Below, in pieces: positions 1 through 64,000 of a stretch of DNA of 64,000 nt. The first letter of the stretch is position 1. The number at the start of each line of letters is the position of its first letter. The notes under the pieces are model-generated. The model saw only the letters and a list, made by a program, of their open reading frames with translations. It searched no databases and was not told the DNA's origin. The position numbers and the translations under genes were made by a program. Source of the DNA: an uncultured Verrucomicrobiae bacterium (GTDB lineage: Bacteria > Verrucomicrobiota > Verrucomicrobiia > Limisphaerales > Palsa-1400); NCBI GenBank assembly GCA_963707025.1, contig CAVPOM010000006.1, positions 512,001-576,000 on the forward strand. Reading direction: 5' to 3'.

Positions 1-281
1 GCATCGAAGAACCGGAACTGGGATTGCACCCGGACATCCTGCCCAAACTGGCCGACTTGCTGGTGGCGTCTTCCCAGCGAGCGCAGATCATCGTGACCAC
101 TCATTCGGACATTTTGGTGGACGCGATGACCGAGCGGCCGGAAGCGGTCGTGGTGTGCGAAAAGCACGAAGGGCGAACTGAGATGCGCCGCTTGAAAAAA
201 GACGAATTGGCAAAATGGCTGGAAAAATACCGGCTGGGGCAATTGTGGACCAAAGGACAGCTTGGAGGGACGCGCTGGTGA
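1..281 (+). CDS. ABC/AAA_21-family ATPase, C-terminal fragment (runs off window start)
   Basis: Frame from base 3 reads IEEPELGLHPD (Walker B/D-loop) and IIVTTHS (H-loop), ending LGQLWTKGQLGGTRW; paralog of 27817..29046. Confidence 0.85.
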   Translation, partial: IEEPELGLHPDILPKLADLLVASSQRAQIIVTTHSDILVDAMTERPEAVVVCEKHEGRTEMRRLKKDELAKWLEKYRLGQLWTKGQLGGTRW

Positions 282-874
282 GCGCGATTCTCTATCTGGA
301 GGGAGGCGGCGATTCCAAAGAGTTGCACGCGCGCTGTCGTGAGGGATTCCGCCGGTTGCTGGAGGGCTGTGGTTTTCAGGGTCGGATGCCCCGATTGGTG
401 GCGGGCGGCGGACGCGATGCGGTTTTCGGCGACTTCATCTGCGCGCACACTGGTAAAAAGGCGGACTTCGTCGCCATGTGGATTGACAGCGAGGATTTCC
501 CAGCCGACCTGGAAGCCGCGTGGGCGCACTTGAAAGCTCGCGACGGGTGGACGCAGCCAGCAGAAGCGGAAGAGGATCAGGTTTTATTCATGACGACCTG
601 CATGGAGACCTGGCTCGTCACGGACAGAGTGGCATTGAGAGACTATTTTGGAACTCAATTGCAGGATTCGGCGCTACCGCCTCTTAACCAACTTGAACGG
701 CGAGAACGGCATGACGTTCAGGACAGGCTGGCGCATGCGACCCGCCAATGTGTAAACCCATACTTGAAGGGAAAACGATCATTTGGACTGCTCGCCCAGT
801 TGACCCCGGCGGTTCTGGAGCAGCACCTGCCAAGCTTTGTCAGAGTCCGCCGAATCTTGAACGAGAAGTTGTAA
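278..874 (+). CDS. DUF4276-family (TOPRIM-like) protein
   Basis: GTG overlaps the ATPase stop (GTGA), GGAGG upstream; motifs LYLEGGG, IDSED, CMETWLVTD. Confidence 0.8.
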   Translation: MSAILYLEGGGDSKELHARCREGFRRLLEGCGFQGRMPRLVAGGGRDAVFGDFICAHTGKKADFVAMWIDSEDFPADLEAAWAHLKARDGWTQPAEAEEDQVLFMTTCMETWLVTDRVALRDYFGTQLQDSALPPLNQLERRERHDVQDRLAHATRQCVNPYLKGKRSFGLLAQLTPAVLEQHLPSFVRVRRILNEKL

Positions 875-955
875 CCGGAATTGCGGGCCAGCCTTCGCTT
901 CACTTCGGCGCGGCAAGTTGCCGGTCGCGAGTGCTGAATGGTTTCGGAAGGCACT

Positions 956-3193
956 TTACAATTTCACATCCATTTTTTCCCCTGCAAAGGACACCGTCTT
1001 GGGTGGAGCGGAGGAGCCAGGCAGCTCGACGGCGTAATTTCTGGCGGGGCCGGGCCATTTTATCATGCGGGGGTCCGGTTCCACGGTCAATTGGCGCGCC
1101 CGGTCGTTCCAGTGGAAATGAATCCAAACGGTGCTGGGGTCCGAGCCGTCGCGATAGCCGAGGCTCTGGCCGTCGTCATCGTAAAGGGTGAAATCTCCGT
1201 CGGCGCCGGGATAGACCCGCAGGGTGGTGGGCGCGGTGACGGACTGGGCGGTGAATTGGCGGACGGGATCCAGCGGGATGATGGCGCCGGCGCGGGCGTA
1301 AATGGGCATGGTGGCCAAATCCACGGGGCGATCCACCCATTTTCCGCCCTCGACCTTTTCGCCGGTCCACCAGTCGCGCCAGGTTCCGGCGGGGAGATAG
1401 AGGTGGCGGTTGGTGGCGGCTTTTTCCACGACGGGTGCCACGAGCAGGTCGGCGCCCCAAAGGAATTCATCGCCGAGTTTGGCGGCCTGGGCGTCTTTGG
1501 GATAATGAAGCCAAAGGGCGCGCATGGCGGGAAGGCCGAGGTCAACGGACTGGCGCATCAAGGTGTAATTGTAGGGGAGAAGGCGATAGCGCAGTTCGAG
1601 GTATTGGCGGCAGATGGGTTCGATTTTGTCGTTGTGCAATTCTGATGGGTCCACCACGTCGCGATCTTCGATTGGCCCCATCTCGCCTGTGTTCCATCCC
1701 CAGGGCAGGCGGAGATGCCAGGTGCGGCCGTGGGAACGGAAGAGGGGGTTGAAGGCGGCGAACTCAAACCAGCGCGCGTAGAGTTCGCCGGTCAATTCGC
1801 GGGTGGGCACAAATCCGCCGATGTCCGATCCCCAGAACGGGGTCAAACTCAAGGAACTGTTGAGGCCCACCGGAACGTGAGCAGCGAGTGTGGCCCAGCG
1901 GGATTGGGTGTCGCCGGACCAAATCCAGCCGCCGAAGCGGAAGGCGCCGGCATAGCCGTTGCGATTGAGGCTCCAGGGGCGGACGTTGGGGCGGGCTTGG
2001 AGCGGGCCTTCGTAGTAGCAAAGATGCCGGGCGAGGCGGGCTTCGATGGGCAGTTCGTCGCCGTCGTCGGGCCACCAGGCGTCCACGCCCAGGGCCATGT
2101 CGGCAAGATGCCGTTTCCAATAATTGCCGATGTAGAGGGGACTGGCCGAGTCGTCCGTCATGGTGGCGCCGAAAAGATTGCGGGGCGCGGCGTTGATGTG
2201 CAGGACAACTTTGAAGTGCAAATTGTGGAGGGCGTTGAGTTGTTGGGCCGGATGAGGGAAGGCGTTTGAGTTAAACTCCAGAGAGCCGTGGCCCAGATTC
2301 CAGCCGTTGGTGCAATAGCCGGTGCCGAGGTAGATCACGGCGTCGCAGGGCAGGTTGTCGGCGCGGAGTTTTTCGGCGATGTGCAAGGCGTCCTCCGGTC
2401 CAAGGAGAGTGCGGTGGGATTGCATGTAGCCCAGGACCCACTTGGGTGGCAGGACCGGATGGCCGGTAAGGCGGACGTATTCGGCGAGGGCGTCGGCCGG
2501 TTGGTCCAATTCCGAGAGGTAAACGGTGAGCGGCTCGCGGCCCAGGGCCGGCCTGCGCGGGATGAAAAGACCTTGTTGGCCGCGCAAATCAAATTGTCCC
2601 CACGGGCCGCGCACGAACATGGACCAGCCATCGGCGCCGATCAAAAAAGGCACCGGAATGGTGGCGCCATGGGTGGCGAGCAGGCCGAGCTGGCCATTGA
2701 CCATCTGGTAATTGGTGCCGCGTCGGTCAAATTGATGCTGGCCTTCGCCCAAGCCGTACACCGGCGCGTCGGTATGAAAGCTCATCGCGCCATTGGTGAC
2801 ATCCTCGAAAGCCAGTTCCTGCAGCAGGCTGCCGTCGGCGCGATGGACGGAAATGGTCAGCGGCTGCGCCTTGATCGTAAAACGCATTTTGCCCGCCTGG
2901 ACATCCCGCGTGCCGGCAATGTCGCGCGCGCGAAATTTTTCGGTGATGGGAAAAGAAACAAACGCAGCCGTGGGTGGAACGGGACGGGGCTGTCCCTGAT
3001 CATCGAGCGGGGAGATGACCAGTTGCGCCGTGCGCTCGCTGACTTGGGCGAGGGAGATTTCGCAGTTGGCGCCGGCCCAGAGGAAGGCGGAATTGGTGTC
3101 GGCGCGGGCGGAGAGTTGCGCAGCGCAAAGCAGCCCGGCGAGCAGCGCGAAAATCGGCCGGGCTGAACGCAGGACAGAGTGAGGGAATTTCAT
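956..3193 (-). CDS. Glycoside hydrolase family 31, secreted
   Basis: Signal peptide from MKFPHSV; YGLGEG, LPPKWVLGYMQS, GVDAWWPD, IWSGD, WGSDIGGF, ELYARWFEFAAFNPLFRSHG, LYDDDG. Confidence 0.9.
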   Translation of the reverse strand: MKFPHSVLRSARPIFALLAGLLCAAQLSARADTNSAFLWAGANCEISLAQVSERTAQLVISPLDDQGQPRPVPPTAAFVSFPITEKFRARDIAGTRDVQAGKMRFTIKAQPLTISVHRADGSLLQELAFEDVTNGAMSFHTDAPVYGLGEGQHQFDRRGTNYQMVNGQLGLLATHGATIPVPFLIGADGWSMFVRGPWGQFDLRGQQGLFIPRRPALGREPLTVYLSELDQPADALAEYVRLTGHPVLPPKWVLGYMQSHRTLLGPEDALHIAEKLRADNLPCDAVIYLGTGYCTNGWNLGHGSLEFNSNAFPHPAQQLNALHNLHFKVVLHINAAPRNLFGATMTDDSASPLYIGNYWKRHLADMALGVDAWWPDDGDELPIEARLARHLCYYEGPLQARPNVRPWSLNRNGYAGAFRFGGWIWSGDTQSRWATLAAHVPVGLNSSLSLTPFWGSDIGGFVPTRELTGELYARWFEFAAFNPLFRSHGRTWHLRLPWGWNTGEMGPIEDRDVVDPSELHNDKIEPICRQYLELRYRLLPYNYTLMRQSVDLGLPAMRALWLHYPKDAQAAKLGDEFLWGADLLVAPVVEKAATNRHLYLPAGTWRDWWTGEKVEGGKWVDRPVDLATMPIYARAGAIIPLDPVRQFTAQSVTAPTTLRVYPGADGDFTLYDDDGQSLGYRDGSDPSTVWIHFHWNDRARQLTVEPDPRMIKWPGPARNYAVELPGSSAPPKTVSFAGEKMDVKL

Positions 3194-3297
3194 TAGGGTA
3201 AGGCGGATTGTTAGCGAGCTGTTTGTCTTGCGCAATGAGAAAACGGCAGACCCGGGGACTTGCGATTGATTTGTTCCGGCCTTTTGCATTCTGCATT

Positions 3298-6200
3298 TTA
3301 AGGCGGCGGTTTGGCGGGGTCGGACGATTGGCCGGCGGCGGGGTGGGTTTTTTTGTGGAAAGGTTCGAGGATGAGGGTGAGGGCCTTGGGAATGTAAAGG
3401 GGACGGTAGGTGGGGGCATCGAGGGTGCCGCCGACTTTGTATTCGAACAACTTGCTCAACGGGGCAACGGCCCAACTGAAAACATGGCCGAGAATGGGGA
3501 AGTCGCGCAGGACCTGGGCCTCGACGCGGGCGTCGAGTTGCTTTTCCGTGTTCAAGGTGCCGCGATAAAGGAGGCGAAAATCGGTGGAGCGGATTTGCAG
3601 GTTGTCGGTCGCGACCAGGCCGTTGGTCAGGACAAAATCGGCCGTGGCCTGATAGGCGCGGTTGTTGCCGGAGCCGGGGATGATGCCGTTGAGCATGGGG
3701 GAGAAAATGCCGAAGAGCCGGATGTTCCAGAGCACGGCGTGATTGACCGAGAGGTGGCCGGAACCGGTCCAGCTTTTTTTGTTGGCGGAACCGCCGCCGG
3801 TGATAAAAACGTGGCCTTCCAGCACGCCTTCCAGGCGTTTGGATTTTGCATTCCATCCCTGCACCAGCGCAGGCAGTTGGATGCCGGCCAAAAAGACCTG
3901 CCCGCGAAATTTAGTTCCCATTTTAGGGTCGTGGTCAAAAACGCCCCAACCCTGCAAGGTTCCCTCGTAGAGGCCCGCCTGGATATTGGTCAGGGCGACG
4001 CTTTGGCCGGTCCAATTCACCTCGCCGGAGGCCGTCCCGGCCAGCAGTTTGGTGTAACGGAAATTGTGGCCGGACACGGCAAAATGCAGGTCGGTCGCCA
4101 TCGGGTCGTGGAGGACAAAGGATCCCCCGGCCCGGATGGACGGCGGGGTGTCAAATCCAATGGCCCGGAGCCAAGACGGGGCCTGCGCGCCGAGCAAGCG
4201 CACGGCGATGTTCTTGTCGAGGGTGCTGACGACGTTGCTCAGGGAAATTCTTTTGGCGTTCCAATCCATCTCGGCCAACGGCGCCGCCAGTTCACCGCCG
4301 TCCTTGAAAAGGCGGGCGTCCCTGAGCCGGAGAAGAAGATTGGTGTATTCCAGCGCGGTTTCCAGGCCGTCCACTTTTTCGCCGCGGAAGGTCAAATTGG
4401 TGGCGGCCAGCCGGGCGTTGCCGGCCAGATTTGCCGGTTCGTCCCACGGGCCGCGGATGGCCACCGTGGCCTCCAGGCCGTCCACCGTTTCGCCGTGGGC
4501 GGTGAAATTGGTGGCGGCCAGCCGGGCGTTGACGGCCAGTTTTGCCGGTTCATGCCAGCGGCCGCTGATTTCGGCGTGGATGATGGGCGGATTGGTTTCG
4601 GAAAAGACCGCCTCGTCCAGGAGCGGCTGTTGCTTCTCCGGCAGGAGCGGACGGAGGCCGGCGGGGTCGAGATGCGAGTCAATAATAAAAGAAAAGGCGC
4701 CGGTTTCATCGCTGGCGGTGAAAGCCACATCGGCCTGGCCGCCGGGCCGGACCAGATGGAGGCGGGGGATGTCCCAGACCTGGTTGGAATAGGCCAGGCG
4801 GGCTTGGACGGAGTCGAGGGAAAACCCGCGAAAGGAGGAGGGGCCGAGGGAAAAATCCCCGGTCAATTGGAGCGAAGGCAGCAGGCGGTCGGCCCAATCG
4901 GGCGGCCGGTTGGTCCAGGAGGGCAGCAGGACGCGGGCCTGCAAGGCGGCCCGGGGCGGGCGTTGCCACTGGATTTCCCGGAGCCGGGTTTGCAGAACGG
5001 CGGGGAGGAGATGGGAAAGCTGGTGCGCCTCAAAATCAAAGCTCGCGCCGGCGTTGAGTTGGCGCGTGGCGACGTCCAGACGGGCGCGGCCCGACAAGGC
5101 CCCGCTGTAAAGCGAGGCGTCCACGTTTGTCAAGACGAGTTCCGGGGCGCGCCAGGAGCCGGCGCAGAGGAAGCGGTCCAATTGCAGGTCGGGAGTGACG
5201 ACCTTGCCCAGGTCGGCCTGCCAGTCCAGGGCCCAACGGTTGAGATTGGCCCAGAAACCCCAGGAAGCATCGGCGGCCGGGGAGCCCGGGACCTTGGCGA
5301 CGCTGCAGGTGACGGCGGCGGAGCCGGATGAGCCCCAGCGTGTGCCAAGACGGGCGGCCTGCAATTCCCCGGACGCGGCCAGCAACACCAGAGGAGAGGG
5401 TTGCAGCGTCACGCTGCCATGCCAAGTGAGGCTGGAGGCCTTGAGTTCGTTGGTTTCGGCGCCTCCGGCCGGGCGGCCCGCGAAATCGGCGACGGTAAAG
5501 TCCACGGCGGCTTGCAAATTTGATCCGGCGGCGCGGAAAATGTCGGCCGTCAAATCCAGGCGCGTGCCCTGCGCCTGGGGCGTGGTGAAAGCGCTGGCGA
5601 AGAGGCGGGCTTTGACGAACGGGCTGGAGCCGGGGTGGATCGGCCTGGCGCAGTCGGCCGCCAGGTTTAATCCCGCGGCCTGGCCCCAGGGAGTTTGGAC
5701 GCCATCGGAATCGAGCGATATTCTCATGCGCAGCGTGTCGGGATCGCGCCCGTCGGCGGTCAGGTTGAGGTCCAGGCGGGGCGGGGCCGGGAAATGGATT
5801 TGATTGAAGGTGGCAGCGAACTGGCGCAGGGAATTCTGCGGCGGGGCGGCGGCGGGCGCGGGGTTGGTGGCGGAGGGGATTGGGTTGGTGGCGGCGGGCC
5901 AGAGGTTGACCTTGCGGGTGGCCATAAAGTTGGTGACCGTGCCGCGCAGGGTCAATTGAATGCCGTGGAAGGAGGCATGGCCGTTGCGGAGTTGGATGGT
6001 ATCGTTGGGCAGCAACGCCAGGTCCAGGTAAACATCGTTGACAGCGATGGAATCGCCGGCGGCTTCGGAGAAGGGGAGCAGGAGGCTGCCTTGGGAGATG
6101 AGCAAGGCATCCAGGCTGACGCGGCGGCGGAGGAGTTTGGCCAGGTTGAGCCGGACGCGGGTTTGACCGGCGGACAGGCGGGGGCTGAGCGGCCGGTCGG

Positions 6201-6459
6201 AGCGGTGAAAGGCGGCGTTATCCACCACCACGTCCGGCCCCCAGCCCAGGCGGGCGCTGGTGAATTGCACCTCAAATCCGCGCTCGCTCAGGTGGTCCAG
6301 CAGGTCCCGTTTCAGGAAATCGGGCAGGCCGACCAGATGGAGATAAGCCCCGGCGGCCACCAGCAGAAAAATGGCGAACCAGATCGTAATGCGCACCCAG
6401 CGAAAGACGGCGCGGCAACGGCGGAAGGACCGGCTTTTGAAGATGGCGGCAAGGGACAT
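3298..6459 (-). CDS. AsmA-like C-terminal domain protein (YhdP/TamB-like)
   Basis: N-terminal TM anchor, long beta-rich body, C-terminal LFEYKVGGTLDAP; start taken at MSLAAIF. Confidence 0.7.
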   Translation of the reverse strand: MSLAAIFKSRSFRRCRAVFRWVRITIWFAIFLLVAAGAYLHLVGLPDFLKRDLLDHLSERGFEVQFTSARLGWGPDVVVDNAAFHRSDRPLSPRLSAGQTRVRLNLAKLLRRRVSLDALLISQGSLLLPFSEAAGDSIAVNDVYLDLALLPNDTIQLRNGHASFHGIQLTLRGTVTNFMATRKVNLWPAATNPIPSATNPAPAAAPPQNSLRQFAATFNQIHFPAPPRLDLNLTADGRDPDTLRMRISLDSDGVQTPWGQAAGLNLAADCARPIHPGSSPFVKARLFASAFTTPQAQGTRLDLTADIFRAAGSNLQAAVDFTVADFAGRPAGGAETNELKASSLTWHGSVTLQPSPLVLLAASGELQAARLGTRWGSSGSAAVTCSVAKVPGSPAADASWGFWANLNRWALDWQADLGKVVTPDLQLDRFLCAGSWRAPELVLTNVDASLYSGALSGRARLDVATRQLNAGASFDFEAHQLSHLLPAVLQTRLREIQWQRPPRAALQARVLLPSWTNRPPDWADRLLPSLQLTGDFSLGPSSFRGFSLDSVQARLAYSNQVWDIPRLHLVRPGGQADVAFTASDETGAFSFIIDSHLDPAGLRPLLPEKQQPLLDEAVFSETNPPIIHAEISGRWHEPAKLAVNARLAATNFTAHGETVDGLEATVAIRGPWDEPANLAGNARLAATNLTFRGEKVDGLETALEYTNLLLRLRDARLFKDGGELAAPLAEMDWNAKRISLSNVVSTLDKNIAVRLLGAQAPSWLRAIGFDTPPSIRAGGSFVLHDPMATDLHFAVSGHNFRYTKLLAGTASGEVNWTGQSVALTNIQAGLYEGTLQGWGVFDHDPKMGTKFRGQVFLAGIQLPALVQGWNAKSKRLEGVLEGHVFITGGGSANKKSWTGSGHLSVNHAVLWNIRLFGIFSPMLNGIIPGSGNNRAYQATADFVLTNGLVATDNLQIRSTDFRLLYRGTLNTEKQLDARVEAQVLRDFPILGHVFSWAVAPLSKLFEYKVGGTLDAPTYRPLYIPKALTLILEPFHKKTHPAAGQSSDPAKPPP
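4349..4570 (-). repeat. In-frame tandem duplication, 111-bp period (37 aa)
   Basis: WHEPAKLAVNARLAATNFTAHGETVDGLE followed by WDEPANLAGNARLAATNLTFRGEKVDGLE. Confidence 0.9.
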
Positions 6460-6463
6460 AGGC

Positions 6464-8338
6464 CTATTGGCGCCAGCGGTCCGGCGAAGGAATGCCCAGG
6501 TAACGGACCACCAGGTTGGAGTACAAATCAACCGGAAATTCAAAAATCAGCCGCCGCCCGTCGCGCAGAACCGAGGCGTAGGGATGGAGGTAAGGGGATG
6601 GCTTGCCGAATTGGATGGTGTTGGTTTCGATTTGCCCGTTTGTTTTGATTTCCAAGGCGATCTGGTAATCGGTCTGGTCGAAACCAAACCGCTCCAGATG
6701 ATCGTCGCCCTCGCCGCTCCAATAGATGGCGGTCAACTGCCCCAGGCGATAGAGCGTTTCCTCGATGGCGGGCTGCACCGGAACGAGCAGGGAACCGGGC
6801 GGCAGGGTCCATTGGTCATTGGTGCCGCGGGTCAAACGGAGGTGGTGGCCCAGTTGATGAATGTCAATGGCGACAACCTGGTTGGACTGGAAACGCCAGA
6901 TGGCGCGGTCGCGCAACTGCCAGAAGGCGTTGGGCAGGAAGTCGAATTGCCGGGGATCAAGGGAATTGACGTAGAGCTCGTCGTTGCCCATCTCGAAGAT
7001 CTTTGGAGGCTGGTTGGTGCCCAGGCCAAAGAGCAGGTCCGCCTGGAGCGGGTTGGCCTGGCCGGCGGGGCGGGCGTAAATGAACTGATAGTGCAGCAGC
7101 GCGCTGGCGGGATTGTCCAGTCCGTAAGGGGATTTGTCGGCGACCGGGGAGAGTCCAGGGACAACCTGGAGGTTGGTCAAGGCGGAGAGCCATTCCTTCA
7201 TGAGTAATTCGTCCGCCAGGAAGGTTTGGCCGTTGGTGCAAGACAGGCGCCAGAAGCCCTCGGCGGTTTTTTGCACGGTAAAAGTCGCAATGCCCCCGCC
7301 TGAAACCTCGATGGAAGCGATCCAGCCCGGCTCCAGGCTGAGGAGATGGCGGTCGAGAAAATTGGTGTAATTGCCGGCCCAGGGCAGGAGCGGCGCTTTT
7401 TCAATCTCGATCAGGCCGGGCGGTTGCAGCCGGCGGGCATAGGCCAGGTTGGTCTGGCCGGCGGGACTGCCGCCCACCTGCAATTCGAAAGCCTTGTTGG
7501 TTTCGCTGGAGTCGCGCAGAAAAGTCAATACTAATTGCTGGGTGGGCGGAGGGCCGGGCATGCCGGAGGGGTCCGTTTCCTGCGTGTTGTCCGGGAGGAA
7601 CCCTTGCACGCGCAGGGCCAGAAGTTGTCCGAGCCATTGGTTGATCTTGGGCGAGTCGGCGCGGGCCTGGATTGGCTTGGTCATTTTCCAGAGGAGGCTG
7701 GCCGGGTCCACTTCCAGGGACATCAATTCCACGTTGGTGGAGTGGACTTGGAGTTTCTGGAAAGGAGCGCCGGCCAGAGGCAGCACCGTCCGGTCGCGCC
7801 ACTGGAGCTGGTTGGTGGGAATCCAGTTGAGCACCTCGGGGCTGGCCACCAGAATCTGATCGCTGCCCCGGGCGTTTAAATATACCTGGTCCGCCGCCGG
7901 GGAGAGGTGGCCGATCTTCAAGGTGCGTTCCCGGCCGTTTTCCTGGAGGAGGAGGGTGAACTGGTCGTTGACCAGCCCGTATTCCTCGAAGGAACTGGGG
8001 TGGTCAATGGACGATTGCCAATCCCATTGCGCCAGTTCTTGCAGGAGTTTCTCGATCAAGGCCCCGGCGGCCGGATAGGCATCCGGCTTGGTCAACTGCC
8101 AGAGTTGATTGGTCTTATCGGCGCGGATGCTGCGCGCGCCGCCCGCGACCTGAACCTCCACGGCGGTGATTTTGGCGGGGTCCAATTCCGGCAGGACCCG
8201 GCGGGTGGGCGGAATGAGGGCGGCCTGGCGGAGGGGCCGTTCCACCCAATAAATAAAAGCGAACAGCACAGCGGCGGCGGCGAGAAGAAGGCCGGTGGAT
8301 TTGGTGTTCACGGGGTTCTCCAGGCCTGAAGCATTCAA
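6464..8338 (-). CDS. DUF4340-domain protein
   Basis: N-terminal TM helix; three repeated modules with EEYGL/SPYGL/ERFGF and WRDR/LRDR motifs; follows GldG-like gene; start may be GTG 8311. Confidence 0.75.
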   Translation of the reverse strand: MNASGLENPVNTKSTGLLLAAAAVLFAFIYWVERPLRQAALIPPTRRVLPELDPAKITAVEVQVAGGARSIRADKTNQLWQLTKPDAYPAAGALIEKLLQELAQWDWQSSIDHPSSFEEYGLVNDQFTLLLQENGRERTLKIGHLSPAADQVYLNARGSDQILVASPEVLNWIPTNQLQWRDRTVLPLAGAPFQKLQVHSTNVELMSLEVDPASLLWKMTKPIQARADSPKINQWLGQLLALRVQGFLPDNTQETDPSGMPGPPPTQQLVLTFLRDSSETNKAFELQVGGSPAGQTNLAYARRLQPPGLIEIEKAPLLPWAGNYTNFLDRHLLSLEPGWIASIEVSGGGIATFTVQKTAEGFWRLSCTNGQTFLADELLMKEWLSALTNLQVVPGLSPVADKSPYGLDNPASALLHYQFIYARPAGQANPLQADLLFGLGTNQPPKIFEMGNDELYVNSLDPRQFDFLPNAFWQLRDRAIWRFQSNQVVAIDIHQLGHHLRLTRGTNDQWTLPPGSLLVPVQPAIEETLYRLGQLTAIYWSGEGDDHLERFGFDQTDYQIALEIKTNGQIETNTIQFGKPSPYLHPYASVLRDGRRLIFEFPVDLYSNLVVRYLGIPSPDRWRQ

Positions 8339-9855
8339 CTGCGGCGGCGCAGCCAGACCAGGCTGCCCAGGAAAAGGACCGAGCCGGGCATGGCCGCCAG
8401 AAACAGCCAGCCCAGCTGCCGTCTTTGCGACTGGGGCATGAAGAGCTGGTATTCCTTGATGGGACGCGGCCCAACGCCCGCCACCAGCGCCCCCGGCCGC
8501 TGCAGAAGCCAGTCCAGAGTCTGGCTGGCGAAGGTATGGTTGGCGGCGCTGTCAATCAGTTGGTCGTCCAAAAAATCAGAGTCACCGGCCACGACGATGC
8601 GGGTGCCGCCCAGGCCGTTGATGACGTTGTGTTCGATGGCGGCGATGAGGACGTATTGCGCGGGCGCCAGCGGGCTTCCGTTGGTGCCGGTGACCACCGG
8701 CTGCTCGCCCGGCAGTTGAATTCCCATGGGGCCGGTGGCGGCCACGGCCGTGAGAGTGGGCGCGCCCGGATCGCGGGGTTTGTCCGGGGGCCGGAAGATA
8801 GGATGAGGGGCGAGCATGTGAATGTTGAGATGTTCCCAGAACAGCGCACTCATAATCGGGTGCAGGGAACCGCTGTCCTTGCCCACCGCCGGGGTCGCCA
8901 GAAAATCGCCGCCGCTGCTCCAGACCGCCGGGTTCCGATCAATGACATGCCAGTTGGCCAGGATGACGTTCCACTCCGCCAGGAGCCGATCCAGCCCTTC
9001 GGTGTTGTCCAGCAGCGCCAGCAACCGGCCATTGCCGTGGTCCAAATAGGTCTGGATTTGGGACAGTTCATGGGGGGAAAGGTAGGCTTTGGGCTGGCTG
9101 CCGCGGGTGGCAATGATGAGCAGGTTGCAATCCGCCGGAATGGAATCGGTCTGGGTCAAAGCCAGGGTGCTCCAGTCGCAGGCCAATTCATCCTTGAGGA
9201 TGGCGGCCAGATTGGTGCAGCCCGAGCCGTCCGATTGGGACTGATCGGTCGGGTCGCGCTCGCCATGACCGGTGAGGAAACAGGCTTTCTGGCTCACCGG
9301 GTGGCTGAGGAAATTGATGGCGGCGGTGAAGTACATCTCACCCCGGAAGGCGGTGCGGCGAATTTCCCGGTTTTGCAGCAGGTCGTTCAAATTGTAATCC
9401 ACCAGTTTGCTTTCCGCGAAAATCTGGTGATGGCCGTCGCTCTCGAAGGCGACGAAGTTCTTTCGATCCGGCGCCAGATGGAGCCGGCCCAGCAAATTGC
9501 GCGCTTCCTCCGGGGATCGGATGTAGTCCAGGTCCACCTTGTGAATATGGGCGGGGTTGGCCTGCTGGTACTCGGCCAGCAGGGCGGCGACCATGGTGTA
9601 AACATCGGCCCTGTGCTCGTAGAAAATGGTGACGGTAACGTCATTGGTCAGGGCTTTCAAGACGCGCAGGGTGGCGGGGGAGAGTTTGGAATTGGTGGCC
9701 TCGGCCCAGAAGAAGCGTTTGAAATGTCCCTGGGCCAGGTAGTTGCACATGACCACCAGGGCCAGGGTGGCGGCGGTGGCCAGGAGCAGATTCAGGGTGG
9801 TGAGCCAGCGGCGGCCCTGGGAGAAACCGGAAGGATGGGAATCGGGCGGCGGCAT
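8335..9855 (-). CDS. GldG-like ABC transporter auxiliary component
   Basis: LSPATLRVLKAL, FLTGHGE, RIVVAGDSDF, C-terminal TM ending WLRRRS. Confidence 0.85.
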   Translation of the reverse strand: MPPPDSHPSGFSQGRRWLTTLNLLLATAATLALVVMCNYLAQGHFKRFFWAEATNSKLSPATLRVLKALTNDVTVTIFYEHRADVYTMVAALLAEYQQANPAHIHKVDLDYIRSPEEARNLLGRLHLAPDRKNFVAFESDGHHQIFAESKLVDYNLNDLLQNREIRRTAFRGEMYFTAAINFLSHPVSQKACFLTGHGERDPTDQSQSDGSGCTNLAAILKDELACDWSTLALTQTDSIPADCNLLIIATRGSQPKAYLSPHELSQIQTYLDHGNGRLLALLDNTEGLDRLLAEWNVILANWHVIDRNPAVWSSGGDFLATPAVGKDSGSLHPIMSALFWEHLNIHMLAPHPIFRPPDKPRDPGAPTLTAVAATGPMGIQLPGEQPVVTGTNGSPLAPAQYVLIAAIEHNVINGLGGTRIVVAGDSDFLDDQLIDSAANHTFASQTLDWLLQRPGALVAGVGPRPIKEYQLFMPQSQRRQLGWLFLAAMPGSVLFLGSLVWLRRRS

Positions 9856-9856
9856 G

Positions 9857-10608
9857 TTATCTCCAGCGGCGGCTTTGCACCACGCGGTGGGTGAGGAACA
9901 AAAAGAAGGCGCTCGAAGTCAAGTAGAAAACCAGGCAGCGCGTGTCCACCACCCCCTTGGCGAAATCCTCCATGTGCGACCGCAGGCAGAGGTAGTTGAG
10001 GGTGGCGGTGGCCCAGGTCTGCTCCACCGCCAGCCGGTCGGCCGCATAACTGAGGATGAACAGGCCCAGGCCCAGGGCAAAGGCGATGACGGCGGCCACA
10101 ATTTGGCTGCCGGTCAGCGAGGAGGCGAAGCAGCCCAAACTCATGAAAAGGGTCCCCAGGAGGAAGAGCCCCAAAAAGGTGGCGGCGAGCGTGCCGGGAT
10201 CCAGGAAGGTCGGGTCGTGGGCGGCATGACTCAGAATAAAAATGAACCCCAGCAGCGGCAGCCAGATGATGCAGTAGAGAAGGAGGGCGGCGCTGAATTT
10301 GGCCAGGACCACCGCCAGGTCGCTCACCGGGGTGGTCATGAGGGTTTCGAAGGTGCCGGAAGCTTTTTCCAGGGCAAAGAGCCGCATGGTGATGACCGGG
10401 GCGGAAAAAAGCAGGATCAGCCAGAGGTATTCCGAACGCAGGAACAATTCGGTGACCGGCGCGGGGGTGGGGATCTGTTGGAGGTTGGCCACCACGATGA
10501 CGAAGCTCAGGCCCATGAGGAAGACGGCCCCGGCGATGACGACATAGCCGATCCAGGAGAAAAAGAAGGCGGCCAGTTCCCGCCGGGTCAAAGTCAGGTA
10601 GGCCCGCA

Positions 10609-10609
<1 letters not shown>
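9857..10609 (-). CDS. GldF-like ABC-2 permease
   Basis: RRELAAFF, ITMRLFALEKASGTFETLMTTPV, LAKF; six hydrophobic helices. Confidence 0.9.
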
Positions 10610-11574
<965 letters not shown>

Positions 11575-11813
11575 GGGCGCTCAGCTTCCTGGTGAGGTGT
11601 CCGGGCCGGACAACGGGCCGAAACCGGAACAACCTGTCCCATCTTAAACGCCGCCGCCGCCAGTTGGTAGCATAAACTTTGGTTTTTCCGGGATGCGCCG
11701 GTCATGGACGCGTCGCGAAAGGCTTGCGACTGGTTTTTTCGGTTGGCCAGCAAGTGTGGGTGGCGACTTGTTCGACGCCCACTCTTGCAGGCAGGGTGAG
11801 ATGCGCCACACCC

Positions 11814-11889
11814 GTTACACCGTTACAGTTGTTGATTACCAACGGTTTACGAAAACCGCCCCCGTTACACCCCGTTACATTTTGTTACA
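11814..11889 (+). repeat. Five GTTACA direct repeats around an imperfect palindrome
   Basis: GTTACA at 11814, 11822, 11864, 11874, 11884; GTTGATTACCAAC between them. Confidence 0.8.
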
Positions 11890-11901
11890 TCCAACTTTCC
11901 C

Positions 11902-12060
11902 TGCCGCAACAAATCGGTGAGGTCGTTGATTAGGGTCCCGGAAGGCCGGGACCGCCCGCCGACGGGCATTGGCAGAGGGACCAACGTCGCACCGCCGTCG
12001 TGCGGCGGGTCCCGATATTTCGGGACCCGCCCTACCACCGACGACTGACTCATTGCGGTT
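11902..12060. repeat. Inverted pair of REP-like hairpins with weak outer inverted repeats
   Basis: TAGGGTCCCGGAAGGCCGGGACC at 11931 and GCGGGTCCCGATATTTCGGGACCCGCCCTACC ending 12036; outer CCGCAA/TTGCGG; TTCCC on both flanks. Confidence 0.65.
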
Positions 12061-12090
12061 TTCCCGGATTGTCGCTCCAGCCCATGGAAC

Positions 12091-12198
12091 GGCGTGCAAG
12101 ACAGAATTCTTCGTTCGCATGGCAGGGACGCCTCGCCGAAGCGTCCGGGCGTCCCGGCGGGACGCCCCTACCAGAAGAAGAATTTTGTCCTGCGCCCC
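12091..12198. mobile_element. 108-bp MITE-like element carrying a REP dyad
   Basis: 22-bp TIRs (GGCGTGCAAGACAGAATTCTTC / GAAGAATTTTGTCCTGCGCCCC, 18/22 match); 7-bp direct repeat ATGGAAC at 12084-12090 and 12199-12205. Confidence 0.8.
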
Positions 12199-12294
12199 AT
12201 GGAACCCTGCGAGGGCGGCCAAGTTGCGCCAGACGGCGATTCCAGAATCATTGAGTTTTGGTCATTGAAAATTGGTCATTTGTCATTTAAAGGG

Positions 12295-13735
12295 ATGGGC
12301 GTGGCCGGGACCGACTCCAATTTCTACGCCCGCTGGCGGGCGCAAAATGAGGCGCGCCTTTTCCTGGGGGAGCGCGACGCCGCCCATCCGCCGGAACGGC
12401 TGCTGCAAAGCATCTGGCTGCATCAGCGGCTGCGGCGCGAGCATTTGCAAACGCTGGACGGCCAGCCTTTGCGCGTGCTCCATCCCGGCTTTTGGAACCG
12501 GGCAGGCCGGCCCTGATTTTCGCGGGGCGGTCCTGCAATTCGGCCAGGAACCGGCGCGGACGGGCGATGTGGAAATTGACTGGGTTCCGGGCAACTGGCA
12601 GGCGCACGGGCACCAGGACAATCCGGCCTTTGCCGGCGTGATTTTGCAGGTGGTGTGGGATGGCTCCGCGCGCGGCGCGCATCCCGTGCCCGCCCTGGCC
12701 CTGGAAAAGTTTGTGGACACGCCGCTGGCCGAAATGCAGCAGTGGGCCGGGAGCGGCGCGGCGCAGGACTGGCCCGCCGCCTTGCAGGGCGCGTGCTCCG
12801 CGCCGCTGGCCGAACTGGCGCCCGAACAAACCGCCGAACTGCTGCACCAGGCCGCGCGCGTCCGTTTCGAGCGCAAGGCCCGCGAGCTGGAGGCGCGGGC
12901 GCGGGAGAGCGGCTGGGAACAGGCGCTGTGGGAGGGGCTTTTTCGGGCGCTGGGTTACCAACAGAACATCTGGCCCATGCAGCGCCTGGGAGAATTGCTC
13001 CCGCGCCTGCAAAGCCCCGCCGGCTCCGTCGCGGCCTGGCAGGCCCGTTTATTGGGCGTCGGCGGCCTGCTGCCGCCGGATGTTTCCAAGGGCGGCCCGG
13101 ATGAATATCTGCGCAAGCTCTGGGACCACTGGTGGCGGGAGCGGGAGGGGTTGAGCGAGGTGGTTTTGCCCCGCAACCTCTGGCGGTTTGGCGGCCTGCG
13201 CCCGGCCAATCAACCGCAGCGCAGACTGGCGCTGGCGGCCCACTGGCTGTCAACAAAAGATTTTCTCCCCCGCCTGGAACGCTGGTTCACCGCCGCGCCA
13301 GCGCAGGCCGCCCCGGCCGGTTCGCTGCTGGCCTGCCTGCAAGCGCCGGAGGATGATTTCTGGTCCTGGCACTGGGGCCTGCGCAGCGCGCGCCTGGGCC
13401 GGCCCCAGCCGCTGCTGGGCGCGACCCGGGTGACGGACCTGGCTGTCAATGTGATTTTACCCTGGTTTTGGATGCGGGCGCAGGCGGGCCGGAACGAGGC
13501 GTTGCGGAAGATGGCCGAGGAGCGGTATCGGGCGTGGCCGGCGGGGCAGGACAACGCGCCGCTGCGCCTGGCCCGGCGGCGGTTGCTGGGCCGGGGCGGT
13601 TCGGCCGGCATCCGCTCGGCGGCCGGGCAGCAGGGCCTGCTGCAAATCGTGCGCGATTTTTGCGACCACTCCAACGCCATCTGCGCGGATTGCCAGTTTC
13701 CCGGCCTGGTGCGCGAATTTGCGGGCTGTGGCTAG
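12295..13735 (+). CDS. DUF2851-family protein (one-base frameshift near 12500)
   Basis: ERLLQSIW..LRVLHPGFWN joins QAGPDFRGA..GDVEID..W..HGH..NPAF if one G of GGG is removed; RPANQPQRRL; C-terminal FC..C..C. Confidence 0.85.
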
Positions 13736-14740
13736 AGCATTTCCATAAATCATGTAGCGTAGCGGGCGTTTAAAAAGAAGCCCCGGCAATCGGCGGTGGA
13801 GATGGCTTCAAAGGCAATCTTCGCCGCTTGGAGCAGTTCCTTGGCGGTTCGCGGCGCGAGACCTCGCATAATTTGTTTGACCTTGCTCCACATATTTTCG
13901 ATGGGATTAAAGTCTGGCGAATAGGGCGGCAGATACAGCAGCGTTGCCCCGGCCTCTTCGATGGCTTGGCGGACTCCGGTCACCTTATGCGTGGCCAAGT
14001 TGTCCATGATGACCAAGTCACCCTTGCGCAACTCCACCACCAGCCCCTGCTGGATCCAGGCCAAAAACATTTCCCCGTCCATGGCCCCCTCAAAGAGGCA
14101 GGGGGCCGCAGGCCCGGCCAGACGAATGGCGCAGACCAGGGTGGTGGTCTGATAATGTCCCTGCGGGACGTGGGCCGCCAGTCTTCGGCCCACGGGTGAC
14201 CGCCCGCAAAAACGGGTCATCTTGGTGTTGGCCCCGCTTTCATCCACGAAGACCAGTCGGGCAGGTGGGTCACTTGCCAGACGCTCATGCCAATGGGCCC
14301 GCTTTTCGGCCACGTCCGGACGGTTCTGCTCGGCGGCGCAGAGCGTTTTTTTTATAGCTCAACCCCAGTTTGCGCAGCCACAAATCCACAGTGGAGGTCC
14401 CGAAAGGGCGGTCCAGACGCGCCCCCAACTCGGCCAACGTCGCGTCGGGCTGGGCCGCCACCAGCTTTTGCAGGCGAGCCTGGCGTCCGGCGTTCAGCAG
14501 CGTTTTGCGCCCGCACAAATGGGTTTGCGGCTGGAGCGTGCCGCGCTCTTGGAACTGCTGCCGGACCCGGCGCACCGCCGCCACGCAAAAGCCGAAAAAG
14601 TCCGCGATCTCGCGGGTGCTTTTGCCTTGTTCATAGAGTTGCAGGATGCGCTCGCGCGCAGACACGGGTATCGCTCGCATGGCTCAAGCCTGCCAGCCCT
14701 CTCGCCCCAGTCAAGCTATATCATTTATGGAAACGCTCTA
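13733..14740 (-). mobile_element. IS630-family insertion sequence
   Basis: TA-flanked imperfect TIRs TAGAGCATTTCCATAAATCATGTAGC / TAGAGCGTTTCCATAAATGATATAGC enclosing HTH and DDE ORFs. Confidence 0.93.
13750..14680 (-). CDS. IS630 transposase, split at an A8 run (14346-14353)
   Basis: orfA HTH with PDATLAEL..LRKLGLSYKK; orfB FVDESG, IMDNLATHK, LPPYSPDFNPIENMWSKVK. Confidence 0.92.
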
Positions 14741-14792
14741 AAAGCCGGCTTAATCAGCAAACGCAACCAAGTTCGGTGGAAACCAGTTGTTT

Positions 14793-15056
14793 TTACTCTT
14801 TCGCTGCGAGTTGCTTGAGTTTCTCCAGGTTCAGCAGGTGCCAGCCGCGGATGCGGTATTCGGTGATTTGTTGACGGAGCAGGCGGTAAAGAGCGGGATC
14901 GGTTTGAGCCAGGTCGTCCGGCACGTCCCTGGCCGCGAATTCGGCCACGACCACAACTTCCGCCCATCGCTTCTCTTTGAGCAGGACCGGAATCTCATCC
15001 TGATGGGCCAGGAGGTGACGGGCCTGCAGTTCTTTTTGTCGCGCGCTTTGACTCAC
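14793..15056 (-). CDS. Hypothetical protein, 87 aa
   Basis: ORF with helical, protein-like composition; no recognised motif. Confidence 0.5.
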   Translation of the reverse strand: MSQSARQKELQARHLLAHQDEIPVLLKEKRWAEVVVVAEFAARDVPDDLAQTDPALYRLLRQQITEYRIRGWHLLNLEKLKQLAAKE

Positions 15057-15316
15057 AAATCAATCCATGCGTCTGATTGTAATGGGCTGGGGTTCTCACT
15101 CAAGCCTGGTCTTTCCGTGTAGTTTCGAATCGGGACTGCCCGGCTCGTCCAGGATGGGTGATGTGCATTTCGTTCTTTCAATAAACAAAGCGGAGGTTGT
15201 ATATCAAATCGGACTCGGCCGGGGTCAAATTGTTCGCTTGAGGCGATGAGGCAGATGGGGAAGACCGACACATAAAACGCCCAGTCCATCGTCCAGAAAG
15301 GATTCCATCAGGCGGT

Positions 15317-15345
15317 TTGACAAAAGGCCACGTTTGGGCCACAAT
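15317..15345 (+). promoter_or_regulatory. sigma70-type promoter with probable operator repeats
   Basis: TTGACA-N17-CACAAT ending 6 nt before the ATG; GGCCAC/GGCCAC/GGGCAC repeats overlap it. Confidence 0.7.
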
Positions 15346-15351
15346 GGGCAC

Positions 15352-15570
15352 ATGAGCGCAATTGCCAAAAGCCGTATTGACCCCGAATTGAAGCGCCAGG
15401 CTGAAGCCGTGCTGGAAGAGATCGGACTGAAACCACGGGCCGCATTGGAACTTTTTTACAAACAGATCATCAAGCGCCGGGCCATCCCGTTCCCTGTGCA
15501 AGCAGACAGCCCGGAGGATGAGGTTTTGAGCCCTGCCACCCGCCGCAATAGGCTGGCTGATGAGTTTTAG
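15352..15570 (+). CDS. RelB/DinJ-family antitoxin
   Basis: RIDPELKRQAEAVLEEIGL..A..LFYKQI....IPF. Confidence 0.88.
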   Translation: MSAIAKSRIDPELKRQAEAVLEEIGLKPRAALELFYKQIIKRRAIPFPVQADSPEDEVLSPATRRNRLADEF

Positions 15571-15572
15571 GG

Positions 15573-15896
15573 ATGAGAACTGTCCCGCAACCCGGCGAAG
15601 TTTGGTTCATTGACTTGGGCATGGTTGGCAAACCGCGCTCTGCGCTCGTTCTGGCGGCTCAAACCGATGCCCGGCTGTCACTGGCCAGCGTGGTTTTGAT
15701 CACCAGACAGTTTGAGGACACGCCTTACGAGGTGACATTGCCACGCGTGCCGTGGTTGCGGGAGCAAAGCTACATCAACGTCCAGAGCATCCAGCCGGTG
15801 AAGTTCACTGAATTTGTCCGCAAAGCTCCCGCAAAATTTGAGGCTCGCGTCATGAGCGAAGTGAAAGCCGCGCTCAAACGCTGGTTCAGGCTCTAA
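15573..15896 (+). CDS. PemK/MazF-family toxin
   Basis: QPGEVWFIDLG..GKPRSALVL..VVLIT; 2 bp after the antitoxin. Confidence 0.85.
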   Translation: MRTVPQPGEVWFIDLGMVGKPRSALVLAAQTDARLSLASVVLITRQFEDTPYEVTLPRVPWLREQSYINVQSIQPVKFTEFVRKAPAKFEARVMSEVKAALKRWFRL

Positions 15897-15999
15897 GAAC
15901 CCACCAAACCCTGCCGACCGACCCAAAAGTGTCAAAATTGAATTACCATCTCACAATTTGTTGATGACAAGAAGCAGGCGCGCTGGCACCTTCACACTT

Positions 16000-16326
16000 A
16001 TGTTCATCACCACCACGTTCAATATCGAAGGATACCACATCACCGACTACAAAGGGCTGGTGCGCGGCATCATTGTGCGGGCGCCCACCATCGCGCAAGG
16101 CATTGTGGGCGGGCTCAAGAACATCATCGGAGGGAGGATCGGGGCCTACACCGAGATGTGCGAGCAGGCGCGCCAGCAGGCCTTCGATGCCATGTTGACG
16201 CACGCCGAGGCGCTGGGAGCCAACGCGATTGTCGGTGTCAGATACGACGCTTCCGAGGTCGTGAGCAAGGGGTCGGCGACCGAAGTGTTGTGTTATGGCA
16301 CGGCGGTTGTCATTCAGAAGTCGTGA
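16000..16326 (+). CDS. YbjQ/UPF0145-family protein
   Basis: ITTTFNIEGY.I..YKGLVRG, GANAIVGVRYD, EVLCYGTAV. Confidence 0.92.
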   Translation: MFITTTFNIEGYHITDYKGLVRGIIVRAPTIAQGIVGGLKNIIGGRIGAYTEMCEQARQQAFDAMLTHAEALGANAIVGVRYDASEVVSKGSATEVLCYGTAVVIQKS

Positions 16327-16379
16327 GCAGCGCGGCTGGGTAAAGATTACGATTAGGATAAGGGACTGAAAGCGCCGCC

Positions 16380-16514
16380 TAGAGCGGTGTCACAAATACT
16401 GTAGCCACATTACGCGGTAGGGTCCCGGCAGGCCGGGATTGCCCGCCGCGGCGCGCACGGAGTGCGCGCCCTACCATCTTCATTCACGGCTACACAATCT
16501 CTTAAACCGCCCTA
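16380..16514. mobile_element. 135-bp IS630-type MITE with internal REP dyad (copy 1)
   Basis: TA-bounded 27-bp imperfect TIRs; internal GGTAGGGTCCCGGCAGGCCGGGA..GGCGCGCACGGAGTGCGCGCCCTACC; near-identical copy at 34010. Confidence 0.88.
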
Positions 16515-16584
16515 AAAAAGGGAAAGGCGCCCGACGAGGTTTCCAGCGGGAACCTGCCGGTCTAAAGCCGGCACCACAGTTTCT

Positions 16585-17337
16585 TCAGGCGGGCACTTCC
16601 CCAAGGGCCGACCCTTGGCTGTCAAATTCCTGCTGCGGAGGCGCGGCCTCCAGGGACTCTCCCTCCGGGATGGAATCGTTTTCGGGAGGGGAGTCGTTTT
16701 CCGGCGGCTCGCCGCTGGCGGCGGCGGCGGCCCGCTCGGCCGCCAGTTCGATGTCGCGCTCGGCCTGGTGCGGATTTTTGGCGCGTTTGGCCCTGGGCAA
16801 GGGGCTGAGCATGACGTTGATGCCTTTGCCGATCAGTTTGGGCGGGGCGTCCGGGTGGCCGTAAGGGATCAGGCTCTGGGCAAATTTCTCCACCTGCTGA
16901 AATCCCAATTCCTTGTGGGCCATCTCGCGGCCGCGAAAGCGCAGGGTGATCTTCACCTTCATGTCTTCGCAGAGAAAATCCACCGCGTGCTGCAATTTGA
17001 CGCCGAAATCATGCGGGTCAATATTGGGGCTGAGCTGGACTTCCTTGACCTTGTTGGCGTGCTGATGTTTGCGGGCTTCTTTTTCCTGCTTGGCCAGTTC
17101 GTAGCGGTATTTGCCGAAGGCGATCAAGCGGCAGACGGGCGGGGTGGCATTGGGGGCGATTTCCACCAAATCCACCGCCTTGGAGCGGGCCAGGCTGATG
17201 GCCTCGGGCAGCGACATCACGCCCAGCATTTTCTTTTCCCCGTCAATGACGCGGACCTCGCGGGCGCGGATTTTCCCGTTGACGCGCGTGAAAGAGGCGG
17301 CGGAAGGAGGGGTACGAGGAGAAAAAGGGCGACTCAA
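16585..17337 (-). CDS. infC: Translation initiation factor IF-3
   Basis: VNGKIRAREVRVI, DLVEIAPNATPPVCR, KVKITLRFRGRE; non-ATG (TTG) start. Confidence 0.96.
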   Translation of the reverse strand: MSRPFSPRTPPSAASFTRVNGKIRAREVRVIDGEKKMLGVMSLPEAISLARSKAVDLVEIAPNATPPVCRLIAFGKYRYELAKQEKEARKHQHANKVKEVQLSPNIDPHDFGVKLQHAVDFLCEDMKVKITLRFRGREMAHKELGFQQVEKFAQSLIPYGHPDAPPKLIGKGINVMLSPLPRAKRAKNPHQAERDIELAAERAAAAASGEPPENDSPPENDSIPEGESLEAAPPQQEFDSQGSALGEVPA

Positions 17338-17434
17338 GAGGCCCTCACCAGTGCTAGGATGTTCATGTATGCTTCAAATGACTTCTGTGCGGGCCCTGCT
17401 GTTGGGCAGAGCGCCGCTATCACCCATCGTCTAT

Positions 17435-17463
17435 AAACTAAAACCCAAGCCCGGTTTTTGCAA
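17435..17463 (-). promoter_or_regulatory. Probable sigma70 promoter of infC
   Basis: TTGCAA-N17-TAGTTT on the minus strand. Confidence 0.55.
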
Positions 17464-17534
17464 GTTAAAAAATGTGTCGGACAAGGGCCGGGTGGCATGG
17501 CACAAGGGGGGTTAAGATCAGCAGGTCCGGGGGG

Positions 17535-18557
17535 CTAGGTTTTGAGGGTTTCCACGATTTTTACGGCCAACTGCCGGCCGGAGGTGCCGAGCTGGCCGGT
17601 GAATTTGGGCATGGACTCCAGGGATATTTCGACTTGACTTGTGGCAGCCTGGGACAAGGGCAGCAGGTCGCCGGGTTTCAGGCCGGCGAGTTGGCGGGCG
17701 CTGATGGCCAGGCCGCGCCAACGGGCGCTGACCTGGACGCGGACCTCGTTGAGCGCCGGATTCCAGCGGGGGGCCGCGCCGGTTGGAGCGGCGGGTGTTC
17801 TTTGGCCGGAAGGGAGGTCGGAGCTGATTTTGGCCAGGAGCACTTCCAGGATGGATTGGGGGAAGGCGATCTGGATGGTCTCAACCGTCTGGGCAAAGCG
17901 CACTTCCAGGCCCAGGCAAAGGAACATGGTTTCAGGGGAGGCAAGGTTAAGGAAGCGGCCCGAGGTTTCGTGGCCAAGCAGGGCGGGGCGCATGGGGAGG
18001 GCGTCGGCCCAGGCGCTGCACCATTCGGCGACCATGAGGTTGACGACCTTGGCGGCCAGCTTGGTCTCGATTTGGGTCAGGTCGCGGATGTCGTCCTGGC
18101 AAACCGCCGGGCCGCCCAGTTCGCGGTCCACGATGGTCAGACCCAGCCGGGCCGGCATGTCCAGGAGGCAGACGCCTTCCAGCGGTTCGATTTTGAAGAG
18201 AGTCAAATAAGTCGGGTTGGAGAGGGAATCCACGAACGGCTGAAAGCGGAGGGCATCCAGTTTGGTCAATTGCAGGGAGCATTCCAAACGGAGATGAATG
18301 GAGAGGCGGGCAGTCAGGGAACTGACAAACGAATCGCAATGCATGCGCAGTTTGCGCATTTCGCCGGTGCCGAAGGAGCAGACCTTGGGAAAAGCCACGC
18401 GCGCAGTCGCATCCTGCCCGGTCCCCGGCTCGCCGCCCGGCCCGCCCGCCAGCGCATCGCTTTCACTGACCGAGGCCAAAAGCTGTTCGACCTCGGATTG
18501 GGACATGGCCGTTGAGACCGGGCTGGCCGGGGGTGTTTGAGTGGGGGAGGCGAACAT
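17535..18557 (-). CDS. fliM: Flagellar motor switch protein FliM
   Basis: MSQSEVEQLL CheY-binding-like motif; VDRELGG, RDLTQIE, HETSGRF; C-terminal SPOA domain (LKPGDLL). Confidence 0.88.
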   Translation of the reverse strand: MFASPTQTPPASPVSTAMSQSEVEQLLASVSESDALAGGPGGEPGTGQDATARVAFPKVCSFGTGEMRKLRMHCDSFVSSLTARLSIHLRLECSLQLTKLDALRFQPFVDSLSNPTYLTLFKIEPLEGVCLLDMPARLGLTIVDRELGGPAVCQDDIRDLTQIETKLAAKVVNLMVAEWCSAWADALPMRPALLGHETSGRFLNLASPETMFLCLGLEVRFAQTVETIQIAFPQSILEVLLAKISSDLPSGQRTPAAPTGAAPRWNPALNEVRVQVSARWRGLAISARQLAGLKPGDLLPLSQAATSQVEISLESMPKFTGQLGTSGRQLAVKIVETLKT

Positions 18558-18575
18558 AGGCGTGGGAGGCAGAGG

Positions 18576-19613
18576 TCAGGCCTTCTTGCGGATTTCCTCC
18601 AAATCTATGGTGCCGTCGCTTTCCAGGCGTCGGACCGTTTCGATGATCTCCATTTGGGCGGCGTCAATTTGGCTGAGTTTGATCGAGCCGAGGAAGCTGA
18701 TTTCCTCGCGGACGTTGTCGGCGGCGCGTTTGGAGATGCTGGCGAGCATCTTGTTTTTGACGTTGGCCGGGGCGGCCTTCAAAGCAATGGCCAGGGTGCG
18801 GAAATCCACTTCCTGCAGGATCTTCTGCAGGGTCTTGGTTTCCAGGCGCTCCAGTTCCTCGAAGGTGAGCATTTTTTTCAGAACGGCGTCGCCCAACTCG
18901 GCGTTGTGCTCGCGCAGGGAGTTGAGAATGGAGTCGCTGACGTTTTTGGGCAGGGCGTTGAGCAGATCGGCGGCGACCTTGACTCCGCCGGTGTGGCTGA
19001 GGGCGCGGGTGGGGTTGCCGGCCAGCCTGGCGTGGAGCGACTCGGCCACGCTTTCGACCACATCCAGGGAAGTGGGGGACAGGGTGGCGAGGCGTTCGAC
19101 CACTTGCTCGCGCTGTTCTGGGCGGACCAGTCCCAGGAATTGGGAGGCCTTTTCCGGCGGCAGGTAGCTGACGACCAGGGCCATGGTTTGCAGTTGCTCG
19201 TGGCGGAGGACGTTGTAAAGGGCGCGGGGATCCATCTCGATGATTTCCTGCATGGCGGCCACCGACGGCCGCTGCACGGAAACCCGGCCGATAATGTCGG
19301 AGGCGCGGAACAAACCGACGGCTTTTTCCAGGATGATTTTGACGCGGTCCACCCCGCCCGGGATGGCGGTGGTGGCCTGCAGCGCGACGGGCAGGAACTC
19401 TTCCATGATCTCGTTCTGCAGTTGGTGGGAGATGGCGGAGAATTTGGCCATCTCCGCGGAAACGGCCTCCAATTCCGAGGCTTCCAACTGTTCCATGATG
19501 TGGGCGGCGTTGTCCGGCTCCAACATCAAAAGGAAGCCGGCCAGCTTCTGCAACTGGTTCAGCTTGGAAAACTCCGTGGTTTCCTGGCTCGGCGCCTCTT
19601 CGGTGGCATTCAT
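18576..19613 (-). CDS. fliG: Flagellar motor switch protein FliG
   Basis: EQLQTMALVVSYL, GGVKVAADLLN, MLTFEEL, LAIALK, SKRAA..REE. Confidence 0.93.
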   Translation of the reverse strand: MNATEEAPSQETTEFSKLNQLQKLAGFLLMLEPDNAAHIMEQLEASELEAVSAEMAKFSAISHQLQNEIMEEFLPVALQATTAIPGGVDRVKIILEKAVGLFRASDIIGRVSVQRPSVAAMQEIIEMDPRALYNVLRHEQLQTMALVVSYLPPEKASQFLGLVRPEQREQVVERLATLSPTSLDVVESVAESLHARLAGNPTRALSHTGGVKVAADLLNALPKNVSDSILNSLREHNAELGDAVLKKMLTFEELERLETKTLQKILQEVDFRTLAIALKAAPANVKNKMLASISKRAADNVREEISFLGSIKLSQIDAAQMEIIETVRRLESDGTIDLEEIRKKA

Positions 19614-19702
19614 TGATTTCTTTGTGATGTTCACCTGGGGCCGTCCGGGAACGCCCGGCACGGCAATGCCGCCCGCCACACCACGCGCGAGCGCTTATTA
19701 CA

Positions 19703-19729
19703 GTATCGGCAGGATCCCGCGATCATTTA
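19703..19729 (-). promoter_or_regulatory. sigma28 (FliA) promoter for fliG-fliM
   Basis: TAAA-N15-GCCGATAC on the minus strand. Confidence 0.8.
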
Positions 19730-19772
19730 GCGGCTTTTTAGCGGGGAGCGGGCCTTTTTTCCCCCCCTTCGG

Positions 19773-19799
19773 TAAAGGAATCGGCGTGGCCGCCGATAG
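19773..19799 (+). promoter_or_regulatory. sigma28 (FliA) promoter, divergent
   Basis: TAAA-N15-GCCGATAG. Confidence 0.8.
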
Positions 19800-19810
19800 C
19801 TTGACTACAG

Positions 19811-20029
19811 ATGGATTCCACCGCCCAGATCCCAGGCAGTCCGCCCCCGCCCCAGGGGGTCCCGCCGCCATTGGGCCGGGCCGGAGTGGAAGGCAAGGTT
19901 GAAGAGGCGGCCGGCGAAGGAGGCGCGCGACCGCCCGCTCCAATGGCCGTCCCGCGCAGTCCGGTTCTTTACCTGATGAGCTTGCGCTCGGGTCGCCGTC
20001 CGCGCCAGGAAAAGCCAAAGGAACAGTGA
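19811..20029 (+). CDS. Small hypothetical protein (72 aa) behind the sigma28 promoter
   Basis: ATG 11 nt after the -10 box; Pro-rich with an SPVLYLMSLR segment. Confidence 0.45.
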   Translation: MDSTAQIPGSPPPPQGVPPPLGRAGVEGKVEEAAGEGGARPPAPMAVPRSPVLYLMSLRSGRRPRQEKPKEQ

Positions 20030-20119
20030 ATTTTGAAATGCCGGTCTTTTCCCGATACGAGTCAATTTGTTTTAGCACGTCGGCCCAAAAAAATCCGATT
20101 GGCGGGCTTCCCGGATCAT
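20030..20119 (-). pseudogene. Truncated, frameshifted ParE/RelE-like toxin remnant
   Basis: ATGA overlap with the antitoxin stop; MIREARQSDFF then, in another frame, ADVLKQIDSYREKTG; similarity ends there. Confidence 0.55.
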
Positions 20120-20367
20120 GCAGTCACAGACCCTCGGGCGCGGGAGCGAAGTTGATTAAAATGTTTCGCGGTGAGAGGCCGATGCGGACCTGGCACGGCG
20201 GCGAGCAGCAATTCCGCCAATTCCTGGCTGTCAACGACGGCGGGATCATCTTTGGCTTTTAAATCGCGCAAGGCTTCCCGCACCACTTCGCCCGCATCGG
20301 CGTAGCCGGCATTCTCAACCTTTTCGGCAATGAATGCTTCCAGTTCTTTGTGCAGCGTCACCTGCAT
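20116..20367 (-). CDS. ParD-like ribbon-helix-helix antitoxin
   Basis: MQVTL..ELEAFI..KV..GY..AGEVVREALR. Confidence 0.85.
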   Translation of the reverse strand: MQVTLHKELEAFIAEKVENAGYADAGEVVREALRDLKAKDDPAVVDSQELAELLLAAVPGPHRPLTAKHFNQLRSRARGSVTA

Positions 20368-20436
20368 GAACTTATTGTTGCCCAGGGTTCGCCTGCTGCC
20401 AATCCGGCTTAACCTCGCGATTCTGGAAAAAAAGGG

Positions 20437-20465
20437 TTGACCGGGAGGCGCTGTTGGGGTATCTG
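20437..20465 (+). promoter_or_regulatory. sigma70-type promoter of the leuA leader
   Basis: TTGACC-N17-TATCTG. Confidence 0.55.
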
Positions 20466-20474
20466 TTGGGCGTG

Positions 20475-20543
20475 ATGATGAATTTGAGCCTTCGACTGTC
20501 GCTTGGCGCGCTGCTAATCAGCCGCGCGGCGGTTGAGGTTTGA
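20475..20543 (+). CDS. Leucine attenuator leader peptide (22 aa)
   Basis: MMNLSLRLSLGALLISRAAVEV with six Leu codons (TTG, CTT, CTG, CTT, CTG, CTA). Confidence 0.8.
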   Translation: MMNLSLRLSLGALLISRAAVEV

Positions 20544-20562
20544 ATTGGCCGAGTGATTTTTT

Positions 20563-20599
20563 AAACCCCATCGCCCCTGGCAGGCGATGGGGTTTTTTT
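20563..20599 (+). terminator. Attenuator terminator upstream of leuA
   Basis: AAACCCCATCGCC-loop-GGCGATGGGGTTTTTTT. Confidence 0.88.
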
Positions 20600-20700
20600 G
20601 TTGCCGGGCGGGACGGCGGGGAAAGCGGGCGCGCCAGCAGCCTGGGACGGACCGGGCGGGCGGGCTGGGAAAGAAGCAGAACAAGATGAGGAGCAAGAAT

Positions 20701-22236
20701 ATGAAGAAGAACCGAATTATTATATTTGACACGACGTTGCGCGACGGGGAGCAGTGCCCCGGCGCTTCCATGAACTTGCGGGAGAAACTGGAGATCGCCC
20801 GGCAGTTGGCCCGGCTGAAGGTGGATGTGATCGAAGCGGGATTTCCGGTGATCAGCGACGGGGATTTTTTGTCGGTGCGGACGATTGCGCGGGAGGTGAA
20901 GGGGCCGGTGATTTGCGGGCTGGCGCGGTGCCTGGCGCAGGACATTGATGCGGCGGGGGAGGCGGTCAAACCGGCGGGGCGGCGGGGGCGCATTCATGTG
21001 TTTTTGGCGACGTCGAAGATTCACCGGGAGTTTAAGCTGGGCAAGGCGCAGCATGAGATTTTGCGCCTGGCGGTGGAGGGGGTGAAGCGGGCGAAGACTT
21101 TGGTGGACGACGTGGAGTTTTCGCCGGAGGACGCCTCGCGGACGGAGCCGGAGTTTTTGGTCGAGGTGAGCAAAGCGGTGGTGGCGGCGGGGGCCAGGAC
21201 GGTCAACTTTCCGGACACGGTGGGCTGGGCGGTGCCGGAGCAGTATGGGGCGTTGATCGGGCATCTGTGCGAGGCGGTGCCGGAATTCCGATCGGGGGCG
21301 GCCATGGTCAGCGTGCATTGTCATAATGATTTGGGTTTGGCGGTGGCCAATTCGCTGGCGGCGGTGGGGCAGGGGGCGCGCCAGGTGGAATGCACGGTCA
21401 ACGGCATCGGCGAGCGGGCGGGCAACGCGGCGCTGGAGGAGATCGTCATGGCGCTCAAGACGCGGGGGGACTTTTACGGGGGGTTTGAATGCGGGTTGCA
21501 GGCCAGGGAGATCGTGAAAAGTTCGCGCCTGGTGGCGCGGATGAGCGGGTTGGCGGTGCAGCGGAGCAAGGCTATTGTGGGGGAGAACGCCTTCGCGCAT
21601 TCGGCCGGGATTCATCAGGACGGGATTCTGAAGAAGCGGGAGACTTACGAGATCATGGACCCGGTGGCGGTGGGCTGGGGGGGGACGGAGATGCCGCTGA
21701 CCAAGCACAGCGGGCGGGCGGCGGTTTCGGCGCGCCTGCGGCATCTGGGCTTCAAGATGAGGGAGGGGGAAGTGGAGGCCATCTTCGCCCGCTTCAAGGA
21801 GATAGGAGACAAGAAGAAATTTGTTTATGACGACGATTTGGCGGCGCTGGTGGAAGGGCAGATCACCGAGGTGCCGGAAACCTGGTCGCTGGACTATTTG
21901 AGCGTGACGAGCGGCAACCGCATGGTGCCGACGGCGACGGTGCGCCTGCAAAAACTGGCCGGCAAAAAGGAGTCGGCGCAGGACGCGGGGATCGGCGACG
22001 GACCGGTGGACGCGGCGCTCAAGGCGATAGACCGGCTGACCGGCCGGCCGGGCAAGCTGATGGATTATGCCTTGCGGGCGGTTTCGCAGGGCAAGGACGC
22101 GCTGGGGGAGGTGACGGTGAAGGTGGACTTTGGCGGGGGGAGAATGGTCGCGGGCAAGGGGGCGAGCACGGATGTGATCGAAGCCAGCGCGCGGGCCTAT
22201 TTGAACGCGGTGAACCGGTCGCTGGGAGAAAAGTGA
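20701..22236 (+). CDS. leuA: 2-isopropylmalate synthase
   Basis: [38 protein letters not shown]...TYEI, GPVDA regulatory domain. Confidence 0.96.
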
Positions 22237-22239
22237 ATG

Positions 22240-22354
22240 GAAACCTCTGCAAAACCTGCTCCCACGACTGTAGCGGCGGTCTATGACCGCCGCAAAACTG
22301 GGCAAATCGGGCGGCGGTCATAGACCGCCGCTACAGAAGTTTTGTGGAGGTTTC
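22240..22354. mobile_element. IS5-like MITE with internal REP dyad (copy 1)
   Basis: TIRs GAAACCTCTGCAAAAC / GTTTTGTGGAGGTTTC around inverted TGTAGCGGCGGTCTATGACCGCCG pair. Confidence 0.82.
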
Positions 22355-22386
22355 AAACAGTGAATTTGAATCGCGAATGGTGAATC

Positions 22387-23472
22387 ATGAACGGAGCAAA
22401 AAAAACGCGGGTCATCGTCGGGATGAGCGGCGGGGTGGATTCCTCGGCGGCGGCGGCGCTGCTGCTGGAGCAGGGCTATGAGGTGGTGGGGATCACCCTC
22501 AAGCTCTGGCCGCAGGATTGTGTTTCGCGGGCGGAGGACAAGTGCTGCGGGCCGCAGGCGGTGACCGACGCGCGCAGTGTCTGCCACCAGTTGGGGATTC
22601 CGTATTACCTGATTGACGAGGCGGAGGCGTTTCAAAAGCAGGTGATCGGCTATTTTGCCGAGGAATACAAGGCGGGGCGGACGCCCAATCCCTGCGTGCT
22701 GTGCAATGAGAAGCTCAAGTTCGGCGCGCTGCTGGATCGGGCGCGCCAGTTGGGCGGGGATTTTATTGCGACCGGGCATTTTGCGCGGGTGGAGAAAAGC
22801 GCGGACGGGCGGCGAACGCTTTTGAAAAAAGGCCGGGACCCGCGCAAGGACCAGAGTTATTTTCTTTTTTCACTGCGGCAGCATCAACTGGCGCGGTCGC
22901 TCTTTCCGCTGGGGGAAAAAACCAAGCAGGACACCCGCCAGGTGGCGCGGGAGTGCCGGTTGAAAACGGCGGACAAGGAGGAGAGCATGGAAATTTGTTT
23001 CGTGCCGGACAAGGACTACGGGAAGTTCCTGGAAGCCGCCAAACTGGCGCAGCGGCACCGGGGTGAGATTGTCAACCTGCAAGGCCAGGTGCTGGGACAC
23101 CACGACGGAATCGAGTTTTACACCATCGGCCAGCGCAAGGGGCTGGGGCTGTCGTCGCCGAAACCGCTTTATGTGATCGAGCTGGATAGTGTCAACAACC
23201 GGGTGGTGGTGGGGGACGATGGGGCGCTGGACCGGGAGGAATTTACGGTGGAGCGATGCAACTGGATCCCGTTCGACGAGCCGCCGGAAGAGATGCGGGT
23301 GTCGGCCAAAATCCGGTACAATCATCCGGGCACGCCGGCCGTGGTCAGGCCGCAGCCGGGCGGGGGCGCGCAGGTGAAGCTGCTGACGGCCCAACGCGCC
23401 ATCACGCCTGGCCAGGCGTGTGTCTTTTACGACGGCGATTTGGTGGTCGGCGGCGGGTGGATCGTGGGGTGA
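22387..23472 (+). CDS. mnmA: tRNA 2-thiouridylase MnmA
   Basis: GMSGGVDSS, GRTPNPCVLCN, ATGHFA, KDQSYFL, YTIGQRKGLG, ITPGQACVFY. Confidence 0.97.
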   Translation: MNGAKKTRVIVGMSGGVDSSAAAALLLEQGYEVVGITLKLWPQDCVSRAEDKCCGPQAVTDARSVCHQLGIPYYLIDEAEAFQKQVIGYFAEEYKAGRTPNPCVLCNEKLKFGALLDRARQLGGDFIATGHFARVEKSADGRRTLLKKGRDPRKDQSYFLFSLRQHQLARSLFPLGEKTKQDTRQVARECRLKTADKEESMEICFVPDKDYGKFLEAAKLAQRHRGEIVNLQGQVLGHHDGIEFYTIGQRKGLGLSSPKPLYVIELDSVNNRVVVGDDGALDREEFTVERCNWIPFDEPPEEMRVSAKIRYNHPGTPAVVRPQPGGGAQVKLLTAQRAITPGQACVFYDGDLVVGGGWIVG

Positions 23473-23507
23473 AATGCAGAATGCAGAATGCAAAATGAAG
23501 AATGGAA
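23471..23507 (+). repeat. Heptamer tandem repeat (AATGCAG-like)
   Basis: gaaatgcagaatgcagaatgcaaaatgaagaatggaa. Confidence 0.8.
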
Positions 23508-23591
23508 CAGGGAAGCGGAGGACGACATTGTTGACGCGGATATTGCCATGTCAGTTGCCATTTGCCAGAGCGATATGGCATGGTTGATTCC

Positions 23592-23873
23592 ATGAGAGAA
23601 AACACAGTGCAAATTGATCGAACTGGCCGCGTGGTTCTTCCAAAACTGGTTCGTGACCGGCTTCAACTGCGCGGCGGCGACACTCTGGCAATTGCCGTGC
23701 GCCGAGATACAATCGAATTGCGTCCGACAAGTGCGACTGGACAGTTAAAGCGGGTCAACGGAGTGCTGGTATTCACCGGTCCGGTTCCGTTTGCAAGCGG
23801 CGAGGATTTTGTCGCCCAAGCCCGCGACGAGCGAATTGACGACCTGCTGCGCGAAGCGAAGGCGGGGCGATGA
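23592..23873 (+). CDS. AbrB/MazE/SpoVT-family antitoxin
   Basis: VQIDRTGRVVLPKLVRDRLQLRGGD; TTGCCA/ATGGCA repeats upstream. Confidence 0.88.
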   Translation: MRENTVQIDRTGRVVLPKLVRDRLQLRGGDTLAIAVRRDTIELRPTSATGQLKRVNGVLVFTGPVPFASGEDFVAQARDERIDDLLREAKAGR

Positions 23874-23943
23874 AAATTTCAACGTGGCTCATTTCCAAAG
23901 CCTGGCAGACGATGACCTCCGCAAACGCATCGTGGCCCCCTAG
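23870..23943 (+). pseudogene. Internally deleted PIN/VapC toxin remnant
   Basis: ATGA overlap; MKI joined out of frame to FNVAHFQSLADDDLRKRIVAP-stop, resembling a PIN C-terminus. Confidence 0.65.
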
Positions 23944-23993
23944 CAACGCGTTTGAGGTTCTGTCTTTTGGCGTTATTGCCATTGACATAATGC

Positions 23994-24176
23994 TCATTTC
24001 TGTTTGCGCTTGAGCTCTTCGAGTCGCTTTCTGAGTTCTTCCCTTAACGCGTTCAGAGGTTCAGGTGATTCGTCGTCATCGGCAAGGCCTCTGGCGGTTT
24101 TCTTGGGCGGCCTGGGCGGGCCTCCGGCGGATGAAGGTTGGGTTTTGGGTGTGTGTTTCTCGCTCGAATCGCTCAT
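23994..24176 (-). CDS. Small hypothetical protein, 60 aa
   Basis: ORF with disordered N-terminus and coiled-coil-like C-terminus. Confidence 0.4.
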   Translation of the reverse strand: MSDSSEKHTPKTQPSSAGGPPRPPKKTARGLADDDESPEPLNALREELRKRLEELKRKQK

Positions 24177-24320
24177 AAAGAATGATGGAAATCAGGATAC
24201 TGGGCGGCAAACCGGAATGCAAAATAACAAAGGCAACAACAGGTTGGTGTTTGTTCTGGGAAATTGGTTACGTTTGCGATTAGCATTCCGAGTGGTGGCT
24301 CAACCAGGTGAAATGCGCTG

Positions 24321-25319
24321 ATGGCCTTTCCTGACAATGTTTTCGCGCTCGCGCTGATCTGCGCCGGAGTGACGACGGCGGTTTCGGTGCCGTTCTGGCG
24401 GCGTTGGTGCCGGCGGGTCGGCGTGATGGATGACCCCGGGCAGCGCAAATTGCATGCCGCGCCCGTGCCGCTGGCCGGAGGATTGGCGGTGATGACCGGT
24501 CTGCTCGTGCCGCTGCTGGCCGGGGCGCTGCTGACGCTGGCGCGGGCCGGGCTGGGGCGGTCGCTGCTGGATGCCGGCACGGCCAGAATCTTCGCGCATG
24601 GCTTGGACAAGGAGGCGGTTCAAGTGGCCGCGATTTTTGCCGGGGCGCTCGGCATGCTGCTGATCGGTTTGTGGGACGACAAGTTTGAATTGCGGCCCGC
24701 GGTCAAATTCAGCGGCCAATTCCTGGTGGCGCTGGTCGTGGCGTGCGCCGGGGTCCGCATCACCTTGTTCGTTGCCAGCCTGTGGTTCCACTACGCCATC
24801 ACCATTTTGTGGATCTTGACGGTGGTCAACGCCTTCAATTTCATGGACAACATGAACGGACTTTGCAGCGGGCTGGGAGTGATCGGGGGGTGGTGCTTCG
24901 GGATCATTTCCGCCAGCCAGGGCCAGTTCCTGGTGGCCACGACCTGCTTTCTCATCACGGGGGCGCTGGCCGGATTTGTCCCGTTCAATTTCCCCAAGGC
25001 CAGCGCTTTCCTGGGCGACGCGGGCAGCCATTTGACGGGCTACCTGATGGCGGTGCTGGCGGTCCTGCCCCATTTCTACACGGTGAAACATCCGCAAAAG
25101 TGGGCGGTCTTGACGCCGTTGCTGGTGCTGGCGGTTCCGCTGGGCGACCTGGCGTGGGTGGTTTTGCTGCGCTGGAAAATGGGCCGGCCCTTTTATGTCG
25201 GCGACACCAACCACTTGTCCCATCGCCTGACGCGCCGGGGGTTGAGCCCGACGCGGGCGGTGCTGCTCATCTGGCTGCTGGCGGTGGCGCTGGGGGCGCT
25301 GGCGTTGCTTTGGCAGTGA
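24321..25319 (+). CDS. MraY/WecA-family polyprenyl-phosphate sugar-1-phosphate transferase
   Basis: DDPGQRKLH, P..GGLA, GLWDD, NAFNFMDNMNGL, FLGDAGS, HLSHRL. Confidence 0.92.
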   Translation: MAFPDNVFALALICAGVTTAVSVPFWRRWCRRVGVMDDPGQRKLHAAPVPLAGGLAVMTGLLVPLLAGALLTLARAGLGRSLLDAGTARIFAHGLDKEAVQVAAIFAGALGMLLIGLWDDKFELRPAVKFSGQFLVALVVACAGVRITLFVASLWFHYAITILWILTVVNAFNFMDNMNGLCSGLGVIGGWCFGIISASQGQFLVATTCFLITGALAGFVPFNFPKASAFLGDAGSHLTGYLMAVLAVLPHFYTVKHPQKWAVLTPLLVLAVPLGDLAWVVLLRWKMGRPFYVGDTNHLSHRLTRRGLSPTRAVLLIWLLAVALGALALLWQ

Positions 25320-27165
25320 TCTCGGTCGAGGAGGTCATCTTGGTGCCGGCGGAAATGGCCTCGGAGAGCACGGCCAGGCCCTCGGCCCGCGGCATGGAGC
25401 CGATGAGGCGGTCGTCCTCAAAATTATTGACGACAGGAATGTTGCGCTGTTCGCTGGCCAGGAGGAGCGGCAGGGCGTCGAGCAAGCTCTGCGCGGGCCG
25501 CAGGCGGGGCGGCAGGGGGCGCATCACATCCGCCGCGATGACGGCGCTGAGTTCCCGGCCGGCGCCCAGGTATTCCTTTAAATCCTGCAGGGCGACCACG
25601 CCCAGCAGGCGGCCCTGGGCGTCCACCACCGGGAGAAAATTATTGGGGCTGCCGAGAAAGCGGCCGGCGATCTCCGGCAGCGGGGTGTTCTCGCGCACGG
25701 GCGGCACGGGGGCGCGCATCAAATCCCCGACGGTCTGCTCGGTGGCCGCGCCCAGCCGCGAGCTTTCCACCTCCAGACTGCGCAAGCGCAACGGCTCGGT
25801 GTAAATGGAATTGGGATGAAGCCGGCGCGAGACGATGATGGAAATGGCGCAGCCGAGCATGAGCGCGGGCATGAGCGAATAATTGAGCGAGATTTCCAGG
25901 ATCATGACCAGGGCCAGCAACGGGGAGCGGGTGGTTGCGGCGAAAACGCTGCCCATGCCCACCAGGGCAAATATCCCCATCGGCAGATCGGCGGGGATGA
26001 GTCCGAAGTGCCGCAGCGCCACGCCGAGAATGCTCCCCAGCCCGGCGCCCAGGAATAAGGTCGGCGTGATCACCCCGCCCACCGCGCCCGAACCGACGGT
26101 GATGACGGTGGCCAGCAGTTTGGCCAGGAAAATTCCGACCAGGACCTGCTCGGTGGGACCCGGCGCAACGATGCTGGCATTGTCCAGCCGCTGGATAAGG
26201 CCGTTGGCGATGGTGTAGCCATTGCCCCAAACTTCCGGGAATTTCAGGGCCAGGACTCCCACGAGCAAGCCGCCCAGCGCCATGCGCATCGGCAAGGGCC
26301 CGGCCTTTTTGAAAAGGTCCTCGCTGCGGCGCAACAACTTGAGAAAAACCGCCCCCAACACTCCCGCCAGAAAGCCCAGCGCCAAAAACCACGGCAATTG
26401 CGCCATGCTGGTGAATTCGTAACTGGGCACCGCATACCAGAGCCGCACCCCGAAAAAACTGCGGGACAACATCGCCGCCACCACCGAGGAACAGAGCAGC
26501 GGCGCGAACAGGTTCATGGAAAAATTTCCCAGCACGATATGCGCGGCGAAAATGGCCCCGGTGATCGGGGCGTTGTAGGCTGCGGACATCCCGGCCGCCG
26601 CCCCGCAAGCGACCAGCAGGCGCAGGCGATAAGGCTGCCAGCGCGCCAGTTGTCCCCATTTCGAGGCCGCCGTGGCCGAGAGCTGGGTGATGCCCCCTTC
26701 GCGTCCGATGGAAGCCCCCGTGCTGATGCTGATGAGCGAAGAAATGGATCGGATCACGCCCACGCGAAACGGCAGCCGCCCATCGCCGGCCACGACCACT
26801 TCGAGCAAATTGGTCGTGCGGTATTTGCCGGCGAAACGAAACCCCCAAAACAAAACCAGCCCGGCGCCCAGCCCTCCGAGCGTCGGCACCAGGACGCGGG
26901 AGGTAGTGTTGAACGCCGCGAGCAAGGCGGTCAAATCGCGGCCCAGGTGCCTGGAGAAGAGGTCTTGCACGCCTTCGACCACCGAGTAAAAGAGAAGGTT
27001 GACCAAGCCGCCGAGAACTCCCACCCCGCCGGCCAGCAAGAGGTGGAAGGCCTCTTCGCTCAGGACCAGCTTCTGGCGCACCCGCAAAGCCTGCTGCCAG
27101 TGGCGGCGCAGGTAGGCCCGCACTGTGCCCAACAGGCTTTCCAATGTTTTTGGCCATGTGCCCAT
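25267..27165 (-). CDS. ClC (ClcB-like) chloride channel with CBS pair
   Basis: GASIGREGG, CGAAAGMSAAYNAP, GGVITPTLFLG; two CBS domains. Confidence 0.93.
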   Translation of the reverse strand: MGTWPKTLESLLGTVRAYLRRHWQQALRVRQKLVLSEEAFHLLLAGGVGVLGGLVNLLFYSVVEGVQDLFSRHLGRDLTALLAAFNTTSRVLVPTLGGLGAGLVLFWGFRFAGKYRTTNLLEVVVAGDGRLPFRVGVIRSISSLISISTGASIGREGGITQLSATAASKWGQLARWQPYRLRLLVACGAAAGMSAAYNAPITGAIFAAHIVLGNFSMNLFAPLLCSSVVAAMLSRSFFGVRLWYAVPSYEFTSMAQLPWFLALGFLAGVLGAVFLKLLRRSEDLFKKAGPLPMRMALGGLLVGVLALKFPEVWGNGYTIANGLIQRLDNASIVAPGPTEQVLVGIFLAKLLATVITVGSGAVGGVITPTLFLGAGLGSILGVALRHFGLIPADLPMGIFALVGMGSVFAATTRSPLLALVMILEISLNYSLMPALMLGCAISIIVSRRLHPNSIYTEPLRLRSLEVESSRLGAATEQTVGDLMRAPVPPVRENTPLPEIAGRFLGSPNNFLPVVDAQGRLLGVVALQDLKEYLGAGRELSAVIAADVMRPLPPRLRPAQSLLDALPLLLASEQRNIPVVNNFEDDRLIGSMPRAEGLAVLSEAISAGTKMTSSTEITAKATPAPPAPPPAAR

Positions 27166-27208
27166 AGGCGTTTTCTTATTGGCCGCTCTGGCGGGCGTTG
27201 CTCACGCC

Positions 27209-27817
27209 TTACGATTGGATTTTCGCCGCCACTGCCCTGAACAGCCGGTCACAATGATGACACCGGGTTTTCGCCTTCTCCTGGCTCACGCGCTTTAACA
27301 GTTCGCTGGCATGTCTGATTTTGCCGTAGCTGCCCTTTTGCGTCTGTTGTGTTGCTGCTTCCAACGCCGCGTAGATTTGCGGTTTCGGCTCTTCCTCCAA
27401 ATTGGTTCTTCGCGGCAAGGCCTTCGCATTAAATCCCTGATCGTAATACTCCCCCAGCGCCTCGGGGTCGGCCACCAGCCAGGTTTCCATGCACTGCGCC
27501 ATCAGATGCACTTGCTCTTCCTGCGCGCCCTGGAGATTCCATCCATCGCGCTGCTCAAGGTGAGCGCGAGGCAAGCCTTCCACCTTATCCTCCGAGTCCA
27601 CCAGAAGGACATTGCACTTTCCGGGTTCTTTTTCGAGGGCATCGGTAAAAGCAGCACGCGCCTGGTCGCGTCCTCCGCAAGAGGTGATTGACCAGCGGCA
27701 GCGTCGTCGCCGGGCCAAGTCCACCAGGGGTTTGAGAAAGGCGGACATCCCCTGGCGGAGGGCGGCCTTGGTTTCCGCAGAATTGCCGCCGCCCTCGAAA
27801 TAGATGGAAATTTCCAT
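27209..27817 (-). CDS. DUF4276-family (TOPRIM-like) protein
   Basis: IYFEGGG, CGGR, LLVDSED, MAQCMETWLVAD, YGKIRHA; paralog of 278..874. Confidence 0.82.
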   Translation of the reverse strand: MEISIYFEGGGNSAETKAALRQGMSAFLKPLVDLARRRRCRWSITSCGGRDQARAAFTDALEKEPGKCNVLLVDSEDKVEGLPRAHLEQRDGWNLQGAQEEQVHLMAQCMETWLVADPEALGEYYDQGFNAKALPRRTNLEEEPKPQIYAALEAATQQTQKGSYGKIRHASELLKRVSQEKAKTRCHHCDRLFRAVAAKIQS

Positions 27818-29046
27818 CAGATGTTTCCCCCCAGTTTGCCCATGCGCCAGATTTCGCCGAGGCGGTATTGCTCCAGCCAGTGTTGCAATTTCGCCGATTC
27901 CAGCCGGCGGAACTCCGTGCCGCCGACATAATCGCAGACCAGCACCGATTCGGCCTGCTCGCTGAGGGCGGACACCAGCACGTCGGAGTGGGTGGTCACG
28001 ACCACCTGCGTCTTGGTCTTCGCTTCCACCAGCAACTCGGCGATGATGGCCAGCGCGTCAGGATGCAGCCCCAGTTCCGGCTCTTCAATGCACAGCAACG
28101 GCGTTTTGTTGGGATGCAGGAGCAAGGCCAGCAAAGCGAGAAAACGAATTGTACCGTCGGAAAGGCGCGTGGCCGGAACGGGGGTTTTGAGTCCGTCCTC
28201 GTGCAGGTAGATTTGCACCGAGCCGCCCTGTATCTTCGTGGTCAGCCGCGTAAACCGGGGCAGAAAACGCTGCATCAATTCTAGGAATCGCGGCCACGAA
28301 TCCTGATGTTCCAAGTCGTTCAACACATGACCGAGATTCACCAGGGTCGGCAGCAACGCATCACTCGGCAGGTTGGCCGGCTGCGCCTGGCGCAACGAAG
28401 AGGAGCGGCCAAAGCCCCACTCGCGAAAAATCTGGATGCGTCCGAACTGCTCCGCCACATGGGTAAGGTCTGGATAGAGGTCAGGATCTTTGCGCTGAGA
28501 GAAGATGGATTGCTCGGCGTTGAGACTTTTGGTTTCGATGAGATGTGGGGCGTACTTCGTTTTAGATTCATCATCCTTAATTTTTACTTTCACGTTAATG
28601 AGGGAGTTGCCCATGAGGCCGCCTCCTCCACCCTTCCGGCGGAAGAAGACATCATTCCGAAACTCTCTATCCAGCCCGCTTTCAAGGGTTTCGTCAACAA
28701 TCTCAATCCGACCACGCGTTTCGGTGAATGCCAGAAAATAAAGAATTTCCAGGGCCGCCGTTGTGGACCAAAGTCGCGCTGCAATACTGGCAGGTTGCGC
28801 CGGGGATGATCCCTTCCAAAGCCATTCCTCCGCTGTTCCGCCAATTCTGATGGCCTCGGCAAGATCGGTTGGCGTGGCGTGGAGCAGTTCAATGGCTTCA
28901 ATGAAATTGGATTTCCCCGAGGCGTTCGGCCCAATCAGCACGTTTAAAGGCGTCAACTCGATTTCCTTGCTGTCCGGGCCAAACGACAGGAAGTTGGTCA
29001 GTTTCAGACTCCTCAGAAATTGATTGCTCATGTCTTTTTGTGCCAT
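27817..29046 (-). CDS. ABC/AAA_21-family ATPase
   Basis: NFLSF, GPNASGKSN, LSDGT, CIEEPELGLHP, TTHS. Confidence 0.9.
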   Translation of the reverse strand: MAQKDMSNQFLRSLKLTNFLSFGPDSKEIELTPLNVLIGPNASGKSNFIEAIELLHATPTDLAEAIRIGGTAEEWLWKGSSPAQPASIAARLWSTTAALEILYFLAFTETRGRIEIVDETLESGLDREFRNDVFFRRKGGGGGLMGNSLINVKVKIKDDESKTKYAPHLIETKSLNAEQSIFSQRKDPDLYPDLTHVAEQFGRIQIFREWGFGRSSSLRQAQPANLPSDALLPTLVNLGHVLNDLEHQDSWPRFLELMQRFLPRFTRLTTKIQGGSVQIYLHEDGLKTPVPATRLSDGTIRFLALLALLLHPNKTPLLCIEEPELGLHPDALAIIAELLVEAKTKTQVVVTTHSDVLVSALSEQAESVLVCDYVGGTEFRRLESAKLQHWLEQYRLGEIWRMGKLGGNI

Positions 29047-29196
29047 CCGCGTCTTTTATGATTCACTCAGAGGCATTTTACAAGAAATCCTCCTGTTTTC
29101 ACGCAAATTCCGGGTTCGCATTTCGCCAGAATCGCCGAGCCGACCCGCCAGTTGCCAGTTGCCAACTTTTCTCCGCTGGCCCAAAGTATCGGGCGA

Positions 29197-30750
29197 ATGA
29201 GCAAATGTTTTTATGTGACTACGGCCATTGATTATATCAATGGCCAGCCGCACTTGGGCCATGCCTATGAGAAGGTCATCGCCGATGTGGTGGCGCGAGC
29301 CAGACGCAGCCTGGGCGAAACGGTTTTCTTCCTGACGGGACTGGACGAGCACGGGCAGAAGGTCCAGCAGGCGGCGCTGGCGGAAGGCAAGAATCCGCAG
29401 GAATACTGCGACGGGCTGGCGGTGACGTGGCGGGAGCTTTCCCGGAAGCTGGGCCTGTCGAATGATGATTTTGTCCGCACCACCGAACCGCGGCACAAAC
29501 TGGTGGTGCAGGCGTTTTTGTCGCGGTTGCACGCGGAGGGGCAGTTTTACAAGAAGACCTACCAGGGATTTTACTCGACCACCGCCGAAACATTTTTGAC
29601 AGAGAAAGACCGCCTGGCGGACGGCTCGTTTGATCCGGCTTACGGGAAGGTGGTCGAGCTGGAGGAGGAGAATTACTATTTCAAGCTGGGGCGGCACCAG
29701 CAGTGGCTGATTGATTATGTGCAGGCCAATCCCGCCTTCGTCGTGCCGGAGTCGCGTCGCAATGAGATTCTCGGATTTCTCAAGAACAACGAATTGGAGG
29801 ACCTGTGCATCAGGCGGCCCGCCGCGCGCTTGAATTGGGGAATTCCATTGCCCTTTGATCCGGCTTTTGTGACTTGGGTCTGGTTCGACGCGTTGACAAA
29901 CTATATCAGCATCCCCGCGGCCCACGGCGACCCGGCCGTGACCAACGCCCTGCCGGCGGCCATCGGCCAGCCGCCATCGGCCATTGAGCTGTGGCCCGCC
30001 GATGTCCAGGTCATCGGCAAGGACATTCTGAAATTTCACGCGGTCTTCTGGCCGATCATGCTCAAAGCCATGGGGCTGGAGATGCCCAAACAAATCCTGG
30101 TCCACGGCTGGTGGCAGAAGGACGGGGAAAAACTGAGCAAAAGCACGGGCAACGTGGTGGACCCGGTGAGGGTGATCGAGGAGTGGGGCTTGGATGCGTT
30201 CCGCTATTATGTCATCCGCGAATTGGACATAGGGCCGGACGGGAATTGGACCGATGCCGGTTTCCGCTCGCGTTACCAGGCCGAACTGGCCAACGGGCTG
30301 GGCAACCTGGTCAACCGCTCCCTTTCCATGATCCAGCGCTATCGCCGCGGGCGCGTGCCGCGCGGGACCAACCAACTGGCGGGGGAGATCGCGGCTTGCC
30401 GCGCGCGGGTGGTGGCCTGTTATCGCGGCCATCTTTTGCAGGAGGCCTTGCTGTGCGTCTGGGCCTTGATCACGCGGGCCAACCAATACATTGACCAAAC
30501 CAGCCCGTTCAAGCTGGCCAAGGAGCCGGCCCAGACCGCGCGGCTGGATGATATACTTTACACGCTGGCCGAGGTTTGCCGGACTTTGGGGGTTCTGCTT
30601 TGGCCGGTCATTCCCGGCACGGCGGAAAAACTCCAGCGGCAACTGGGTTTTGCCGAGGTGACGCCCCCTCTGGCCGAACCGACGGCGCCCATTGCGGAAG
30701 GCCACGAGTTGGGGGAAGTCTTTGCCCTTTTCCCTCGCAAAGAAGGCTGA
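29197..30750 (+). CDS. metG: Methionine--tRNA ligase (short form)
   Basis: FYVTTAIDY.NG.PHLGH, TGLDEHGQK, WVWFDAL.NY, IGKDILKFH, KLSKS. Confidence 0.95.
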   Translation: MSKCFYVTTAIDYINGQPHLGHAYEKVIADVVARARRSLGETVFFLTGLDEHGQKVQQAALAEGKNPQEYCDGLAVTWRELSRKLGLSNDDFVRTTEPRHKLVVQAFLSRLHAEGQFYKKTYQGFYSTTAETFLTEKDRLADGSFDPAYGKVVELEEENYYFKLGRHQQWLIDYVQANPAFVVPESRRNEILGFLKNNELEDLCIRRPAARLNWGIPLPFDPAFVTWVWFDALTNYISIPAAHGDPAVTNALPAAIGQPPSAIELWPADVQVIGKDILKFHAVFWPIMLKAMGLEMPKQILVHGWWQKDGEKLSKSTGNVVDPVRVIEEWGLDAFRYYVIRELDIGPDGNWTDAGFRSRYQAELANGLGNLVNRSLSMIQRYRRGRVPRGTNQLAGEIAACRARVVACYRGHLLQEALLCVWALITRANQYIDQTSPFKLAKEPAQTARLDDILYTLAEVCRTLGVLLWPVIPGTAEKLQRQLGFAEVTPPLAEPTAPIAEGHELGEVFALFPRKEG

Positions 30751-31041
30751 TTTCTGAAAGGCGATGGAAGGCGAGGCTGGACAATGGAAGATTGCGGATG
30801 GCGGATTGTTGACCCTCCGCAGGCTCGGCGATGGAGGGCGGATTTCCTCCTCCGCCAAAGCCACGGAGGACAGGGCGGAAGGCGGATTGCCGATGCAGAT
30901 GAGGCCTGGTTGGAAGCGGCGCGTCTTTGCCATCCTCCACCTTCCATTCTCCCTTCCCGCCCGCTCTTGCCTCTTGCCTCCCGCATGAACAGAAGCAACT
31001 ATTAGACTGTCTTGGTTATTGTGAACCGTTTGGAGCCAAAC

Positions 31042-33591
31042 ATGCGCCTTCGCCAGCCGACCCTGCGGATGCCGGAGGGGTCCGGTGGCCGGATCTTCCC
31101 GGCGGGGCTGTTCCTGGCGGGCTGGTTGCTGGCGGCCGCATCCGCGCTGGCCCAGGCGAAATTTGAGGCCACCTTGGACCGCGACTCGATCAGCCTGGGG
31201 GAATCCACCACCTTGACCATGACGGTGGAAAACGGCTCGCTCCAGGGCCAGGTCAACCCGCCGCCCGTGCCGGGCCTGCAATATGGCGGCACCAGCACAC
31301 AGCAACAGACGCTCTTCGACGGCGCGCATCTTACGGTCAAGACCATTGTTTCGGTGGAGGTCCAGCCCACCCGCGAAGGGAGTTTTACCATCCCCGCCAT
31401 CCAGGCCGCCGTGGATGGCCGGCGTTTGGCGAGCAAGCCGCTGACCTTAAGAGTGGCCAAAGGAAATCTGCCGCCGACGCCCGACAAACTGGAAGGTGCT
31501 TTTGTCAGACTTGCCGTGCCCACCAACACCATTTATGCCGGCCAGGTCATCCCGCTGGAGATCAAGTGTTATTGCCAGGCGGTCTCCCGGGTGGAGCCGC
31601 CGCAGTTGAGCAGCGACGCCTTCATCATCGGGGCCATGCCGGAGGTTCCCCAGCGCGCGCCCCAGGTCAACATCAACGGCACGATTTACAATTTTATTAG
31701 TTTCCGCCTCCCGGTCACAGCCACCAAGGCCGGGGACATCACCCTCGGTCCGGCGACTTGGAGCGTGACGCTGGTGACGCGGCGGGATTTTTTTGGCAAC
31801 CCTTTCAGCACCGCGCCGGCCAATCCCAGCAGCGACACGCTGGCCTTTCATGTCCTGCCCATCCCGACCAACAATGTCCCTCCCGGCTTCCATGGCGCGG
31901 TGGGCGAATTTTCCCTGGCCCAATTCGAGGCCGGTCCCGCCACCGTGGCCGTGGGCGACCCGATCACCTTGAAAATCCGCTTCGCCGGCAAAGGCTCGTT
32001 TGACTCCCTATCCCTGTCCACCGATGAACCGGGCTGGCGCGATTTCAAGACCTATCCGCCGGCGAAGAAATTTGAAAGCAGCGACCCGCTGCAAATGGAA
32101 GGCTCCAAGTATTTCGAGCAGGTGATCACGCCGGAAAATGTCGGGGTCAAGGAAATTCCGGCCTTTGTCTTCAGCTATTTTGATCCGGAGGGCGGTTCCT
32201 TTCACACGCTGACCCATCCGGCCATTGCCTTGCATGTGCTGCCCACCGCCGCCACGCCGCCGCCCACGGTGGCGGCCGCGCCCGCCCTGCCTGGCGCCAC
32301 CCCGCCGCCCGCGCAGGAGATTGTCAACATCAAGGTGCGCCTCGGCGCCGTGGCGCTGGCCGGGCCGCCGTTGTTGCAGCGGCCCGGTTTTCTCGCCTGG
32401 CAGGCCGCCGCGCCCCTGGCCTGGGTTTGCGCGCTGCTCTGGCGGCGGCAAAAGGACAAGCTGGCCAACAACCCGCGCCTGCGCCGGCGCCGCGCCGTGG
32501 CGCGCCTGGTGCATCAAGGTTTGACGGAACTCTCCGCCCGCGCCCGCGCCCAGGATGCCGGGTCATTTTACGCCACCGTTTTTCGTCTGCTCCAGGAGCA
32601 ATTGGGCGAGCGGCTCGATTTGCCCGCCTCCGCCATCACCGAGGCGGTCCTGGAAGAGGCGCGGAGCAAGGGTTTGCACGAAGCGACCGAAACGCTCCTG
32701 CGGGAATTATTCCACGCCTGCAACCAATTCCGCTACACCCCCGAACACACCGCCCAGGAACTGGCCTCCCTCATTCCCAAAGTGAAGACCGCTTTGCACG
32801 AATTGCAAAAGATGACCCCGCCGGCCGCCGCTCCGGTTGGGAGAAATCTGTTGCAGGGCGCCGGCGGCCTGCTCCTGCTGCTGCTGGCGGCGGCCGGCGC
32901 GCGCGCGGCGGACGCCCCGGACAAATTCGCCCAGGCCAACAAGCTTTACGAGGAAGGCCAATACGCCGCCGCCGCCGCCGCTTACGAGAAGCTGACGCAG
33001 ACGGGGCCGGCGGCGGCGGCGGTTTATTTTAATCTGGGCAACGCCTGGTTCAAGGCGGGCCAGTTGGGGCGCGCCATCTGCGCCTATCGGCGGGCCGAAG
33101 AGCTGGCCCCGCGCGATCCCGATGTGCGGGCCAACCTGCAATTTGCGCGCAACCAGCCGGGAGCGGGGGCGCCCGCCCTGCCGGGGGTTTCCTGGGCGCG
33201 CTGGCTCCCGCATCTCACGCTCAACGAATGGACCGTCTGGTCCTCGCTGTTCGCCGCGCTTTTTTTTGCAGTATTGACAGGGCGGCAGATTTGGCCCGCC
33301 TGGAAAAAATCCACGGCCGGCCTGGCCTGGGCGCTGGCGGCGGCGTGGGTCTGTGGGTTGGCCTGCCTGGGCCTGGCGCTGGACGCCCGTTTCGGGGCGC
33401 AGTCCTCGGTCGTGATCGTGCCCGAAACGGTGGTGCGGCTCGGTCCGGACGACAAGGCCGCCAGCGTGTTCACCGCCCATGACGGCGCGGAACTGTTGGT
33501 CTTGGATCGGAGCGAGGGCTGGCTGGAAGTGGCCGACGCCGCCGGGCGCAAGGGTTGGGTGCCGCAACCCGAAGTTGCGCCGGCGCCGTAA
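31042..33591 (+). CDS. BatD-like protein fused to BatE-like TPR/SH3 module
   Basis: Three Ig-like BatD domains (GAVGEF, FSYFDP), then YFNLGNAWFK..GRAI..YRRA..LAPRDPD..ANL and GWVP SH3 end. Confidence 0.85.
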   Translation: MRLRQPTLRMPEGSGGRIFPAGLFLAGWLLAAASALAQAKFEATLDRDSISLGESTTLTMTVENGSLQGQVNPPPVPGLQYGGTSTQQQTLFDGAHLTVKTIVSVEVQPTREGSFTIPAIQAAVDGRRLASKPLTLRVAKGNLPPTPDKLEGAFVRLAVPTNTIYAGQVIPLEIKCYCQAVSRVEPPQLSSDAFIIGAMPEVPQRAPQVNINGTIYNFISFRLPVTATKAGDITLGPATWSVTLVTRRDFFGNPFSTAPANPSSDTLAFHVLPIPTNNVPPGFHGAVGEFSLAQFEAGPATVAVGDPITLKIRFAGKGSFDSLSLSTDEPGWRDFKTYPPAKKFESSDPLQMEGSKYFEQVITPENVGVKEIPAFVFSYFDPEGGSFHTLTHPAIALHVLPTAATPPPTVAAAPALPGATPPPAQEIVNIKVRLGAVALAGPPLLQRPGFLAWQAAAPLAWVCALLWRRQKDKLANNPRLRRRRAVARLVHQGLTELSARARAQDAGSFYATVFRLLQEQLGERLDLPASAITEAVLEEARSKGLHEATETLLRELFHACNQFRYTPEHTAQELASLIPKVKTALHELQKMTPPAAAPVGRNLLQGAGGLLLLLLAAAGARAADAPDKFAQANKLYEEGQYAAAAAAYEKLTQTGPAAAAVYFNLGNAWFKAGQLGRAICAYRRAEELAPRDPDVRANLQFARNQPGAGAPALPGVSWARWLPHLTLNEWTVWSSLFAALFFAVLTGRQIWPAWKKSTAGLAWALAAAWVCGLACLGLALDARFGAQSSVVIVPETVVRLGPDDKAASVFTAHDGAELLVLDRSEGWLEVADAAGRKGWVPQPEVAPAP

Positions 33592-33600
33592 GGGCGGCGG

Positions 33601-33969
33601 TTATTGAATCGGCGCGGTCGTCACCTTGCCCTGCACCGGATCATAGACCAGTTTCATGCCAGCCGGCGCGGCGGGAAGCTTGCCGATATACTCCTTGGTC
33701 ACCAACTCATTCAAATCTTTGGGCAGGCGTCCTTCCTGGACGTTGAAAAGCTGGACTTCCTCGTTCAACGAGGTCACATCCACCGTTTTGACGGCGGATT
33801 GCTGCGCCTTGACCATCGTGCCCAGATAACCATTGCCGGCCGGCGCCGGCGGCGGGGCTTTGTTGACCGTGGTCACGGTGGTGGTGGTGGTGGGAGATTT
33901 CTCATTCTTGCCGCAACCGGCGAGGACGAGTCCGGCACCCAGGAAAACGAGGCAGCAGACGGATTTCAT
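33601..33969 (-). CDS. Hypothetical lipoprotein
   Basis: Lipobox LAGC; GRLPKDLNELV..YI motif reminiscent of a pseudopilin C-terminus. Confidence 0.75.
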   Translation of the reverse strand: MKSVCCLVFLGAGLVLAGCGKNEKSPTTTTTVTTVNKAPPPAPAGNGYLGTMVKAQQSAVKTVDVTSLNEEVQLFNVQEGRLPKDLNELVTKEYIGKLPAAPAGMKLVYDPVQGKVTTAPIQ

Positions 33970-34009
33970 GGAATAATTCTACGCCGCCGTCCGCGGAAAA
34001 TCAAATCCT

Positions 34010-34144
34010 TAGAGCGGTTTCACAAATACTGTAGCCGCATTACAAGGTAGGGTCCCGGCAGGCCGGGATTGCCCGCCGCGGCGCGCACGGAGTGCGCGCC
34101 CTACCACCCTCATTTAGGGCTACACAATTTCTTAAACCGCCCTA
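34010..34144. mobile_element. 135-bp IS630-type MITE with internal REP dyad (copy 2)
   Basis: Same length, TA-bounded TIRs and identical core as 16380..16514. Confidence 0.88.
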
Positions 34145-34272
34145 CCCGGCAGAATTCACACACCCCGTCACCCCGGAAAGCATTGGATGACGAGCACAAC
34201 CCTGGCCCAGGTGTGCGCCGGACCGCCATTTTCCGCATGGTTGGCGGGATCCGGCAAGCGGTTGAAAGTTGG

Positions 34273-36406
34273 TCAAGGAACAACGGTGCAACGATAAAAC
34301 TGGGCGCCGGGCGGTTGGGCGGGCAGACTCTCATAAAAGACCAGCGTGCCATCGCCGTAGATCAAATCCAGCAATGGGCCGGTGCCCCAGTTCACTAAAT
34401 TGGTGCTGGAGTCGAGGGTGAATTGCTGGTCCACCACACCGGAAACGGAAAAGACATTGTAACCTCCCGCCTGCGCAAAACTGATAATGTTCACGGGGGT
34501 CAGCACGGGCACCACCTGGCTGCGAAGAATAGCGCCTTCAAAGCCGACCGCCACCAATTGGCCGCGTTGGGTGGCAGCGCCGTCGAGGGACGCGGTGGTG
34601 ATGGTGCCGAGGTTGGTCCAGGTTGTAAAATTTGTGCTGGCCAGGACCGCGCCTTGGTTGCCCACGACGTAACAGGTGTTGCTGATCATGATGGCGTCGT
34701 TCAACCAATTGGTCAGGCCGCTGTGCAGCGAGGCCCAATTGGTGCCGTTGGTGCTGCTCAGCAGGGTGCCGTTTTCGCCGACCGCCAGCAGCCTGCCGTC
34801 CAGGCAACGCAGGCGGTAAAGCCAGTTGGTCGTGCCCGAAGCGCGACTGGTCCAGTTGGTGCCGTCGGGGCTGGTGAGAATGGTGCCGGCGTTGCCCGTC
34901 AGCACCAGCAGGCCGTTGGTGCAAGCAGCGATGCCGGACAAATAATTCGCCGTCCCGGAGGCGAGCTGGCTCCAGTTGGTGCCGTCCGGACTGTTCAGCA
35001 GGGTGCCATTGCCGCCGATGAGATAGAAATTGTTGCTGAAGGTGCCGACGCCGGCCAGGTCATTCGTTGTCCCCGCCGGCGCGGGCAGGGCATACCAGAC
35101 GACGCCGAGTGTGCTGGCGTAGTTGGTGAACAAACTGCCATCCTGATTGGTTTCGATGACGGCCACGAGGAGATTTGGGCTGATGGCCAGACTGCCCTTG
35201 CTGCCGGCGGCGACGAGCAGGTTGGTTGTGCCGCCGACACAAAGGAATGCGGTGTTGGTGCTGGAAACAGAATTCGTCAGCGGAACTTCCTCGACCGTCC
35301 AGTCCGCCCCATTGCCGCTGGTCATGATGCGCGCATTGTCGCCCACGGCAACGTAGAGGCCGTTGGCCATTGTTACCTGAAACAGCCAGTCGCGCGGGCA
35401 AGAATAGGGCGTGTCCCAACTGTAAATGCCGTTGCTGGCAGAGCTTGCCACCAACATGCCGTCATATCCGGCCAGTTCATAGCCGCCGTTGGTGTCGAGC
35501 ACGGAGGCGAAGTAGGTCCAGGCCGGCACATCCGCCAGGGCGGAACCAACCTGTTCAGGCCAGATGACTTTGTTGGTGGGGACCGAACCGAGGCGGACTT
35601 CATCATTTCCCGCCAACAGACCTGTCACATGGTCGGCGGCAACGGTATAGAGCACATTGGTGGAAGGGCTGACAAAACCGAAGTTAGTCCAGTTCTGGCC
35701 ATTGGTCGCGCTGTAAAACGCGCAGCCCGCATCGCTCACCGTCCAGAATCCGGTGTAGGGGAAATTGGTATGGGAGCCGGACGTGTCAATCCAAGCCACA
35801 TCCTCCAACTGGCCATAGGACTCAGCAATGGAGCGTGAGGTCCAGTTGGTGCCGTTCCTGCTGGTGGCGATATAACCCGCTTCCCCCGTGGTCACGAAAA
35901 GGCCATTGCCATAGGCGACGCTGAGCAGCCAGAATTCTCCCAGGTTGGGAGGTGGCGATCTGCAGATGCCAGGCGGCGCCGTCGGTGCTCGTGTAAAGAG
36001 CCCCATTGTCACCCACGGCCACGACCAGGGTTGGCGAGGCGGCCACAGAGACGATCCAGTTGGTGGTGTTGAGCGAAACGGGAGTAAAACTGACGCCATC
36101 GTCCGAATAAGCCACCGCGCCGTGGGAGCCGGTGATGATGATGCGATTGCCAAAAAAGGTCACCGCCTGAAGGTCGTTGGTCAGATGGCTGTTTTGCGCA
36201 AACCAATTAACCAGGTCCGAACTGGTATAGACCCTGCCCCGGTCACAGACTTGCACCCCCAAAGTCCCGTTCCAGGCCATGCCCACAATATTATTGCCGT
36301 GGGGCTGTGGATTGCACCAGCTCCAGGCCAGTGGTTGAGCTGACCCAGGGAAAACGGGCGCGACCGTAAAACCGAGCGCCAGCCAGAACCGTCTCGCGAG
36401 ATGCAT
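34273..36406 (-). CDS. Secreted BNR/beta-propeller repeat protein (one-base frameshift near 35959)
   Basis: Signal peptide MHLARRFW; many VAVG..G....S.DG.NW repeats; WHLQ joins SPPPNLGEF if one A is removed; ends FYRCTVVP. Confidence 0.82.
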
Positions 36407-36422
36407 ATAAGATATGGAGTGC

Positions 36423-37883
36423 TCAACCCGGCTGATCTGTTGCCAATAGTTGTCCGGCGGTCCTGCTCTGGAGGGGTGCGGCGGGCGGCTGGGGCACACT
36501 GAGGCGGAAGGTGCAGCCGGTGGGAGCGTTGCCCAACAGCTCCAATTTTGCGCCGAGGGATTGCGCCAATTGTTTGCTGATGGCCAGGCCGATGCCGCCG
36601 CCGTCTTTCTTTCCCGAAGTGCAGGGCATGAAGAGCCGCCCCTCCAGGCCGGGCGGCAGACCGGGGCCTTGATCGCGGACTTCAAAGTGGATGGCCCCGT
36701 CGCCGCCCGTGACGCGGATTTCAACGCTCTTGCCCGGCGGGGTGGCTTCGATGCCATTTTGCACCAGGTTTTCCAGAATCAATAAAATAAGATCCGCTTG
36801 ACGGTTTGACAAAACCCCCTGGCACGGTGCCTTGGTTTGGAAACCAACGCCGGTGGCCTCCGCCAGCGGCCCGGCCTTTTGCGCCAGCATCCCGACCAGT
36901 TCGGCAATGGACACTTCATAATCCGCGCCGGTTTGCTGTTCCTGCAAGACGCGCACCACGCGGTTGATCAATTCTTCCATGCGCTGGGTGGTGCTCAGGG
37001 CCGTGCGCCATTCGGTGTCGGAGCCGATGCCGTTTTCCGCGTTGCGGGCGCGGACGAAATGGCGCAGTCCGCTCAACGGGTTTCTCAGTCCATGAATCAA
37101 ATGCGAGGCGACCGCGCCCACCGCGGAAGTGCGGGCGGCCAGGGCCAGTTCGCGATTGGCTTGCAGAAGATTGCGGGTGCGTTCGGCCAGTTTTTGGTGG
37201 GCGCGCTGGACGCGGCGCAGAGCCAGGCCCAGTCCGGCCATCAAGATGGCCGCGGCCACGAGGAAGGCGGCGGAAAATTTCAGCGCCAGATTTCGGTCCA
37301 AGCCGGCGTATTGGCGGGCCATGGTGCTGCCGTCCATCAGAAATTGGATCACGCCGGCGAGATGCTCATGATCGTCGGTGCGCAAAGGCACTTCCACGAA
37401 TAAAAGGGGTGCGGCGGGGCTGTCCGATTCGGCCAGGAGGTCCTGCTCTTGCATCCGGGCATGGGCGGAAAAGTAACTGACCGGCTGGAGGTTGCGCAGC
37501 GGCCCCAAATCGTCCGCCGGCAGCGCGGCCTCGGTGATGTAAGCGGGAAAGGCATTGGCAAATTTGCCATCGGCGGAATAGAGGCGCACCCCCAGCACAT
37601 TGCGCAAACGGGAGACTTCCAGGGCGAGCTGAAACTGTTCGCCCGGATCAGCCAGGGAGGAAATCGTCTCGCCGCGGCCCTGGTCATTCAAATGCTGCAT
37701 GAGCGTCACGGCGTCCAGAATCTCACCGTCGCGCTGGACGATTTGCCAGCGAATGCGCGCGCGCAAATCCAAGGCCGACCAGGCCAGCGTGCCGCCCAGG
37801 ACGGTCAGGGCCAGCCCGATCACGAGGAGGGGCGCCCATCGTGAGCGCGGGACCGGTCGCTCCAAGTCAGGCGCGGTTTTCAT
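36423..37883 (-). CDS. Membrane sensor histidine kinase
   Basis: Two TM helices; HGLRNPL, LENLVQNGIEA, DQGPG, GGGIGLAIS. Confidence 0.92.
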   Translation of the reverse strand: MKTAPDLERPVPRSRWAPLLVIGLALTVLGGTLAWSALDLRARIRWQIVQRDGEILDAVTLMQHLNDQGRGETISSLADPGEQFQLALEVSRLRNVLGVRLYSADGKFANAFPAYITEAALPADDLGPLRNLQPVSYFSAHARMQEQDLLAESDSPAAPLLFVEVPLRTDDHEHLAGVIQFLMDGSTMARQYAGLDRNLALKFSAAFLVAAAILMAGLGLALRRVQRAHQKLAERTRNLLQANRELALAARTSAVGAVASHLIHGLRNPLSGLRHFVRARNAENGIGSDTEWRTALSTTQRMEELINRVVRVLQEQQTGADYEVSIAELVGMLAQKAGPLAEATGVGFQTKAPCQGVLSNRQADLILLILENLVQNGIEATPPGKSVEIRVTGGDGAIHFEVRDQGPGLPPGLEGRLFMPCTSGKKDGGGIGLAISKQLAQSLGAKLELLGNAPTGCTFRLSVPQPPAAPLQSRTAGQLLATDQPG

Positions 37884-37959
37884 GCGGTTTGCTCCTTGTG
37901 CAAGTATAATCGAGGATGGACGCCGTGCAATTTGAAATTGGTTGCCGACATGGCTGGCC

Positions 37960-39106
37960 TCAAAATTCCCAGCGCAGCCCGCCGGATACGGTCCGGGCAA
38001 GGTAGTCGCCGGCGTTGCCGGCTTCGTTGGATTGGGCCTGCTGGTATTCCCAATTCGCAAAGACCTTCAGGCCTTTGTAGAGGCGGCGTTCGGCCTCGAA
38101 GGATAAATTGAATAAATCGCGGCCGAGGATTTCGCCGTTGAGTATGCCGACACCCTGGATGGGATAAATCTCGGCGACCCATTGGGCGCTGGCCTTGACC
38201 CGCCAGTTGGCCGTTTGCCAGCAAAGATCCTGGACGGCTTGATACTGGTAGTAATTGAAAAAGCCGCCGCCATTGTCCTGCTTATCGGCAAAAATCAGAC
38301 GCGTGGCCGACCGCCATTGGTGGTGTGCGTCCCAATATTGGCGCCAGGCCAGTTCAATCCGTTGTTGGTAAATCTGCAGAGTTCCGGCTCAAAGGCCGGC
38401 CATAGGCGTCCAAGGCCACCCATTGGGCGTGCGGCTGATAGGAAACCCCGTAACTCAAGGTGACATCGGACCCCTGGCCAAAATCCGATCCCGCCGTCAC
38501 GACCGGTCCATACTCCCAATACTCATCCAGCGGCGGTTGGAAAAACCAGTGCGTGACGGGCGATTCCAGTTGCAGCCAGAACCCCGCCTTGAAGTCTTTG
38601 CGCAGCCAGGGCCGCAAGGTATATCCGTATCCGTCCACCAGGGCCGTGGCCGGCACGCCCAAACTGGTGGAAATATCCAGCACCTGCTTTTCGTAAATGC
38701 CCCGGACTTCCCATCCGGCCCGCCAGCCGCGCGGCAATTCCCGCTCGACGCGGAGGCTGGCGGTGAAGGAGTCTTCCGAGTTGGTGCCGACATTTTGCCA
38801 GTAGCGGATGTCATCGCCGATGACCGACCCCTCGATCTGCCAACCGTCCAACGGCAGCCGCAGAACCAGCAAATCCACCCCGTTGATGAAAAACTGGCTC
38901 CCGCGCGGATTGAAAGAGCTTAACAGGATATTGTCTTTGTAGCCCACCCCGGAGGAAAGGGTGATTTGATGGTCCCATAGCATGGATTCGGTCCAGAGCG
39001 GGATGTTTTCCGGAATTAAATTAGTGTCCACCTGCGGCATTTCAGCGCCGCGACTGCGCAGCAGGCTGACGGAGAAGAAGAACAGGATGATCAGGCCACG
39101 GCGCAA
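37960..39106 (-). CDS. Putative outer-membrane beta-barrel protein (one-base frameshift near 38382)
   Basis: Signal peptide, SSGVGYKDN; after removing one A the frame continues TLQIYQQRIELAWRQYW.. to SGGLRWEF-stop (terminal Phe). Confidence 0.75.
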
Positions 39107-39232
39107 ATCCCGCCGCAGGCGGGCAAAAGCACCCTGGCGGCCCGCGAGGGCCGGCAGACTTGGGCGCCTTGGTTTAAGACGGTTCAGAAAATTGGGTCGT
39201 GCCTTGATTGGAAATGAAAACCTCCGGCGCTG

Positions 39233-39511
39233 CTAAGCCCGCATGGAAATGGCACAGTCGGCAAAAGGAATGTTCCGCCAGCCAACTTTCTGAAGCCAAT
39301 CCACCAGGTCGGGTTGACCGCGGAAAGAAGGTTCGGACAATTCATCCGGCTTTGCCGCCAACACCAACGGAACGCCCTGAAGTTCAGCGCTCTTGGCCAG
39401 CAAACCATGTGACAACAAAGTCAACCTCTGGTCGGCCACCACTTTCGGCTCGACTTGGACCACGACACAAGGCACATCCGCAACCTTCATAAATGCAGCC
39501 AAAATGTTCAT
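39233..39511 (-). CDS. Hypothetical protein
   Basis: Co-oriented ORF between neighbouring genes; no recognised motif. Confidence 0.55.
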   Translation of the reverse strand: MNILAAFMKVADVPCVVVQVEPKVVADQRLTLLSHGLLAKSAELQGVPLVLAAKPDELSEPSFRGQPDLVDWLQKVGWRNIPFADCAISMRA

Positions 39512-39587
39512 AGAATCAATGCAATCAATCCAATGGCAAGGCGTCAAACTTCAAGTTAAGGCGCTTCGCAAAGTGCTGGGCGCAGGC

Positions 39588-40046
39588 TCAATGACCCCGG
39601 TGATGGCCAAGGCCGCCTTCGGTGGCTGCGTCATGCGCCGCGTCAATGATGCGCAAGAACTCTTCATGACTGATTTTACCCTTCAGTGCCGCGAGGTCAT
39701 CCTTGAGTTGTTCGCGAAAGCCTTTGAGCGCCGTCAGGAAGTCCTGGCGATTCTCCTGCAACAGGTCGCGGATTTGCTGGCGCTCGGCCGCGGTGGTGGC
39801 ATGGTTGAGCTTGATGAGCAACACATCCTGGGCGGCCAGATATTTGTCCCGCGTTTGGTCGAAGCCGACGATCAAAGTTTGGATCGCCTTGGGCGCGCCG
39901 CGAAGATCCTGATAGAGGTCTTTATCGCCATGTGGAACCACGACCGTTGCAGGCGGTGTCGCCGTGGTTTGGGCCCCGGCACTGCCCGATCCGCACAGAC
40001 CGGCCACCGTGAGGCCCGTCAGAAGCAAGTAACGAATTGATTTCAT
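39588..40046 (-). CDS. Periplasmic helical protein, Spy/CpxP/ZraP-like
   Basis: Signal peptide, all-helical charged body, His-rich tail GLGHHRGH. Confidence 0.65.
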   Translation of the reverse strand: MKSIRYLLLTGLTVAGLCGSGSAGAQTTATPPATVVVPHGDKDLYQDLRGAPKAIQTLIVGFDQTRDKYLAAQDVLLIKLNHATTAAERQQIRDLLQENRQDFLTALKGFREQLKDDLAALKGKISHEEFLRIIDAAHDAATEGGLGHHRGH

Positions 40047-40106
40047 ATTATCTAAAACTTTGCTCAACCGGAGCCAGTGTCTGCTGGTTCCCTACGGCTA
40101 TGCTTA

Positions 40107-40122
40107 AGCAGCAATCGTGCCA
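40107..40122 (-). promoter_or_regulatory. sigma54 promoter
   Basis: TGGCACGATTGCTGCT (GG-N10-GC). Confidence 0.78.
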
Positions 40123-40208
40123 CCGGCTGGCCCATTGATGGAAGCATGGCAAACACCGGGTAAACCAGGCCGGCAGCGCTTTTTTGGGCCGTTTTGGCTT
40201 TCTTTCGC

Positions 40209-40266
40209 TGGGTGAATTCACCCAGGGCTGGGGTTGTTCCGGAAAGGAATTGGGTGCTATTCCCCA
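40209..40266. promoter_or_regulatory. Putative enhancer pair TGGG-N8-CCCA
   Basis: TGGGTGAATTCACCCA at 40209 and TGGGTGCTATTCCCCA at 40251. Confidence 0.72.
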
Positions 40267-41675
40267 GAAGCGGCCTCGGCTGTATTCTTGCTTCCGCCCA
40301 GCCGGTAACGCAGGAAATCGCGCGAGACGCCCAGCAGGCGCGCCGCCGCCGAAACGTTGTTGCCCGTTTGCTGCAAGGCCCGGCCAATGAGCACCGCCAC
40401 CGCGTCATCCAGCACAAAACCTTCCGGTGGAAAACAAAAACTGGGATTCAGCCAATCGGCATGCGCCACCGCCTTGTTGGGATCAATCGGGGTCTGCAAT
40501 TGCTCCAGATTCAACTCGGCGCCGCCCTCGAAGACGATGGCCCGTTCCAGTTCGTGGGCCAGTTCGCGCACGTTGCCCGGCCAGGCATAAGCCAGCAATC
40601 GCTGGCGCCCGCCGGCGGTCAGGCGCTTGACCGGAAGGCGATGCCGGTCGCACAAATTCTCCAGCAGCGATTCCGCCAGCCGGACAATATCCTCGCCCCG
40701 CTGGCGCAGAGGCGGAATGCGAATGCGATAGAGATCGAGCCGGTGAAACAAATCCTCGCGCAATTTTCCGGCGGCGACCAGCTCTTTGCCATCCTGGTTG
40801 GTGGCCGCGATGATCCGCGCATCCACGGCCAGCTCGCGCGTCCCGCCCAGACGCCGGATGCGATGATCCTCGATCACCTTGAGCACTTTGGCCTGGAGCG
40901 CCGGGGAAAGGCTGGGCAACTCGTCCAGAAAGAGAGTGCCGCCGCTGGCGGCCTCGAACAGACCGATGCGGGCGGTGTGCGCGTCGGTGAAGGCGCCGCG
41001 TTCGTGGCCGAACAATTCCGATTCCGCCAGCGACTCGGGCAGCGCCGAACAGTTGACTTCGACAAAGGCCTGCGCGGCGCGCGCCCCGCGCTGATGCAGC
41101 CAGCGCGCCAGGGTGGTTTTGCCGGTGCCAGTTTCCCCTTGCACCAGCACCGGGGGCAACTGCGTTTGCATGCGGGTGTCGGCATCGAGGATCTTTTTCA
41201 ACTGCGCTTCCACCTCGGCCAGGGCGCGTCCGAAAAAGAAGACCGCCGCCGCCTTGGCTGTGTCGTCGCGCCGCTGTTCGTCCAAGCGGGCGCTCTTGCG
41301 GGTGCGCTGCGCCCGGGCCATGACCAGGGGCAATTGGCCGGCATCGAATGGCTTGACCAGATAATCGGTGGCGCCCAGCCGCATGGCCTCGACCGCGCTG
41401 GCCACGCCGCCGTTGGCCGTCATGACAATGACGGCCGTGGCCGGCGGAAAAACTTTTTCCCCGAGCAAATCCGTGCCCAGTCCGTCCGGCAGGTTGACAT
41501 CAAGCAGGACGAAATCCGATTGGGCCTCGCGGAGGCACCGGCGGGCGCCGGCAAGGGTCTCCGCCGTGGTGACATCGGCGCCAAACTGCTTCAGGGTGGC
41601 GGCCAACTGCCGCCGCAACAGCGATTCGTCTTCCACCACCAAGATGCTCACTTCTCTCAGGTCAGTTGTGCTCAT
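40257..41675 (-). CDS. sigma54-dependent response regulator (NtrC family)
   Basis: REC (VVEDE, LLDVNLPDG), GETGTGK, ESELFGHERGAFTDA, WPGNVREL, Fis HTH. Confidence 0.95.
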   Translation of the reverse strand: MSTTDLREVSILVVEDESLLRRQLAATLKQFGADVTTAETLAGARRCLREAQSDFVLLDVNLPDGLGTDLLGEKVFPPATAVIVMTANGGVASAVEAMRLGATDYLVKPFDAGQLPLVMARAQRTRKSARLDEQRRDDTAKAAAVFFFGRALAEVEAQLKKILDADTRMQTQLPPVLVQGETGTGKTTLARWLHQRGARAAQAFVEVNCSALPESLAESELFGHERGAFTDAHTARIGLFEAASGGTLFLDELPSLSPALQAKVLKVIEDHRIRRLGGTRELAVDARIIAATNQDGKELVAAGKLREDLFHRLDLYRIRIPPLRQRGEDIVRLAESLLENLCDRHRLPVKRLTAGGRQRLLAYAWPGNVRELAHELERAIVFEGGAELNLEQLQTPIDPNKAVAHADWLNPSFCFPPEGFVLDDAVAVLIGRALQQTGNNVSAAARLLGVSRDFLRYRLGGSKNTAEAASGE

Positions 41676-41860
41676 GCCAATGGGATTGCAGCGCCGCCGG
41701 TCATCTTGGAGCGCCACCGTCCAGTTGTGAAGTCTGAAATTCCATCTGATGTTTACCTGCTTCCAGTGCAATCGGACCACGGTGCGCCTGGCCGGGACCG
41801 TGTCTCCGGCTTTCCAATAATTTAACGCGCGGCGGGATGTCGTGCGGCAGCCCACAGGCT

Positions 41861-43087
41861 TTATGGGCTTTTGAGCCGGTAGAAGTTGTGGCCGATGAGG
41901 GGCAGAGGCAGGACCACCTGACTTAGCCCATTGGTCGGCGCCGGCCGGTTGGTCACAGCGACCCAATTTGTCGGCGCCAAGTCGGAATTCTCTTCCAGCA
42001 CAACACCGCTTGCCGAAGATAAAGCCGGCCAGGAAATGAGGAGTTTTCCGCTCGACGACAGGATGCTCAGCACGGGACTGGCTTGCCAGGTGTAAATGCC
42101 GCCGGGGGAGGCTGCGGCGGCCAATTTGCTGCCATCCGCCGAGGAAGCAATGGAGGTCCAATACTCCACTGGCGCCGCCGCCGTCGTCCAGGTGACTCCT
42201 CCATTGGTTGAGGTGTAAATCAAGCCGTCACCATAGCCGGAGTCCGCTGCCGCCAATTGCGTGCCATCCGCCGACGAGGCGACGGAGGCCCACTGGTTGC
42301 TGGGCGCGCCGGTCGCCGTCCAGGTGGCTCCCGCATTGGTCGAGGTGTAAATCAAGTCGTCGCCAAAGCCGGAGTTCGCCGCCACCAGTTTGGCCCCGCC
42401 GGCCGAAGAGGCGATGGCGGACCATGCGTTGGCCGGCGCGGGGCTGGCCGTCCAGTCGGCTCCCGCATTAGTCGAGGTGTAAATCAAGCCGTCACCATAG
42501 CCGGAGTCGGCTGCCGCCAGCTTTGTCCCATCCGCCGACGAGGTGAGGGAAGACCAAAAGTCGCTTGGGGCGCGGGTCGCGTGCCAGCTTCTCCCGAAGT
42601 TAGTCGAGGCATAGATCAGGCCGTCGCCGCTCCCGGAATCTGCCGCCACCATGCGGGTGCCATCGGCCGAGGAGGCGACGCACGCCCAATAATTGCTGGG
42701 CGCCACCGGCGCTTCCCAGGTGCTGCCAGAGTTGGTGGAAGCATGGATGGCGCCGGGGTTGTAGTCCGAGTCCAGGTAAACCGCCGCCACGAGCCTGCTG
42801 CCATTGGTCGAGCATGCGATCGCTTGCCAGGAGCAATTCGTCGGCGCACTGGTCTGTGTCCAGCTTGCTCCAGAGTTGGTGGACGCACAGACCGGGCCGC
42901 CATCACCGTAGCCGTCGTCACTGGCCACCGCGGCCACTTTGTTCCCATCCGCTGAACAAACGACGCATTGCCAATCACAATTGGTGGACGCGCTGGTCAG
43001 CGTCCAAGTTTGGGCAAACCCTGGATCACTGGCTGTGAACACCAGGCAAAGGGCGACCCATTTGCGCGCGAAATGCTTTGGCCTCAT
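41861..43087 (-). CDS. Secreted Asp-box/BNR repeat protein
   Basis: Signal peptide; six ~45-aa repeats W..VASSADG..L.AA..G.IYTSTN.G.TW; ends FYRLKSP. Confidence 0.88.
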   Translation of the reverse strand: MRPKHFARKWVALCLVFTASDPGFAQTWTLTSASTNCDWQCVVCSADGNKVAAVASDDGYGDGGPVCASTNSGASWTQTSAPTNCSWQAIACSTNGSRLVAAVYLDSDYNPGAIHASTNSGSTWEAPVAPSNYWACVASSADGTRMVAADSGSGDGLIYASTNFGRSWHATRAPSDFWSSLTSSADGTKLAAADSGYGDGLIYTSTNAGADWTASPAPANAWSAIASSAGGAKLVAANSGFGDDLIYTSTNAGATWTATGAPSNQWASVASSADGTQLAAADSGYGDGLIYTSTNGGVTWTTAAAPVEYWTSIASSADGSKLAAAASPGGIYTWQASPVLSILSSSGKLLISWPALSSASGVVLEENSDLAPTNWVAVTNRPAPTNGLSQVVLPLPLIGHNFYRLKSP

Positions 43088-43422
43088 GGAGGATTCTTTG
43101 ACCTTGAGTCGAATTGTCAGCTCATCGGGCGGCTGGCGGCCTTTCGATTCCCCGGCCCCCCGGGCAAATCCCTTTCGGCGATCCGCCTCGTCGCTTGGCC
43201 TCTCGCCGGGCTTTCATCGGCTTGCAACATCCTAAGATTCCGACTGGCTTGAGAAATGCGCGCGGCCAATCGGTGCGGGAACATTGTCCCACACTCAATT
43301 GGCGGCGCTGTTTCTGATTCTCGCGCGGCTTGACGCGAAGCGGAACTCACGGCCTCCGCGCGATGACAGCCCGGCGCCGGGGCAAAGGCTGGCCTTTCCG
43401 CCCGGCAACGGAGACTGGCATT

Positions 43423-44163
43423 CTATTCGCTTGCCGGGGCGACCACGGGCAATTCGCGACGAATGCTAAGGCCGCCATAGGGCACAAGGACGGTGCTGGC
43501 CGTGCCATCACTGACAACGTCCACCACGCCAATCAGGTGGGCCAACCCCGTGCGGACGGTGAGTGGCACCGAATCCGGGTCGTCCTTGGCCGCCAATTCG
43601 ATGTCGTCATCCAGCCGGTCCAAGGGATCGCGGTCGAGCCAAACCAGCACGGGTTCGGGACAGCCGGTTTCAGGATTGAGATGCACGCGTCCGGCCACCG
43701 TAAAGTAACCGCCCGCCAAACCGTTGGTCCCGTTGCCGTTTGGACCGATCTGCAGCACGGCCACAAAATGGGCCCGGTTCGCTCCCGTCTGACCGGCATC
43801 TTCCTGCCGGACCGCGCTCATGGTCGTGCTGGCCGCGATCGTGGCGACCACATTGGAGGTGAGCTTGTCATAGACCACCAAATAGGCCGCGCTCAAGTCA
43901 CATTCAAAGGTCATGGCCATGACCTGATTCGGCACACTGGTATCCGCCGCGTTCCGGCCCATGGCCAGGTCCACCAGATTATGCCCCGCAAAATTCACCT
44001 GATCGAATTGCGGATGGCCGGTGGCCGGATTGGTGCCTTGGGTCAGGCCGATAAAGTATCCGACCGTGCGGAAGGTTGCGGTGCCGGCGCCTGAAGCATA
44101 GGCCGCTATGGCGGCCACGGCAACACTGGCTGCCCCGAGGAGAATACGTTTCGTCGTTTTCAT
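43423..44163 (-). CDS. Hypothetical secreted protein
   Basis: Signal peptide MKTTKRILLGAASVAVAA; AT-rich leader. Confidence 0.78.
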   Translation of the reverse strand: MKTTKRILLGAASVAVAAIAAYASGAGTATFRTVGYFIGLTQGTNPATGHPQFDQVNFAGHNLVDLAMGRNAADTSVPNQVMAMTFECDLSAAYLVVYDKLTSNVVATIAASTTMSAVRQEDAGQTGANRAHFVAVLQIGPNGNGTNGLAGGYFTVAGRVHLNPETGCPEPVLVWLDRDPLDRLDDDIELAAKDDPDSVPLTVRTGLAHLIGVVDVVSDGTASTVLVPYGGLSIRRELPVVAPASE

Positions 44164-44288
44164 GTTTTCTGATTTAGGATGGTGCCCGGCAAGTCATTAT
44201 TTTAGCTGGAATTGATCGCCGGGCTGTTCCTTGGCGCGACTGCCAGACCAATTCCACTCTTGCGGCAACTCAGCCGCGGCACACCAAT

Positions 44289-44304
44289 AGCAAGGCATGT
44301 GCCA
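44289..44304 (-). promoter_or_regulatory. sigma54 promoter
   Basis: TGGCACATGCCTTGCT, near consensus. Confidence 0.85.
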
Positions 44305-44391
44305 CCGATCCTGCATTCGACCAATCAAGCTGATTTACGCCTGGGATTCCAAAAAAAACTTCGCCGACGGCTCGCGCAGATTGGAATGAAT

Positions 44392-44449
44392 TGGGGAATT
44401 GCACCCAATCACCCCGGCCGGGCCGGCACGGATTGGGGGTTATTCCCCA
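44392..44449. promoter_or_regulatory. Putative enhancer pair TGGG-N8-CCCA
   Basis: TGGGGAATTGCACCCA at 44392 and TGGGGGTTATTCCCCA at 44434. Confidence 0.72.
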
Positions 44450-44530
44450 CTGACCGGCCTCCGTGGAGCGGATTAACGAAAACCGCAGCCACACAAGGCA
44501 AACCAGTTCATCGCGTCCTGGCGGGATATT

Positions 44531-44624
44531 ATACGTCTTCCAGTTCGTAACTGCACTGTTGGCAAAGCGATTGGCGGCGGTCGCAGACCGCCGCTACAGT
44601 GCAACAGCAAACTGGAAATGGTAT
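44531..44624. mobile_element. MITE-like element with a single REP hairpin
   Basis: Imperfect 29-bp TIRs ATAC-nnn-TTCCAGTT-n6-TGCACTGT; internal GGCGGCGGTCGCAGACCGCCGCTACA. Confidence 0.65.
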
Positions 44625-44669
44625 TATGGCCGGAGTTTTATTGAATATGCTCTAATCTGGAAAGTCTGC

Positions 44670-44716
44670 AATTTATTCTGCCCGCATTGAAAGCTGCAAT
44701 GCGGGCAGAATAAATT
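44670..44716. terminator. Perfect 20-bp hairpin downstream of recG (possible terminator)
   Basis: AATTTATTCTGCCCGCATTG-7 nt-CAATGCGGGCAGAATAAATT. Confidence 0.55.
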
Positions 44717-44775
44717 CAATTCCCTCCTTTGTCGAGAAAAATGTGGAGTCGGCGGTCATGCGCCCGAATCATTAT

Positions 44776-46826
44776 TTAAAATTCCCTCTTCACCAGGGCG
44801 CGGGCGCGTTCCACCAGTTCGCCATCCGCCGCCAGGTCGCCGAAACGCAGGCGGGGCGCGCCGCTCTGCTGCCGGCCCAGCAATTCGCCGGCCCCGCGCA
44901 ATTTCAAGTCGGCTTCGGCGATGCGAAAGCCGTCGGTGGTTTCTTCCATGGTCTTGAGCCGCGCGCGCGCTTCGGCGGATTTGCCCGCGGCGATCAAGAT
45001 GCAGTACCGATTCCTCCGCCCCGCGCCCGATGCGCCCGCGCAATTGATGCAGTTGGGCCAGCCCGAATTGTTCGGCGTTTTCAATGACCATCAAGGTGGC
45101 GTTGGGCACGTCCAGGCCCACTTCCACCACCGAGGTGGCCAGCAGGGCCTGGGTTTGGTTGCGGCGAAACGCCGCCATTACCCTTTCCTTTTCCTGGCTC
45201 TTGAGCCTGGCCGTGCAGCAGCCCCACTTTCCACGGCGCAAACACTTTTTCCAGATGATGCCATTCCTTGGTGGCCGCCTTGACACCGGTGCTGGTGTCC
45301 GCGTCCTCCACCCGGGAATAAATCACGTAGGCCTGGCGGCCCTGGCCCAGTTTTTCCCGAAGAAAGGCCCACACTTTGGGCAGGCTGTCCGCCGCGCGCA
45401 AAAACGTCTTGACTCGTCCGCGGCCCGGCGGGCCTTGCTCAATGACGGAAATGTCCAGGTCGCCGTACAAGGTCAGCCCCAGGGTGCGGGGAATGGGGGT
45501 GGCGGTCATGACCAGCAGATGGGGATAGCGCCCCTTGCGCACCAGCCGTTCCCGCTGCGCCACGCCGAACTTGTGTTGTTCGTCAATAATAACCAGCCCC
45601 AGCCGCGCCGGCGCGAAGGATTCCTCCAAGAGCGCGTGGGTGCCGATGTAAAGCGTCGCCGGATAAGGCAGGCTGGCGCCCGCCGCGCCGGTTTTGGAAC
45701 TGCCCGTCAGGACCTCCACCCCCACGCCCAGCGGCTCCATCCAGCGCCGGAAATTTTGTCCGTGCTGTTCGGCCAGAATTTCCGTTGGCGCCATGAGGGC
45801 CGCGTCCGCGCCGCATTCCAGGGCCATGAGCATGGCGCAGGCCGCCACCACGGTTTTGCCGGAGGCGACATCGCCTTGCAGCAAGCGGCGCATCGGGGCC
45901 GGGCCGGCCATGTCCCGCCGGATTTCACGCAAGACCCTGGTTTGCGAGGCGGTCAACGCAAATCCCAACCCCGCCAGAAACGGCTTGATCAGACGATTGT
46001 GGTCCCCGGCGCAAGGGAGCGGATGGGCCAGGGCCTCCAATTTCTGGCGCCGCCTGCGCAGGGCGAGTTGCAATTCGATATATTCATCCAGCGCCAGCCG
46101 TTGCCGGGCAATTTCCACATCGCTCATTTCTTCCGGGAAATGAAGCAACTGGATGGCGTGGGCGCGGGAAGGGAAGGGGACGGATTGCGGGTTGCCGATT
46201 GCCGGTTGCGGATTGGCCGAGTCCACAGCCGGCAAGACGAGACGCTCGTTGGCCAGTGGAATTTCGGGATTCGGTTCCGGGACGCCCGGGCCAAATTGGG
46301 CGACGCTGCGCCAAAGCAGGGAGCGCAACCAGCGTTGCGGCAGGCCCTCGGTCAACGGATAAATCGGCGCAATGCGATTGAGATGGATGGAATTCTCCAC
46401 CCCCTCCCCATGCACCACTTCTGTTTCCGGATGATCCATGGTGCGCGGCCGCAGCGAATTGGGTTTGCCATAAACCACCACTTGGTCGCCGATCTTAAAG
46501 CATTTCTCCAGGAAGGGCAGGTTCCACCAGCGGCAGTGCAAACGCCCGGTTCCATCCTCCAAAATGAACTCATAAACCGACCGGGCCCCTTTGCGGTAGC
46601 GGTTGAGGCCGGCGGCCATGATTTTGCCGCAGGTCAAGGCCGGCAGTTCCAGCTTCAATTCGGCGATGCGCTGAAAATGGCGGCGATCCTCGTAGCGCCG
46701 CGGCCGGTGCAACAACAGGTCGCCCACGCAGCGCAATTCCAGCCGTGCCAACTGCGCCGCGCGTTCCGGCCCGACCCCGCGCAAGGCGGCCAGCGGTGCT
46801 TGCCATGGATTGGGCGGATTCGACAC
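44776..46826 (-). CDS. recG: ATP-dependent DNA helicase RecG (one-base frameshifts near 45210 and 45008)
   Basis: [69 protein letters not shown] across three frames. Confidence 0.95.
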
Positions 46827-46967
46827 GCCGCATTTATAGGCGATTTCCCGCCAAAAATGGAAGGCAAAGGTGAAATTTAGGGGGGATGTTTTGCTGGACA
46901 ACCGCCAACCCCGCCTCTATAAAAAGCGGCGGAACCTTCAAAGCCCCATGGAGGGCGATAGAAACAA

Positions 46968-48170
46968 ATGAAAACACTGGTCGCCGATGCTTTTCCGAAA
47001 TCCCACATTCAACGTTTGAAACAGCTTGGCTGCGATGTGGAGTATCAACCCACCGCCAAGTCCGAAGGCCTGCCCGCGCTGGCGGCGTCCTGCAAAATCC
47101 TGGTGGTGCGCGGCAAACCAGTGACCGCCGAGACGCTGCAGGCCTCGCGCCAACTGGCCTTGGTGCTGCGGGCGGGCGCCGGCGTTAATACGATTGATGT
47201 CAAGTCGGCCAGCAGCCGCGGCATCTTTGTCAGCAATTGTCCCGGCAAGAATTCCATCGCCGTGGCCGAGCTGGTCTATGCCCTGCTCCTCTCCATGGAC
47301 CGCCGCGTCCCGGAAGGCGTGGCCGCCCTGCGCGCGGGCCAGTGGAACAAAAAGGAATTCTCCCGCGCCGACGGGATTTTCGGCAAGACCCTGGGCGTGG
47401 TCGGCGTCGGCAGCATCGGACGCGAGGTCATCCGCCGGGCGCACGGCTTTGGTTTGCGGGTGGTGGCCTGGTCGCCTTCGCTCACGTCCGAACTGGCCGG
47501 GGAACTGGGCGTCCAATGGCGGGAAAACGTGGATGACATTTTCCGCGAGGGCGACATCGTGACGCTCCATGTCGTTTTGAAGCCGGAAACGCGCAAAATG
47601 GTCAACGCGTCCCGGCTCTGGCTGATGAAGCCCGGCGCCATCCTGATCAACACGGCCCGCGGCGAAGTAGTGGACCAGGCCGCCTTGCGCGAGGCGCTGG
47701 AGGCCAAACGCATCCGCGCCTGCCTGGACGTGTTTGATCCCGAGCCCGCCGCCGCCGTGGCCGCCTTCAACGATCCGATTCTGAAATTGACCAACCTTTA
47801 CGGCACGCATCACATCGGGGCCTCGACGGAGCAGGCGCAAAACGCGATTGCGGACGAGGCGCTGCGGGTGATCGAGACCTTCATCAAAACGGGGGTGGTG
47901 TTGAACTGCGTGAATCTGGCCAAGCGCACGCCGGCCAGGTGGCAATTGGTGGTGCGCCATCATGACCGGGTGGGCGTGCTGGCCTTTGTCATGGACCACA
48001 TCCGCCGCGCCGGCCTGAACATCGAGGAAGTGGAGAACGTGGTTTTTGACGGCGCCCTGGCGGCCAGTTGCCGCATCCAGTTGGGCGGCGACCCGCCGGA
48101 CTCGCTTCTGTCAACCATCCGGGAAGGAAACCCGGACATCATCGGCCTGGACTTGCTGCAAATTGGGTGA
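46968..48170 (+). CDS. serA: D-3-phosphoglycerate dehydrogenase-like protein with ACT domain
   Basis: RAGAGVNTID, GKTLGVVGVGSIG, INTARG, HIGASTEQAQ, HHDRVGVLA. Confidence 0.8.
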   Translation: MKTLVADAFPKSHIQRLKQLGCDVEYQPTAKSEGLPALAASCKILVVRGKPVTAETLQASRQLALVLRAGAGVNTIDVKSASSRGIFVSNCPGKNSIAVAELVYALLLSMDRRVPEGVAALRAGQWNKKEFSRADGIFGKTLGVVGVGSIGREVIRRAHGFGLRVVAWSPSLTSELAGELGVQWRENVDDIFREGDIVTLHVVLKPETRKMVNASRLWLMKPGAILINTARGEVVDQAALREALEAKRIRACLDVFDPEPAAAVAAFNDPILKLTNLYGTHHIGASTEQAQNAIADEALRVIETFIKTGVVLNCVNLAKRTPARWQLVVRHHDRVGVLAFVMDHIRRAGLNIEEVENVVFDGALAASCRIQLGGDPPDSLLSTIREGNPDIIGLDLLQIG

Positions 48171-48176
48171 AGGAAA

Positions 48177-49436
48177 ATGAAAAACCAGATCATAGTCGCC
48201 TTGGTTCTGTTCTCGCTGGGCCGCGCGCAGGCGGAACTGCGGGTGCCCGCCTTCACCGCCTATCTGGAGCCCAATCCCGACGGGGCGCGCGTCTCAGCGC
48301 GTTCGGGCATTGCCAACTGGACAAATCCCTCGCTCAGGGTGCTGTGGTTCGGCGAAATCAAAACCCCCGGCCAGCTCGACTGCTCGCTGGCGCTGCGGCT
48401 GCCGGCCGGCGCCGAAAGCAAGCTTCGCCTTACCGTGGCCGGCAAATCGCGGGAGGCAACCGCCAATGGAATGGGGGACGATTTGGTGAAAGTTGACTTT
48501 GGATCATTCGATGTCGCGGCGCCCGGTTATCAGCGGTTCACGCTGGAATCGTTGAACCCGGCGGGCCAGGCGGCGGGCAATCTGGACGCGCTCGTGCTGG
48601 ACGGCCCGGCGGCGGTTGGGGCGCATTTCAATCTGAAGGAGCGACGCAATGCTGCCTCGGTGCATCTGACTTATCCCACGCCCGGGGTGACGAACATTGA
48701 CCAGTTTTATTGCGAGGTGACCGGGATGGAGGCGCCGCTCTGGACTTACTTCATGGCCTGCGGCTGGCATCGCGGCTATTTCGGCATGCAAGTCAACAGC
48801 CCCACCGAGCGCCGCATTATTTTCAGCGTGTGGGACAGCGGCGGCGAGGCGGTGGATCGTAATAGAGTCGGCGACCAGGATCGCGTCACCCTCGTGGCCA
48901 AGGGCGAAGGCGTTTTCAGCGGCGACTTTGGCAACGAAGGTACCGGCGGACACAGCCACCTGGTCTATAACTGGAAGACCGGCCAGACGCAGCGGTTCCT
49001 TGTCACGGCCAAGCCGACCAACGGGACCCAAACGATTTACGCCGGCTACTGGTTTCATCCCGAACAAAAAAAATGGATGCTGATTTCCAGTTGGAAAGCA
49101 CCCAAGGATGGCAGCTATCTGCACGGCCTTTACAGCTTCAACGAAAATTTTGGCGGCAGCAACGGCCAGCTCCAACGCAAGGCGCTCTTCGGCAACCAAT
49201 GGTTTCATACCGCCGACGGCCAGTGGCATGAGCAGACCGTCGCCACTTTCAGTCACGACCCGACCGGCCGGGCGGACCGTCTGGACCGGTTCACGGGCGT
49301 GGAGGGCGGCCAGTTCTTCCTGTGCAACGGCGGCTTCGTTCCGGGGTTCACCGAATATGGCGCGCGGTTCACCCGTCCCGCCGCCGGCCATCCACCGGCA
49401 GATTTTATGGCGCCGGAACCCGCTCCCGCAAAGTGA
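48177..49436 (+). CDS. DUF5077/DUF3472-domain secreted protein
   Basis: SVHL.Y, FYCEV, YFMACGW..GYFGMQVNS..ERRIIFSVW, FGNEGTGG. Confidence 0.8.
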   Translation: MKNQIIVALVLFSLGRAQAELRVPAFTAYLEPNPDGARVSARSGIANWTNPSLRVLWFGEIKTPGQLDCSLALRLPAGAESKLRLTVAGKSREATANGMGDDLVKVDFGSFDVAAPGYQRFTLESLNPAGQAAGNLDALVLDGPAAVGAHFNLKERRNAASVHLTYPTPGVTNIDQFYCEVTGMEAPLWTYFMACGWHRGYFGMQVNSPTERRIIFSVWDSGGEAVDRNRVGDQDRVTLVAKGEGVFSGDFGNEGTGGHSHLVYNWKTGQTQRFLVTAKPTNGTQTIYAGYWFHPEQKKWMLISSWKAPKDGSYLHGLYSFNENFGGSNGQLQRKALFGNQWFHTADGQWHEQTVATFSHDPTGRADRLDRFTGVEGGQFFLCNGGFVPGFTEYGARFTRPAAGHPPADFMAPEPAPAK

Positions 49437-50335
49437 ACAAACCAACCTTGCTGATTCTGGCCGCCGGGATGGGCAGCCGTTACGGAGGGCTCAAGCAAAT
49501 CGAGGCCGTCGGGCCGGGCGGCGAGACGATCATGGATTACTCCATCCATGACGCGTTGCGCGCCGGTTTTGGAAAACTCGTTTTTGTCATTCGCCGCGAC
49601 ATGGCGCAAACGTTCCGGGAAATGATTGGCGCGCGCTTTGAGCAGCGCCTTCCGGTGCAATACGTTTTCCAGGAGTTGGACCAATTGCCTCCCGGTTTTT
49701 CCGTTCCGCCCGGCCGCACCAAGCCGTGGGGGACGACCCAGGCGATTCTCATGGCCGAAGAGGCGATCCACGAGCCGTTCGCCGCCATCAACGCCGATGA
49801 TTTTTACGGCGCGCAATCTTATCGCCTGCTGGCAGAGCATTTTCAATCCGCCAGCACCGATTACGCGATGGTCGGATTTGTTTTGCGCAACACCCTTTCC
49901 GAATTTGGCAGCGTGGCGCGCGGGATTTGCCGGGTGGATGAAAACCAATTCCTTCGTTCCGTGACGGAGTTGACCGGGATCGAGCGCGAGGGGGCGGGCG
50001 CAAAAAACACGGCGGCCGGAAAGATCACCCGGCTCACCGGCGACGAACCCGTTTCGATGAATTTCTGGGGCTTCCATCCCGCGCTCTTCGCCCAGTTAAA
50101 AAAGCAGTTCGCGGAATTTCTGGCCGGGAACGCCGGGGACCTGAAGGCCGAATGCTACATTCCCAGCACGGTGAATGATCTTGTGGCGGCGGGCCAGGCG
50201 CGCGTCAAAGTGCTGCGCACCAACGATTCCTGGTTTGGCGTGACTTACCGTGCAGACCGCCCGCGCGTCCTGGAAAGCATCCGCCAACTGATCGCGCGAG
50301 GCGGCTATCCTGAAAACTTATGGAGTTGCATCTGA
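49433..50335 (+). CDS. Sugar-phosphate nucleotidyltransferase
   Basis: GTGA overlap; LAAGMGSRYGGLKQ, KPWGT, INADDFYG, SMNFWGF, WFGVTY. Confidence 0.9.
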   Translation: MNKPTLLILAAGMGSRYGGLKQIEAVGPGGETIMDYSIHDALRAGFGKLVFVIRRDMAQTFREMIGARFEQRLPVQYVFQELDQLPPGFSVPPGRTKPWGTTQAILMAEEAIHEPFAAINADDFYGAQSYRLLAEHFQSASTDYAMVGFVLRNTLSEFGSVARGICRVDENQFLRSVTELTGIEREGAGAKNTAAGKITRLTGDEPVSMNFWGFHPALFAQLKKQFAEFLAGNAGDLKAECYIPSTVNDLVAAGQARVKVLRTNDSWFGVTYRADRPRVLESIRQLIARGGYPENLWSCI

Positions 50336-50340
50336 AAGCT

Positions 50341-50516
50341 CGTCCTCACCCTAACCCTCTCCTCCGAGGAGAGGGAGGTTGTTTGCACCGGGTTGGCGAT
50401 GTTGAGGCGCTTGGTTTTGCGAAGCGTTTGGCCGGGTTTGGCAAATGCGCTGAGAACTGAGGTGGACGACAGCCTGCTGTTCCCTCTCCTGGAGGAGAGG
50501 GTTAGGGTGAGGTCGA
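50341..50516. repeat. Inverted pair of CCTCACCCTAACCCTCTCC..GGAGAGGG palindromic units
   Basis: Unit at 50341-50377 and inverted unit at 50481-50516. Confidence 0.85.
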
Positions 50517-50565
50517 GCATTTTTCCTCACTTTCCATTTTTCCTGATTTGGCTAACCTTCGTCTC

Positions 50566-50985
50566 ATGGCCGGCTCTGAACGCGCCAGACAATTGCGGAA
50601 GGATCAAACCTGGGCCGAGAAGCTCATGTGGCGTTGGTTGCGGCATCGCCGGTTTAGCGATTACAAATTCCGCCGCGAGCATCCCATGGGCATCTATTAT
50701 CTGGATTTCTTTTGCGAAGAAGCGCGCCTGGCCGTTGAATTGGACGGCATAGGCCATGGTCATGCAGACCAGCAGAAGCATGATGTGGAGCGGGAGGCTT
50801 TTCTCACCTCACGCCGCATCAAGGTTTTGCGCTTCTGGAATTCCTATTTGCGCCGCAATGAGAAAAGTGTTCGTGATACCATTTTTCGCGAATTGCAGAT
50901 GCGAGCGCCACATCCGCTGCCGGATTACACGCGACCAAGGCAAGCGCCGGGCGATGATGCGGAGGGGAATAAGTCGGGGAATTAG
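50566..50985 (+). CDS. DUF559 (Vsr-like) endonuclease domain protein
   Basis: ARQLRKDQT.AE..MW..LR, KFRREHP.G.Y.LDF.C, AVELDG..H, VLRFWN. Confidence 0.9.
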   Translation: MAGSERARQLRKDQTWAEKLMWRWLRHRRFSDYKFRREHPMGIYYLDFFCEEARLAVELDGIGHGHADQQKHDVEREAFLTSRRIKVLRFWNSYLRRNEKSVRDTIFRELQMRAPHPLPDYTRPRQAPGDDAEGNKSGN

Positions 50986-51019
50986 AGAAATATCAGCGCT
51001 ACGCGGAGATTAAAGGGTT

Positions 51020-51120
51020 CGTCCTCACCCCGGCCCTCTCCTCCGAGGAGAGGGAGCATTACTGGCAGCGGGTTGGCGATGTTGAGGCCCTGGTCTCTCT
51101 CCGCCGGGGAGAGAGAGAAT
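51020..51120. repeat. Same palindromic unit, direct-repeat partner of 50341-50408
   Basis: CGTCCTCACCCCGGCCCTCTCCTCCGAGGAGAGGGAG..CGGGTTGGCGATGTTGAGGC plus a degenerate second hairpin. Confidence 0.82.
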
Positions 51121-51191
51121 TGTTTCCAGCGGGTTGGCCCACACGTTTTTAGTTGGCGTTGTTCGTCTGCTAATTCTAATCTAAAAACCAC

Positions 51192-53181
51192 ATGAGAATA
51201 AAACCATCGGGAAATCTTCGGGGGATCGCTGTCTTGTTGGGAGCGGCGGTTTTGCCCAACTCGCCGTCGGCGCGGTTGGCGGCGGCGGAACTCAACTTGG
51301 ACAATGGGCAGGTGAGCCTGACCTGCACGACGAAGGACGGCGCGCTTCTGCCCGGCTGGTTGCAGGACAAAAAGACCGGCCAGAGGGTGAACCTCGGCAC
51401 GGACTTGTTCAGTCTGGCGCTGACCAACGGGGCAGTTTTGCATGCCCGGCGAGTTCAGGCTGGCGGGCGAACCGCGCGTCGCGCCATTGGCGGTCAATCC
51501 GAACGCCTCGCGTCTGGCGGAACGGCTGCCGGGCCGGGAACTGGTGGCGGACTTGACCAGCGCGGACGGCAACGTGCAGGTGAGCTGGCATGCGATTTTG
51601 CGCGACGGCTCGCGTTATCTGCGCGAGGAGGTGGTTTTCACGGCGGGAAAAAATCCGCTGCCCTTGAAGGGCGTGGGGATGCTGGAGACGTCGAATGCCA
51701 CCGCGCGCGCGACCGGCACGGTGGACGGCTGCCCGGTGGCGGACCCGACGGCGTTCTACGGGGTGGAGCATCCGCTTTCGATCAATCGTGCGACCAATGG
51801 CGTTGTGCGCTGCTTCCTGCCGCGCGGCGCGGCGATTGGGCCGGGCGAAAGCTTTGCCTGTTCGCAGGTGGTTGGGTTCGTGCGGCCGGGGCAATTGCGC
51901 CGCGATTTTCTGGCCTACCTGGAACGGGAGCGCGCCCATCCCTACCGGCCGTTTCTACATTACAATTCGTGGTATGACATTGCTTATTTCGGCAAGTATG
52001 ACGAGGCGGCGGCCTTGAATGTCATCAACGCCTTCGGCCAGGAACTGGCGGTCAAGCGCGGGGTGAAGCTGGATTCGTTTTTGTTCGACGACGGCTGGGA
52101 CGACAACAAGACGCTCTGGCAGTTTCATTCCGGTTTTCCCAACGGCTTTGCGCCGCTGCAGGAGGCGGCGGCCAAATACGGCGCGGCCCCGGGCATCTGG
52201 CTTTCGCCGTGGGGCGGCTACGGCCAGCCGCACACCGAGCGCATTCAATACGGCCGGGAGCAGGGCTTCGAGATCCGCGGCAATAATTTTTCCCTGGCCG
52301 GCCCGAAGTACTACGAGCGATTCCGCGGGCGTTGCGTGGAGGTGGTGAAAAAGTACGGCATCAACCAGTTCAAGTTCGACGGCATCGGGGTGAGCGGGCG
52401 GGATGAAACGGGCGCGGGCCTGCGCGATTTTGAGGCGATGCTCAGGCTGATTGCCGAGCTGCGCTCGCTCAAGCCGGACATTTACATCAACCAGACCACC
52501 GGCACCTGGCCGTCGCCTTTCTGGCTGCTGCACGCCGACTCGATCTGGCGCGGCGGGGAGGATCATTCCTTCGTCAACGGCCCCGAGCCGCAACGCGAGC
52601 GCTGGATCACCTACAAGGACAATGACGTTCATTCCCGAATCGTGGGCCGCAGCGAACTGTATCCGCTGAATTCCTTGATGTTGCACGGCATCATTTACGC
52701 CAGGCAGGCGCGCGGGTTGAACTATGACACCAACAACATCCTCAAGTCGGAAATCCGCGCCTATTTTGGCAACGGCACGCAGTTGCAGGAAATGTATATC
52801 ACGCCGGCCCTGCTGACGCCGGAAAACTGGGACACCCTGGCCGAGGCGGCCAAGTGGTCGCGCGACAATGCCGGGACGCTCGTGGACACGCATTGGGTCG
52901 GAGGCGCGCCGTCGGCCCGGCAGGTCTATGGCTGGGCGGCCTGGTCGCCCAGGAAGGGCATTTTGACTTTGCGCAATCCGTCGGCCGTGGCCGGGGAAAT
53001 CCGCATTGACCCGGCCAAAGTTTTCGAGCTGCCGGAAGGGGCGGCGCAAAATTACACCATCGCCAATCCGTTCAAGGATCAGACGGTGGAGGCCACCCGG
53101 CTCCGTGCCGGAGAAGAGACCACGTTCAAACTCCAGCCGTTTGAGGTGCTGGTCATCGAGGCTTTGCCGGAGGTTCGTTGA
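51192..53181 (+). CDS. Secreted TIM-barrel glycoside-hydrolase-like protein (one-base frameshift near 51446)
   Basis: Signal peptide; FLHYNSWYD, FLFDDGWDD, GIWLSPWGGY, FKFDG resemble clan GH-D motifs; VLHA joins GEFRL if one C is removed. Confidence 0.78.
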
Positions 53182-53208
53182 GCGGTTTGTCCCGCCAAAA
53201 CCGGTACT

Positions 53209-53421
53209 TCATGAGCAGTCACCGTCGCCCGGCAAATCGAGCCGCCGGTCCAATTCCGCCAAAGTGGCAAATTCCGCGGCGGGCTTTTCAATTTTGGTGG
53301 AAAGCTTTTTGCGGTAGGCGGCGTCGGCGGCGTCCTGGAGCGACACGAGGAATGCTGTCAAGTGCCGCTGTTCGCTCGCGTTTAGCGCGGACAATTCTTG
53401 TTTCAACATCTCGATGCTCAC
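53209..53421 (-). CDS. Small antitoxin-like protein
   Basis: MSIEMLKQELSALN..E...L..FL; TLAELDRRL; ATGA overlap with a short MKYRF start. Confidence 0.55.
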   Translation of the reverse strand: MSIEMLKQELSALNASEQRHLTAFLVSLQDAADAAYRKKLSTKIEKPAAEFATLAELDRRLDLPGDGDCS

Positions 53422-53500
53422 CGCTCAATTCTATGCCTGATTCCTTTGGAATCAATCCCAAAAGCCGGTGGTGGTACAGTTCGAGTTTGAAAGTAACGGC

Positions 53501-53860
53501 CTAATATTTAGGTTCTGATTTCTGTCGTTGCCAATCGCGATAAAGTCCCCACATCATCAAAAACCATAGCGGGAGAACAAATGCCGGATGACGGTAAACT
53601 CGCTCAATGGATTTTGCCGCTGGACTCGGAACAAGATAATTGCACGCGACAACCACGGCGACGAAAAGAACTACACCGCCAAAGCCTACGCACAGTTCCC
53701 GAGGTGGAATGGGGGTAAACAATTCTGAGCGAGTCACGATGACCAAAAATGATATACCAAAGCACATGCCGAAGCCGGTAAATCCTGTCATCAAAAGCAA
53801 ACAACCGATGCTGATAAACATGGCAGCGACGGAATAGCGAATGATGAAGGCAGGTTTCAT
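53501..53860 (-). CDS. Hypothetical membrane protein, low GC
   Basis: Three to four hydrophobic segments. Confidence 0.6.
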   Translation of the reverse strand: MKPAFIIRYSVAAMFISIGCLLLMTGFTGFGMCFGISFLVIVTRSELFTPIPPRELCVGFGGVVLFVAVVVACNYLVPSPAAKSIERVYRHPAFVLPLWFLMMWGLYRDWQRQKSEPKY

Positions 53861-54005
53861 AACAACTAAAAAGGTAGCCGAACGCGCCCGAAAATCAAGG
53901 CAAAAGTCGGTAGTTGCAAAGATCGGCCAGGCAGTTGTTTATCCCGCCAACGTGTGATAGGATTGCAGGGTCGCAGATCAATCTTGGCCGCATAATCGAA
54001 CCAAC

Positions 54006-54902
54006 ATGAATCAGAGTCCCATCACCGCGTTAATCTTCACCACCATGCTCGCCGGCATGTCATGGGCTGGGCAAGCCCAGGGTCCGGAGACCCCGGCGGC
54101 AACGGGCGGCGCCACGGCGTCCGCCGCTCCGCCAGCGCCACCCGCCGCGGGCCAGTCCGCCTCCCTCCCACCGTCCTGGCTCACCGATCTGCCCCAGGCG
54201 CAGGCCCGGGCCAAGGCGGAAGGAAAATCCGTCTTCCTTTTTTTTCACGGTTCCGACTGGTGCCCGCCGTGCGTCGAGATGCAGCGCCAGGTGTTTGACT
54301 CGCCCGAATTTGCCCGCTATGCGCGCCAGGCGCTTGTCCTGGTGGATGTGGACTTCCCGGGGAAACAGGCGCAAAGCGACGCGTTGAAGCGGGCCAACCT
54401 CGCGCTGAAAGCCCGGTTCAATCTGGGCCAGGGCTTGGGCGAGGGTTTTCCCACCATCGTTCTGCTCAATGACGCCGGCGAAACGGTCTATCAGGAAACG
54501 GGCTACGCCGGCGGGGGACCGTCGGAAGTCCTGCCCAAGCTTCAGCGTCATGCCGGGACTGGCGCAGCCGCCGCCCAACCGGCCGCCTTCAAGAACCTGA
54601 GCGTGGACGAGTTCGCGCAAATGACGGCCGACAAACGGAACGTGATTCTGGACGTGCGCACGGCCAGGGAATTTGCAGCCGGCCATCTGGCCGGGGCCGT
54701 GAACCTGGACGTGACGGCGCCGGACTTTGAAACAAAAGCGGCCTTGCTCGACAAGAGCAAGACCTACCTGGTGCATTGCGCCAGCGGCGTGCGCAGCGTC
54801 AAGGCTTGCGAAAAGCTCGGCCGCCTTGATTTTCCCAAACTCTACAACCTGCCCGGAGGCTTCAGGGCCTGGGCGCAGGCCTGCCAGCCCGTTGAAAAGT
54901 GA
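54006..54902 (+). CDS. Exported thioredoxin-fold plus rhodanese fusion
   Basis: Signal peptide; FHGSDWCPPC, GFPT; LDVRT..EF..GHL.GA, HCASGVRS. Confidence 0.88.
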   Translation: MNQSPITALIFTTMLAGMSWAGQAQGPETPAATGGATASAAPPAPPAAGQSASLPPSWLTDLPQAQARAKAEGKSVFLFFHGSDWCPPCVEMQRQVFDSPEFARYARQALVLVDVDFPGKQAQSDALKRANLALKARFNLGQGLGEGFPTIVLLNDAGETVYQETGYAGGGPSEVLPKLQRHAGTGAAAAQPAAFKNLSVDEFAQMTADKRNVILDVRTAREFAAGHLAGAVNLDVTAPDFETKAALLDKSKTYLVHCASGVRSVKACEKLGRLDFPKLYNLPGGFRAWAQACQPVEK

Positions 54903-55097
54903 CGCCAGCGCCGGCCCGGTCAAGTTCCACGAGCTGGCCGGCACAAGCCTGCGGGCCGTCCTCCGGCCTGTTGCAATTTGCAGTGAGTCGGTCAGGGGTG
55001 GCCAGGCGGGTCTGGCCTTGGCTTTGCCCGCCGTCACGGACGCCCGGCCAGATTTTGCATTTTGCATTTTCCATTTTCCCCCTACCATGTGGGTGAG

Positions 55098-55694
55098 ATG
55101 CCTGAATTGCCTGATCGTCTGTGGAAGGAATACAGCGAAGTTTTCGCGGATTTCGATGACCTGACGCTGGCCCGCTGGCTGGCCCAAACGCTCGCCCAAC
55201 TCAAGGGGCGGGCCTTGCGCTTTTCCCATCCGCTGGTGGGGGCTTACCGGCTGGCGGCCGAACAAGCCCATCACCGCCAAATCTGGCTCAAGCGCATGGT
55301 GGACGCGCCGGCGGGGTTTGCCGAAGCCGCCTGCTGCCGCGCCCCGGCCCTGCCGCTCTTTTCGCGCGATGTGCTGGAAACCGGATTACTCTGCCAGCAT
55401 TGTTCGGAAACGCTGGTGGCCCCGGAGGATTTGCCGGAGGATTTGCAGCCGGCGGTCAAACGCTGGGCCTCCGAATATGCGCCGGTCCACGCCGTGGCGC
55501 ATTGGGAGGAGCGCCGGCGCAAATCGGAGGCGGCTTACGACAAGGCGTGCGAGGCAGCCGCGCAGCACGCGGAAAAACTCCTGGCCGTGGCCGGCTTTGA
55601 ACTCATGCCGCGTTTTTTGGAGCACTACCCGGCCATCATCTGGGAAGACCATGACGAATGTTCGGAAGTCCGGCCGGATGACATCAACCCGTAG
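55098..55694 (+). CDS. Hypothetical protein with possible Zn-binding cysteines
   Basis: CCRAP..LLCQHC; coding-like codon use. Confidence 0.7.
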   Translation: MPELPDRLWKEYSEVFADFDDLTLARWLAQTLAQLKGRALRFSHPLVGAYRLAAEQAHHRQIWLKRMVDAPAGFAEAACCRAPALPLFSRDVLETGLLCQHCSETLVAPEDLPEDLQPAVKRWASEYAPVHAVAHWEERRRKSEAAYDKACEAAAQHAEKLLAVAGFELMPRFLEHYPAIIWEDHDECSEVRPDDINP

Positions 55695-55741
55695 GCCCAT
55701 GGTGAAGCGAGGATGGCGGATTGGCAGCCGGAAAGCACGCG

Positions 55742-56440
55742 ATGTTTAAACTGATCAAACGATTGTTCCGCTGGGCGCTTTATCTGTTCATGATGGTGCT
55801 GGTGCTGGTCGTGGCGGCGGTCCTTTTGCTGAATCCGATTGTCAAACAACTCGTGCAAAGCCGCTTCCGCTCCGCCACCGGCATGGACGTGAAGATCGGG
55901 AAAATGGACATCGGGCTGGGCACTCCCACCATCGCCATGGAAGATGTTAAAATCTACAATACCCCTGGATTGGGCGGCTCGCTGTTCCTGAGCATGCCTG
56001 AAATTTTTGTGGATTATGACCGGGACGCCATGCGCGCGCACAAGCTGCACCTCAATCTGGTCCGCATCACCCTGGCGGAAATAGACCTCGTGCAGGACAA
56101 AAAAGGCCGCGACCTGGTGGGCATCGCCGAAAAGAGCCAGGCGGTCGAGGGCGGGATTAAAAAGCAATGGTCCGCCTTCACTTTCACCGGTCTGGATACC
56201 TTGAACGTGACGTTGCAGAAGCTGCGCCTCAGGCGGCTGGATTCGCCCTCCCCGGTGGAGGAGGTCAATTGCGGCATTTCCAACGAGGTCTTCACCAACC
56301 TCAAAACCGGGGAGGATTGGCAAAACCTGGCCGTGATCCTGGCGGCCAGAAGCTCGGCGTCCGCTTCCCGCTCCGGCAATGCCCCGGTTGACCTGGCCAG
56401 GCTGCTGCAACAATTTTTGCCGGCAGGCACAAAAAAGTAA
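55742..56440 (+). CDS. AsmA-like membrane-anchored protein
   Basis: N-terminal TM, ATGMDVKIG, IYNTPG. Confidence 0.65.
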   Translation: MFKLIKRLFRWALYLFMMVLVLVVAAVLLLNPIVKQLVQSRFRSATGMDVKIGKMDIGLGTPTIAMEDVKIYNTPGLGGSLFLSMPEIFVDYDRDAMRAHKLHLNLVRITLAEIDLVQDKKGRDLVGIAEKSQAVEGGIKKQWSAFTFTGLDTLNVTLQKLRLRRLDSPSPVEEVNCGISNEVFTNLKTGEDWQNLAVILAARSSASASRSGNAPVDLARLLQQFLPAGTKK

Positions 56441-56537
56441 CCGGCGCAATTGGCGGCGGGGCTTGCACCCAAAGCACGCCAACCAACCCGAATAATCTTT
56501 GGCCCCCGCCCCTTCCCCCTTACATTCGCGAGCGAAA

Positions 56538-58241
56538 ATGTCGAAGATGTTGAAATCATCCGGTGGGATCGGAGCGGCCACGCTGGCCAGCCGGGTGCTG
56601 GGCCTGGTGCGCGAACAGTTCTTTGCCGCTTTCATGGGGACCACTGCCATTGCGGGGGCGTTTCAATTCGCCTTCATGATTCCCAATATGTTCCGGCGCC
56701 TGCTGGGGGAAGGGGCCTTGACCGCGGCCTTCATCCCCATCTTCAAGGCCAAGGAAAAAACCGAGGGCGAGGCGGCCATGTGGCAGGCGGCCAACGCCGT
56801 CGTCTCGGGGCTGCTGGTCCTGGCCATGGGCATCGTCCTCCTGGTCATTTTGGCGCTGTCCCTTTTGTTGATCGCGCGAACCTGGCAGCCGGAGACCAGG
56901 CTGATGTTCCAACTGATGCGCCTGATGTTTCCTTACATGTTGATGGCCTGCCTCGGCGCCGTCTTCATCGGCATCCTCAACGCCCGCGGCCGTTTCTTCG
57001 TCCCCGCCCTGAGCGCGGCGATTCTGAACGTCGTGCTCATCAGCGCGGCCGCGCTGGTTTTGTCGTTGGGAAAGGATTATGACGCAAGCCTGCACAAGCA
57101 GGTTTTCATCCTGGCCGGCGCCGTGCTGGTGGCGGGCGTGGCGCAGGCGGCTTACCAGTTGCCGGCGCTGCGGTGCGAAGGATTCCGTTATCGCTGGGTC
57201 ACGCCGTGGCGCGATGCCACGGTGCGGGAAGTGGCCGCGAAAATGATTCCCGGAGCCATCGGCGTGGCGGCCTTCCAAATCAATGTCACGGTCAACCAGG
57301 CTTTTGCCTTTGGCGAGAACGCCAGGATTGTGAGCGAATTCAACTACGGGGTCCGCCTGATGGAACTGCCGCAGGGCGTGTTTGGCTTGTCGCTGGCCAC
57401 CTTTCTTTTGCCCACCCTGTCGGCGCTGGCGGTGGAAAAAAATTTCGGCCAGTTCCGCTCGACGTTGCGCCAGGGCGTCAACCATCTGATTTTTGTCAAC
57501 CTGCTCGCCTCGGTGCTGCTCTTTACCATGGCCGAGCCGATCATCCGGCTGCTCTTTGAGCGCGGGAAATTTGACGCCCTCTCCACCACGCGCGTCAGTT
57601 TTGGCCTGATGTGCCTGGTGCCGGGGCTGGTTTCCTTTTCGCTGGTCAACATTTTCGCCCGGGCCTTTTATGCGCTGCAAGACATCCGGACCCCGATGCG
57701 CGTCAGTGTTTTTTGTCTCGCGGCCAATGTGGTGTTGACAGTGATTTTTCTTTTTGGCACGGACCTGCGGGCCGGGGCGCTCGGCCTGGCCAACAGCCTG
57801 AGTTCCTTTTGCAATCTGGGCCTGCTGGTCTTTTCCCTGCGGAAAAAATTGCGGACCCTGGAAATGGCGGAATGCCTCGCCCAACTGCCGCGCCTGGCGC
57901 TGGCCGGATTGCTGGCGGGTTTGGAGGCCTGGGTTCTCCGCCGGCATTGGACGGCGCAGGCCGGTCATGCCACCCTCCCGCTCAAACTGGGCGAGGTTTT
58001 TCTGCCCATGACCGCGGCCGCGGCCGTTTATTTCCTGCTCGCCCTGTGGTGGAAGGTTCCTTCCGCGCACGAGATCGCCGGTTTGCTGGCCGGGCGCGCC
58101 GCATCTGTCAGGTACCTAATAATGAGCCGCTCCCCCCGTCCGGCCCGCCGGCTTAGCCAGGATAATTCAGCCCCGCGCCCCAACCCGGCGGGGCGGGCGG
58201 GCCGCCCCTGCCGCCCCGGCGCCGGGAAATTTCCGGGTTAG
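56538..58241 (+). CDS. murJ: Lipid II flippase MurJ
   Basis: TLASRVLGLVRE, AFMIPNMFRRLLGEGAL..AFIP, RLMELPQGVFG, LFERGKF, FYALQD.RTP. Confidence 0.95.
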   Translation: MSKMLKSSGGIGAATLASRVLGLVREQFFAAFMGTTAIAGAFQFAFMIPNMFRRLLGEGALTAAFIPIFKAKEKTEGEAAMWQAANAVVSGLLVLAMGIVLLVILALSLLLIARTWQPETRLMFQLMRLMFPYMLMACLGAVFIGILNARGRFFVPALSAAILNVVLISAAALVLSLGKDYDASLHKQVFILAGAVLVAGVAQAAYQLPALRCEGFRYRWVTPWRDATVREVAAKMIPGAIGVAAFQINVTVNQAFAFGENARIVSEFNYGVRLMELPQGVFGLSLATFLLPTLSALAVEKNFGQFRSTLRQGVNHLIFVNLLASVLLFTMAEPIIRLLFERGKFDALSTTRVSFGLMCLVPGLVSFSLVNIFARAFYALQDIRTPMRVSVFCLAANVVLTVIFLFGTDLRAGALGLANSLSSFCNLGLLVFSLRKKLRTLEMAECLAQLPRLALAGLLAGLEAWVLRRHWTAQAGHATLPLKLGEVFLPMTAAAAVYFLLALWWKVPSAHEIAGLLAGRAASVRYLIMSRSPRPARRLSQDNSAPRPNPAGRAGRPCRPGAGKFPG

Positions 58242-61225
58242 AGCCATTTCTTGTGGATGAGCCACATCTTGACCAGTTGGGTCAGGACCACGTAACAGAC
58301 CAGCGTGGCCAGCAAAATGGGCCAGAACAGCCAGGGCAGCGCCACGAAGCCGAGCCATTTGGCCAGGGGCGAGCAGGGCAGCCAGGCGGCCACGGCCATG
58401 ATGATCACGGTCGTGATGGTCAGAGGCGTGCTGGCCCGGGCCTGGATGAACGGAATCTGGCGGGTGCGGATGACGTGAATAATGAGAGTCTGGGTCATGA
58501 GCGATTCGACAAACCAGCCGGTGTGAAAGAGGGCCGCGCCCGCCGGGTCCCAGCAGTGGAACAGATCCAACATCACAAAAAACGTGGTGTAATCAAAAAT
58601 CGAACTGACTGGTCCGATGAACAGGATGAAGCGCGAAATCTCCCCCATGTCCCACGGCTGCGGTTTGGCGAGCAGGCGGACGTTGACGTTGTCGGTCGGA
58701 ATGGCGACCTGGGAAAAGTCATAGAGCAGATTGTTGGTCAGAATTTGAATGGGCAGCATGGGCTGATAGGGCAAAAAGGCGCTGGCGCCCAGCACGCTGA
58801 ACATGTTGCCAAAGTTGGAGCTGGCCCCCATGCGGATGTATTTGAGAATGTTGACGAAGACTTTGCGCCCTTCCAGCACCCCCTCCTCCAGCACCATCAG
58901 GTTTTTTTCCAGGAGGATCATGTCGGCCGAGTCCTTGGCGATGTCCACCGCGTTGTCCACCGAGATGCCCACGTCAGCCGCGCGCAAGGCGGGAGCGTCA
59001 TTGATGCCGTCGCCCATGAAGCCGACGACGCGGCCGTTGCGGCGGAGGGCCTCGACGATGCGCTGCTTGTGCGTGGGGGAAAGGCGGGCGAAGACCTGGG
59101 TGGTTTGGACCGCCTGGCCCAGTTGTTCGTCGCTCATGTTTTCCACCGCGCTGCCCAGCACCACCTGCCCGGTGTCCAGGCCCACCTCTTTGCAGACTTT
59201 GCGGGTGACCAGATCGTTGTCGCCGGTCAGTACTTTGACGGCGACGCCGTTGTGCTGCAAGGCGGCGATGGCCCGGCCGGCCGTCTCCTTGGGGGGATCG
59301 AGAAAGGCGATGTAACCCTTGAGAATCAATGCCGCTTCGTCGGCTTTGGAGTAAGCGGCCCGTTTGTCCAGGTTCCGGTAGGCCACGGCCAGCACGCGGA
59401 ATCCGTCGGCGCTCAAATCATTGTATTCCTGGATGAGATCGCCCATCAAAATGGGTTCCATCGGCAGGATTTCGCCCTCGCTTTCAAACTGGGTGCAATG
59501 GGCAAAAACCGCTTCCGGCGCGCCTTTGGTCAGGATCTGGTATTCATGGCCGGGCGTTTCCACGATGACCGACATCATCTTGCGCGAAAAATCGAACGGG
59601 ATTTCGTCCACCTTCCGGTAATTGTCAATGCAAAGTTTCTGCCCGGCCTCCGCATGGCTCAAGACCGCGCGATCCAGCACGTTCTTCAGCCCGGTCTGAA
59701 AATGGCTGATGAGGTAGGCATCCAGCAAGACGGGGTCGCTTTGTTTCTTGAACACGTCGCAATAGATTTCCAGGATGACGTGATCGCGCGTCAGCGTGCC
59801 GGTCTTGTCCGTGCAGAGCACGTTCATGGCGCCGAAGTTCTGGATGGAATTGAGGCGTTTGACGATGACTTTCTTCCGGGCCATGGCCAGCGCCCCCTTG
59901 GACAGGCAGACCGAGACGATCATGGGCAGCATTTCCGGCGTCAAACCCACCGCCACCGCCAGCGCGAACAGAAATGCCCCGCCCCAGTCATGCCGGCGGC
60001 TTTTTTTCAATTCCGCCGGGTAAGCGTCCTCCAGCAGCAAGCGGTTGAGCCGGAAATCATGGCGGCCCGGGTGCTGCAGGCGCTCCTGCGTTTCCGGCCC
60101 CAGCCGGATGCCCTGGAAACGGTTCCCGTCGTAGAGGGACGGCCCGGAAACAATCGTGTTCAAGTTGGAAACGAGAAACCCGGCCAGCTCAGCGCTGTTG
60201 CTGGGTGAGAGTTGCCAGGCGGCCAGGGACGCGCGGGCGCCGGGGTCCAATTGCCCGCTCAAAAAGGCGGAGACCGGGTCGGCTTTGGCCGCCAGTTTGC
60301 CAGCCAAGGAGGGGAGTTTGACCAGGTCATCGGGCGCAATCTCCGAGGGCGATTTGCTCAAAGCGTTGATGAGAAACACGGCCGGGACCATGACCAGCAT
60401 GAAGGTCAGCATCAGGTAGGTGAATTTTTTGATCCCTTTGTCGAAGTTGGTCTCGATCGTCTGCATCGTCATGCTGCTGGCGATGCCCCCCAAATAAGTG
60501 CGGGGGCCGGTCTCCACCACCACCGCGTGCGCCGTGCCGCTTTCCACGCTCGTTCCCAGGAAGCAGAGGTTGGCAAATTCCAAAGGCGAGATGTTTTCCC
60601 GCGTTTCCCGCGGGTCAAACTTTTCCACCGGCAATGATTCCCCCGTCAGCGTTGCCTGGATGATGAACAAATCCTTGGCCGTCAGAATCCGCACATCCGC
60701 CGGAATCATGTCGCCGGCGCATAATATGACAATGTCGCCGGGGACCAGGCGCTGCAAGGGGACTTCGGCGGGAAGGCCGTCGCGCAGGGCGGTGGCCGTG
60801 ACCTTGATCATCGCCTTCAACTTGGCGGCGGCGGAGTCGGCCTTGGATTCCTGGATGAAGCGCAGGCCCACACCGAGCACGACCATGGCCACCATCAGCC
60901 AGGCGCCGACGAAATCGCTGGTCTCCTGGGCGGTGGAAAAGCTGATGGTGGCCAGAACGGTCAACAGAATGACCAGCGGATTGCGCACGGCGTGGAACAG
61001 GCGGGTGGCCCAGGTATGACGTTTCTCGGTGGAAACTTCATTGGGACCCACGCTGGCCAGGCGCTCCTCCGCCACCGCTTCGGTCAACCCTTCCGGGCCG
61101 GTTTCCAGCTTGCGCAACGCTTCCGCCGCCTCCATCCGGCCCGCTTCCACCAATTGCGCGGAGACCCGTCCGCTGGCGGGCTTGCGTTTTGGCGGCGGCG
61201 CCGCAGTGTTGCTTTGGTTGTTCAT
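58238..61225 (-). CDS. mgtA: Magnesium-translocating P-type ATPase
   Basis: LTGES, AVAVGLTPEMLPMI, CTDKTGTLT, TGDN, GDGINDAP, SSNFGN, NLLYD. Confidence 0.95.
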   Translation of the reverse strand: MNNQSNTAAPPPKRKPASGRVSAQLVEAGRMEAAEALRKLETGPEGLTEAVAEERLASVGPNEVSTEKRHTWATRLFHAVRNPLVILLTVLATISFSTAQETSDFVGAWLMVAMVVLGVGLRFIQESKADSAAAKLKAMIKVTATALRDGLPAEVPLQRLVPGDIVILCAGDMIPADVRILTAKDLFIIQATLTGESLPVEKFDPRETRENISPLEFANLCFLGTSVESGTAHAVVVETGPRTYLGGIASSMTMQTIETNFDKGIKKFTYLMLTFMLVMVPAVFLINALSKSPSEIAPDDLVKLPSLAGKLAAKADPVSAFLSGQLDPGARASLAAWQLSPSNSAELAGFLVSNLNTIVSGPSLYDGNRFQGIRLGPETQERLQHPGRHDFRLNRLLLEDAYPAELKKSRRHDWGGAFLFALAVAVGLTPEMLPMIVSVCLSKGALAMARKKVIVKRLNSIQNFGAMNVLCTDKTGTLTRDHVILEIYCDVFKKQSDPVLLDAYLISHFQTGLKNVLDRAVLSHAEAGQKLCIDNYRKVDEIPFDFSRKMMSVIVETPGHEYQILTKGAPEAVFAHCTQFESEGEILPMEPILMGDLIQEYNDLSADGFRVLAVAYRNLDKRAAYSKADEAALILKGYIAFLDPPKETAGRAIAALQHNGVAVKVLTGDNDLVTRKVCKEVGLDTGQVVLGSAVENMSDEQLGQAVQTTQVFARLSPTHKQRIVEALRRNGRVVGFMGDGINDAPALRAADVGISVDNAVDIAKDSADMILLEKNLMVLEEGVLEGRKVFVNILKYIRMGASSNFGNMFSVLGASAFLPYQPMLPIQILTNNLLYDFSQVAIPTDNVNVRLLAKPQPWDMGEISRFILFIGPVSSIFDYTTFFVMLDLFHCWDPAGAALFHTGWFVESLMTQTLIIHVIRTRQIPFIQARASTPLTITTVIIMAVAAWLPCSPLAKWLGFVALPWLFWPILLATLVCYVVLTQLVKMWLIHKKWL
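59993..60352 (-). other. 120-aa inserted domain in the MgtA TM3-TM4 loop
   Basis: Lies between FLINALSK and HDWGGAFLFALAVAVG; homologous to the YidC insert. Confidence 0.88.
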
Positions 61226-61302
61226 TCCTTCACAACTGCCGGCGGCGAATAAACCACAACCTCCTGCCAAAGGTCACGGTTAAAATACCTTGATTTGCGT
61301 GG

Positions 61303-61330
61303 TTGACTCGCGGCGGGGCGGCGGTATGTT
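61303..61330 (+). promoter_or_regulatory. Probable sigma70 promoter of the rpmH operon
   Basis: TTGACT-N16-TATGTT. Confidence 0.5.
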
Positions 61331-61398
61331 CTCAGGCTCGGAAGCGCGGGGTCGCCGTGGCCGGGCTGTTGCCCCCGACGCGGGGCAATTTACAATAT

Positions 61399-61519
61399 GA
61401 GACCTCTGCAAAACGCGCGTCCACGATTGTAGCGGCGGTCTATGACCGCCGCAAACCAGGGGAAATAACGCCACGGCGACGGTCATAGACCGCCGCTACA
61501 GGCGGTTTGCAGAGGTCTC
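61399..61519. mobile_element. IS5-like MITE with internal REP dyad (copy 2)
   Basis: TIRs GAGACCTCTGCAAA / TTTGCAGAGGTCTC; AATAT on both flanks; same REP pair as 22240. Confidence 0.88.
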
Positions 61520-61532
61520 AATATACGAAAAC

Positions 61533-61670
61533 ATGAAACGCCAGTATCAACCGTCGAAAATCCGGCGCAAACGCCAGCACGGCTTTTTGAATCGCAACTC
61601 CAAAAAAAGCGGGCGCGCCATTTTGGCCAATCGCCGCCGGGTCGGCCGCAAACGCCTCACCCCCGTTTAA
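61533..61670 (+). CDS. rpmH: 50S ribosomal protein L34
   Basis: [45 protein letters not shown] (below the ORF-track cutoff). Confidence 0.97.
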
Positions 61671-61676
61671 CCCGCC

Positions 61677-62048
61677 ATGCCTGGCGACTCTCCCGCCCCC
61701 TTGGGCTTCCCGCGTTCCAGCCGCTTGAAGCGGCCAGGCGAATTTGCGCGCGCGCGCGCGCAAGGCCGGCGCCTGATTTGCGGCTGCCTGATTGCCAATG
61801 TCCTGCCGCGCCCCGGCCGGCTGGCGGCGCGGCTCGGCGTGGTGACGGCCAAGACGGTGGGCAACGCGGTGGCGCGCAACCGGGCGCGGCGGCTGCTGCG
61901 CGAGAGCTTCCGCCTGCACCAGCACGAACTGGCCGGGCCGGTGGATTTGGTGCTGGTGGCCCGCCCGTCCATCGCGGGCAAGAAGCTGGCGGAGGTGGAA
62001 CGCGATTTTTTGCGCGTCCTGCGGCAGGCCGGGATCGGAGGCCCATGA
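61677..62048 (+). CDS. rnpA: Ribonuclease P protein component
   Basis: [26 protein letters not shown]. Confidence 0.95.
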
Positions 62049-62416
62049 ACATCGGACAACGGATTTTGATTTTGCTGATTCGCGGTTATCAGGCGGTCCT
62101 TTCGCCGGCCCTGGCGGTTTTTTTCGGCCCGGCGGCGCGGTGCCGTTACACGCCCTCCTGCTCGCACTACGCCCGCGAGGCGATCAGCCGGCACGGCGTC
62201 CTGGCGGGTGGGGTGTTGGCAGCCAGGAGACTTTGCCGCTGCCACCCGTGGGGAGCGTCGGGCGATGATCCCGTGCCGTCTTCCCCTCTTAATCTTAATC
62301 CTAATCCTAATCTTAATCTCCGTACAACTGCACCAGGATTGGGATTAAGAGGATTAAGATTAAGATTAAGATTAGGATTAAGAGCGAACCCAAATCACCC
62401 CGGGCATGGACCGTAA
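62045..62416 (+). CDS. yidD: Membrane protein insertion efficiency factor YidD, with repeat-derived tail
   Basis: [35 protein letters not shown]. Confidence 0.93.
62286..62384. repeat. Inverted hexamer arrays (CTTAAT)n ... (ATTAAG)n inside yidD
   Basis: ctcttaatcttaatcctaatcctaatcttaatctc and gattaagattaagattaagattaggattaagag. Confidence 0.9.
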
Positions 62417-64000
62417 ATCACTTCTCATTTTAGTCGTCGCGGTGGCGGTGTTGTTCATGCTCTCGGGGCTGATCAATCATTTATTTCCGCCCCTCCAGGT
62501 GCCGGTCACGCCACTGGCCGCCTGGACAAATCAAACTGCCAATCCGCAAATGGCGCAGGGCGCCGGCACCAACCTCCCGGTTCCAACTCCGGGAGCGGCC
62601 GCAAACCCGCTGCCCGCCGCCGTCTCCAATCCTTCGCTGCCCGAGGTAACGCTGGCCGTTTCCAATCAGGATTTGATCTTTCATTTCACCTCGCGCGGCG
62701 GCGGGTTGAAGGAAATTGCCTTGCGCAATACCAATTATCCGGCGGTGGTCCACAGCCGGCTGCCGGCGCAGGATGAACGCAATTTTGCCACTTTGAATTC
62801 CGGACTCGCGAGTTTTTCCGCGGATGACATCACCGATTTGGGAAGGCTCATGGAGCGATTAAGGCGGCAGTCCGATCCAGTCTCCTCTTTTGTGTGGCAG
62901 AGATTGTCACCTCAGGAGCAATCATTTCTGATGAGCTATCAGCCTTCGGCGCCAACTGCGGCGCAAGCTCCCAGTATGGTGGCTCAAGGTCTTAACAGAA
63001 TAATGGCGGAACCATGCATTTACGAAGTCGAACTGTTTAAAGGGATCCCATTGCGATCTGAAACCAAGGCCCTGATGCAGCAAAATCCGGCCGGCCCCAA
63101 GTTGGCCCACCTCAACCGCCTGCTCCTCGAAGACGCTTTTTCAGTGGAATTGTCCAGGAACCTGAACTCAAGCGCCCCGGTTCCAATTCTGGCCATGCTC
63201 GGTGATAATGCCCTGGGCGACGATAACTTCACCCTCAGCCAGCCATCCAACAACCTCGTTCGCGCCGAGAAGACGCTGACCAATGGCCTGCGGGTGGTGA
63301 AGGAATTTGCGGTGGGCTACTCGGGCACCAATTATCTGTTCACCGCCAACATCCGGCTGGAAAACAATTCTTCGTCCACGTTGCAAATCCCGCGGCGCGA
63401 GGTGGTGGTGGGCACGGCCACGGCCATCGGGCCGCTGGACGATGTGACGACCCTGGGCGCCATGTGGTACAACGGCGACAAATCAACCGACATCGGAGCC
63501 GGCTGGTTTGCCAACGGGATGCTGGGCTGCGTCGAGGGAAAAACGCCCCCGACGATTTATGAAGGCGGCGCCAGCAACGTTGTCTGGGCCGCCATGCACA
63601 GCCAATACTTCGCCCTGGCCGCCATCCCCTCCCGGCCTGCTCCCGGCATTGTCATTCGCAACCCCAGCCTCTCGCCCCCTGACACCAACGGTATGGCCGG
63701 CGGCCAGCGGCTCACGATTACCAACGATTACAAAGGCTACCAAGCCTCTTTGGTTTATCCCGCCACACACCTGGACCCGCACCAGTCGCTGACCAATACT
63801 TTTACCTTTTACGCGGGGCCCAAGGAATACAACGGCCTGGCCAAAATTGGCCATTTCATGGGAAACAACCTGGATCTGGTCATGGGCTTCACCAGCTTTC
63901 TGGGTTTGTTTTCATTCTGCTCCAAGTTCCTGCTCATTTGGATGAACGGCCTCCATGATCTGGGGCTGACCTACGGTCTGGCCATCATCGCCATCACGGT
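62406..64000 (+). CDS. yidC: Membrane protein insertase YidC (runs off window end)
   Basis: MDRKSLLIL + [40 protein letters not shown]; canonical position after yidD. Confidence 0.93.
62802..63170 (+). other. 123-aa inserted domain in the YidC periplasmic region
   Basis: Bounded by LNS..LNS; many A/T-ending codons; homologous to the MgtA insert. Confidence 0.85.

Follow-up and report, generated by a model that had tools for sequence, protein, structure and literature searches.

The locus and its two inserts

The window, meaning the whole stretch of 64,000 nucleotides that was analysed from this soil bacterium, contains two genes for unrelated membrane proteins that share an in-frame segment, referred to here as the module. 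The features at the locus are as follows.

58238-61270, minus strand: mgtA, Mg2+-type P-type ATPase, first host gene; listed ORF of 1010 codons plus stop
59993-60352, minus strand: copy of the module within MgtA (residues 307-426), spanning 120 codons from TM3 to TM4; HMM core 60002-60340
62406-64000, plus strand: yidC, membrane insertase, second host gene; continues past the window, full gene of 733 codons; Pfam YidC_periplas
62802-63161, plus strand: copy of the module within YidC (residues 133-252), in its periplasmic P1 region; HMM core 62811-63158

The MgtA protein matches the Pfam families E1-E2_ATPase, Cation_ATPase_N/C, and Hydrolase, and its orthologs are 72-92% identical. Their alignment sets the limits of the insert at exactly 59993-60352, bordered by ...INALSK and HDWGG; the translation opens with SPSEIAPDDLVKL and scores E 2.3e-36 against the module HMM. 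The minus-strand orientation of MgtA is absent from the earlier note on this DNA. In YidC, the insert consists of the 120 codons directly after FATLNS. The earlier note had placed this segment at 62802-63170; its start holds, whereas the ortholog alignment sets the end at 63161. The site was said to be periplasmic, consistent with its position in the P1 region and with the PF14849 match (residues 288-496) just downstream of the insert.

Homologous in-frame segments of about 120 residues are thus present in both proteins where they had been claimed. BLASTP aligns them with 40 identities in 113 positions (35%), two gap positions and E 1e-20, in line with the colinear match of about one-third identity and roughly two gaps counted by hand, and the 9-mer LNRLLLEDA does occur in both. 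When whole MgtA is compared with whole YidC, the insert is the sole significant HSP (E 2e-15). In two soil-metagenome runs, possibly the source sample itself, contigs span the left YidC junction (62760-63060) and show 0 differences; neither the right junction nor an empty yidC allele was seen in the low-depth contigs of these two DNA runs. For positions 62500-63500, no RNA dataset containing the sequence was listed.

Fold, conservation, and database searches

The module is an unannotated, independently folding domain of ∼115 residues and six helices, corresponding to a cassette of ∼345 bp. The AlphaFold2 model of the isolated module (pLDDT 93.2) has six helices, as the probably helical nature proposed from the sequence would predict, with residues 6 and 111 bridged. 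A confident model of the module alone, together with its occurrence in several unrelated architectures, is the generic mark of an autonomous domain. Prediction of a homodimer from two module copies scored 0.00 and gives no verdict either way. Across 506 copies, F1, N101, and R102 are nearly invariant, the polar residues at 98% (Asn) and 95% (Arg); Phe occupies position 1 in 97%, and the final model position holds Arg (60%) or Lys (40%).

The earlier note knew no named family for the inserts, and the searches of Pfam, NCBIfam, PHROGs, PADLOC, and PDB sequences likewise returned no convincing match. Pfam gave 0 matches to both inserts at E ≤ 1 and, for the 14 copies of the genome at E ≤ 10, a single chance-level match to PKD (E 0.2). 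NCBIfam, PHROGs, and PADLOC gave scattered single-copy matches at chance level (best E ∼0.01), each family being matched by at most one of the 14 copies, and PDB sequences gave one weak row (E 0.0036). At the level of structure, Foldseek with the module model found nothing in the PDB at E ≤ 0.001 (best E 2.3), BFVD yielded nothing (best E 4.4), the ESM Atlas held no usable match, and the best score in a wide fold search with VIA-align (Z 4.8) lies under the noise level of the tool for helical bundles. One candidate family, DUF3349 (PF11829), was rejected: it reaches 26.7 bits when summed over the six-copy protein P0005, below its curated cut-off of 28.3, no single stretch of P0005 passes, and none of the 14 genome copies matches. 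No description of the module was found in the literature searched, the coverage of which stops short of subscription journals.

Copies and hosts

In this genome, an HMM iterated on six-frame ORFs detects 14 copies distributed over 12 ORFs. The hosts, in addition to MgtA and YidC, include a BSP peptidase (two copies), a GH95 protein, a cytochrome c7-like protein, a TssG in which two copies split PF06996, a cyclase in which the module splits the CHASE2 domain, a PMT_2-type protein, and two TMEM260-like/TPR proteins. The proposal of a promiscuous module with further hosts in the genome is therefore upheld by 12 unrelated hosts here and dozens of Pfam contexts elsewhere.

In a profile search of public data, 4,667 cluster representatives match at E ≤ 1e-3 and 2,674 at E ≤ 1e-10, with a maximum of eight copies per protein. 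The module is usually embedded within another domain or loop and not attached to its end; copies at protein ends, free-standing copies, and tandem arrays also occur. Envelope hosts include LptC/E, Wza-like proteins, PorV, MsbA (ECL1), POT transporters (TM1-TM2 loop), and SecDF (P1). Four host families are of the GT-C type, namely TMEM260-like, PMT_2, YfhO, and TIGR03663. At least one hydrophobic segment is present in 62% of the hosts, which were not dereplicated, compared with 38% of a crude background. The restriction to extracytoplasmic loops of membrane proteins that had been suggested does not survive, as the module is also found in TssG, the linker of an ECF sigma factor, the T-loop of P-II, LigA, a DHH/RecJ-like protein, and a STAND NTPase, all cytoplasmic.

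Within the order, 38 of 41 genomes carry the module, and most of these 38 have matches in ORFs of ∼1,290-1,500 residues, which are known by length alone; many public proteins of 1,187-1,502 residues combine PF11028, TPR, and the module. It also appears in records titled Aminicenantes, Bryobacterales, Planctomycetota, Chlorobiaceae, and Bradyrhizobium, and the label Verrucomicrobiota requires nine changes on the module tree. Searches with the YidC module (tblastn) gave no match in a phage collection or a plasmid collection. IMG/VR contains three module loci, one of them in an 802-residue ORF adjoining a baseplate-hub gene, too few to name phages as the vehicle.

Filled and empty sites

Comparison of orthologs reveals when and where the module entered its hosts. 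Of 25 aligned MgtA orthologs, 11 are filled and 14 are empty; the latter read ...INGLTK directly followed by HDWK..., in agreement with the few residues that canonical MgtA was said to have at this site. The filled proteins are patchy across genera (one of three in g3, one of three in g8) and form one clade nested among empty ones in a tree computed with the insert columns removed (SH-aLRT 100, one change). The MgtA insertion is an old, single event in the TM3-TM4 periplasmic loop that was subsequently inherited. The YidC insertion is young and known only from this species. Its site is empty (FAT-LNS-KAP) in all 29 aligned orthologs and in congener G004, making 30 of 30 examined; the three closest orthologs in the comparison (79-86% identical) are empty, as are the closest metagenomic YidC proteins (∼80% identical). 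The YidC of G004 carries a module at a different site, between query residues 430 and 440. The earlier note had named presence in all related orthologs as the sign of an ancestral feature, and the empty sites in both families speak against ancestry.

Similar turnover is seen in other hosts. The CHASE2 cyclase is filled in four congeners and empty in two. One MFS ortholog is filled at different sites in G001 and G003, each being empty at the site of the other, and nested module copies occur in a PMT_2 host and in a LigA. The six congeners together hold 64 copies in ∼28 host groups, 19 of which are confined to one genome. In-frame insertion into loops of unrelated proteins has happened many times, independently. 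Two proteins, P0032 and P0084, carry modules that are 88-95% identical between unrelated flanks; a metagenome DNA scan for this pair returned nothing closer than 63%. Some copies are long-lived, with retention in MgtA, TssG, and TMEM260-like proteins.

Within the genus, orthologous module copies are 70-85% identical and copies in different hosts at most 59%. The module dN/dS is 0.18-0.55 in every host tested, indicating purifying selection. The GC3 of young copies falls below that of their hosts (0.586 versus 0.770 in YidC; 0.565 versus 0.785, 0.530 versus 0.784, and 0.535 versus 0.735 elsewhere), while old copies match theirs (0.796 versus 0.811 in MgtA), the classes 'young' and 'old' having been assigned after the data were seen.

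Junctions and DNA signatures

Two short features flank the YidC insert.

62793-62801, plus strand: left Leu-Asn-Ser codons (TTGAATTCC), the same sequence as the empty site has in close relatives
63162-63170, plus strand: right Leu-Asn-Ser codons (CTGAACTCA), matching the left at six of nine bases, the three differences all synonymous

The right Leu-Asn-Ser could represent either a target duplication that has decayed or a piece of the donor's tail. The MFS copy of G003 is flanked by a direct repeat matching at 11 of 12 bases (CAAACCATGCGC/CAATCCATGCGC). At the amino-acid level, adjacent flanks are more similar than same-protein controls (score 10.27 versus 8.95-9.42), and tripeptides common to both flanks occur in 7 of 91 cases versus 0-3 of 91 in controls (p 0.004-0.007 for the flank test). 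A pooled DNA test of flanking 12-mers (n = 36) is negative, with a score of 7.72 versus 7.56-7.78 and matches of at least 10 of 12 bases in 1 of 36 versus 0-3 of 36. The ends of the element are ragged by 1-3 codons. Terminal inverted repeats are absent from both window copies, no transposase was found, and no RNA structure was found (fold z 0.63, with 72 of 100 shuffles folding equally well). The residue after the insert varies among N, S, D, R, K, and P, with no conserved Cys, Ser, or Thr.

Interpretation

Because close relatives have empty sites exactly where the module sits, its behavior resembles that of a mobile element consisting of a protein domain. That the module is an in-frame mobile cassette at the level of the domain is the leading reading, with a probability of roughly 0.5. 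The module would remain translated as part of its host, which probably tolerates it because the N terminus lies next to the C terminus and the loop is closed by a compact extra lobe; purifying selection would then hold it because unfolding or imprecise deletion would harm the host. With host-fused translation, tolerance, and retention, it would behave like a mobile element at the level of the protein domain. An active subfamily, comprising the YidC copy, cytochrome c copies, and others, may stay poorer in G+C than the host genes. As a guess, insertion could proceed by a break-and-fill event that sometimes leaves a target duplication of 9-12 bp, and the module might offer a protein-binding surface around the near-invariant Asn-Arg. 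Several observations count against mobility. Searches turned up no mobility machinery or DNA signature, the ends are ragged, the pooled 12-mer test is negative, the Leu-Asn-Ser repeat differs at three of nine bases, and the hosts are enriched for membrane or exported proteins; a donor search for the YidC copy among 5.8 billion proteins gave a best match of 58% identity; and protein-level conservation with long retention is no less compatible with a selected function than with a passenger. A bolder form of the mobile reading, which appears rather unlikely, posits mobile elements of a new class, with a protein domain as the unit: a ∼345-bp cassette without an enzyme of its own, neither intein nor MITE, copied across genes, genomes, and phyla, always in frame in loops, and moved by a putative trans-acting activity. 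Such a cassette would persist by encoding a lobe that folds on its own, has its termini next to each other, and holds the host gene hostage.

A possible, though less probable, explanation is that the module is an ordinary functional domain for protein binding, docking, or regulation, expanded in this lineage mainly in the envelope, where rare illegitimate recombination adds copies and selection keeps them without dedicated mobility. The dN/dS values and the near-invariant F1, N101, and R102 favor this explanation, as do the over-representation of envelope proteins and the four GT-C families among the hosts. Tandem arrays of up to eight copies resemble known binding repeats. The common partner might be the TMEM260-like/TPR glycosyltransferase that would carry the module throughout the order, in keeping with the long ORFs in most positive genomes and the company of PF11028 and TPR in public proteins. 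However, the hosts have no pathway in common and include cytoplasmic proteins, the lower GC3 of young copies suggests an external origin, and the turnover outpaces usual domain accretion, given two independent insertions into one gene within a single genus (YidC, MFS), nesting, and 19 of ∼28 host groups restricted to a single congener. Ancestral presence in MgtA and YidC followed by loss in most relatives is very improbable; the patchy distribution of the MgtA insert could suggest it, but the filled MgtA proteins are a single derived clade, YidC is filled at this site in one genome (G000) only, and many codon-exact deletions would be needed. This reading is contradicted by the empty sites of both proteins and by the MgtA tree. 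Equally improbable is an intein-like or intron-like sequence removed from protein or RNA to leave canonical mature hosts: in-frame position, essential host genes, and sporadic distribution recall inteins, yet splice-junction chemistry is absent at both ends, the predicted fold is all-helical, no RNA structure was detected, and the module also stands at protein ends, alone, or in tandem.

If the mobile reading is true, the module is a natural experiment in domain insertion, with one small fold tolerated in a P-type ATPase hairpin, YidC, the P-II T-loop, TssG, glycosidases, and transporters, and it points to a new way of moving coding DNA in frame. Should selection instead maintain it as a tag, it would mark an extensive and unrecognised network of interaction or regulation that operates in the cell envelopes of soil Verrucomicrobiota and of other phyla. 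On either reading, several thousand protein clusters hold a domain that is unnamed in current libraries and splits known domains in annotation, which a family model would improve at once.

Comparison with known systems

Inteins resemble the module in their in-frame position in unrelated and often essential genes, their sporadic distribution, the exact empty sites in close relatives, and the possibility of several independent sites in one host gene. In contrast, the module copies lack the intein residues (Cys or Ser first, terminal His-Asn, and Cys, Ser, or Thr after the insert), and the AlphaFold2 model shows only a one-residue bridge between the termini in place of the HINT beta-strand fold. 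No endonuclease is detected, copies occur in tandem and at termini, and the module probably remains in the mature protein.

Rickettsia palindromic elements (RPE) were reportedly described by Ogata et al. in 2000 as MITE-like selfish DNA inserted in frame in protein-coding genes. Similar to the module, they are short in-frame cassettes in many unrelated genes, translated with the host and presumed to lie on protein surfaces. RPE are recognised by DNA-level similarity and palindromic structure, whereas the module, a full folded domain of 115 residues, is conserved at the protein level, has ragged DNA ends, and shows neither terminal inverted repeats nor a hairpin. The term RPE occurs in PMC1779305 and PMC10969869.

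Some in-frame homing insertions hide a nuclease, as does the ShiLan domain of a phage methylase (PMC11855218). Compared with such insertions, the module is a small helical bundle that matches no nuclease family and has hundreds of hosts rather than one homing site. Pfam finds no nuclease domain (HNH, LAGLIDADG, GIY-YIG, and others) in the 14 copies, an HMM scan being able to miss a cryptic motif.

Like the module, PAS, GAF, TPR, and death-fold modules are small autonomous domains that recur, as single copies or as arrays, in a very large number of architectures. A bundle of six helices whose termini are adjacent is typical of the death-fold interaction modules. Death-fold rows in VIA-align (FAS/FADD, RIG-I CARD, TRADD, RIPK1, and PIDD) score Z 2.8-3.7 only, and a likeness at this level is no evidence of kinship. 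Unlike such promiscuous accessory domains, the module lies mostly inside domains or loops and turns over within a genus.

The two inserts and their host genes

Two copies of a module of about 115 residues lie within the following features of the window.

56499-58241, + strand: 580-codon ORF adjoining mgtA; MurJ/MviN-type multi-pass membrane protein by eye
58238-61270, - strand: mgtA (ORF listing)
59993-60352, - strand: module copy within MgtA
61677-62048, + strand: 123-codon ORF upstream of yidC; RnpA (RNase P protein)-like by eye
61778-62416, + strand: ORF upstream of yidC with a YidD-like stretch, by eye
62406 to past the window end, + strand: yidC (ORF listing)
62802-63161, + strand: module copy within YidC

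If the RnpA- and YidD-like calls made by eye (61677-62416) are right, the genes here follow the usual order, rnpA-yidD-yidC. Translation of the window reproduces the MgtA and YidC segments that an earlier note had read as a shared insert. By BLASTP the two inserts share 40/113 identities with two gap positions (E 1e-20), and the insert segment is the sole significant match between the whole proteins. Pfam contains no family at E<=1 for either insert; the host parts of both proteins match the expected Pfam families.

Copies and hosts in the genome of the window

The genome (G000) comprises 6.96 Mb in 18 contigs. The MgtA insert used as a query detects 12 further places, and an iterated HMM search of all six-frame ORFs converged on 14 module copies in 12 ORFs.

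Hosts of the module in the genome of the window, with identities assigned by Pfam
MgtA and YidC: one copy each
BSP-type peptidase: two copies
TssG of the type VI secretion system: two divergent copies, which split PF06996
CHASE2 adenylate cyclase: CHASE2 split by the module
GH95 glycosidase
Cytochrome c7-like protein and an adjoining small ORF: upstream of FeS and NrfD genes
448-residue ORF: longer congener orthologs match PMT_2
Two adjacent TMEM260-like/TPR proteins: about 1,300 residues
149-residue ORF

The 149-residue ORF is preceded in the same frame by a 144-codon ORF, with a single stop between them (L020:3566-4450; G000:C18:118234-119118). The module of the 149-residue ORF is without model positions 1-15, and the host gene may have been broken or truncated. 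Just downstream is a UDG-family gene. On contig C6 (L016:6450-8384), a fusion protein joins an NrfD-type membrane subunit and a cyclic-nucleotide-binding domain, and the first two small cytochrome-type genes of its operon each carry a module. The TMEM260-like/TPR genes form a tandem pair of about 1,300 codons each (L021, G000:C5:279796-288608), the modules of which are 80% identical to each other; two such genes are present in congeners too.

Fold and conservation

The alignment of the 14 copies retrieves nothing of substance from NCBIfam, PDB sequences, Pfam (E<=10), PHROGs, or PADLOC. An AlphaFold2 model based on it is confident (pLDDT 93.2, pTM 0.85) and consists of six helices, bearing out the suggestion of the earlier note that the module is probably helical. 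In the model, residues 6 and 111 are bridged, which brings the module's ends together. Foldseek and VIA-align yield no convincing solved or viral relative of the fold; several death-fold rows reach only Z 2.8-3.7. The consensus of 506 copies reads Fs.dDi.Dl..La.kLr..sDPVSafLw.qLS...LN.ii.GPsIYd..RF.gv.LrpET...[12 protein letters not shown].ELaR, with N101 conserved at 98%, F1 at 97%, and R102 at 95%. The module is a new, well-folded domain family, its novelty in the literature being judged on open-access text and preprints.

Distribution across taxa and hosts

Among 1.84 billion cluster representatives, a profile of the module matches 4,667 proteins (E<=1e-3), of which 2,674 pass E<=1e-10 and 158 pass E<=1e-30. 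A single protein holds up to eight copies, and the hosts are 176-7,546 residues long; source names of the matches point to Verrucomicrobiota. The module is present in 38 of 41 genomes of the order of the window, with 7-14 matches per genome in the six genomes of its genus and 1-7 elsewhere in the order. In an even sample of the rest of the phylum (300 other genomes), only 8 contain it at E<=1e-12, and five of these come from a single family in a different class. In a scan of species representatives, record titles, which rest on MAG labels that can be wrong, include Aminicenantes, Bryobacterales, Acidobacteriota, Planctomycetota, Pirellulales, Chlorobiaceae, Methylococcales, Acetobacteraceae, and Bradyrhizobium sp. 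Some of the module-bearing records outside Verrucomicrobiota are megabase contigs, and copies under such titles are 30-50% identical to a verrucomicrobial copy, the range seen among the paralogs of G000. A 56-module tree needs nine changes of the Verrucomicrobiota label, at least two of them forced by well-supported branches; deep branches are weak in module trees, which derive from a 115-column alignment.

Further hosts of the module
Envelope, transporters: MsbA (first periplasmic loop), POT (TM1-TM2 loop), MFS, OPT, SSF, GntP
Envelope, other: LptC/LptE, Wza-like exporter, PorV, SecDF P1 head, peroxiredoxins, prepilin peptidase, GH78 (six-hairpin domain split by the module)
Cytoplasmic: ECF sigma factor (linker between regions 2 and 4), P-II (T-loop), LigA, DHH/RecJ-like protein, SIR2-like proteins, RNA ligase, STAND NTPase

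At least one membrane-like segment is found in 171 of 277 hosts (62%) compared with 38% of 4,205 background ORFs, by a crude hydrophobicity measure and with hosts not dereplicated. A metallophosphatase-type protein in a record titled uncultured bacterium (L211) carries the module twice; GC3 in this genome is so low (0.13 in the module, 0.20 in the host) that the family spans almost the full bacterial base-composition range.

Empty sites and the age of insertions

Comparison of orthologs with and without the module reveals that unrelated proteins acquired it in their loops, in frame, through repeated and independent insertions of different age. The MgtA insertion is a single old event: among 25 aligned orthologs in the taxonomic family, 11 are filled and 14 are empty (...INGLTK|HDWK...), and once the insert columns are removed, the tree places all filled genes in a single clade (SH-aLRT 100), which requires one change. 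The YidC site is empty (FAT-LNS-KAP) in 29 of 29 aligned orthologs, including three congeners at 79-86% identity, as well as in the nearest metagenomic YidC proteins (~80% identical). YidC of the congener G004 is empty at this site and has a copy of its own (46% identical) at another, in the interval from query residue 430 to 440. Four congeners have the module in their CHASE2 cyclase and two lack it there, and the MFS orthologs of congeners G001 and G003 harbor the module at different sites, each being empty where the other is filled. Copies also enter one another: a PMT_2-type host of G001 contains a new copy nested in an older one, and in a LigA protein one copy is interrupted, between its model positions 41 and 57, by a full second copy. 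Altogether, six congeners (64-92% complete) hold 64 copies in about 28 host groups, 19 of which occur in one genome only.

The G003 MFS protein (L107) also has an extra hydrophobic-looking segment of ~58 residues, unrelated to the module (alignment columns ~330-390) and lacking in the G001 ortholog. In-frame stops occur in some otherwise well-conserved orthologs (G001:C130, G015:C1, G002:C87, G004:C205): two TAA in a filled mgtA, one TGA splitting another mgtA, and one TAG apiece in two empty CHASE2 cyclase genes. These may reflect assembly errors, pseudogenes, or two genes.

Divergence, selection, and composition

Identity is 70-85% between orthologous copies and at most 59% between copies from different hosts. 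The youngest pair of copies is found in P0032 and P0084, unrelated public proteins with modules 88-95% identical that share the unit from SSLFSVGDF to EIAKSQ. No copy more than 58% identical to the YidC module was detected anywhere searched; the YidC copy and those of the cytochromes share a supported clade (98) of verrucomicrobial modules, and the MgtA copy clusters with those of GH95 and PMT_2 (96). Between orthologs, dN/dS is 0.18-0.55 in the module and 0.08-0.42 in the remaining host, with dS of ~0.3-0.5 between G000 and G003; the module is under purifying selection once in place.

With age classes set after the distribution was seen, copies limited to one or a few congeners display GC3 below that of the host (YidC of G000, 0.586 versus 0.770; others, 0.565 versus 0.785, 0.530 versus 0.784, and 0.535 versus 0.735), while widely shared copies are close to it (MgtA, 0.796 versus 0.811; TMEM260-like, 0.83 versus 0.81). 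Across 41 metagenomic loci the mean GC3 difference is -0.016, with a subset at -0.09 to -0.19 and slightly positive values in low-GC genomes.

Junctions and mode of spread

The ends of the module are ragged by one to three codons. Searches for terminal inverted repeats and for RNA structure found none, and no transposase adjoins free-standing copies. The YidC copy of G000 is flanked by LNS/LNS (6/9 bases the same, all three differences synonymous) and the MFS copy of G003 by QTMR/QSMR (11/12 bases the same); these, like the weaker short repeats at the G004 YidC and BSP host copies, are putative target duplications. At the amino-acid level, adjacent flanks score 10.27 in similarity versus 8.95-9.42 in same-protein controls and share tripeptides in 7/91 cases versus 0-3/91 (p 0.004-0.007), a resemblance to which the module's own linkers could contribute; a pooled DNA test for flank duplication was negative.

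Ancestral presence followed by loss is contradicted, as is splicing, by the trees, empty sites, and junction residues. The module is probably kept in mature host proteins, which would tolerate it because its termini meet. An active subfamily appears to behave like a mobile element, judging by its base composition, the nesting of copies, repeated hits on a single gene, and fast turnover. A mobile cassette operating at the level of a domain is the reading we favor, at a probability of roughly one half. A somewhat less probable explanation is that selection maintains the module for interaction or regulation in the envelope and that ordinary recombination has spread it. The mobile cassette and the selected module are not mutually exclusive.
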